A DNA stretch of 52,962 bases, counting the filler, from Circinaria calcarea (lineage: Eukaryota): assembly GCA_051942165.1 (NCBI GenBank). It is 4 parts of 4 records of this genome, joined end to end, with 100 filler letters (N's around TTAATTAATTAA, not from the genome) between each part and the next. Parts side by side here need not be neighbours in the genome. Positions count along the whole stretch, not along the records: positions 39,822 to 52,962 come from JAVECS010000523.1; 3 more parts are not named here. One strand, written 5' to 3'. Shown here in pieces: positions 1 to 52,962 of this stretch; position 1 is the first letter of the stretch, and the number at the start of each line of letters is the position of its first letter. The notes beneath the pieces were generated by a model, which had not been told where the DNA came from, made no database searches, and worked only from the letters and a program-made list of their open reading frames with translations. Both the position numbers and the translations under genes were made by a program.

Positions 1-830
1 CTGGAAAGCGGGGGAATGTGAGAGAAGGTTTGAGGAATTGTGATGAGCTGGGGGGGGGCGGAAACGGTCTTGTGAGCTGGGGAACTGTGGGAATGAAATT
101 CATGGTTCGATGAGAAATGAATTGGCTTGAACGAAAAACGAAAAACGGAAAACGAAAAACAAACCAAAACGAAAAACGGAAACGGGAATCATGATGTGGG
201 CTCTGCTATATCTATCTATTCGTTTCGTTTCGTTTCCGCTCAGCTAGCTAGATATGGACTGTAACTATAACTGTGACTGTACTAAGCTAAACCACCCACC
301 ACCTTTCTTCCATCACGGTATCCACCATGGTATCCACCATCCACCATCCCACTCAAAATTAAGAATGTGAGAATGTGAGAATGTGGAATATTAGTAACGC
401 AGATTGATTCGAAAAACAATCCCCAATCCCAATCCCCCCACCTCTCCCGCGAGTGACCGTGACCGTGACCTTAGGGGACCCTATAGGAATCGAATCGGAA
501 TACAACCAAACAGCCTTGGGCTTGAACTTGAGCTTAAGCTTAAGCTTAAGCTTTGGCTCGGGAATTCCAATGAGTTAAATAGTTTACTTTACCTTGCCCT
601 AAACGGCAAACCCAAACCGCAAAAATCCACAAATCCACAAAAATCCAAAATCCAAAATTGAGAATTGAGAATTGAGAATTGAGAATGGAGGAGAAATATA
701 TAATGAACGAATAACTAAATAAATAAATACTTCCATTTACACATAACACATGGGGTAAAAGTAAAAGAATTTTGGTTTAGTAAATCAATCTGCTCCAAGC
801 ATGGGTAATAGATAGATAGAGAAGGAAATG
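1..830. repeat. Patchwork of short tandem/simple repeats at the contig end
   Basis: Seen directly: (GAAAAAC)n ~132-183, (GAGAATGT)n ~360-390, (GACCGT)n ~453-470, (GCTTAA)n ~531-553, (AAAATCC/AAATCCAC)n ~620-657, (TTGAGAA)4 ~658-685, (AAAT)n ~715-728. The two small ORFs here merely translate these repeats. Confidence 0.85.
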
Positions 831-1116
831 CCAAAAGTCAGACGAGGTTTAAGTTAGCACATCACGGTAGCTTTTTTGGGAACACGACATGTAATCAAGA
901 CTTCAAGATGGATTTGGACTCGTTTTTTTTAATTTTATAATCTCAATCTACTCTATGTTAATAATCCTAGCACCATCTTCAACCCCAATCAATGAATTCA
1001 GCAAGGCCGTCTAGCAACTACTCTATAGAACTCCGGGTTTTGATTCCGTTACCTAAAACAATGCTTTTTCCTCCACACACCGACGACCGCTTCTAACCAG
1101 GGCATTTTGATTTTGC

Positions 1117-4100
1117 CTAAGCCTTCGGAGGCAGCGGCTCTATGTTCCAGATACTCTCCGCATACTCCTGGATACATCGATCACTGCTAAAGAAACCCAT
1201 CCGGCTAACGCTGGTAATACACTTGGAGATCCACTCATCCTGATTCTTGTAGGCCTCATCAACAAGCTTATGAGTCGCGATATAACTGCTGAAGTCGTCG
1301 CTAACCAGGTAGTAATCGCCATGATCAACAATCGAGTTAATCAGGGCCGAAAACTGGTCTTGGTCACCAAAAGTGCCGGAGCGGATGGAATCAAACACTT
1401 TTTGGAGGTCCGGGTCGAGAGTATACTGGCTATAGTTGTGGGCATGTCGAAGGTCTTCGACGTCTTCGGCCAGGTTTCCAAAGAGGAAGATGTTGGATTC
1501 GCCGATTTCGCGAGTGATCTCAATCTAAGATATATTAGTATCAGCAAGAGCAATGGATGACATGTTTCAGCATACGTTGGCTCCATCGCAAGTTCCTATG
1601 ATCAACCCTCCATTCAATACGAACTTCATGTTACTCGTACCGCTTGCTTCGGTACCTGCAGTGGAGATGTGTTCGCTGATATCAGAAGCAGGTGTGATAA
1701 TTTCGGCCTTGCTAACATTGTAGTCTTCCACGAAGATGACTTTCAATAAATCACCAACGTCCTTGTCACTGTTGACAACCTTGCCAACATTATTGATGAG
1801 GTGGATTATGGTCTTGGCCATCCAGTAACCCGGGGCTGCCTTACCACCAAAGATAGAGACCCTAGGAATAAGCTGCTTGCGTTCCTCTACACTCATACTT
1901 TTGATCTTAAGGTAACGGTCGATTACCCCAAAGATGTTTAGTTGTTGACGCTTGTACTCGTGTATACGCTTGACCTGGATATCGAAAAGCGCATTGGGGT
2001 TTACACTGACCCCAGTGGAAGCCATAATATGCTGTGCCAGTCGAACCTTATTGGCATACTTGATCTCCTGCCACTCCTTCTTGAATTCTGGATCGTCGAC
2101 GTATTGCTCAAGCTTGTTCAGCAACGTGAGATCCTTTAGGAATTCAAGGCTGCCAAGTTTGGAAGCAATTAGTTCGGATAGACGGGGATTGGCTTGATGC
2201 AGCCAACGTCGAGGAGTAATACCGTTGGTTACGTTTGTAAACTTATCGGGACCGTAAACCTTGACAAAGTCCTTGAAGATGGTAGATTTGATCAGATCTG
2301 AATGCAACTCTGCAACTCCGTTGACCTTGTGAGAACCAATAATGGCCAAGTAAGCCATGCGGACCATTTTCGGCTGTGTTTCCTCTATGATTGAGACCCT
2401 CGAGAGCATGTCGCGATCCTTTGGAAACGTTCGCTCCACGTACTGGAGGAACTTCATGTTGATATCGTATATAATCTGAAGGTGACGAGGAAGCAGGTTT
2501 TGCACCAAAGGAACTGACCATTTCTCGAGGGCCTCTGGAAGGACGGTGTGATTTGTGTAGCCAAAGGTGTTGGTGACAATGGTCCATGCTTCATCCCACT
2601 CAAGACCTTCGATATCGATCAAGATACGCTGCAACTCCACGATGGCAAGGGTTGGATGGGTATCGTTCAGTTGGATTGCCACTTGGTCAGAAAAGCTCGA
2701 CCAGGCTCGCTTTGTCTTTTTGAAACGGCGAACGATATCATAGAGAGAAGCAGCACACCAGAAGTATTGCTGCTTCAAGCGTAGCTCCTTACCACGCTCT
2801 AGGCTGTCGTTGGGGTATAGCACAGCCGATATCGTCTCCGCGCGCTGCTGGTCGCTGACCGATTGTTCGTATTCACCGGAGTTGAACTTTTGAAAGTCGA
2901 ACTCGCCTTTAGAAGCCTGGCTAGACCATAATCGAAGATTGTTCGTTGTGGCTGTCTCATAGCCAGGAATTGGGACGTCGTAGGCAACAGCATCGACAAT
3001 CTCTCCACCTTCCCAGACTGAAACATTTTTACCGTCTTGGTCCCTTCAAATGATCAGCTTATCCCTAGGCAATCCCAGCCTTGGAGAACTCACTTATACT
3101 TCCTGACGTTTCCGTAGAACTGAATGTCAACGGTGATGTCATGTCTGGGAAACTCCCACGGATTGAAATCGAGCCAGTAATCCGGTATCTCAACCTGATA
3201 ACCGTCTATGACCTCCTGCTTGAAGATGCCATATTTATACCGCAAGCCGTACCCCCAAGCCGGGTAATCCAGTGTGGCGAGACTGTCAAGAAAGCAAGCT
3301 GCTAGACGCCCGAGACCGCCGTTTCCTAGGGCGGCATCGTGTTCCTGTGAGATCACGTCCTCAATTCGGAACCCAAGGTCCTTGAGACCGGCTGTCGAGT
3401 AAAGTCAGTAATCTCTTTCAGAGAGGGCAAGAAAGTTGATTGAACCTCTGGCAACATCTTTCAAGCCAACATTTAGCATAGCATTGTCCAAGGCACGTCC
3501 CATTAAGAATTCGAGAGAAAGGTCTGATGTCTAAGTTAATCCTAGGCCTCTCCGATTTTACAGAAGGAAACATACAGTATATCCGCTTCTGATCCGCAAA
3601 CGTTTGACGCTGTTGGGTCTTGTTCCATTCTATAATCAGTCTGTCACGGAAAGCAAGCGCGGTTCCGGAGTAGGCCGCACTAATCCAGGTATAAGGAACA
3701 AGCTCAATCGCCAAGTCCAGCGAAGGTAGACTCACAGCTCATCGCAATTGAAGAGGGATCGAGCAAGGGTTGTTTCAATGTGGCGGATTGCTTCTCTCTG
3801 CAGGACGGTTAACCCTCGACCCAGCACCATTGATATTCCCCAGCCGCACCTCAAAGTCTTCCTTGGTCGTGAATTCCTTTGCAGACTTGTGGGAATTGTC
3901 AGTAATGGTGCCATTGCCCAATGGCTTCCCATCTGCTTACAAACTTCCTCCATCTGCGGGGCACCGTGATCAGTTAAGGTGGGGCACTCTAGGTGGGGGA
4001 CATACGCTTCTCTCTGAGACTCGGGGATGGATGATTCGACGCTCTTGATCTCCCCAGCACTGAAGCCGGTGGCAGTCCGCTTATGCTTGGGCCTGGTGAA

Positions 4101-4190
4101 GTCCGGTCCCACCGGGCCTTTGAGGTCAGAGATTGGGGCACTCGTCGAGGGCCTCCTCTCTCGCGTCCGCGTCTCCGTCGTGGTGGCCAT
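1117..4190 (-). CDS. GPH1: Glycogen phosphorylase (GT35), multi-exon
   Basis: Exon translations carry [61 protein letters not shown] and the PLP-lysine motif [10 protein letters not shown], ending [21 protein letters not shown] at 4190, stop at 1117-1119. Several small 5' exons (e.g. 3953-3941, 3885-3850) have GT-AG boundaries. Confidence 0.97.
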
Positions 4191-5459
4191 GACTGCTACA
4201 CCGCCAATGCAATGGGGACGACGTCGGGGTTTTGCAGAAGGGAGGTTAATAAGTTTTGAGGGAAGATATTTATAACAATAGCTGGGGAAATGGTTGAGGA
4301 AAGAAAAGTCCCACCCAGCGACGCTAGGGTAACTTTATTGCGGGCTCCCAAAGAACGGGTCGCGATTAAGGTAACGCACCTACCTCCCTTGGGCTTAGTT
4401 CTCTAGTGGGCTATCTATCGCCTATCACATTGTGGGCCTCTTCCCACTTTCTGCGAGGCACTCCTGCTACATGCAGGGCGCACAGCAGGGGCTGTTTGTT
4501 TGTATCTGTATCAAGGGCGGGGTATGGAGTATTGCACGGTCAAGATTCTCTTAGCCTCCTTCAGAACCACGCATCTGGCATCATAGGCACACAGCTGTAC
4601 CACGTTGACACATGGCATCTACCTTTTGGACCTACCTAAGGAGGATAGCTATCCGACATGCGACCATGGACACGTCTCGCGCCCAAGGTACCACCCAAAC
4701 TTACAGACCCGCCAACTCTCGCATCTTCAATAAATAACATGATTATGTTCCCTAGCAGTACATGATCCACGGCTTTACTTCTGTACAGACAGCATCAGCA
4801 TCTTCGTCCATAGTGTCCAAGAAATGCCCCCCACGCCCACCAGATCCAAACCGTATATCAACCACAAGAGGTCCATTGTGGACCGAGGCCCAAAAGTGGT
4901 TAGCGTGGCCTCCCGCGGGAATTCTCTTCCTCTTGAGTACCGCCGTGCTCACTTGGACGCTACCCAAGCTGCCGTCTCCTCGCCATAGCATCCCAGAGCT
5001 CCATGGTAATATTCAAAACGCCGTCGCCTTAGCCCCCATCCATTAGGAGACTGAGAAACACATTATGCTCCCGCACGCCACCCAGAAAGATTCTAAGCAG
5101 TGCCGCCGAATTAGGCGAACAACTCGCCGGAGTTACAAGAACCGGAATATTCGGGTGATGGTAGTAGGCGCATCGGGGATGACCAAAGCTCGACAGGCTA
5201 TTCCAAAATATGCCGAGGAGTGGACAGACCCCAGAGCCGCAACAATACAGAACAAAAGGCCGCGCCAGACCCGACGCCATGCAAATCTCCTAATGATCAG
5301 ACGATGCAATGACGAAAACAATGTGGAGGGTTTTGGTATTATCCATAAAAGCAGAGGACGTAAAGGGGCGGTAGCTTCAAACGCTGTATCGACACCAGGC
5401 GTATAAGCACGTATGGTACAACGCACAGCTATGAGACTTGCTGGGCCGCAAAGGAAGAT

Positions 5460-6791
5460 TTACAATATCCCAGACTCCGCAAGTGCATTGTGTAAGATTG
5501 TATCCTTGACAGCAGCAAACACTAGACGGATGTTGGATGTGTCCGTTGCTTGTGTAAGGCTACCGTGATATTAGCTTGAGAAGCCCAGATAATCTCTATC
5601 CCATACTTACTGTGGGTATAAATTCAGGTGCGCCCTGTTGACCTGATTGAACCGCCAGAGTAGATACTTTGCTGCTCTGTTGACATCGTTTCCTCCAGAA
5701 TAATCTGGAAAGTAGCTTCCGAGCGGAGAGCGGCCCAGCTTTGCCTTGAAGAGGTCCACTTTGTTGAGGAATAGGATAATGCTGGTCCTCATAAACCATC
5801 GCGAATTGACTACCGAGTCAAACAGGACCAGGCTCTCCATCATTCGGTTCTAGGTCCAAGATCAGTCATTGCATACTTCGCTGTTTCGTTTCACATACCT
5901 GGTTACTCTCTTCGAGGAGCACTTGGTCGTATTCACTCAATGCCACGCAAAAAATGATGGAGGTAACGTTTTCGAAACAGTGAATCCATTTCTTACGTTC
6001 GCTTCGCTGACCGCCGACATCGAACATGCTATAACCGCTCGGTTAGTACAGTGTCCCCGAACGGGAAACATGTAGCATACTGTATACTCAGCTGACCCAT
6101 GGAGAACCGAGTTTCGTAGATACCCGTAGTTTTCGTTCGCGCTCGTAGGACGTCTGCTTCGATTGGAATGTAGTCCGAAGAAGCAATTCGGAGGGCTTCG
6201 TCAAAAAAACTGATTTCTATTAGCATGGCTCGGCTTTGGTAACGGGGGCAAGGCAAACGTACTAGGGTGCCGAATCCATAAGATAGAACTCGCTCTGGTG
6301 CTCCATCACTTGTCCTATACTAGGATCTTTCCATATCGAGACCACCGCTGTCCCGACCTCAGGATCCAATGGTTTGTGAGGATCTGCATCCACTCTGTAT
6401 TCCAGCAGGTAGTCGCCGTACTCTTCGTTTTGAGGGTCCGTCGGCTCAATGTCGAATTGTCGCATGGCTTGAATCAAAGCCCTGGCGCAATCGACGAGGT
6501 TCTTGTATATTGTCAATCGGTAGAGAGCCAGTTCATCGACGGTGTAGCCATTCTGGTGTATAATCTTCATCTGCTTGACGATAGTCGACTTGCCGCTCTC
6601 GCCCGAACCTAGTTGTCGGGTCAGCAGCTTGATCCACGACCGCCACTCCGCAATGAGAGCTCACCGAGAAGTAATATCTTGCATTCTTTACGTAACCTCC
6701 TCGAGTCTTCTTCCAACTTTGCATCTATCATTCGACTCCGTTTCCTCTGCTCGACTCCGTCGGAATTCTCCGAGCTCAAGCAATTGCCCAT
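5460..6791 (-). CDS. gpaB: Heterotrimeric G-protein alpha subunit, fungal group III (GanB/GpaB/GNA-3 type), multi-exon
   Basis: Starts MGNCLSS (Gly2/Cys4 lipidation). Motifs [68 protein letters not shown]-terminus NALAESGIL followed by TAA at 5460-5462, typical of the cAMP-linked group III class. Confidence 0.93.
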
Positions 6792-8917
6792 CCTGGCTAC
6801 CAGAACACTATGTCTGGGCCCGGTGGCAGATTACCTCCACGGTCCCGAGCTACCAGCGCTGGCGTGGATGCTCGACGCCAGTTGCGCCTGCTTGGTCGAG
6901 TGCTTTCGGAATGAGCTGAGCAGTCAAGTCGGCTCTCCTGGCTCCGAACAGGCCAGACAGCCGCAGGAAACGACGATAATCGAAGCGAAGGGGATCAAGT
7001 CCGACCGAGCTTGTCACGCAAGTTTGGGAAGGACCTGGCCGTGCGGTCTCGAAGGGCGCTTGACAATGGAGAGTTTAGCGCTGTGGAAGGATGGCGGAGA
7101 CCTCCATCAATGGCATTCACCCACCCTGTCGCTCCACGAGGATGCGTTGGAATGAAACGAGGATCGAGGGCACATGCGACGACAGCTGTCGTCGAGGGTA
7201 TGGGAAGAGTGGTGATTGATAAGAATAGCAATGCTCGAGGTGGTCTGGGATAAGGTAAGGGCTGCAAGCGGCTGCGTGGTCGACGAGGCTGTCGCGTGGG
7301 GATCTACCAGTTTGTCTGTGCGTCCAACGAAAAGCTTAGGTGCCTCCGGTGGAAGATGTAACACCTGTTGGGCAGACTCGGTGGGCTTTGTGGGTTCGGA
7401 ATTCGGAGGTGCAGGAGGAGTAGTTGGTTTCTACGATTCCGGCATGCTCCTGGGCTGAAGGCTGGCTGATGACGGGCCCTTGGGTGCAAAGAAGCAAAAG
7501 AGAGGTGGCTAGCCGCAGTCTCAATGGTACGTTCGAGTGAGAAGAGCCCGGTCACACATTGCAAGTGCCAGCCGAATGCGGCTAGTCGGGACTCGGGATT
7601 CGACATTCGACCCTCGACTCGATGTGCAAAAGAAAGCATCTCGGCCACGGACACACAGGAACAACAGTCGGGCCATATTAACTACGATTGTCTTTGTTGT
7701 CGCTTCCACGCTGGCCATTCTATCTGGATATCATCTGTCTATTCTTCGTCCTCAATCAGACAGGACTCGTCCCGTATCGATTGCGGCGTAGGATTTCCAC
7801 ACGGTTGTACAGCTCGAAACATCTTATTCGGCTCATCCGATGCTACTGTGACAACGCATCCTACTAGATAAACTGTGTGTCCTGGAAGGGTCCGAGGTAA
7901 GGTTAGCCGTCTGCTCTGATGGACACCCTCAATTACCCACTCAATCCGGAGACTACCAACATCTAACCAATGTCCCGGACGGGTATGAACCCCAGCCGAA
8001 TCTACCAATCCGCCTACAGGTCCAGAAAGGAGACGTCCCTCCATGTGTTTTGTATGTCAAAGGTGATTGTCAGTTTTGCAATAGAGATTTTCAAAAGGCG
8101 GCAGTAGTCTTGCGATGTCGACATCGTACCTTGCTTTTACGGGCTGGGGACATTTTAGTTGTGGACGATACCGTGCACGTACTGATGACCCATAGATGTA
8201 AGATAGGTAGCAAAGACACCCTAGGTTGTTGTAGATGTTGCAAGTCTTCTTAAAAAATGATACGACTTGGGGGTCCGACAGCTACTGTCACGACTTTGGT
8301 ACGATCACCTCGCCCGATATCTCAAGAAGTGGACCTATCTCGGAAGATTATCCCCTGATATTTGAACAGTCTTTCACAGCACCAGTTCGCTTCGCATTAC
8401 TCCAGGAGCAGAAATGTAAGGGAAACAAGGCGGAGAATGTTCATGCGAACGCAAGAAGGCATCTCGATATAGCCAGGTCGTATGTAAGACGGCTCCTTAC
8501 GTAGTCGTCGGGGTTGGGAAACGGCAGAGCAGATCGATCTGAAGACAGTTCTTCGAAAGCCATTCGTTAGAATATACATGCACACAACACACGAGTAAAG
8601 CATAATAACAATGTTAGCGGCCAACGAGTAAAGGACGAAGACGACGAATGAGGCCGGCGAGTTATGAACGGAGGAAGCTCCAGCAGTGGCGGGGAAAGAG
8701 CAGCGGGGACGATGGATAAATCGTGTTTAAAACCCGGTAAAAATGGATAAAGTTGGGTTGCAGAAATCCCAGATCTACCCGCTAGCGTGATCATCAGCCG
8801 GATTGCCTCACGCAGAACCAACTTTAATCAACAAACTCCCTTGACCGTCGTTACATTCCCTTCCTTTTCCCCCCTTCAGTGCCCGCACTCACCGAGCAAT
8901 TAATCTCAGCTGCTGCC

Positions 8918-10439
<1,522 letters not shown>

Positions 10440-10906
10440 CAGACCGCGGCGTGTCGGGTGCTGTCGTGCTGTCTCCTCGTTACAGACCATGGACGATTTC
10501 CTTCAGCAAATACCAGGCCTGGTGTCAATGGTCGCGGTTTTTCCCGAATGCGCAGCGGAGCTCAATCCGGTTGTTGCAAGAGTGCAAGCTGATGCGATGC
10601 TTTCCTTCCAACTCATTGAGTGTTGAATGGTTCGGTTGTATATGTACGATGAAATGATAAGGGGTTATTCACCGAATCCATTACACCGATTGTACACGTT
10701 AGAACATAAATAAGGAAGCTTTCATACGTACCATAATTGTCGGTAGGGACGTAGAGATCGCATCCACTTTATGAATGCGATATAGGTCAATGAGTTCACT
10801 GACCGTCAAGCGCCCTTACCTTGTGACAAAAAGTGTTTCGCGGCCGTCAACATTGAGGATGAGTAACGTATAAGTTTGAATATTCCAGCTAGCATGGTTA
10901 TACAGT

Positions 10907-13217
10907 ATGTCAGACAAATATCGGGTCTTCACACCTAAAGTCGGTGTGGTTGGCTTTCACCATGCCAGGTTAAACATCCTTCGACTCCAAAAAACGGATC
11001 TCTGAAGCTAAAACCATGTCAGAGGACCCGAGATAGAGGGCTGGTTCGGTGTCGAAGATGGAGAAGATCCAGCCATTGAGAACGACTGGTCCTATCTGCC
11101 GTTTATGGCTTTGTCTGACGGAGCTCACACGTATGTATTCAGCCACGAGAAGCTACTATATGTCACTAAACCAAGTCAACAGATCTACCGAAGATTTCTC
11201 CTACTTCACCCTACGACAAAGAGACGGTCCTGATCAAGCCGGGACTTCACTATTTGGCATTTCATGCACCCGGCAGTTGGCCTCGACCGAACTATTGAAT
11301 AGGCCAGAAGATGTCACAAGAAGTACGGTACAAAAGGCCATTGTGGTGATTGCAGGGAGTCCTCAATTCTTCGGATCGCTACGGGAGAAACTATCGATGG
11401 TGACAGGGGCTTGGTTTGCTCAGAGGTAAAGAGGGGTGGAGGTTCGGCGCTTGGTAGGAGTGTTTGCTGATGGGGTAGTAGGGACTTTACAGATGTAGAC
11501 ATACTGAAGGTCGGTGAGTTGTCAGGACTCGAAGCCCGGGAGTTAGGCTGACAAGGAGCAGAAATTCCAAGAGAGCCTGGTGCAGAAAGTGCAGGATATG
11601 GAAGATGATAGGGATCAATATCTTGGTGGGCTCCCTCGACAATGGGAGGTGCAAAAACTAAACTGTCAGGTCTCTCTTTGAGAGAGCTGATCCACGAATT
11701 CAAGCATCAGACTCTGGTCCTCTTCAAATGCTGCCTTTTACAGCCCAAGGTATCATTACCACCCTGTCTGGTAACTTATGCCTTGGCTAAAGCCTTCAGA
11801 TGCTGTTCTTCGGGTCTCGTTGTGAGCGTCTCTGCATGATGCAGTTTTCACTGATTTCATTGATACCTGGTCTCTTACGAAGGCTCGAGGACTGCGCAGA
11901 CCCCGAGTTGGATAGCTATGAGAAGAACATGGTTAGGCCAACTTCACTCAAGACGAGCGAACGGAGTTCACGTAAGGGTATTATTCTCCTATGCTGGACG
12001 TCTTACTCATCTGCAACAGTACTCGCCTACATGGGATTGCCGCTCCAGATATTTGGAAAAGTCAACATCTCAGCCATTTTCATGCAACCTCCACTGACTT
12101 TGAGGACTAGGGCAGCCTTTTCGGACCCTATACCCCTCTGCAACAGCTTGATACTCTGGCGGACTTTGGTACAAAGTCCTACATTGTTGGTTCCACAAAT
12201 TCTCTCCTCCTCCAACAAAAAGATCGCTACAGCGACATCCTCATAAACGTATGTGCCAACTTTCCACCCCAAACCCTTCCACTAACACCTCTTTCACACC
12301 TTAGCTCGACGACACGACCATCAACATAACTTCCAGCTCTCTCCGCTCAGCTCTCGCCCTCTCGCCTGCTGATCGTCGCTGGATCGACTTTCTCACATCC
12401 ACCATCACCGAAACCTGGGACGAAGCCAATCCCTCCCGTCCCCGCACAATGGGCTACATGGGCTCCGAAGAATTCATCCGGCTGCAATTCGAAGAATACC
12501 TCCTCGCCCTCCTCTCCTCGATGAAATACCACCTCTACCTTTACTCTACCCCTACCCATCTCCGCGACCCCCACTACTCCGACATCGAAGGCGACCCCGC
12601 CGCGGATTTCAACCTCGATTGGGTAGATGCATGGGCCCAGACAGCGAATTTTGCCCTCTTCAATAAATACACCGACTCCCACCTTTTCGATATCGTCGAG
12701 CCTAAACACCCTACAGCGGGGGGGTTATCCATGGATGATATCAACCGCCGTCTAACGCTCCAAGTCCAAGAACTCCACCTCGATGAACGACTTGCTAAAA
12801 GCAGGGAAGCATTGAATAAACATCTGGCCACGGGTCAGAAAAAGGTCTCGTCGGCATTCAATCATCTCTGGGCGGATATCGAAGCCATGCGAGAAGCCCA
12901 GCGTCAGCGTAACCTACCTAATCCGACTCCAAACCCGCGGCCCTCTTCACCAACAGCCACAGCTCCGGGCACTCTCCCCTCCCCTTCCACTTTCACCTCG
13001 CCCCTCTCTCCCACCACTTCGTCATCTCCCCGAACACATACCCCCTTAAGATTCGACCCCTCGACCATCCGCGCCCGCGCGCCTGATCTCTCGCACGCAC
13101 AGGCGAGTGTTACGGCCGCGGGCCAGAAAGCTGGAGCGTATATCTCTTCATGGGGCGCTTGGGCTTCGGAAAAGAAGAAAGGATGGGGGAGCGGGAAGGA
13201 CAATGATGGTGGTAGTG
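10907..13217 (+). CDS. AVL9: AVL9 (late secretory pathway, DENN-like) protein, 3' end cut by spacer
   Basis: Spliced translation gives VVGFHHARGPE, LPFMALSDGAH, EDFSYFTL, LFGISCTRQ, VTRSTVQKA, GLSLRELIHEFKHQTLVLFK, PYTPLQQLD, LSPADRRWID, GYMGSEEFIRLQFEEYLL. The frame is open into the N-run. Confidence 0.92.
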
Positions 13218-13317
13218 NNNNNNNNNNNNNNNNNNNNNNNNNNNNNNNNNNNNNNNNNNNNTTAATTAATTAANNNNNNNNNNNNNNNNNNNNNNNNNNN
13301 NNNNNNNNNNNNNNNNN
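13218..13317. other. Artificial assembly spacer (N44-TTAATTAATTAA-N44)
   Basis: Exactly 100 nt with a six-frame stop linker. Identical to the other two spacers. Confidence 0.98.
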
Positions 13318-14725
13318 AGACACGGCGAGTCTCCTTCAACTACCAGTAGTAAGGTTAATGAGGAAGGAGAGAGAGGTTGTTGAGTTTGGGAAGGTATTGA
13401 AATTGAAGGAGGAGCAGGCTTCGGCCGCGGAACTCGAGATGAAAGCAAGGATAGCGAACCTTGACAAGACGAGGTTAGAGATCGAGTCGACTATCCGTCG
13501 AGAATGGGAAGTTAAAGCACGACTCGAGATCGACCGACTACTACAAATCGAAATGGAGAAGCTCCACCGGAAATTCGAACGCGATGTTCAATCTCGAGTT
13601 GAAACCGAGGTACAAAAACAGCTTCAATCCGCCCATACGAGCCGCCACTCCTCACATTCCCCTGTGGGCATCCCCTATTCTTCTGTCAGCACTTGCGCAG
13701 ATACCGATTATCCTTCTACCGCCGACACGAGTGTGCTCACTCTAGACACGCCTCTCTCCCAGGATTCGAATCCTTTACCAATAAAGAAGACATCACGAAC
13801 CCCCTTCACACGTGCTCGAACAGAATATGATTCGCCAATGGATGTCCAAATGGCAGACCCATCACCAATGTCCATTGCCTCTCTATCCCTCTCACCTCGT
13901 CGCACTGCCGCCGTTCTTCCAAGTGCTAAGAACATCTTCGCCGCTGCCGCCGAGCAAAAAAGTAGATGGCAACCACACGTCCTTTCATCATCCGGCTCCG
14001 AAGAGCTACTCGACGATGAAGAAGGGGATGATTTGCCAGAGCTACCTTCCCCAACTCGTCCTTCACGAGCAGTGGCTGGTGGTGCGATTGACCCTTTTAA
14101 GCCAACGCGTCCTGGATTACTGAGACAGAAAACGGCACCCATGCAACGTTTGAACGCGCAGCCACAACCTTCTCTCTTTACTATTAACTCTACTGGTGCA
14201 AATTCTAGTGGTGCTACTCTTGTAGAACAGAAGAGAACATCACCACAAGCAGACGCCCGAGCGCCAAAACCCATCTCACCTAACCGGCGCTTGTCGAAAC
14301 CTCAACATACATTCGACGCTGGCTCTCCAATCCTCCGTCGAGCACCACCAAAGCCGACAGTATCCAAAGGCAAGGAGGAAATGTTTAGAGCGGTGATGCG
14401 GAAAAACCTGCATGATACAAGTGGCAACACTAGCCGTGTCCACAATCCTAACAATGGAAATGGTCCAGTCAAAGATTCACTCGGCGGTCGTACACTCGTC
14501 GAACTTCACCAAGCGACCACAATCGCGAATGCATTTCTAGATCGAAACACAGAGAATGAGCCGCCACTATCGAGAGATGGAGGGCTGACGATGGTGGCGA
14601 GGGCGGTGGATAGGGAGAGGAGTAGAGAAAGGGAGGCTACAACGTGGGATCCAGAGACGGATGAGATGCCGAGTCCGTTTATTACTCGGGGAAGGAAACT
14701 GAGCAGTGTGGAGTTGAGGCGGTAG
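13318..14725 (+). CDS. nimA: G2/M kinase NimA, C-terminal regulatory region only (kinase domain lies beyond the contig start)
   Basis: Frame open from the spacer: DTASLLQLPVVRLMRKEREVVEF (end of the kinase domain as in NimA), then a coiled coil IRREWEVKARLEIDR, SPMDVQMADPSPMSIASLSLSPRR, LPELPSPTR, GGRTLVEL and terminal WDPETDEMPSPF. These are motifs I recognise from Pezizomycotina NimA tails. Confidence 0.88.
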
Positions 14726-17700
14726 GGCAGCAGGATTTGAAAACTGGGAAAGGATGATTTCAAACTTTTGTTATGAGCATGCGAAAAGTATTGCTGGATG
14801 CGACATTGCATTATGCTGTTTTTCCGGGTGCATTGGATAGTTGTTGGATGATTGCATCTGTTAACACTACATTACTTATTGCTTTTTGGTGGAGCGGGGA
14901 CCATTGGATTGTTTTGGTCGACGCTGGATTTAAGCAATCGCTGGCTGCATGGAGCATCTGCATGGCGACAAAATTTGCTACTTCTTTTTGGCATCTGCCT
15001 GGGCGACGACGCTTGGGTTTGACCAACTACCTGGAGTTTTGGGGGCCGCGGACTCTGGGACCTTTTTTGTTTTCGGGCTCAAGCTAGATTTAGGGACCAT
15101 TGAGAGAGAGAGAGTGACAGCCTTACCGCCATTACTGTTACTCCGTAGGGAAAAAAGTACATATCTAACTAACCCTGCGCTAACCCCGATCGAGGTGTAT
15201 CCTTCTATCGTTGAGTCGATGTCACTTTTGTGGCACCAAATGTATCCAGACCTACACAGTCAGCTCTATGCTCACCTAATCGAGGTGTCTTCTACCCGTG
15301 TACAGACCAGACCCATTTCGCAGTTGGGGTATTTCGGAAAGATATTGGTGGCTTGTTTCGGACTGGCGGGTTTTGCGGGTTCATGCCGTTCGCCCATTTT
15401 CGAATAGTTGTGAATCAGTAAATGTATTATGTGTTGAACGATGAGTTGTATGCTACGGGTGCTTTGAATTCGTGTCACGTCTCACAAGTCAAAAGTATAT
15501 TGAGTGGAATGATTTTATTTTCCCGATGAGGGGAAACCCGACCCACTCTAAATAATACATTTTCGCATACACGTTTTCGCATACACCTTTTCCCTCCATG
15601 GCCGAGGAAGGGAAGGCGCATAAGCCTACTTTTCCTGATTTTCTTCCCCCCTTGAGAATTGCCTGCTGTTACTTCTTCGTCTGACAAAAGGTTTTCGTTC
15701 TCTAAATCCCTGTTGATAGGGTATGTATTCCATGCAAGAACTACTGGATGGTATCAGCCAAAGTTGTATGAATCATCGTCTGTCTACTATTATCCCTCCA
15801 TCATCTCCATCTCCTTCTAGCCCTACTACATGGGTTAGAAGAGATAGTATCACAAATACCTGTACAGCCGTAACTGCCGTTAACGACCTTTCTCCAGGGG
15901 GGTTTCCCAACAGTTTGTATCCCTTTGGAAGGGTTAGTATCTAAGTCTATACCGTTACCGTTAGAGAGGGCCTTAGGTAGCACTGTAATATCAAACCCTT
16001 TACAATCTAACTATCCCCCTTTGTTCTTGCCGTTCCCTGTGCATCGTTTTTTCGTTCCAGCCATGTCTGCTGTATCACGACGCCTTCAAGCTTCTTTTCA
16101 CCCACTTTGCTTCATTGGGTCGCTGCGATGGGCTGAGCGCGGTCCCTTAGTTGAATTGGTAGGATTTCGTTTCGTTTCCATGTCTGTTCGGACGGGCTGT
16201 GAGTAGAGGGCCAGAGCATGCAGCTTATTGGCTTGGATGACTCTCCCGGCTGGAATGTTAGGGTGGTAAAATTTTTCTGCCTCCGATGGATCGTTGGAAT
16301 GCTGGATTACGACCCCTATCGAATTTGGCTGTTCGAGGCTGCAATACCGGCACGCATAAAAGTCCCGCTTATTAGTTCTTCGCCTGGTTTGAAGGAAGTC
16401 GAGAAAATGTCGAATGGCAAAGTCCCACATCAATTTCCCGACCAGATCATCCATGGTCATGATATTCTCCGGGGACGCTTGCCATATGCCGTAGCATGTC
16501 CCATTTTCCATATACGATATTTGTCCTGCTAGACTTCGGTTAAAAACCCGTTCAAATCCGGACTTTCTAAGATAAAGGTTTATTCCTTTTCTTACGACTC
16601 GTCGACTCAGCTTCCTGCAACGTAGGTTGACATGTCGACCGGATTATATTTGATTATAATCTTAGAAAAGGGGATTTGCGATGGTACAAATGGTGAAGTA
16701 GATCTGGAAGAATCTAGACTTAATCGGTACCAATTTATTCCCCGTGGAAATGTGTTCCTGCAGCCAACCGATGTTTCAAATGGCTGCTTTGTCGACTGTT
16801 GGCATGAGCACTGGGCTGACCTATTTGCTTCCTTGGCTCTTTCCCCAAATCTGCTGCTGTTCTCCGGTATATGATTTTGTGTTATTGCTTACCATACTTT
16901 CTTTCGGAGTCTGGCTCGGTCCCCTAAGCCTGACGTGATAGGGTGCGACAGGGACAGTCAGGCTGAGACGTTGTTTGTCAGAGGTCAGGTTTTAGACACT
17001 ATCTTTAATCACTGTACGCCTTCGTATTGAGCATCTATTCACCAGCAAGCTCAGCAAAGAGTATCACTTCGCCATGTCCAATGAGGTCTCTCGGTGGCCA
17101 CGAAGGTTTTATATCCGCCTTCAAGTCTTGCCTTAAAATTGTCTCTTAGAATCTTACAAGCCTTCTTCAAACCATGTTTCGAGCCTGGGTACCCTCGACC
17201 CTTCTACGCTGCACGACCAGCTACCACGGTTGGGTATCTTGCGCCTTTTGTTTTTCGACGCCCTTTTTTCTGACATGCTTCCAGACGTACGAAATATATC
17301 ATCCTGATCATTGACGTAAATCATCCTCCTTCTAGACATATAATTCAAATCAGCAGCCAGATTAGCCGCTGAATGTATTCGTAGTATGGGACTCCTAAGC
17401 TTCCATACGGAAAATATGACTTAAAGTCGAGCCCGGCGTATTATTCCAATCAACGTTATCGCCCAACTCCTTCACCTGGCTCTTTCCAGGTAAAGTAATC
17501 CATGTTGGCTATAGTTAAGCCACTCAATGCCATGATAGCTCGTTAACTATCGTGCTTCCAGTTTAATTCTATTTTAGATTATCACTAAAGCAGGTCCATT
17601 CCCAGCGGACGCTGATTAAGACCAGAAAGGACTTATATCTACTTGATTCTATGGAAGTAGATGGGCGCCCTTAAAAGACATATAGTGTAGGTTAGTCTCC

Positions 17701-18268
17701 TTTAATAGGATTCAGAGAGCTACCCTTATAATACTCTCAGCCATCGGAGCTATACTAGCCAGATACCGCGACACTTTATCCACTATATATAAAAGGGCTA
17801 TGGAACTCTGCAGTTCAATACATTATATTCCAAGTATCCTATACTAATTAATCGGCCACCTAGTCGTCATCGAATATGGCCCCGCAATCCTTGTTCCAAA
17901 ATGTCCCAGGCCGCAGCTAGGCGTTTTCACAACGTGCATGTAAGGCCAGTCAGATTTTCCTGATCCACCCCTCCAGAAATCACCTGAATTATTGGTGGTA
18001 GAGATGGTATTCCGATAAATATGTCCAGTAAACGGCACTGCCACTTCTGTGGCTATCTCAACATCTAACCATCCCTGTTTCAGAATTTCGTCGTAAGCAC
18101 TACCTAGTACCCGAGTGGTTCGGGAGATGGTACCATCGAATTCTTTAAACTTAGGTCATCTAGCTCGTATGTTATCGAAATGGTTTATGGAGTTCTGGAG
18201 CGACTTTCTAGATCCCTTGATTTAAACTGTTCGCTCGTAGTCCCATTCCATGGCTTCCGAGCTTCCTG

Positions 18269-19000
18269 TCATTGGAAAGTTGCAAGCATAGCATGGAGTG
18301 TGCTCCCAAGATCTCCTCTACTTGGGTGACTCCAATGTGCCGCGAAAACTGGCAGTGGTGACTTGGCGGAACGTCTGTACCATTGAATATATATCGCTGG
18401 CGGCATTACTAAAATTCGAGAAAAATAGTAGCGTTCAACTACTCGCTTAAGAGCGCTTGTTTTTGCGATTTTGGTCATTTCGGCGGTCCCATATTTCGGA
18501 ATTCTTTCAGCTGCGCCGCTATGTCTCTGAATACCGACAACTACTTGTGCTAGCGTGAGCGGTTGTTTGAGGTTGTCGTTCTCCTCACACGCAACCGAAG
18601 CCATGGAGTGCGAGTAGGACACTAAACGGATAAGTTTATATCGGGCCGAAAATAAGCGTAAAGTGCCCAGTACTCTAGGTTTTGCCGAATTATTTATTGT
18701 GTTAATGGTAGAACATTGTCCTGAGCCACCTTTTATTTGGGACGCCATTTTTGCCTTGCTGGTCGTGGAAATACAAGTTAAATTCTTCTTGGATTAGCTC
18801 TCCGACACCCTGCTCATGTGAGTTGTTTACCACCATTCCGTTTTGATAGCCACCGGAAAATCGCTCCAGCGATTAGTATGATTCCCAGTCTCGTACCAGG
18901 TGGTCCAGGTACCGGTACTTACTTTTCGGCTCGGAATTATCCATCGGAATTATACCAAGTTTACCTGTATGATGTTGATCCCGATGTTACGTTCGTTGGC
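18269..19000 (-). pseudogene. Degenerate remnant of an uncharacterised fungal (putatively 2OG/Fe dioxygenase-like) protein family
   Basis: Stitching three frames gives GVGELIQEEFNLYFHDQQGKNGVPNKRWLRTMFYH (18809-18705) / LTQ*IIRQNLEYWALYAYFRPD (to ~18640) / YKLIRLVSYSHS ... VVGIQRH. This resembles a recalled ascomycete motif series EF.MY.HH...NG..N.GWLRNM..SL.QQ..RQDP.YY.LY...RPD...LVSYPYY ... FVGIQ. Family identity is from memory, not a search. Confidence 0.5.
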
Positions 19001-21482
19001 CTTCTTATTAGGATCGATATCTGCCCCCTTCCTCATTTTTTTTGCAATGTCTGTCTTTGCTTCTAAAGGTGCAAATAATGCCGCCTTATGTCTTTCTTCT
19101 CCGTATATCTAGCCCCGCGATGTTTTGTCATCCTTTATCCCTGAGTGCAAGATGAACCCAACTTCTTATAATCTGCAGGGTTGGGAGCTTTAGTTTGCTC
19201 CTTGGTATTTCTGCGTCATTCGCTTCAAGTTCAAATCTTATCAACTTGCATCCTTTCAAAGCGGCCTCTGTCGACTTTTAGGTAGGCGCCCCCGTTGTAT
19301 TCCCTGTGTTATTCCTCAAGGATTGATGGTGACCTTCACCTCATCAAATTCGGAAGAGATTGTGGCCTAGTTAGGTCCTTCCAGCTGGAGAGTTCATGAA
19401 TTCATTGTAGGACTCTGGTGTTGATGTTGGCGAAGTGTCCCTAACTCTAAAATAGCCGAGGTTCTTCTATCTTAGGTTTTGAAAAAACGGGCGTAAGTTC
19501 TTATTAATGAGTTTGCTGATTTAGCCTTTTCTTAAGGGCTGCACCACGACTTTTCACTCCAGCGTCCGCTTCCAGCGCTATTCGATTCCATTCCTATAGC
19601 ATGCTATAACGGCTGTTGGAGAATTAATAAATTCTTTCCTCCATCATGGGTTCATCATTATTCTTACGTTTCGGTTTAGCAAATTGCAACCTCTCCGTCC
19701 AGCGCCACCCCTTCATCCAGCCAGGCCACCATATCGGAGAGTATCAAGGGACCATAGATAACACAAGCGTAGCTCGTGGCCGCGCTGAACTAACGTGTCA
19801 AATACCTAGCGTAATCCTGGGTACTGAGCTTTCCGTGGTGATCTGCCTGGGGGCATTCGGTGAGTTAATTTGCGGAAGGATTCGCGAAACATCACCACTG
19901 GGTCTATATAAGCACTGGCTGCCATTCTTTTTGCATTGAGCACTCTTTGGGTATTAGCAAAGGACTCCTTGTCCCAAATAGCTCGTGACGCTTGCTCCTT
20001 GTCCTCGGAGGGATCAGTGGCTTCACTGCCGGGCATATCTGTGTGTACATGGTCATTCCGTTGATGACCTTATGGTTCCACTATACCTGTCTGCTCTTAG
20101 TAACAAAAGCTTCTCAGCCTTGATATACGCTTAGGCCGTCGAGCCTATTGGCTACCATTGAGTCCTTGCTCCGATGGCGTATATATTTTACCTCTGAGGG
20201 TATAGTTTTGTTTATGGGATAAAACACTCAGATACGTTTCTGAGGCTCTATTCATGTAAGTAACCCTTTTTTTCTGGTTCGTTCCCTCATTTCCAATTTT
20301 GCCATTAGAGGGACAATAGGAACAGGGTTTGAATCGCCTAATTAATCAATTCTGGTTTGCCTAGCGCAGCTGTAGTCTACGAGTATGTCACTCCTGGGGT
20401 ATCAAACGCTGGATGGGTAACAGACCTTGCCAAACCCTGTCTGATCTGACAGGAAATCCCCTCTGCGGAGACTTCCGTTCTGATATAGCTTGATGTTAAG
20501 GTTTTTCAGATAAGTATGGAAGATCCACCTCCTTCGTCGGTAGCTTTAGCTAATCAACTTTTGCTATCCCTCTATCTCGTTACCAGGGCTTTCCGTGGGG
20601 CAAGCATCTTATTGGAAGGATAGGAAGATTAGGTGTTGAGTACAGATCTAACCATGTCAGCGGTAAACTCCCCCCAATAAATGGTTAATACTCTGCGTTC
20701 ATGTAATTAATGGTCCAACGCAAGGCTTTTCAATGACCCTCCTCTGCACCCATACCGTATACTGTCTTGTACATGTGCTCAGGCTTCTACCTCTTAACAT
20801 TTCCACGCCTTTTGATTACAAACTGTGATATCCCTCGACCTTTACCGTTATTAAGGCCATCGAGTACCTTGTTGCTAATTGTAAGCTGAGAAATAGAAAG
20901 CACAGTCCATATCGATTTCACACAGAATGCGGTGAATAATAGAAAAGACAAACCGAAACATGATATATCATCACCGACGCCGCTCAATGAATTTCGAGTC
21001 GAACGATCCAAGCACAGCTCTTCTCGGGACGATATCGGCCTTGACTTCCCCAATAATCACTCCCCGCCCGAACCCTGCTTTTCTTAGAAATACCGCCGCT
21101 TCGAGGCCCACTTCAGCGCCATCATCAAACACGGCTTCTAGTCTTGCATCTATACACCGTCCGGAACGGAATTCATGCGGCCCCCAATCAACAAGCTCCT
21201 TTTCTCGCTTCATAGCCTAGCGATAGCCCATCTCCGTACCCTTCTGGCTTTATTACCGAGAATGCGCCCTGTTGTGCCGAGACATGGGTTTAGCGGCTTT
21301 CTTTAAGCCTGCTTCAAATTTTGTAAGATCGAAAGCCAATTAACCGTGCGTCGTCTTTATACATCTTGCCAGGCCGCCAGAACTCGGGCGTAAGCGTCTC
21401 ATATTAATTCAACTGCAGGCCGCAGACACCATCCATAGTCAACTATCTCTCAGGTAAATACCGTCCTCGAGACCGCAAGGCA

Positions 21483-22000
21483 CTACTTCTCCTTCGTCAC
21501 ACCATGGCCCAGAGCTCGATAGATGTCCCGCAAGGCGAAGGCGATAGTGGTGACATCACGGGGGAGGTTTTCTAATTCCTCCGGGGCCGGGTCCCTCCTC
21601 GCCATACGGTCAATGTGTTGAGTTAGGAACTTAAGAGTAGATTCTATTGACGTGTCGATCGTCGCTACATCGAGGGCGGTAGGCGGCGGAGAGACAGGGG
21701 CCGGGGCTGTAGGTGGCGGCACAAGTACTGTGAGATCTATAGTATCAACTAATAAGATCGATTCGAAATAGTAGAAAACCTTACGGAGGGCCCCGAGGCA
21801 CGGGCTACCATGACGTGTGCATTCAGCACACTTCGCCAACACTGGTGAAAAATAACACCCTCGGAACGTATGCTCTCCGCGGTCACTTCTACACCTAGCG
21901 TAAAGACGCGACGCCAGAGTACCACGCTCCACATAAAGGACCGCTTGGCGGTATTATTCTCGGCGATCTAATGCGTTCAGAATTTTATTAACGACATAAG
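21483..22000 (-). pseudogene. DUF3716-like Cys-cluster protein, probably inactivated
   Basis: NALDRRE*YRQAVLYVERGTLASRLYARCRSDRGEHTFRGCYFSPVLAKCAECTRHGSPC fits an RG-x-CxxC-x-F-x-C-x-CAxC-x-C pattern, with an in-frame TAA upstream and a Tyr (TAC) where a Cys (TGC) is expected. Likely intron GTAAGG...TATAG at ~21784-21737. Confidence 0.45.
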
Positions 22001-22249
22001 GTTATCGGTAAGAGAGCGCCGCGAGCTGCACTTCCTTAGATATTAGCCGTCACGGAGCCCCTTGCCGGGTGACGAAAGCTGGAAAGGCCGCCACGGATTC
22101 CCGTTAATAAATTGATGACCCAGGTGATTTATATTTCACTAGGCCACACATATATATTAGCCAGAATTCCTATCAATCCAGAGGATGAACGCCTCTTTTA
22201 TATGTTATATACTGCAAGCATTGACTCGATTACACGCGAAAGCATGTTC

Positions 22250-23150
22250 AGTGTAAACCATCTAGGTAGAAAGCGTCACTGTTTGGAAAGAGAAAATGTG
22301 AAACAGCCCCTTATTCGTGAAATCATTATATTACTCGTGAAGGATCCGTACACGAATTGCTTTAATGTAAAAATTCTTTGACTATTTGGTGGCCCGAAAT
22401 GAAATAACCCGGTCAATGCCCCAAGTTGGTGGGCAACTTAATATCGTCGGTAGCTTTAAAAATTAGCAAGTTAATATATTAAACGAATTAATAAGAAATT
22501 ACTTACCAAAGATCTAGTGCCCATAAGTCCGAGAGGATTATCGAAAATACTATAAAGAACCCGTCGTACAGGTGGTGAGCTTTAACAAGGGCTTATTTCC
22601 TTTTGCACATCTCGAGATTTCCTCTTGTTAATGAACCCAAGGTTTCTTGGTCCCAAAGCCCCTGATGCTTATGATCTTATCTGAACGGGTAAAAATTGGT
22701 TGAAGGCCTTATCAATAATATAGTAACCTTTCGGCTCCACACTTTAATTAGGATTAAAGAGCGTAGAAATCGCTTGACTCGAATCAATCTCTGCTCGGCC
22801 ATAATCATTATAGCGTTTCTCTGTTGGTAACATGTTTTGCGCATCTCTGAAACAACTGCGGCTTGAACGCATTCTTCGTGTAAGTAGTCACTTACTTTGA
22901 GGGCTAATCTTTGAACACTACTCCGCCAAAGCCCAATTTGTAAGGTAAATTTTATCAATATCTTAATGGTTGTCCCCGTAGAGGCGTTTCCTGTTAAAGT
23001 GTGTTTCGTAATTATCGAAGAGAATATCCAATCCAATCGTTTTTCCTCGCCCCGTGGTATCGGTTATCTCAACAAGCAATCAATAATAGTTGTCTCCCCG
23101 TCGCAAAGCTCTTGATAATTAATCATCAACCGTCTTTTCAAGCGTGCGGC
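22250..23150 (-). pseudogene. Unidentified gene relic containing an intact-looking intron
   Basis: Minus strand has GTAAGT...GCTAAT...AAAG at ~22505-22453. An upstream frame reads LDILFDNYETHFNRKRLYGDNH*DIDKIYLTNWALAE*CSKISPQSK*LL...YNDYGRAEIDSSQAISTLFNPN*, with stops at Q/R-compatible codons. Confidence 0.35.
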
Positions 23151-26100
23151 TAGGGGCGGCTGGTGAGCATAGCTACCCGATGCACTTCTTTCCTAACCGT
23201 TCTAGTAATTATTACGTTATGAGGTTTTTCGGATAAGCAATGACATTGGAGGAGAAGTTGATTGGAGCGTGAATGGTATAAGATCAAATAGTCAAGATAA
23301 AAGGAAGAGGAGGGTACGGTCGAGCAGAAATCACACTCGCTCAGCAACGTCTTCAAGGGGAAGACTAGGCCCCTACCATCCGGCTTCCTTCCATTGTCAT
23401 ATACGTCACTCTTAGAAACCCTCGGACGATACTTCACATCTTTCCCTCAAGCCGCCAATGGGTGACTCCGTTAGATGCAGACTAGTTCCACTCCGCAAGT
23501 CCGTATGAGGCAGCGTGTTTACAATCACTAGCTGTTGAGCAGATGTGATAGCGTTAGCAACATCCTCCGGTTCAGAACCATCCTCCTCATTTCCGATCGA
23601 GAGTAATACTATCTTCCGGACTCTATTCTGTTCTTGTTGTATATTCGTGTCCCCTAGATTTTGGTATTAATAGAAGGGGCGTATGGGAATTGAAGAGTAG
23701 CATCTGTGAGTACGACAGAGATATCTCTACCGATAACTTCGTGGGAGTGACTTCATCCCCCTAAAATACACACTCGAGCAACTGAATCAACGTAAAAGAG
23801 TGTATATTCGAGGTGTTATGTGGGTGACTGCTATCCTCAAGCAGCAGGTACATAAAGCCTGACAAAAGGCCATGGTATTCGCGGATATGCTTGAATCCGT
23901 TTTTGCTGGTTCTCTCAGAGCCTGTGCTTACAACTGGTATCAGGTACCTGTGGGAAACGTATAAGGTTTCGCTACCGTCAATATTATCCCCGGAGCTGGG
24001 GTAGTAGTAGTAGATGGGTCCCGCACTTAGGTTCATGAATCCTTTTTTTGGTTTTTGTTTTTTTGTTGCTAGAGTGACAGAAGACGACGTGGATACCCAA
24101 TGATCATTCGGGTACTCTGAGATGATTGCTCCTTATGAACCGAGAGCAAACGACCGTAAAGGGGGTGTGTACTCTATGTGCAAATCCCCGATCGTTTATC
24201 ATATATACATGAATGGAAAAGAGAAAGGTAGTCCATTGCAGGTGCGGAAGGCGGGTTAGGAGAGGATGGTTTAGCGTCTGTGAGATGACAATCGAATACG
24301 CTCTAAGATGACTAGCTGCCAATGAATCCGAGACGCTATTGCAGGATATAAGCAGAGTTGTAGGATAAGGGTGGAAAGGCTAGGATTAAGGCCCCGGCTT
24401 GAAGGGTAGGCCTAGAAACGAGAGTCTTGAGGCCAGCAAGCGCAAGTTTGGGCAGGACAAGACGCCGATGCCTAATTATCAACTGAGATCAAGGCCACGG
24501 TGGCGACGGGTAGGAGAATATAGGATTGCGAGTTCAGGTTGTCTGATGTGTCTGGCTGCATCGAAATGTATATGGTGAGACGACTTGGATTGTATCTCCG
24601 CTACTAAACACCCCCAGGATATTTTTGACCAGTTGGAGCGTATCGAGCTGTCAAGGTGAATTAATCCAAAGGAATAATCACCTTTTAATGGTAGATGGAC
24701 GGGTACAGCACAGCCATAGTCCCATGTTCTAAATCTCCGATTGATATGCTGGATGGACCCACTAGAGAGAGAGGCAAAGCGACCAAGAACACTATCGATA
24801 TTAGCATCTGTGACGCTGGATGACCCTTAATATATTACTTGCCAACTACAACTTAAAGGATATCGAAATAAGTTGCATCTTATTGGCCAAACCTGTCTTG
24901 CGTGATGTTGTTGATTCTGATACCTGACCACTTCTCCCTGCAACGACATGCGCTCGCCCGCTTCGAATGCAGGTTTTGCGTAGACAAGACTGGTTGTGCA
25001 TGGGATTTGCGTTGTTTGCTGGGGTAGTACTGTTTTGGTTTCGGAACATCGCCTTGGGTGGTCGAATAGTGAGAAGCATGTGGCTGCAAATCCCGGTCTT
25101 GGGCCTGTGCCACAAACCATGCCTACGCTTCGTTTCAGTAGGAGGGGAAACCCACGAACGTTTCTTTTTATGCACTTGCCACCATCGTTATGCAAGGAAC
25201 AGATAAGGGTTGAAATGATAGACCTATGCAAATCGGAGAGTTGGCTATAAGGTTGCATTTCAGGGAGTTGTGATATGTTAATGTGTGGAACTGCTTGGAG
25301 TTTCCCTTCCTGCGTTTGACGCTTGACATGGGTGCAACCCGGTCTGCTGAAGAGAGAGGTAATTTGTTGCGGACAGCCAGTGATTCATATCTTTCGGGAA
25401 TAGTGGTGGCATCCAGCCGACCATTGTCATCTATGAGGATTAGTTTCCATTAGCGCAAATTCATTCCCTATTAGCTTCAAATGAGTGCAGTGATCATATC
25501 TACTGTTTCCTAGACGTAGATCGGCCTCCTTGGGACTGAGCGCCAAAGCTCTGTTCCTGTAGAAGGAATGTATGTAGAGACGGTCATCCGTCCAGCTCTA
25601 GGTTGACATGAAGGGTTCACACGCGAAGGCGGCATTTTGCTGAATACTAAAACCGTAGAGAACTCTGGTCCGCAGGTCCGACCATTCGGCGTTGCCAGAA
25701 AACAAACACTGCGCAAAAGGCACAGACAGATCAGGCGCCTAAGTGATGTCCAGGCGACGTGGTCAAAGCGCAAGATATGTGGCAACAGACAGTGCAAATA
25801 GACTATGTAGTAGCATAAAGCGAAGAAGAATGTATATTCTAAAAGTCAGATGCATTGCAATTCCACTACCTAGCTTCGTAGGAGCTGTGTGTAAATGCTA
25901 TTGGTGCTGATAAAGACAAGCAGTCGATAAGACTGAACAGAGATTATACAATCACGAAGAAAATCGTCATCCTAGTCTCATTATAGAAATATCCCCAGGT
26001 AATATCGCATCCAGAGGTTCCCTCATCCCTCATGCAATGCAAAATTTAGAAGGTGATGCATATAACATGCCTTAAGATACAGAAGCCACATTGAATGAAG

Positions 26101-26469
26101 TATCGCAGAGGTGAAGTAACAACGCATTCCGCTCTCAGGCATCACCCAGTTCTCTGGGATTGTGCTTTTGTCGTCCATCCTAGGTCGATCCCGCACCTCA
26201 TATATTTTGAATGACCCATTTATGGAAACATGGCTTTCTGTAAGATCATCTCTTTCTGGAACCGCTCTTCACCATACCAACATGATCATTAAATCCACTG
26301 GGGTATCCGCTCTTTAGGTAATTGATTTCCATGCACCAAAACATCAAATCTTTCGCAATGACCTGTAATCAGAGTCACCGGTGTCTAGCATTTGAATATA
26401 AGATGGCAGTTTCTCCGCCAAAATGTGGTCCTGATTCCTCCTCCTGCACTTTTGCTAGTTGGCCCGGTT

Positions 26470-26569
26470 NNNNNNNNNNNNNNNNNNNNNNNNNNNNNNN
26501 NNNNNNNNNNNNNTTAATTAATTAANNNNNNNNNNNNNNNNNNNNNNNNNNNNNNNNNNNNNNNNNNNN
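26470..26569. other. Artificial assembly spacer (N44-TTAATTAATTAA-N44)
   Basis: Same 100-nt linker. Confidence 0.98.
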
Positions 26570-26983
26570 AAATAATAATAATCAATAAATCCCCCCCCAA
26601 AAAAAAGAACCTGTGATAATATTCATCATCCGTCGTTCCGCAAGTCCGGGTTTTCCCGGGAACTTTTCTTTCTCGACTAGATTAAGAAATCACATCGTAG
26701 CGTCCGCTCATGGACTCAAGCTGCATAACCCTGCTGGAATTCCTACCGACATTAAATCGCTACTCAGGCTTTGTTCTAGCTGCTAGCTACATCTACCCCA
26801 TCATGGTATACAAAATCCCCCGTCCCTTCTCCCTTCTCCCCTTTCCCGTCCATAACCACACCTACCAGCAACGCATGCCCTCATTTTCGCAATCCATTCG
26901 GTCACTCGCATGCATCCACATCATATAGAGAGCAAACCAGCAAAACAGTCCTACATCGCCCACTCACCTTCCCGCCTTAAAAT

Positions 26984-29900
26984 TCATCCTAGCACCTTTC
27001 CTGCCACAGCAGCCTGACTCTTATCTTTCGTCTCCACTTTCCGTAAACCCTTCCCCTTGACAATATCCCCCAGTAACGCCCCCATAGCCGGCGGTGCAGC
27101 TGGCGGGGGAGCACTCGCGGCGCCTGGGAATGCACCCGGAATAGGCGGAGGGGGCGGTGGTGCACTGGGGGAAGCGCCAGCCCCAAACTGAGCGGGAATT
27201 GGTGGAGGAGGTGGCGGCGGAGCAGGGGGAGCGCTGCTGGAGGAATTGGATGGTGTGGTTGGGGAGGACATTGACGGTGACGTTGGGCGGTCCGCATTCG
27301 AAATAGGGGTAGTGGGCGATTTCTTATCGTCCATGGCGGATAGGGGACGAGGAGGAGCCATCGTACCAAAGAGCATAGACGCGAGTTGTTTTGCACTACC
27401 CCCGGTAGGTCGTCCGTCCTCATCATCAGAGTCGGAAGAGTCTTCGGTGGAGTCGACGACGGACCATTCATCCTCTTCAGGTCGAACACGGGATGGTCGA
27501 GTCCCGGTTGGGGTGGATGAAAGGGGTGACAAAGATTTGGCCGCGTTATCTTGTTGGGTAAGACGGTGGAAAGGATTGGTCGATACCTCGTTAGTGCTGG
27601 GGGTACCAATGGATGATTGAGGCTGAGAAAATGGAGTCGAGTTTGATTCATGCGATTGACTCAACTTTTTGAAAAAAGGATTTTTCGTCTCGCTGCTATA
27701 TGCAGATGATGGTGTCGGTGCTGGAGCTGGAGCAGGCGGTGGGCTGGTCGCCGCTGTCACTGCTAGTGGTTCCGCTGCAGACGCTTTCGTAGGGATAGCC
27801 CTAAATTCAGCGGGTGGTGGGCTGACACTAGGAAGGACCACACTATTCGTTGGCGTAGTCTCCTGTGGTGTCGCCTCTTGAGCCCCATCTTCGTCGGAAG
27901 AGTCCTCGTCGTCAAGGCTTTCGAGCTGTAACTGGAGTTGTCGTTCTCTCTCTTTGGCTGCCTCTATTTCTGCCCGCTGCGCAGCAAGCTTGGCCTCTTT
28001 TTCTTTGGCGTCCTTTTCGGCGGCTTGCTTTCTTCGCTTTTCTTCCTGCTTTTTGATCTTTCCTGCTTTGACTTGTTCTTCTAAAGCTTTAAGTCTAGCC
28101 TGAGCAGCTTCACGTTCTTTGGCAAGCTCATTTTCCTGGCGTTGAGCTTCGTCTCTAGTGTAGTAGTTAGCTAATCTCTGTTCTATAATGAAAAACTTAT
28201 TATCAACGTACTCTATTTCTTTAGTCTGATCCTCTTGAATCCTCTGTTGCTCTTTGATCGCCCGTTCCTTGCCTTCCTGCTCTGCCTTCTGCAATAGAGC
28301 TTCTTCGTCAGCCTTGCGCTTTACCTCTGCTATTTGATCAACGCTGTTGCCTCTAGTTTTGCGAACAGGAGGTGGTGGCGGCTTCTTGTTGGAAGACTTC
28401 CCACTAACAGGTGCAGAAGGTTGTTCATCCTCTAATCGCTGTTGCCGTTCTTGATCTCGCTTGGTATCTTCGGCTTCAGCTCGGCGAACTCGTTCCTCGC
28501 GTTCTTTGGCCTCACGATCGTGTCGCTGCTGGGTAGATTCACCGGGTTTGGTGGGAGGCTTAAGGCCTAAAGCTGCAAGGCGCTCAGCCATACGCTGTTC
28601 TGCTTGCTGTTTAATGAAGGCTGCTCTTTCCTCTGCAGTCTTATATGAGGAATATGTAGAGCCGGTTGACATAGGTTTTGCTGCTGGACGTGTTGAGCTG
28701 CTGCTTAAAGCCATGGAGCTATCTCTCCCTGTCGGCGTACGATCACGTCCACCGTCGTGTCGTGATAATGTATTCTCCAGGTATGGCCGACCACGGCTTG
28801 TCCTATAAGAAATTAACTAAAATATAGAGTTAAGAGATTGGCAGCCTACTCTTCTTGTCTTATCCTAGCACTGCGACTGCTTCGTTGTAAGTCGAATATA
28901 AATTCTTTTACCTCGTCTTCTACTCCTAATCCTTCTTCCCACCTTCGCCCCTCATGCTCCCTCGAGGAGTCTTGGTCCCCCTCTTTGAGACTGTCTCTTA
29001 GTCGGCGGGAGAAATCTTGAATGCTATCCTCTACGTCCTTGATCATGTGTTCGTTATTCTCCTTTTCCGCTCTTATTTTTGATTGCTCCGCATCCAGTCT
29101 GACTGAAGCTGCAGATGCATCGTCAGTATTTGTGGTACTTCGTTTGCCTGTCAAAGCAGCTGATCGCTGTTCCATCAAAGCTTTAGCGCGAGCTTTGAGC
29201 CTGTCTGCCTCTGTAACCGTACCACCAGGACCAGTACCAACTACGGTGGACGCAGTTCCTGGGTGTGCTTTCGCATCTTTCAGCCGGAACAGCTCAAGTT
29301 TCGTGTCCGCGATGTCTCGTTCTGTCCTGCGAATGCGCGATGACAACTCCGGTACCCTGTCTACCAAGGCCTGAAGCTGACGTTGCAGTGCTCTGCGCTC
29401 GGCCGAAGAATCTATATTACGAAGCGTTGCGTTTGGATGAGCATCAATGTCTTCTTGAATGCGTCGAATGCGCTGCTTTAGATCCTCCACATCTCTCAAA
29501 TCTCTTCTATCAAGAGCATCGTCTTCATCTGCATTGTTCTCCTCCTTGAAATCGATAGCATCGAGTATGATCTGCTTCTCCCGAACTTTCTTGCGTAGCT
29601 GTTCTAAGCTAAGATCCTCGTTAGATGACTGGTTGACTGATGACGATTGTACTGGTGAAGGCGTCCTTCCACCACCATTGAGTCGCCGTCGTGCACTCGA
29701 TTTATACCCAGTGTCGTCATCGTTGTTCCGGAACACTGTTGCATCTTTGCGGTTGGGAGTAATACCATTCGAGTCGCTACGAAATGAGTGATTTTTGAGA
29801 TAACTGACCCCAGTCTTCTGTGGCTGCAAGAATGCACCCGTATTTTTCCGTGTCTCTGCATCTCGCGACAAAAGCGATTTGACCGTGCCAATAGAGTCGG

Positions 29901-31660
29901 CGAAGTTCCGTGCGGATGGAGGCACGAGCTCAGGCGGTAACCTATTTGGAACAGGATAGCCGTTCAGCTTTCGGTAGATGAGATGCATCGCCACGGCAAA
30001 TTCATCCATGTCAAGTCGTCCTTTATTCCCGGGGTCGGAGAGAGTCCATATCTTTTCCAGATCGGACTTGTCTAAACCACTTTGACCCATCACCTCAATT
30101 GCCACGTCCCCGCCAATGAAACCTTTATTCAGTCCATCCCATGCTTTGAAGAGCCCATCATATATTCTCTTCTCGTCCTTTGTCACAGCCCACGGCACAG
30201 TAGCACTACCGGACAAGCCAGCGGTGGTAAAGCCAGCGGTGGTAAAGCCACCTTCACGTCCAGGTTGTGGCATCATGCGCTGCTGCAAAGCATGAATATT
30301 CGGTAGACCGGATGCTGGAGCATTGACTAGACCCCATTGGCCCGGTCTTCCAGTAGGCTGTGCGTTGAGGGGTAAAGCCGGACCGCTTGTTTGTGGTTGG
30401 AGGTTCGAGTTGAACCCAGTTGGCATAGGAGGCATTGGTGGACGCGGTCCTGCATATCCTGTAACCTGAGGCGTCTGTTGGAAGCCCGTCTGTTGAGGCA
30501 GGAAACTCCCCTGTTGAGGCGCGAAGCCTGTATTTTGCGGCTGAAATCCAGTGGGCTGAGGTGGGATGTATTGGGATGCAAATCCCGTCTGTTGTGATGT
30601 CAATTGGGTCAGTAGCTGACTGTTTGAAGCCTGCGGCTGTGGCTGCTGTATGCTTGGTGAAGCCGTGTTTCGTGATGATACATCAAAACTGGGTGCATTA
30701 CTTCGAGGAGCCGCTTGCGGACGATCGTCCGGCACGCCAAATGATATTATATCCACCATGCTTGATACTTCATTGGCAATCCGCTCGGGCAGAACCTGTG
30801 GCAGATCTTTGCCAGTGAGCCTAAGGTTACACAGATACATGGCCAGGGCGAATTCTGGGAATAGCAGCTGGCCGGACTTTGTGGTATCCGCGAGAACCCT
30901 AGGGCGTAATTTAGTATACACAGGAGAGCTTCAATACGACTCGCGAACGCACCATATCTGCGACAACTCCTTGCCAGGTAGGTGGGATCGCATTAGAAGA
31001 TCCCGTACTTTGTCCCCTTCATCGCCATTAGCCTGTTATAAATGATCTTGTCGAAGAGGTCATACCATCCAGAGCCTGCCCTTCACCAACAGCTGCTTTG
31101 AAAAGCTGCTCAAACTTGGCCTGATCCTCGGCCATGAGAAATGATAGACGGATCTTCGGTATCTTGGTACCAGTTGTTACGGGCTTACTGACGGCAGAGG
31201 GTGCCGGGCTGGATTGGAATGACTGGGCTATTTGTGATGAAGTGAGACCAGTACGTTGTGGAGCGATTTGAGACTGAGGTTGACCCGTCTGCAGCGGCTG
31301 TTGCTGAGGCAGTTGACCTTGAAATGACTGCTGATTCCCAGTAGGGTAACCAGCAGGTTGGGACTGCTGTTGAGGTAGTTGGCTCGGAAATGATTGAAGA
31401 TTCTGAGATGGGTAACCTGTAGGCTGAGGCTGTTGCAGAGGAGCTTGAAAGGGTTGCGCTTGAGGGTTTGCCTGGCCTGGGAGCCCCGTATATTGCTGTT
31501 GCAGTGGAGCACCGGCAAAGCCCGTCTGCTGTGGAGCAAGCCCGTAAGGCTGCTGCTGTTGCCCTTGTGGTACATTGCTGAACGAGGCTTGTCCAAACGG
31601 GGGAGGGCCAGGACGGCTGGCGTTTGCACCGCCAAGGTAAGAAGTTGAATTTGAATACAT
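26984..31660 (-). CDS. PAN1: Actin cytoskeleton-regulatory complex protein Pan1, about 5 exons
   Basis: [18 protein letters not shown] start, QQTG/PQPTG repeats, two EH domains (IPKIRLSF...[31 protein letters not shown]...[17 protein letters not shown]), coiled coils, NPF motifs, poly-Pro tract, C-terminal WH2-like [19 protein letters not shown]. Confidence 0.96.
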
Positions 31661-32444
31661 GCTTCAGTCGGAGAAGCAAGCTGTCGAGGGATGTGTGACG
31701 AGGAGCTATCAAAGAGCGAGATTGAGGGAGTAGATACCCTGGGTCTGCATTGTGAGGACTTGTCAACACGAGATAGTTCGGAGAGAGTACGACGCCTGTT
31801 CGTTACTGTCGGAGAGAAGTGACGAATCAACCGGCCTTTCTTCTCGGGCATTTCGGAGGATCCTGTCCCGCTAGCCGGAAAGTTCCGCCGCTCTCTGAGG
31901 TTTTACGCGGGATGTCTACTCCAGTAGCATGTACGCCTTGTCACGCACATACAATCAGAGTCTTAAACACAGGACTTCTACACGTTCAAGGGCTTTTGTT
32001 ATTCAACCAGCTATGATCTCTACCTGAGGGGTCCTCCATGATCATACTATTGCTTTCGGCGACGACATCTGCTCAACCGCCTCCAAGGTAAGTATCCAAA
32101 AGCTTCTGAGATAGAATATGTATGCCGCAGCTCGACGGGTAGTTTAAATGTCATCATGAGCAGACAGTGGATTCTTTGGGGCAGCATGCTCTACCGGCAC
32201 CAGCCTCCCTACTCCACCTTTCCACGCGAAGAGCATATCCTGGTTGCCTATGGAGCAGTAACCGGGTAATCACTTCCTTCTGTCTTAGGATTGTCAACAG
32301 TAGTGCAAGGACGGTGAGGCCACTAAAGCTTTGCTTGGATAATACTCTGGTCAGACCAACCATGTCAATAGATAGATGCATAATTCCATCATTAGTAATT
32401 CCTCAACGTCGCACGCCCGGCTCCTTTGAAGCTTCTTGCCCCTT

Positions 32445-33824
32445 TCAATCAGCTCCCGCATCTATTTCTCTGGGTGGTCTTCTATCCCTTCCTCCTCCCA
32501 TACCGGCTCCACCTCCACCAGCCCCGTTAGCTCGCCCCTCAATTTCCCTCAGCTCCCTTTCCTTCTCCCTAATCACCTTCTCGCGTTCTTGTCTGACCAC
32601 AGCTAGCACTCCTTCGAGGCTGCTCCTCCAAGTATCCAGACGGCCTTGCACCTCGGTCCACTGCTTCTCACCAAAGACCCGATAGGTACTTCGATGTATC
32701 AAGAACGTCTGATTAAGCTGTGATAACTTACCCTCGACAAGCCCGGCCCGAATAACATCGATGACCCACATTTCCACATCTTCAGAAGGGATCTGCAAGG
32801 ACTTTGCAATTTGTTGATAAGGTAGCGAGCGTGACGGTGTAGATGCGGCAACCGAGGCGAGAGTCAGGAGGCGCATCTTGCGGTACAGAGTCGAGTTGTC
32901 CAAGCCTTGTTCCTCCACCCATCCTTCGTGTTCGTCCTTGAAGTCATCGTAATCATCTAAGAGCTCAGCATTGAAGATCTCCAAAAGTTGAAACCAAATC
33001 GGCTCGGATTTTCGAAGCGCCTGTATCGAATCGAGAGCAGTCAGATCTTGGAAATCGAAGTGGGTTGGATGCGATAATGCAGACTTCAGGGCACGGATGG
33101 AAAGTGTTCGTGCCTCGTCGTCATTGACTTCATCGGTGGGGATGGTACGAAGAGCGCGTAGCAGGTATAGATATGCTTGTTCGTCTTCGCCGGCCTCGTG
33201 TGCAACATCCACGATGCTCAGATAGAGTTGGCGCTGATCTTCCTCATCTGTTTCCCATTGCGCAATCCACGTGTCAAGATTTTTAAGCTGAGACTTGAGA
33301 GAATCAAAGGAGGAGCTGCCCCGGATAACGTGAAGGATGGCTAAGAAAACATGATATCGTCTGTCATTATCTGGAGGAAGGATGTTGAATATGGTCGTCA
33401 GGACGGAGAGCGCAAGGCCTGCGCCATTAGAAGGAGATGAGGTGATGGGTGATTTTAGATTCTGGCATATCTTGGGTAGGAAATTGTTGACATTAGGGGA
33501 CTGCCGAACAAGGTGTACGAGAAGGTTGTAAGCCGCTATGAATTCTACTCCTCTACGAGTCAGCGCGGATCCCCTTTTGTCCAGTTCCTGCGAACTTGAT
33601 AGTCTACCTTTCTCAGGCGCGCTGTTAAGTGCTAGGCTGCCTATGATAAGCTTCTTGAGAGCTTCGTCTTTCTGCCCTTTCTCTAGTAAAGGCGTGACCT
33701 CAGCCTGAACAGCGGCACCATCGTCATTTTGCTTCTTCTTTACTTCGTCAATGTAATGCGCAAGCTCCTCAGCAAGCTCCTCGAACGAGCCTTCTATCAG
33801 TAAAGTATTTGCAGGTCCGGGCAT
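32445..33824 (-). CDS. eIF3m: Translation initiation factor eIF3 subunit M (PCI domain)
   Basis: MPGPANTLLIEGSFEELAEELA start, PTHFDFQDL, PCI region RKMRLLTLAS...VEMWVIDVIRAGLVEGKLSQ...RSTYRVFGEKQW. One in-frame 63-nt intron at 33607-33545. Confidence 0.93.
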   Translation of the reverse strand: MPGPANTLLIEGSFEELAEELAHYIDEVKKKQNDDGAAVQAEVTPLLEKGQKDEALKKLIIGSLALNSAPEKGRLSSSQELDKRGSALTRRGVEFIAAYNLLVHLVRQSPNVNNFLPKICQNLKSPITSSPSNGAGLALSVLTTIFNILPPDNDRRYHVFLAILHVIRGSSSFDSLKSQLKNLDTWIAQWETDEEDQRQLYLSIVDVAHEAGEDEQAYLYLLRALRTIPTDEVNDDEARTLSIRALKSALSHPTHFDFQDLTALDSIQALRKSEPIWFQLLEIFNAELLDDYDDFKDEHEGWVEEQGLDNSTLYRKMRLLTLASVAASTPSRSLPYQQIAKSLQIPSEDVEMWVIDVIRAGLVEGKLSQLNQTFLIHRSTYRVFGEKQWTEVQGRLDTWRSSLEGVLAVVRQEREKVIREKERELREIEGRANGAGGGGAGMGGGRDRRPPREIDAGAD

Positions 33825-33994
33825 TGTGGTATACTGGATGAGCCTACAGAAAAGGGCTTTTCGGAAACAATTTGCGATGTGGGCGAAATCTTGGCAAGGC
33901 TTGATCGTGATAGGGCTGATCGATGTTTAGCCCTGCCTATGTTTTATCAACATCACACAGAGCTCAAACTAGATTTCAACGGGGTATCAACTAT

Positions 33995-36900
33995 TTAAAC
34001 TGACTCTATGGCACCGCCTAAGCCTGAAATCTCTACCGCTAGATCTCCAATGGTACTTGCGCACCAGAGTATCACAAGCCCCCACCCTATCCTCCTGTCC
34101 ATGTGCCATTTGTTCAGTGGAACTACGATCAATAGGCCCAAGAGTGTAATCAGAAGCGCGACGCCGCTGATGATGAGAGTGTGGCTGACCTCGACCCGGT
34201 ACGGTTTGTACTTAATTGGTCGGTGCGGATGTCGATGATGTCTTCCGTTGCCATCCGTAATCGTCATGTACAATCCACTGAGTCCGATACCCAAGAGAAT
34301 GTTGAGCATAGGCCCTCCAAAACATGCGCTCAAAGCCATGACGGGATAACCTAATTTTGCAACCGTAATGTCTGCAATCAAATCCCCAAGGCTGTTTCCA
34401 ACTGCAAAAACTGTTAAGCCAAGGATGGCATCACTGATCCCGAGGATAACACCGAAAGCTTTCAGGACCCCAACAACCTCGTTTGCAATGGTGGATATCC
34501 AGGCGATGCTGACAACGAAACCCAAGAAGCAAAGCAAAAACCGATAGCGCGGCGGTTTTGCGTCAGTCGTGGTTAGCAACACAAGAGCGAAAACCACCAG
34601 TGATCCGATAAGAGTGTACAGGTATGGAACAAAAAAGTTACGAAACGATAGAGTCGGGTCCGTATTTGCCCATATGATCAAGACGATGAAGAATGGGGCA
34701 GTGAAAATTTGAGTAGACACGAGCCAGCGATTCCATTCTTTAGACGATGAAGGCGGTGGGCTCACGGAATCGCCTACGCCTTGCTGGATATGACTGGTGT
34801 TCTTCTGGTTTGTTGTTGGGTATGACCCAGTGTGATTGTTGTACTGATGTCCATTTTCAACCACTCTGATAAGATTGTCCTGATTCCCCTGTTCAGGTAT
34901 TCCCAGACTATGATTTTCGGAGCGAATTTTACTAACCTTTGATTGATTTGGTTCCTCGAAATTGAGTTCCATAGGTTCCGAAATGACATTATCCGATGCC
35001 GTGATGGTGGCTTCACTCGACTGAGAACGCACGGTGGGATCTCCAGGATTTAATAGGCCAGGATCCGGGATAACTCTTTCGGCGATTTCCTCGGAGTCAT
35101 CGTTCTCAGCTTCCACCACTGGTAAAGTGATGGCAAGTAAGAAGACACTAGGCGCCGCTACTATACCAAGTAGTTTCTCCCATGCATTCTTACTGTGCCA
35201 AGAGTATATCGTTGGGAACAAGGTAGATACAAGGACTGCCGGTGAAGGCAAGATTTTGTAAGGCCACCAACGAATGGGCTTCGGGGGGTCTTGATCATAG
35301 TCATGCTGATGATACATGGAATCCGAGCCAAGACTCGGAGGGAGTCTAAAGCTTGGTGCTCGAGATCTACTAGGTGTGTAGTCGGGATCATCATGATAAG
35401 CTGGAAATGGAACAGCCGGGCTAGATGCTCCACTCCCAGGTAGAGTCGAAAACGAGGATCGTGATAGCCTGCGCTCCAGGCCTTGGCGAACACCATCACG
35501 GGAGGTCGCGTCATGGTCGTAATCGGAAAATCCGAGATAGCCCCCTTGTGATGGTGGCTCGAGACGATCTGAAGGCGCTGAGCGGGTAGGCAACGAGTTA
35601 TCCCGTCTAACTCCTGCTTCACCTGAAGGTGGAGATAGTAACAAGCTCGGGGAAGGTGGCTCACTCAATCTGGAGCGATCTTGAGTGGAGGAACTTGTCG
35701 GTGGTATGTGCAGTGTGGCCGAGGCTGGTGGTGTTGGACCTAAGAGGTCAATCTGAGGTATAGAACCATGGAGTGTACTTGAGTCTAAGTATAATCCCGT
35801 AGCATCGTCCGCAGATACAGCGCGGATTCGGTTTGCTGGAGAGCTTCGATCGCCTTCAACGCCAATCCCCCTGGAGTGATTGTTCACAACTTCGTGAGCA
35901 TCTCTAGGTAATTGGTCTAGTTCAGGATTAGACCGTGAACCCGGGCTCCGCTGTTGTTGCGCAAGTGTAAGCGATGGATCATCAGAATATCGTCTTAAAT
36001 TGATCGGTATAGTCTGGATATTTCTCGACTTGTGCAAAGATGAGAGGACCGCCCGGAACTCTAATGCGCCAACCAGACTTGGTCTAATCGGATTATTAGA
36101 GGTACTGTGTCTGTCTGCGAGAGACGGTCGATTGATTCGCATGCTGCTGTTTATCTCGGCCATCAATCTATCTCGAGTCTCATCATCCTCATCCTCATCA
36201 ACGACTCTGATAAACGGGCTACCGCCTCTTTCCAGAGCTGCAAAATCTTCAATCATGCTACTTCGACTAGTCCCTCTCCCACGGTTGCCCACTGTCTCGT
36301 CATTCTCGTCATTCCCTTCCACCTCGTTTGTCTCAGTGACGTTGAAGTGACCTCGGGCCAAAGACTCGCGGTTCTTTCGCCGACGTTGGTGGCCCAGATA
36401 CCAATGCCATACCACAACAGTAATGACATAAAAGACATAAAAGCCGACCATGGTAGCACATTCCCAAAGATACAAATGTCCATCGGACAGAAAGACCATA
36501 CTAAAACTCGCAGCCACGACAAAGAAGCCGACATCCCTAACAAAACTGATTTTTGAAACCTTGAAAGGCCGCACCAACGCCATGGACCCTGCTACTACGG
36601 TAGTAATGAAGCCCGCAGCCCCTATGAGTTCGCCGACTGCTAAACTCCCGCTGTGCGTCTTCATTGCGGCAAAGGTTGAGAAGACATCTGGACTACCGTT
36701 GCCGAAAGCCAAAAAGGTGACACCTGCCATGCTCTCACTCATTCCTAATATAGTCGCAATCGTGCTGAGATTTATACAGAAGAAGTCGCTTGCGGCGATC
36801 CCGATGGTACTGAAAAGTAGCCCTAGCCACAACACCAATATCATGAATGCAAGGGCCTTGAAGTGATGCAACTTGCAGTAGTAGAGCTGGAGGTACGAAA

Positions 36901-37310
36901 AGAGGCCTGCCTCCTCGTCCGGACAATTGGCACGAACGAAAGCGCATTTGTCGACTTGACTGTGGACGAGGCGGCACTACAGCAGCTACCGTCAGCATGA
37001 AGGCCATGTTCTCTTCCCTGGCATCTGGAGCCAAAAGTACCTCTGCATCTCTCCTAACTGGCCCTTGACCTTCATCACGTATATCCGCTGCCCTCCCCTT
37101 ATTACCGATCCATGGTGCATTTCGGGCCTGGATCTTTTGATGCCCATAATGATCGATGCCTTCGTAGGCGAAGCTCAGGGCTGTAACGAGGGTTATGATA
37201 CAGACAGAGATGAAGAAAGCTCGAGCAGAGTATTTCTGCTTGCGCTTTGCAACTTGGCGCATTGGCCGCTGGTGTCGCAAAGGCACCGGAGGAGGTCGAC
37301 TTTGTCGCAT
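33995..37310 (-). CDS. Cation/Ca2+ exchanger (CCX/Ecm27-like Na+/Ca2+ exchanger family)
   Basis: Alpha-1 repeat AGVTFLAFGNGSPDVFS and alpha-2 repeat LGLTVFAVGNSLGDLIAD...ACFGGPMLNILLG, two TM bundles separated by a long S/P-rich loop. Intron 37040-36977 joins the ATG exon to CRLVH...LQLYYC. Confidence 0.93.
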
Positions 37311-37739
37311 TGCAGATTCATTTTTCGTGTGAGCCAGGATGGAAGATGTGCTTATAACGATGCATAGGTTAAGGGTACGTGAGGCGATACGAGGTTGTAG
37401 ATGGCGACTGTCAAAAGAATACGTACCTCCAATGCTTACAATAAGTCACTGCCAAGTGGATGGCTTCATCCTGCCTTGATTCACTGTCACATGCAATACA
37501 TCATCATACGAACCATGTAAAACGCCTCCAGTTTGCGTAAGGCCGAATACAGAGAACGGGTAGTACCAGTAGCGCTATATCCTGTCACGTAAACAATGGA
37601 TCGCATTTTCGACGAGGACGAAACTACGTGACCCTCAGAACTATTGCGACGCTCTTATTCATATGTCCTGCATCGACGCAGCACTAATAGCAGGCTGATA
37701 TCATCCTGCTAGCCTAGAATCTGCCGTCAGTCTCTCATC

Positions 37740-39721
37740 ATGCCCCGGGTCGCAAACCCGCCGCGGGTCCATCGCGGCCAGGCAGCTTCTCCACATAAGC
37801 AGTCTCCTATCAAGTAAGTCGACTGTTGGTGCGATAACCAATTGCGATACTCGCTGATTCAAACTCAGGATACCATTGAACGATGATCGACATGAGAAAG
37901 CGGTCCGTCTTCAATCGCGACAGGCGCTACTTGACCTACAGATGAACCAAATCAAGGCGGCAGCTTCCCCCATGCGGAGACTGAATCCTCATGAACGGAC
38001 CATGAGCAGCAGTCCAAAGACCCCTCGCGATCAACACAACAGGGGAAAGGAAAACATGGAGGATGGAGGGATCCTAGCTACGGCCGTGACCCCGATGAAG
38101 CGCGTACCTATACTGGCGAATTTTGAGGAGTGGATGAAGATGGCTACGGATAACAAGATCAATGCGACGAATTCTTGGAACTTTGCGCTTATTGACTACT
38201 TTCATGACATGTCGCTACTCAAGGAGGGGGACGGTGTAAACTTCCAAAAAGCCAGCTGTACACTAGATGGCTGTGTCAAGATTTATACCAGCCGGGTTGA
38301 TAGTGTCGCTACAGAGACTGGGAAATTACTCAGTGGTCTGGCAGACAGTGGGAATAAGAAGCATAAGCGAGACGAAGGGGGTGAGGAAGAAGGTGAGGAA
38401 GGAGAGGACGAGGAGGGCGAGGACGGGGTTAAGAAGCGAGTCAGGAAGCGTGTATGTGATGGTTCTTACTTTCTGGGTGTGATTCTGAATATACTCACAT
38501 TGCCCAGGCACAGCGATCTTTCGAAGCTACTCTGGCGCCATCATTTGCACCATTATCATTGAAGAAGTTTGAACTCGAATTCTCCGTCGATCCCTTATTC
38601 AAGAAAGCTTCGGCCGATTTCGATGAGGGAGGTGCCAAGGGACTTTTGCTAAATCATCTAGCGATCGACGGTCAAGGCCGGATCGTTTTTGACAGTAGTG
38701 ATGATGCGGAAGCTGCTGCACCTGATGGCGAGGCCAGCGGAAGAAAGCGCGATTCGATAGCAAACGATCCGGATATATCGAGAGAGGACAAAGAGAAGCA
38801 GGATAACACAAAAGATGCCATGGATGATCAAGATATGGAAATTGACTTGTCAGCACTTGGTTCCAAGTTCTTCCCAGATCTCAGCAAATTAGACGCTCAA
38901 GACATTTGTCCGTCCCTGAAGAATCTGGACCTTGGAGACTCAACTGGACTGTCGGATATTCCATTTTTGAAAGTCCCTGAAGAGGTACCCGAGGAGAGAA
39001 AAGATGCAACTCTAGCCAACCTGGGCGATAAATCTGGAATTTTCCTAGATGATGATAATGCGGTTGGATTTGATGACGATAATGAACCGCTTGACGGTTT
39101 TGAGATACCCCAGGATACTGGGTTTGGAGAAGGTGGTGAGGCATGGGCAAGAGACGCGGCGCTGGAACCCCAGCTACGCGTTCATAGAGTCGGCTTCGAG
39201 GAAGGCGCTGTTGATAGTAATGGGATGGCACAATCGACTGATGCCGGTGGCTTTGGTCCTACCGACTCCCAGTATGCCGTGTCAATGCGTCATGGGAAAG
39301 AAAGTGGAGGGCACGAGGATATTCTCAAATACTTTGACAATGCGCTTCAGAAGACTTGGGCCGGTCCTGAACATTGGAGGATACGAAGAATCAAGGATAG
39401 TTCAAAAGCTTTAGCCCCTGCCCCTGCTAAACGGAAGGAAAAAGAACCCTTTCAAATCGATTTCGCATCACCCTTGGATCCGGCTTTGGCAGAACTGATC
39501 TACACGCCTGCATCTTCCAACGCTGCAATCTCACTGCCAAAAACACAATGGACATCTAAAACACGTAACCTATTACCGGACGATAAACATTTCAATTCGC
39601 GACAATTAATACGTTTATTCCTTAAACCCAAGGCGCACATCGGGACACGGCAAGGGAGGTCCACTGCTCAGAATGGACCAAAGAAAGAGGTTGAAGCGCT
39701 TCCGGAGGGGGACATGGACGA
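37740..39721 (+). CDS. cnd2: Condensin kleisin subunit (Cnd2/Brn1/barren), 3' end cut by spacer
   Basis: KIPLNDD, NFEEWMKMATDNKINATNSWNFALIDYF, NFQKASCTLDGCVKIYTSRVDSV, VDPLFKKASADFDEGGAKGLLLN, WAGPEHW, LLPDDKHF. Introns 37814-37868 and 38452-38507. Confidence 0.95.
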
Positions 39722-39821
39722 NNNNNNNNNNNNNNNNNNNNNNNNNNNNNNNNNNNNNNNNNNNNTTAATTAATTAANNNNNNNNNNNNNNNNNNNNNNN
39801 NNNNNNNNNNNNNNNNNNNNN
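39722..39821. other. Artificial assembly spacer (N44-TTAATTAATTAA-N44)
   Basis: Same 100-nt linker. Confidence 0.98.
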
Positions 39822-40492
39822 CCCCGCCCTCAATATAACAGCCCCCACTCGACGCTAGCTCATCTATCTCCCTTGTCAAAATCTCCCCGCTCTCCTGCAC
39901 CATCCCCAACGTCCCCGCACTCAACCGCGTCGTCCCCATTTCGCACGCCATCGCAATCTCCAGCGCTAGGTGGAAATCGCAGCGAATGTACTCGAGCGGG
40001 CCGTCCATGATGCTAGCAACGATGCAGGATTCAGTCTCCTCGCTGTGTTCGTCCAGCACAACGAAGCAGTAGTGAGTGAAGCCATCGAGCCATGTTTCGT
40101 GAATGTACGAAACAAACCAGTCGTGGATGGCTGAGATGGGCTGGTCAATATAGGGAGTTGAGAAGGGTTGGGTAGGGGGCCGGGAGGCCCTGGACAAGCT
40201 GGTTAGTTCGGTGGTCGTCATGATGGCAAGGTGCACACCCCCGACGCCTTCAAGGCGCTCCCAAGAACGCTGAAGGAGGAGATCAAAGGTCTAGCTGGAG
40301 ATTCAGTGGATATATAAGAGGAGAAGGGCGCGGATGAGAGAAGATGAGTGAGTATGAGGATGAAGAAGAAGGGATAACAGGAATTGTGGACTTTCTGGTG
40401 GGAAAATATCGAATAGGACGTACTGAGGAAGAGATTTCGGCGGTGCAAAACACAAGGCAGAGGGAGGCTCCGTGGGCGATGGTGTCCGTCAT
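39822..40492 (-). CDS. Uncharacterised fungal protein, DUF6924-like, 3' end cut by spacer
   Basis: Exon 40492-40424 (MTDTIAHGASLCLVFCTAEISSS) splices via GTACGT...CTAG (40423-40291) in frame to TFDLLLQRSW...FVVLDEHSEETESCIV...IRCDFHLA. The VFCTA / FVVLDE / R.DF pattern is one I associate with DUF6924. Confidence 0.6.
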
Positions 40493-41519
40493 GTTGTAGT
40501 CGCCCACTCAACGGCTGAGCGGAGTTTCAGGAGCAGGAGAAGGCTCTTTGGAGAAGTAGAGTTCCGATCGTTGAGGGAGTCTCAGTGGAAACAGCAACGT
40601 GCAGACATTATCGAGTTCGTGGAATATCTATCTGTTTGCGCCGCGAGATAGCCACATTTCAAACAAGCCGATTGCCTAAGTCCCAGAAGACTCGAGGAAA
40701 GATAAAACGTTCACATGTAGTCCTGTGGTACGTGTCGGGATTCCGTTGTTCTAATTTCAATGTGCCTGCAGCACACGGTGGATGAGAAGCAGGGCCGCCA
40801 AACGAAACGGAAGCCTTATATGGTATGCCTCGCGCACCACCTATGGTAAGCGAAGACACCTTAAAAAATCAACTTGTAATAAACATCAGTTTCGCCTCTA
40901 CCCTCAAGTATCATTTTATCATAACTATCGTACAATTACTTTAAGCCCACACCAGATCTAACACGGAGACTTCAGTCACAAATAACCACACACGAAACTT
41001 TTGCGTTGCTCATTTCCCTCTTGCGCCATCCCACTTTGTTACATAACGGCGCATAGCCGTGGCACGTAAAGGTGAGATTAATTAATATTCATCTACACTC
41101 CGTTTAATTCGTCGCCTTGTTCTTTTATACGCCTCCCCCCCCCCCCACCACACTCTGAGCCATATTTTCAATTTCTACCTTGACATCTGATATGTGCCAG
41201 TCGAGACTGCAGGTCTCTAACAACCTTCAGTATAACGGCATCACCATTGAAACCTCCATATCTGCCGATGTCCTATACTGGTTGTTGGAAATATTTGCAG
41301 TGTCGGTGGCCTTACATAGTTGTATCTTGTTAGTATTAGATACTGTTTGTGATTGCAAACTGTATATATAAAGCATAGAGTTGCTATCAAACTCACAATT
41401 CCATCTCTCATCACAACTCGATTCTATCCTACCAAATTCAGTACTCGTTTAACTAGGTATTGCTGGCAATACCGTCTACAAACTTATAAATATCCTCCAT
41501 TCATTACAAACTCAATATT

Positions 41520-42908
41520 ATGAAGCTTCACGTGTCTCTTTCTTTACTCTTTTTCTTATTCGTATCCGCTCTTGCGCTCCCAGCACCTCCTGGCGAGTCA
41601 AAAAGCAAGCAGTTAAAGACAAGGGCAAGGGCAGGGCCTCACCTTCTCCTCCTCCTGGACCCCCTCTGCCGGGTCGAAGTGGTGTACACACAGAAAACGG
41701 AATATCGAATGCTTATTACGGAGACGACCGGCTTCCTGGCCACATGCGACATCTTGACCGAAATCAGGAAAAATTCCCCCAAAACAAAGGCTCCTTCGAC
41801 CTCGCTGATAATAATGATAGAAACAGAGTCAATGCTTTAAAGGGTATAGAGAGGGAAAAGAAGCATCCAGTAACCGGAGAGGACTTGGATAGGGATGAGA
41901 AACCTCCCAATATGTTTCGCATTCCCAATCGTGAAGGGAGGACCACTGTCGAATATCGACCGAAGTCAGAATCGAGGGGTAAAAGTATGACTTTCTATGA
42001 CTAGTAGCAATGGTAACTGTATAACTAATTCAGGTATGAAATCAGATTCCGAAGGAGTTCTGCTGGGTGAATTAAGGAGAACAATGGAAGGACAAAATAC
42101 AAGAGGTCAACTGGTACCCAACCCTGGGTGGCTTCGCCTCGATCCTAATCAACAAAGAGCTCACTCGTCGGATCCAAAGTTCCGATCGAATAGCTTATAT
42201 CAAAGCGGGCATAGACCGAACCCCACTTCCGGTCAACACCGTCCACTATCACCAAAGCCCCATGCCCCGGCGCACCAACCAAAACCTGCTCCGGTAATGA
42301 AAAAACCCTCGAGTTCCTCGCAAAGGCAACCAAAACCTCCACCACCTCCCACACAGATGACTCTACGACAAAGACCTCAGCGATCAAACGCTCGGCCGAA
42401 CACACCACCGCCACAACAACACCGAGGACCCCCCGGAGGTACTTCTTTTCTTTCAAAGGGCACCCCGGCCAGGCCAGCGGGTCCTCCCTGGCGCCCTACC
42501 AAAAACAACGATAAGGCTCCACTTTTCAGAGCCCCCCCGCGTCCAGACAATCCGCAGAACAGACAACCCTCACGACCTCAGAACCACGACGCGTTGATCC
42601 GGCAGCAGAACCAAGCCCAGCCACGACCTCCACCATCTACGAACCGCCCTCCCGGTCAGAGTCGCCCACAGTCCGCCACTCCCCGTCTTCCAACCAGCCA
42701 GTCTCGTCTTCCAACCAGCCAGTCCCGTATTCCAACCGGCCCGTCCCGTATTCTAACCGGCCCGTCCCGTATTCAAACCGGCCCGTCCCGTATTCCACGC
42801 CCTGTCAACCCCCCAGCCGGCGTCCGCCCTCGCCCTGATAGTCGGCAATCACCCCCAGGAGGGCCTTCGTCTCTGGGCCATCGCCGCCTGGATCACCAAA
42901 CCCATTAG
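41520..42908 (+). CDS. Secreted protein with NucA/NucB-like nuclease domain and Pro/Arg/Gln-rich tail (one-base frameshift at A5 run 41600-41604)
   Basis: Signal peptide MKLHVSLSLLFFLFVSALA-LP. Adding one A joins it to KQAVKDKGKGRASP...AYYGDDRLPGHMRHLDRN...NRVNALKGI...LDRDEKPPNMF...TTVEYRPKSESR. An intron (41979 or 41985 to 42045, CTAAT branch) then leads to SEGVLLGEL and the low-complexity tail. Confidence 0.7.
42684..42797 (+). repeat. 21-bp coding minisatellite, ~5.4 copies (R-[LI]-[PLQ]-T-[SG]-[QP]-S)
   Basis: cgtcttccaaccagccagtcY x2 followed by cgtattcNaaccggcccgtcc x3, read directly. Confidence 0.9.
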
Positions 42909-44069
42909 GGTAACAGCAAATGCCGCAAACCCCGGCCCATAGGCGTCCTCCTCCTGCATCACACAATGCACCGGCGACACCACAATCAAAACCCGGCCAG
43001 CCACCCAGCGGGCCTTCAATGAAAAACCCCTTTGGTGGCGCATCCAAGAAAGGAGGGGGGAAAAGCTGAAAAAAAGGGCGGCGTTTTGGTTATTAGCTGC
43101 CCAGGGCGATGAATAGATTTCGGTAATTTTAAAAATGGAATCCATGATTTTGATTACCGAAAGAAAACGGGGTGAGACGGAACATTAGCAACTGAATCAC
43201 ATATAGTTAATCGTTTTTACTCGTGTTGTTCTTGAGTGATAGTTCCAAATGTGCATGCGGCAAGAGCCCTCCCCCCCGGAACAATTTAAAACGAAAAGCG
43301 ATGAACTCTCAGACGGTGATGCACTACCGACTTGTGGGGGAAAAGGAAAAACGAGAGTAGGTGTAGTTGGGAGTAAGGGGAAGCAGGGCGGAGGCCCTGG
43401 AAGGAGCATAGAAATGAAGAGAGGGTTGGGGATTGTGTGAGAAAGGTTTGGGATGGGCATTCATGGGGAGGGGAAAAGAGGAAGGTGAAAATGTGGGGGG
43501 GAGGTCCTCCGTATATAAAGGGTCGGTGGAGTTGTGAAGGTCTGGTGACGAGGACTTTCATACCCAAGTAGAACCGGTGTGAATGCTTGACTGAATAAGA
43601 GTTTGCGAAGACGGTATAAAAGAAGTGCGTTAGTGCCATGGTTCCCATTCGGTCTCATTCGCGCTTTGTACCGATTTCCTTCTTACCGTACTCCTTTCCC
43701 TGTTTTAACTGATCTACCTATCTACTAACTCTTGGCATAACCAGAAAAACAGTCATCACCGCCATGGGTGCCCCAGAAACGATTTGCCTGATAGAAATGG
43801 TCGACGATCCCCTCGGGGTGCCTAGTCACTCTTGACCAGCGTCTAGAATAAACCATACCACACCAGACTGATACCACTTTGATGCAGACTAGATAGACCG
43901 AGATCCGTGTGATTTTGTTTGGTCAGTCGAGAAGGTTAATCTTAGCCAGGAGCGTGAGCCGCCTATCTGCATTCTCCACTATGTGATGCAGTCATCCAAA
44001 CGAGAAGGGGTTGTCGGGTACATATATGGCGGTCCTGTACGTACCACGATCATCCCCTAGTATAGGAAC

Positions 44070-46399
44070 TTATGGTGGTTGATGAGAATATTGATGAATT
44101 CGGTGGTCGGGCGACGTTGGAATACTAGGAATAATGGGCATGTTACTCCCAGAGTTACTCCCAGAGTTACTCCCAGAGTTACTCCCAGAGTTACTCCCAG
44201 AGTTACTCCCAGAGTTACTCCTAAAGTTATTCCCAGAGTTACTCCCAAAGTCATTCCTAGAGTTAGACAAGCCCTGTATACGGAGGATTTCTGCCTCGTA
44301 TCGTCTTCTCCGGTTTCTCTCAATCTCCTGTTCGGCTGCAGTCGTCTGGCTGCCGCCAAATCCGAAGTTGTGGTTCCAGAGGTCACGACGGCGACGTTCT
44401 TCAGCGTGGAGCGTTTGAAGATATGATGGGTTTTGGTTCGGGCTATTGCTACCTACTAGACGTTAGTATTGACATTTAGAATTGGCTGAGAAACAGACTG
44501 CCAGTTCTGTGTTTGAACTTCGTTAGGACCTTGTCGCATCTCTTTTGCCACTCCTTGTGGAAACTAAAAGGGGCTAGCTCGATCGAGTCGCTTTCAAAGG
44601 ACAATGTCACTATAGAAGACTGGTGCTCTTCAAAAACATTATAATCCCAGAGAAAGTCTTCTCCGAGTATAACATCAGAGCAGCAATTCTCAAGTATCTC
44701 AAAAGTTAAAGGGATCCGCTCGCCAGACGCAAAAGTCCAATGCGTACTGACTTGCCCGACCGTCTTTTGAATACTACCATCTGCGAATTGTAGGTAGTTA
44801 TAATGTTCTGGTCCAATTTGGATATCAAAGCCATGGTCCATTGCATACCTGTAAAACTCAATAATTAGCCGAGTTTATAGCTGCGTGAAGCGCAAGAGCA
44901 TATATTAAGAGTCCTCAAACACAGCATAATTAATTATAAGGTTGCGAACGCACAAATCTGAATTAGAGCAGAGTATTATATTAGTGTCTAAAAAAGCGGA
45001 TAAATTCTGGAAGTGATAAGGGGCAGGCCAAGTCAACCTACTGCATATTCATCACATTTCGCTCTGCACCTGTATCAGGAGAAGCAAGCACTGTTTGTGT
45101 ATCCCCGAGTGTGCCCTCTAGAAACTGGTAGTTGTTATCCAAAAAGTTAAAGTGAAATACATTGACTACAGAGAAAATACATTCAGTTACACGCTGTCGA
45201 TGTTTAGACATTGTTTCAGTAGCCGTTAGGAATCCACTACCAAGGATTAGGTCGTACGTGCATTGCGGAAGTACGTGGCAAATGATATTGAAGGTCTCTG
45301 CGGGATTCTCTGCGAACGCCCAGAGCATATTTGTCGTGCCTGTAAGTAGTTATGAATCAGCGTTTCGAGATTTTTCTAAACGTGACATTGACCTGGCTAC
45401 CTATAGACTGAATCTTCTTCGAGTTTCCAATCTTTATTGAAGAAGGTGAGACTTCTATCTCAAGACCGGCTTCTTTGGCATAATCTGCCGACATGAAATT
45501 ATGCTTCGCACCGGTGTCGGCTAATGCCGATTTCTTAGAGCCATTTACAAAGCCTGAAAGACCTCTTTTGATTTTGGATATCTGATTCCGGACGCCGGTA
45601 CCCAGGCGGAGGGCGTGAATCCCATGTTTCCACATTCTCGGGGGTAATGAATATTTGGCTGCCAGTCGACGTGCGGCTGGACTAGCAGAAGGATGCTGAG
45701 ACACAAGGGAAAAATCATGGTGTTCTTGAAGTAAAGTCTGATGTAGAGCCATCAACGTTTGCCACTTTTCTTGTGTTTGATATATACGATTTCTATCTTG
45801 TGTAGCTGCAGACTGCTTCACATCGATGTCGATACATTTGGCTTCGACCACGAACAAGTCAGTATAAATGACTTTAACTTCAGCAACCAATTGTTCATGA
45901 GAGATGGGATGGTTTTCAGGCTCTAATAATAGTTCCGGCTCAGGATCAAAACGGGTACTGTGAATCGATTCCTCATCATGCTGATACAATCGATCTGATT
46001 TGACCGCACCGCTTTTAGAATGTGATGACTTAGTTCTGGTAGACCGCTGTTGATGAAGCCGCAAGTCCCACTTGCTCAAAGAAGAAGCGGGCCGTACAGC
46101 AGCCAGACGACCAAGGACGCTTTTGGGTCCCTCGGTTGATCCGCGAAAGGACTCATTTGTCGGTAGATTGTATCTAACAACGTTATAAAGATTAACTACG
46201 CGGACAGAGGTTTAAGTCGGAGGTGCCGTGAGGCAATGACTAACTCCTTGAGCTCCAGGAACATATCAGCATCTTGAGGCTGCTGCTGAGCAATATCCAC
46301 AGTAAGTTCGCCCCCTACATCATTGAAGTAGGTATCAGAGTCGCATGCTGCCAGCATGGAAGACGGGAGGCCTTTGCCGAGCTGGACTGCAGGATCCAT
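44070..46399 (-). CDS. Tandem double retropepsin-like aspartic protease with N-terminal Est1/SMG7-like fragment and N/S/G-rich tail (start exon uncertain)
   Basis: Exons ~46200-45401, 45339-45042, 44848-44499, 44452-44070 splice in frame. Domain 1 is ALADTGAKHNFMS...DLILGSGFL (DTG 45518-45510) and domain 2 is ASPDTGAERNVM...FADGS...DVILGEDFL (DTG 45076-45068). I could not fit the link to the ATG at 46399 with a clean intron. Confidence 0.75.
44142..44265. repeat. 12-bp minisatellite (GTTACTCCCAGA)n, ~6 perfect plus ~4 degenerate copies
   Basis: Read directly. It lies in the last exon of the protease gene, encoding (GSNS)n, and explains the four spurious overlapping ORFs there. Confidence 0.92.
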
Positions 46400-46779
46400 A
46401 ATGAGCCTGCAAGCTCTGAGAGGGTTGTGAAACTAGACAATGTATATGAATAAAGGCTGGAGAGTGAGGATCAGATTTCCATCCTGCGACTCCCTCCTTT
46501 GGGTCCGAAGGATTGAGACTCAAGGAAAAAAAGCGTCTTGCGCTGGTAGAAAAGCAGTCTGAAGGGAGTGACAGCACTTTGGCAAGGGTATAGATAGGTA
46601 CTCAGCCCCACTTGGTCCTTTGGCTCATGAGCTTGCCCCGCCAAACCTCGATGCCTCAGGCACGCTGCTACTTTGAAGTGAGCAGCCTGCTGTCTGCTTG
46701 AGTCACTAATGATTATTCTACGTGTTCGATTTTAGATGAGTTTGGAGGCTTTTGGATTGCCATCCGCCTCCACTAGTAT

Positions 46780-47907
46780 ATGTTGCGGAATAGGCCAAAG
46801 GTAGTAGACATCGAGTTGGCCGAAGCGTCTGTTGCACCAGCGCGGCTTGATGGTTATCCATCTTTTGCGGATTTCATTGCGAAAGACCGCGACGCAGCAA
46901 TCTATCGCAAGTTTGAGCGCCTCAGCGCACGCAGTCTGCTCTACCAGCAGAGTGAACTTCACGAGCTCGAAAGACAGCTCGAGCAACTGGATTGGGAAGA
47001 TGCTACAGATATCGGCAACGAGGAAGCTCAACAAGCAGCGCGTTATTGGACAAACTTCATTCATGATACAAACGATAAAGCATATGCACGCCAGACTCTC
47101 CAAGGCACGATAAGAGTCAAACTCAAGGAATATCGTATGTGATAGAGAGCTTGTCTCGGAAGGGTCGCGCACATGTACTAAATGTTGGAGAACAGATGAA
47201 GCAATGCTCCTTGAGGCCAAAGTTCTCTCGCTAAATTCGCCTACCTCGCGCACATTGAGAGACTTCAGGAAGTGGTTCGTGTCGAATTCAGTACCCGTAC
47301 TATGGGGCCGAGACAAGGACCTTTACAAGAACGAGCTAGATCTCGTGGCCCTTGCGCCAGTCGACTCAGACCGGTTGAATAACTTTCTGAAGAGGTTCTT
47401 TGGCTGGATTTTCAAAGTACGTGACGTTCATATGGGCGACAACCTCCCCTTCGCGGAGGGAGAATGAGCTCAGACATTGGCTGTGATCTCTAGCTAAGCT
47501 CATATCAGGAGAGACGTGAGGATCTCCCGCATGGAGGCGACCTGTTCTACTTCCCAGAACGGCGGATACAGCGCGCTGGTGCTGCCATCTCTGCCATCTT
47601 AAGTGCCATACTCTTGATTGGTGCTATTGTGTGCCTACTCGGAGTATCGAACAAAGGCATTGGCATCCGCACGGGGATGATTGTACTCTTTACCTGTCTG
47701 TTTGCCGCTGTGGTTGGGCTTCTCACCAATGCACGAAGAGCGGAGATTTTCGGATCAACGGCGGCGTAAGTCATCCCCAATCGGCAATGTAATTTGCAGT
47801 GGCTGTCTATATTGTCAGTACTGACGTTGCCTGGGTATAGGTACGCTGCTGTCCTCGTCGTGTTTGTAAGTACCAATATTGGGAGCAGGCCTATGACACC
47901 ACCGTAA
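46780..47907 (+). CDS. DUF6594 family membrane protein, 4 exons
   Basis: GYPSFADFIAKDRDAAIYRKFERLSARSLLYQQSELHELERQLEQLD, IRVKLKEY|HEAMLL, DLVAL...DRL, about three C-terminal hydrophobic helices ending ARRAEIFGSTAAYAAVLVVFVS. Exons 46780-47134, 47196-47416, 47509-47765, 47841-47907. Confidence 0.85.
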
Positions 47908-48598
47908 GCTACTAAAGCTCTCCTCCATATAACGAGAGTAAGCACGAGAGCGACCCGGCCTCTTTGATATTTAGGACACGCATAGAAAAATAGGGATGTC
48001 TTCGTTGATTATACTACCCGGGCGACATGCTTGAAAGCCTTTCCAAGTGGGCCACTCCTCTCCACAGTAATGCCAGGTTTCTAACTTGGAAAGCACCAAT
48101 AAATATTTCAGTTAGGTGCCAATGGAGGTCAATATTGCTAGGAGCTGTAGTAGAGTCCTCTAATGCCTTCCTCCTAAAGAGCAATGAAGGAGGTTCGGAT
48201 GTAGTAGAATAATGAATCTACGGTCCATATACTCCTCCTTGTCGTAATGATTGCCACACTCTGTAGTAGGTTACATTTGGTCCACCATATATGGGGAGGG
48301 TGGATATATCATAACGAGGAACAAGTACGGATACGCAGAGGAAATTTACTGTCACTGACCTTTGCAGTCCGAATACTTGACGCTAATTATAACACGCGGC
48401 GCCCTCTGACGGTAAAAGCCTTTTTTTCTTTGCCGCAATACTTCTCCACTTCCAATACGGTATCGAAACCAGCTGAACGTCCAGCCTCGACCCTCATCGG
48501 CAACTTTACTGCGCCTGAACTAAGCGAATAGAAATCGTAGCGCTTCATATTACGATTCGAGTCAACGATACCGAGTACCATACAGAACATCGCCAAAC

Positions 48599-49540
48599 AT
48601 GGGACGCCTCGGTGATGCGTAAGCTGCCTGTACCATTGCGATACCCACCGCGTACTTCTAATCCAGATAGTAGTGATGTCCACGCTGCCTTTGTCGAATT
48701 CCGAGCCAAAGACACCGACAAGGTATGATTGCGACATCACCGGCAATCGACGTGATACTGACCGATCCACAGTGTCTTTCGGCGCAATGCATCTACTGCC
48801 AATCCGTGCGCGCCAAAAACACCAGTCGGCAACGTTCTCATCTCCTTGAATGTCCCAACTACCTTAACGCGATGAAGGAACATAACCCTCAAAATCCGAT
48901 CCTCGAACTGGCTGCCAATGGAACTCCGACGCCTGCTATGAAGACACCGAAGAAACGGGACCTGGATACGATGGTGAATGGCTTCCAAGGTGAATCGACC
49001 GGATCACGTTCCTTCCCTATCCCGAAGCCATCCCTCGAGCGGGATTTTCAAATGTGCCTTCAACTAAACCCTAATATTGCTGTCGGACCCGGTATATGGG
49101 GCCAAAGGAATTGGGTCAGCTTCATCTCGGGTCATTGGAACGGACGTTTCGGAAGAGGGACGGTGGTTGTAAGTGACCTGACCCCGACCATCAATACAGT
49201 TTACTGATTTGATCAGCCTGGCGGACAAGACAAACAACTGGTTGCGCCGGACCTCTCTACCCATATCGACACCAACTACCTTCTGCAAACCCATGATCAT
49301 CCTCCAGCCTACATTGCCGTTCGCACCGAAGGCTGGCGTGTCGGCCCGAGGGAGATCCTGGAGAAGCTCAACGACCCTGCACAATCAGATGAGGTCGATC
49401 CGAAGTCGTACTCGTTTAGACTCTATATCCATATGGAAACCGGCGATCAGCGATACCTACATCTTAATACCGGCATGTGGATTGGCAGTGGAATCCGTCG
49501 TGGCACGGAGGTTATCTATGATGCATACCGTGTTCTATGA
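48599..49540 (+). CDS. C2HC (BED-like) zinc finger fused to DUF3237/UPF0311 beta-barrel, 4 exons
   Basis: Exons 48599-48618, 48674-48722, 48773-49168, 49217-49540 give MGRLGDADVHAAFVEF...QCIYC...RAKNTSRQRSHLLECP, then VGPGIWGQRNWVSFISG...GTVV|PGGQD...YLLQTHD...FRLYIHMETGDQRYLHLNTGMWIGSG...VIYDAYRVL. Confidence 0.8.
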
Positions 49541-50527
49541 TGGATGAAGGTAGTCTTTTCGGGTAAGAATGCGTTTGCGAGGGCGTTATCTATACTAGTT
49601 GCCATGGCTTACTTTGCCTAATCCTGTTGCCTGTTACTTCTCTAGCTAGTACAAAATACCCCTTATAGCTAAGCGCTCCTTACCTATCTTTGACGCTCAA
49701 CATCTCTTTTCAACCAGATAGCAACGCCCATTTGATTTCCAAGCAACACGTCTTTTGTATTCTTATAGTTTCACCGGCTGAAATACATCTATAACAAATG
49801 TCTCCATCTTACAACCCAGCTTACATCTCTCCATCTTACCATTATCGGTTCCATTCAAGTTCTGCTCTATCCTCGAAAAAAGTTTTCAACAAGCCCGTCC
49901 CACCTCGTTCAAACCATGTCCCAACACCTCAGTGGCCCCTCAATCTGCATCTCTTCCCCCATTCCTAACTGTTCCCAAGTCTCACTTACATGTTATGCTC
50001 TCTGTCCGCCACTCGTTCAAAGGGCTGAAAACGGGCAAGACCCTAGGATAGGTTACCATCACTCTTGCAACTTACATGAACCTAGAAAGCTCGAAACGAT
50101 ATTAGACCGTTCGTGTACGGTGCGGGAGCATAGATCTAGATAATGAGAACATGGCACTATAAGCGGACTGAAGTTGGGTGGGACACTGCCTAGAGATGTA
50201 ATCCAAACCCTTAATCCCTGCATCAATCATAGCTTGCCTGAATCCGGACCATGAGTTCGTAAATACTAGGAACCTGTAATATGTGACGCTGACATGTGCC
50301 TCGAGTGTTTTTCATACCCACTTCATGTCACGGAGTAGAAATGGTCGGTTGCGCTACGGTAAGATAAGGATTAGCCGCGAACCGGCAGATCGGCGAGAAC
50401 GATGTCATAGGCTCAGGGGGCCTGTTCCTTGGCTGTATGTTTCGATTTACCCCTGTACTGGAATATCTCCGAGGTAAGTAAACATGGCTTCTGGCAGTCA
50501 CGGCCAGCACTGATCAACAACAGCAAT

Positions 50528-52962
50528 ATGGCGCGTCGAAAGGACCTCAGTGGAAGCCGCGAAGGTCTCCTACGATCAAACAATGTAATACCCCTACGAC
50601 GCTCCTTGGAGGAAGCATACAGATCATCGTCCGAGGATGAAGAGCTCGACGAATTAGAATTGCTGCAGGAAGGGGGAACTTCACAGTACAAAAGTCGTAC
50701 ACGCTATCGAGATGAAGCCAATGGCCTGAATACCCCAACCTCCGCCTATGAGAAAGCTACAGATATGCGAGGCAAAGCCAGATCACCCTTGAGGCGCATT
50801 GGAAGGGCCTGCCGGCCAAGCCGGACGTGTCTCATTGTCACCTTCATCATGCTTGCCGGACTGATTGCACTGCTGTCAGGCTCGGGCTACTGGGTCTATA
50901 AGAATGCTCCGGTAGACGGGGTAAGTTGGTACCCCTGGATCCTAGATGGCATTCGGACTAATGACAGTATAGCAATCACCACCTTGGTATCCATCACCTC
51001 GCGGAGGGACTCTTAATTCATGGCGAGAAAGCTACGAGAAGGCAGAGGCCATGGTCAAGAAGATGAGCTTGCTGGAAAAAGTCAACGTTACCACGGGTGT
51101 TGGGTGGTCTCAGGATTTGTGCGTAGGAAACACCGGACCCGCGAGCAGCGTTGGATTTCCTTCCTTGTGCCTGCAAGACGGTCCCCTAGGTATTCGCTTT
51201 GCAGATCACAGCACGGCGTTCCCGGCCGCTCTCACAGTTGGCGCAACATGGAACAAAGATCTCATGTACAAGAGAGGGAGAGCACATGGACTCGAAGCAA
51301 AGCTGAAGGGTATAAATGTACTTTTGGGTCCGTCAATGGGCCCAATAGGACGCATGCCTGCTGGTGGTCGAAATTGGGAAGGGTTTGGATCTGATCCAGT
51401 GTTACAAGCTGTTGGCGCATCTGAGACCATTAAAGGAATACAAGATGAAGGGGTTATGGCAACGGCCAAACACTACATCGCGAATGAGCAAGAACACTTC
51501 CGGCAGGCCTTTGAATGGGGTCTTCCGAATGCCATGTCTTCTAATATTGACGACCGGACACTTCATGAGCTGTACCTTTGGCCGTTTGCCGAGAGCATCA
51601 AGGTTGGTGTGGCCGCTGTCATGTGCAGCTATAATATGGTCAATAATTCATATGCGTGTGGGAACAGTAAATTACTTAACGGTATCCTTAAGGATGAATT
51701 AGGTTTTCAAGGATTCGTGCAATCAGACTGGCTGGCTCAGCGCAGTGGAGTTGCTAGCGCATTAGCTGGACTTGACATGACTATGCCAGGGGATGGTCTA
51801 CGATGGCTTGATGGGAACTCATTATTTGGTCCTTCTCTCACTATGGCAATCCTGAATGGGTCCTTGCCAACGGAGAGAATTCAAGACATGGCTACTCGCA
51901 TTATAGCTGCATGGTATCGACTTGGCCAAGACGACAAGAGCCGCTGGCCAGCTCCACCACCAGAAGGTGAAGGCGGTCCAAACTTCTCGTCCTGGACGAA
52001 TGACGAAGTTGGATTGATTCATCAAGGGAGCGATGACAAGACTACAGCCGTGGTCAATAAGTTTGTTGACGTCCAAGGGGAGGGCGAGAACTTCCACGGG
52101 AGATTGGCTCAGAAAATTGCTGCAGAAGGAACTGTGCTTGTCAAAAATGAAGATAACATTCTCCCTTTGAGTCGCCAAGGTTGGTCTAGCCAGGAGAAGC
52201 CAGAAGGCGATGTCAAATATCGCGTTGGCGTCTTCGGCGAGGATGCAGGACCTGGTAAAGGGCCAAATGTATGTCCAGATAGAGGATGTAACCAAGGTAC
52301 CCTTGCGTCCGGATGGGGCAGCGGGGCTGCTGACTTTCCCTACCTTGTCACTCCATTGAAGGCCTTGGAATCCGCCTTCGACTTTAGCAAAGTACATCTG
52401 ACCAGTTATCTCACCAACACGCCTTCGATCAAAACGACCCCATCAATTGTCGAAGATCAAGAGTTGTGCATTGTCTTTATCAATTCTGATGGTGGTGAGG
52501 GCTACATTGCTTCTGATGGCATCCAAGGCGACCGAAATGACTTGCATCCGCAAAAAGGTGGTGACGACCTTGTCAAAGGAGTAGCAGCTGGTTGTGGAAA
52601 AGGTAAAGGTAGCACTATTGTTGTCGTCCATGCAATTGGTCCAGTGATTGTGGAGGAGTGGGTGGATATACTGGGAGTCAAGGCGGTGCTACTTGCTAAT
52701 TTGCCAGGGAAGGAGAGCGGCAACGCTCTTGTCGATGTTCTCTTTGGAGATGTGGATGCTAGTGGACGGCTACCATATACTGTCGGCAAGTCTCTCGACG
52801 ACTATGGCGAGGGCGGGAAAATACTATACTATCCCAATGCGGTTATCCCTCAACAGGATTTTAAAGAGGGTCCATACATTGACTACCGTCATTTCGATAA
52901 GTATAATATCACGCCTCGCTATGAGTTCGGATTTGGACTTTCATACACCAAATTTGAATTCT
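50528..52962 (+). CDS. bglE: GH3 beta-glucosidase with N-terminal cytosolic tail and TM anchor (BglE type), runs off the window
   Basis: Exon 50528-50920 has TM helix CLIVTFIMLAGLIALLSGSGYWVY. Intron 50921-50972 leads to QSPPWYPSPRGG, EKVNVTTG, CLQDGPLGIR, GGRNWEGFGSDP, KHYIANEQEHFR, MCSYN, nucleophile motif GFVQSDW, GLDMTMPGDG and PRYEFGFGLSYT. Confidence 0.92.

What the first reader, a model, noticed from the sequence alone, without database searches (positions are those of the whole stretch)
44070..47907. Head-to-head pair of a double-retropepsin protease and a DUF6594 membrane protein: candidate protease-triggered defence/cell-death module
Seen: the two genes diverge from an interval of only about 0.4-0.6 kb within one contig, among other non-housekeeping genes. 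Established: fungal allorecognition/cell-death loci often pair a protease with the membrane effector it cleaves (e.g. Podospora het-Q subtilisin protease and gasdermin). Inference: this could be an analogous system with a different protease class (A2-like aspartic) and a different effector (soluble helical N-domain plus ~3 TM helices). I know of no function for DUF6594, and one locus cannot prove functional coupling.
Basis: partly seen in the sequence, partly recalled or inferred. Interest (0 to 1): 0.72.

Follow-up and report, generated by a model that had tools for sequence, protein, structure and literature searches.

The report
Fungal protease–membrane protein gene pair
Two intact neighbouring genes of a lichen fungus, a two-lobed aspartic protease and a membrane protein of unknown function, belong to an undescribed family of protease-partner gene pairs that may be a defence or cell-death switch, and this protease carries a piece copied from one of the fungus's own housekeeping genes.

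Summary
Observation confirmed; coupling strongly supported; cell death untested. The window holds an intact 653-aa double-retropepsin gene and an intact 299-aa DUF6594 gene, head-to-head, 380 nt apart. In this genome 14 of 25 DUF6594 loci with upstream DNA (15 with one weak hit) have a protease gene within about 3 kb: 10 caspase-like, 4-5 retropepsin-like. One branch of the DUF6594 tree separates caspase-paired from retropepsin-paired copies, as protease type follows clade in fungal gasdermins. The pair recurs in other fungi with different flanks. DUF6594 models as a helical hairpin plus three membrane helices, not a gasdermin. Best reading: a sensor-protease that cuts a membrane effector (about 0.5). 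No paper names DUF6594 or PF20237. This scan already noted such pairs on other genomes.

The parts
44070..46399 (-). Double-retropepsin (A2/Ddi1-like) aspartic protease gene, 5 exons, 653 aa, cytosolic
   Evidence: open spliced frame; PF13650/PF13975; 2074 representatives at E<=1e-3; DDI1 structure hits
46245..46399 (-). Protease exon 1, no known family, single copy in the genome
   Evidence: same start in public model P0027
45608..45931 (-). Captured fragment of the genome's own Est1/SMG-like gene (G000:C2:59181-59531), in frame inside protease exon 2, about aa 131-239
   Evidence: blastn 268/333 = 80%, E 2e-86; 72% aa, dS 0.53, dN 0.15 over 107 codons; donor gene hits PF10373 and SMG6/SMG7 structures
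45510..45518 (-). Catalytic DTG motif of lobe 1 (D271)
   Evidence: sequence; D[TS]G in 160 of 162 homologues
45068..45076 (-). Catalytic DTG motif of lobe 2 (D398)
   Evidence: sequence; D[TS]G in 201 of 215 homologues
44270..44420 (-). Conserved C-terminal motif of the protease family (E-x-x-RR-x-x-W-N-x-x-x-G)
   Evidence: alignment consensus; homologues
44142..44265 (.). 12-nt tandem repeat, 10.3 copies, encoding (NSGS)n in the protease tail
46400..46779 (.). 380-nt interval between the start codons, probably a shared bidirectional promoter (inferred)
   Evidence: single copy in the genome
46780..47907 (+). DUF6594 (PF20237) gene, 4 exons, 299 aa: disordered tail, helical hairpin, three C-terminal membrane helices
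   Evidence: AlphaFold2 model of close homologue P0175, pLDDT 78.5
46807..46821 (+). D-I-E-L-A motif in the N-terminal tail, recurrent in the double-retropepsin clade; candidate cleavage or docking site (inferred)
   Evidence: tail has low confidence in the model
47569..47875 (+). Three predicted membrane helices (about aa 214-289)
   Evidence: hydropathy; helices 210-238, 244-265, 270-293 in the model

Best explanation
A two-gene, protease-gated membrane-effector module, most likely for defence or regulated cell death. Shown: the genes are intact, divergent and kept together over long evolutionary time; the catalytic aspartates are conserved; the DUF6594 family is expanded and pairs clade by clade with caspase-like or retropepsin-like proteases; the protease N-terminus is swapped often and here holds a copied piece of an Est1/SMG-like host gene. 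Inferred: both genes are co-expressed from the shared interval; the two lobes form a single-chain retropepsin active site; the variable N-terminus gates the protease; the active protease cuts the cytosolic part of DUF6594 (candidate: the D-I-E-L-A tail); the cut protein then acts at a membrane, by permeabilising it or releasing a signal. My odds: functional coupling about 0.92, DUF6594 is the substrate about 0.6, the output is death or defence about 0.5.
For: 14 of 25 DUF6594 loci with upstream DNA have a protease gene within about 3 kb, 15 with a weak hit. Chance expectation is 0.07-0.7 loci for 20-200 such genes per genome. The housekeeping relatives DDI1 (C2166) and the canonical metacaspase (C2169) show no DUF6594 in the DNA held. 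One tree edge splits 10 caspase-paired from 8 retropepsin-paired copies: 1 step, against a minimum of 2 and mean 6.2 in 5000 shuffles. This parallels Clave et al. 2022 (PMC8851545, passages): 80% of gasdermin genes have a protease gene within 10 kb and clades keep one protease type. Pair found in other fungi: consecutive accessions KAL8886834/5 and KAL8834971/2, intact pair in L081/L084, both genes broken in L086/L087. No flanking synteny with 8 of 8 loci compared. Partner architectures include TPR, kinase-like and a nearby CHAT gene.
Against: No cleavage, toxicity or expression data. DUF6594 matches no known pore-former or other solved fold. 10 of 25 DUF6594 loci show no protease, and C1232, a near-identical copy of the paired C834 gene, has none. 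Among 13 metagenome loci, 5 contigs from 2 species-level groups have long upstream DNA: 4 show the protease, and L085 (96% identical to L086) ends before it. L078 (1.9 kb upstream) shows none, L088 has a ubiquitin-conjugating-enzyme-like gene, and 6 have under 0.6 kb. Kin share tree labels, so the split is about one ancient event. Conserved linkage fits any protease-partner pathway.
Confidence: 0.5

Rival explanations
1. Regulated proteolysis without death: the protease releases or matures the cytosolic hairpin domain of a membrane-anchored signalling protein, as DDI2 does for NRF1 (recalled), in development or stress response.
For: The closest solved relatives of the protease are DDI1/Ddi1 domains. 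DUF6594 has a soluble domain on a membrane anchor and no pore-like fold.
Against: 28 dispersed copies, joint decay, lack of synteny, two unrelated protease classes and rapidly swapped N-termini are more typical of conflict loci (inference). No DNA-binding or enzyme domain in DUF6594.
Confidence: 0.25
2. Reverse polarity: DUF6594 is the membrane sensor, scaffold or inhibitor, and the protease is the effector on other targets (including a toxin-antidote arrangement).
For: The coiled hairpin could serve as a docking platform. Orphan DUF6594 copies persist (10 of 25).
Against: A scaffold or inhibitor would need an interface for two unrelated protease folds, whereas a substrate needs only a new cut site (inference). 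The sensor-like variable domains sit on the protease, not on DUF6594.
Confidence: 0.18
3. No functional link: the pair is a co-mobile or co-duplicated segment, and the Est1-like piece is tolerated debris.
For: Flanks differ between loci. Many N-termini look like decaying gene pieces or repeats. The fragment has taken 31 amino-acid changes from the native gene.
Against: Linkage persists at 36% protease identity within one genome and with two unrelated protease classes along the DUF6594 tree. The catalytic motifs are conserved. dN/dS 0.27 and an open frame in the fragment. The debris reading stays open for the fragment alone (about 0.5).
Confidence: 0.07

Closest known systems
Fungal gasdermin / HET-Q2-like protease clusters (Podospora het-Q1/het-Q2; Clave et al. 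2022, PMC8851545)
   Same: Two-gene protease plus putative membrane-effector cluster; many dispersed copies; effector clades keep one protease type; proteases carry long variable extra domains (passages).
   Different: The partner is an all-helical three-membrane-helix DUF6594 protein, not a gasdermin. The proteases are retropepsin-like or C14 caspase-like, not S8 or CHAT. Cleavage and death are not shown.
DDI1/DDI2 (Ddi1-like retropepsins)
   Same: Retropepsin-type domain with D-[TS]-G; best solved-structure matches, E 3e-10.
   Different: Two lobes in one chain, no UBL/UBA domains, variable N-terminus, fixed DUF6594 neighbour. The genome's true DDI1 is a separate gene (C2166).
Plant NLR integrated decoys, and NLRP1/CARD8-type tripwires (recalled, no call)
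   Same: A degenerate copy of a host protein fused to a putative signalling protein and swapped between lineages.
   Different: No NB-ARC/NACHT domain; the carrier is an aspartic protease; no pathogen ligand is known.
Est1/SMG5-7 family (PF10373; SMG6, SMG7)
   Same: The donor gene of the captured piece hits PF10373 at 33 bits and SMG6/SMG7 structures.
   Different: Only about 110 aa upstream of the Pfam-matched part were copied; the piece itself has no Pfam hit.

Membership tests
Fungal gasdermin / HET-Q2-like cluster | Effector has the gasdermin fold (beta-sheet core) | tested here: not met
   The model at pLDDT 78.5 is almost all helical, with two 3-residue strands and three membrane helices; Pfam assigns PF20237
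Fungal gasdermin / HET-Q2-like cluster | Most effector genes have a protease gene close by | tested here: met
   14-15 of 25 loci in this genome
Fungal gasdermin / HET-Q2-like cluster | The protease is of S8 or CHAT type | tested here: not met
   Retropepsin here; C14/caspase-like at 10 other loci; one CHAT gene lies further upstream at C126
Fungal gasdermin / HET-Q2-like cluster | Effector clades keep one protease type | tested here: met
   1 step on the tree for 10 versus 8 labelled tips
Fungal gasdermin / HET-Q2-like cluster | Cleavage activates a cytotoxic pore | not testable with these tools
   Needs co-expression
Retropepsin-like (clan AA) aspartic protease | D-[TS]-G motifs and a profile match | tested here: met
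   D271 and D398; PF13650 above cut-off for lobe 1; conserved in 160/162 and 201/215 homologues
Retropepsin-like (clan AA) aspartic protease | Proteolytic activity; the two lobes form one active site | not tested
   The protease was not folded on its own; no assay
DDI1 orthologue | Single protease domain with UBL/UBA | tested here: not met
   Two lobes, no such domains; DDI1 is at C2166
DUF6594 (PF20237) | Pfam match above the curated cut-off | tested here: met
   73, 34 and 65 bits for three exons, cut-off 30
Known helical pore-formers (NINJ1, MLKL/HeLo, ClyA) | Structural match | tested here: inconclusive
   No Foldseek hit at E<=0.001; best VIA Z 8.9 to generic hairpins, residues 40-152 only
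Integrated decoy | Degenerate, lineage-specific copy of a host protein fused in frame | tested here: met
   72% aa to the native gene versus 64% or less to 14 other fused pieces; dS 0.53
Integrated decoy | Binds a pathogen factor and triggers the receptor | not testable with these tools
   No ligand known

The most novel reading that the evidence does not exclude
Filamentous ascomycetes have a second large protease-gated cell-death family beside the gasdermins, with DUF6594 as the executioner. Its retropepsin arm works as a decoy sensor that repeatedly copies pieces of host proteins (Est1/SMG-like RNA-surveillance factor, J-domains, a possibly dead E2 enzyme) onto its N-terminus, so that a virus or microbe attacking the real protein trips the protease.
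Probability: 0.22. Interest if true: 0.92.

Novelty: new variant of a known kind. Interest (0 to 1): 0.74.

Why it matters
It gives a directly testable function to a large orphan fungal family (28 loci in this genome; no paper names it). If DUF6594 is a cleavage-activated effector, it is a new execution route for fungal regulated cell death and a substrate class for orphan caspase-like and tandem retropepsin proteases. Recurrent capture of Est1/SMG-like pieces would point to the host proteins that fungal parasites attack.

Tried and rejected
Complex prediction of a cognate Flavoplaca pair (P0038 with P0180): no verdict, score 0.00, alignments not used; not evidence either way. RNA runs: none was listed, so splicing and expression are unchecked. 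The first DUF6594 model from 11 sequences was poor (pLDDT 52) and was replaced. Fold and structure searches found no relative. The wide protease alignment could not be used for the metagenome scan, so the single scan used the close DUF6594 clade. Five other PF13650 contigs look like retrotransposon pol frames and were set aside. Matching locus tags across homologue lists gave adjacency only for two Flavoplaca species; the F. limonia and F. austrocitrina copies lie on separate short contigs, and 10 further proteases gave no neighbour information. A resemblance of the L086 N-terminus to Nma111/HtrA (recalled) was not confirmed (E about 0.7). No source was found for protease exon 1. A tree test of repeated Est1 capture was not possible, as only one native Est1-like gene was on hand. 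Six paper searches answered: DUF6594 0; PF20237 0 (78); retropepsin/filamentous fungi/cell death 3 off-topic listings (79); decoy/Est1 0 (95); two gasdermin-cluster searches. Dropped from the DUF tree: 3 short loci and 5 redundant ones.

Full report
Setting. The window is four contigs joined by N spacers. The finding lies on the last one, G000:C523. Proteins identical to the two gene products carry the source label Circinaria calcarea, with consecutive locus tags.

Observation. Both genes splice to open frames: a 653-aa protease with DTG at D271 and D398 and no hydrophobic segment, and a 299-aa DUF6594 protein with three hydrophobic segments. The start codons are 380 nt apart. Pfam supports both assignments. 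The models are inferred. The last protease intron is short with a weak donor, and the public annotation differs, but homologues match my exons 3 and 5.

Protease family. A profile search finds 2074 representatives at E<=0.001. Named members come from lichen fungi and from Daldinia, Hyaloscypha and Dendryphion. D[TS]G is kept in 160 of 162 first lobes and 201 of 215 second lobes, so catalysis is under selection. The closest solved relatives are DDI1 domains.

Linkage in this genome. Both double-retropepsin genes found (C523, C3210; 36% identical) are head-to-head with a DUF6594 gene. The genome has DUF6594 matches on 28 contigs, a lower bound. Three have no upstream DNA. Of the other 25, ten have a caspase-like gene within about 3 kb upstream (7 divergent, or 6 plus one fused to a kinase-like domain; see list) and four have a divergent retropepsin-like gene. 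The caspase-like loci are C260, C1578, C42, C126, C265 and C1475 (divergent) and C834, C807, C1406 and C401 (same strand), that is six divergent and four co-oriented; only four pass a Pfam C14 search at E<0.01, the rest were assigned by His-Gly and Asp-x-Cys motifs and mutual similarity. The retropepsin-like loci are C523, C3210, C2985 (DET in place of DTG) and C444 (E about 2e-6 each for the last two). C186, a TPR gene with a degenerate lobe, is a weak fifth (E 0.003). Ten loci show none, one of them with only 1.4 kb of upstream DNA. Chance would give 0.07-0.7 loci; paralogues are not independent, so that p-value overstates the case. Seen from the other side, 10 of 15 caspase-like genes found have a DUF6594 neighbour; the other five are the canonical metacaspase and four genes on contigs of 1.7-4.6 kb.

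Co-evolution. On a maximum-likelihood tree of 41 DUF6594 sequences, one edge separates all 10 caspase-paired from all 8 retropepsin-paired copies (support 99 for the clade holding the latter). That is 1 step, against a minimum of 2 in 5000 shuffles. It reflects about one ancient event, but it shows long-lasting partnership. Clave et al. 2022 report the same pattern for gasdermins (PMC8851545; I saw 12 passages, not the supplements).

Other fungi. Consecutive accessions pair the two genes in two Flavoplaca species. Of 13 metagenome loci of the close DUF6594 clade, L081/L084 hold an intact divergent double protease. L086/L087 hold a broken one beside a frameshifted DUF6594 gene. L085, 96% identical to them, ends before the protease core. 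L088 has a divergent E2-like frame running off the contig. L078 shows nothing in 1.9 kb. Six have under 0.6 kb upstream. No flanking gene of C523 is shared with 8 of 8 loci compared.

Captured N-terminus. Residues about 131-239 of the protease match the genome's intact Est1/SMG-like gene at 80% nucleotide identity. The donor hits PF10373, SMG6 and SMG7. Of 114 homologues with a long N-terminus, 25 carry an Est1-like piece, 24 fall in a DnaJ group, and others carry Zn2Cys6, TPR, repeats or unique sequence; these sets include near-duplicates and automatic gene models. Est1-like heads are scattered over the protease tree (25 of 162 tips, 15 steps; shuffles give 19 or more, so they are partly clustered). 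The window piece is 72% identical to its own native gene and at most 64% to 14 other fused pieces, with dS 0.53. Its protease core is at most 59% identical to other Est1-fused cores. Four lichen-type fused pieces are also closer to this native gene than to each other. This favours repeated copying or gene conversion over one old fusion, but only one native gene was available. dN/dS is 0.27, relaxed but not neutral; a sensing role is an inference, and debris remains possible.

Partner structure. The AlphaFold2 model of close homologue P0175 (pLDDT 78.5, pTM 0.56) shows a disordered tail, a long helical hairpin (46-129) and three C-terminal helices (210-293). It is not a gasdermin and has no clear match among solved folds or atlas models outside the family. 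A D-[IV]-E-L-A-like motif recurs in the tail of the double-retropepsin clade and is a candidate cut site; similar motifs are common in fungal membrane-protein tails (recalled).

Mechanism and verdict. The simplest account of one membrane protein family pairing with two unrelated protease classes, whose members carry variable sensor-like heads, is a substrate activated by cleavage. Death or defence as the output rests on analogy. Non-lethal signalling (0.25) and reverse polarity (0.18) remain open. Searches for DUF6594 and PF20237 found no paper, and a 2025 review (PMC12881547; five passages seen) showed nothing on it; supplementary tables and subscription journals were not searched. Earlier notes of this scan describe the same pairs and caspase trios on other genomes; none was found on the Est1-like capture. 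New variant of a known kind; interest 0.74.

Noticed in passing
L088:1-728 (- strand): A degenerate ubiquitin-conjugating-enzyme-like frame (PF00179) lies head-to-head with a DUF6594 gene and seems to have Ser at the catalytic Cys position (canonical motif recalled). It may be another captured N-terminal piece; the contig ends before any protease.
   Followed up: partly
G000:C186 (L053:1174-4789, - strand): A large TPR gene with a degenerate retropepsin-like C-terminal part is divergent from a DUF6594 gene: a receptor-like architecture.
   Followed up: partly
G000:C126 (L066:2-3820): A CHAT gene, a C14 caspase-like gene and a DUF6594 gene lie in one cluster.
   Followed up: no
G000:C42 (L062:571-2913 and 6874-9200): A caspase-like domain fused to a kinase-like domain lies upstream of DUF6594, with a kinase-ankyrin gene downstream.
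   Followed up: no
G000:C2985 (L061:984-1499): The single-lobe retropepsin-like partner has DET in place of DTG, possibly a pseudo-protease.
   Followed up: no
window 41518-42908: Lineage-specific frames with no Pfam hit: a small protein with a signal-peptide-like start and a proline-rich frame with a 21-nt repeat at 42682-42797.
   Followed up: no
G000:C246/C1157 and C536/C553: Two pairs of recently duplicated DUF6594 genes have no detected protease; C1157 has a transcription-factor-like gene upstream (family recalled).
   Followed up: partly
G000:C547 (L072): Two retrotransposon-like gag-pol units face away from each other on one contig.
   Followed up: no
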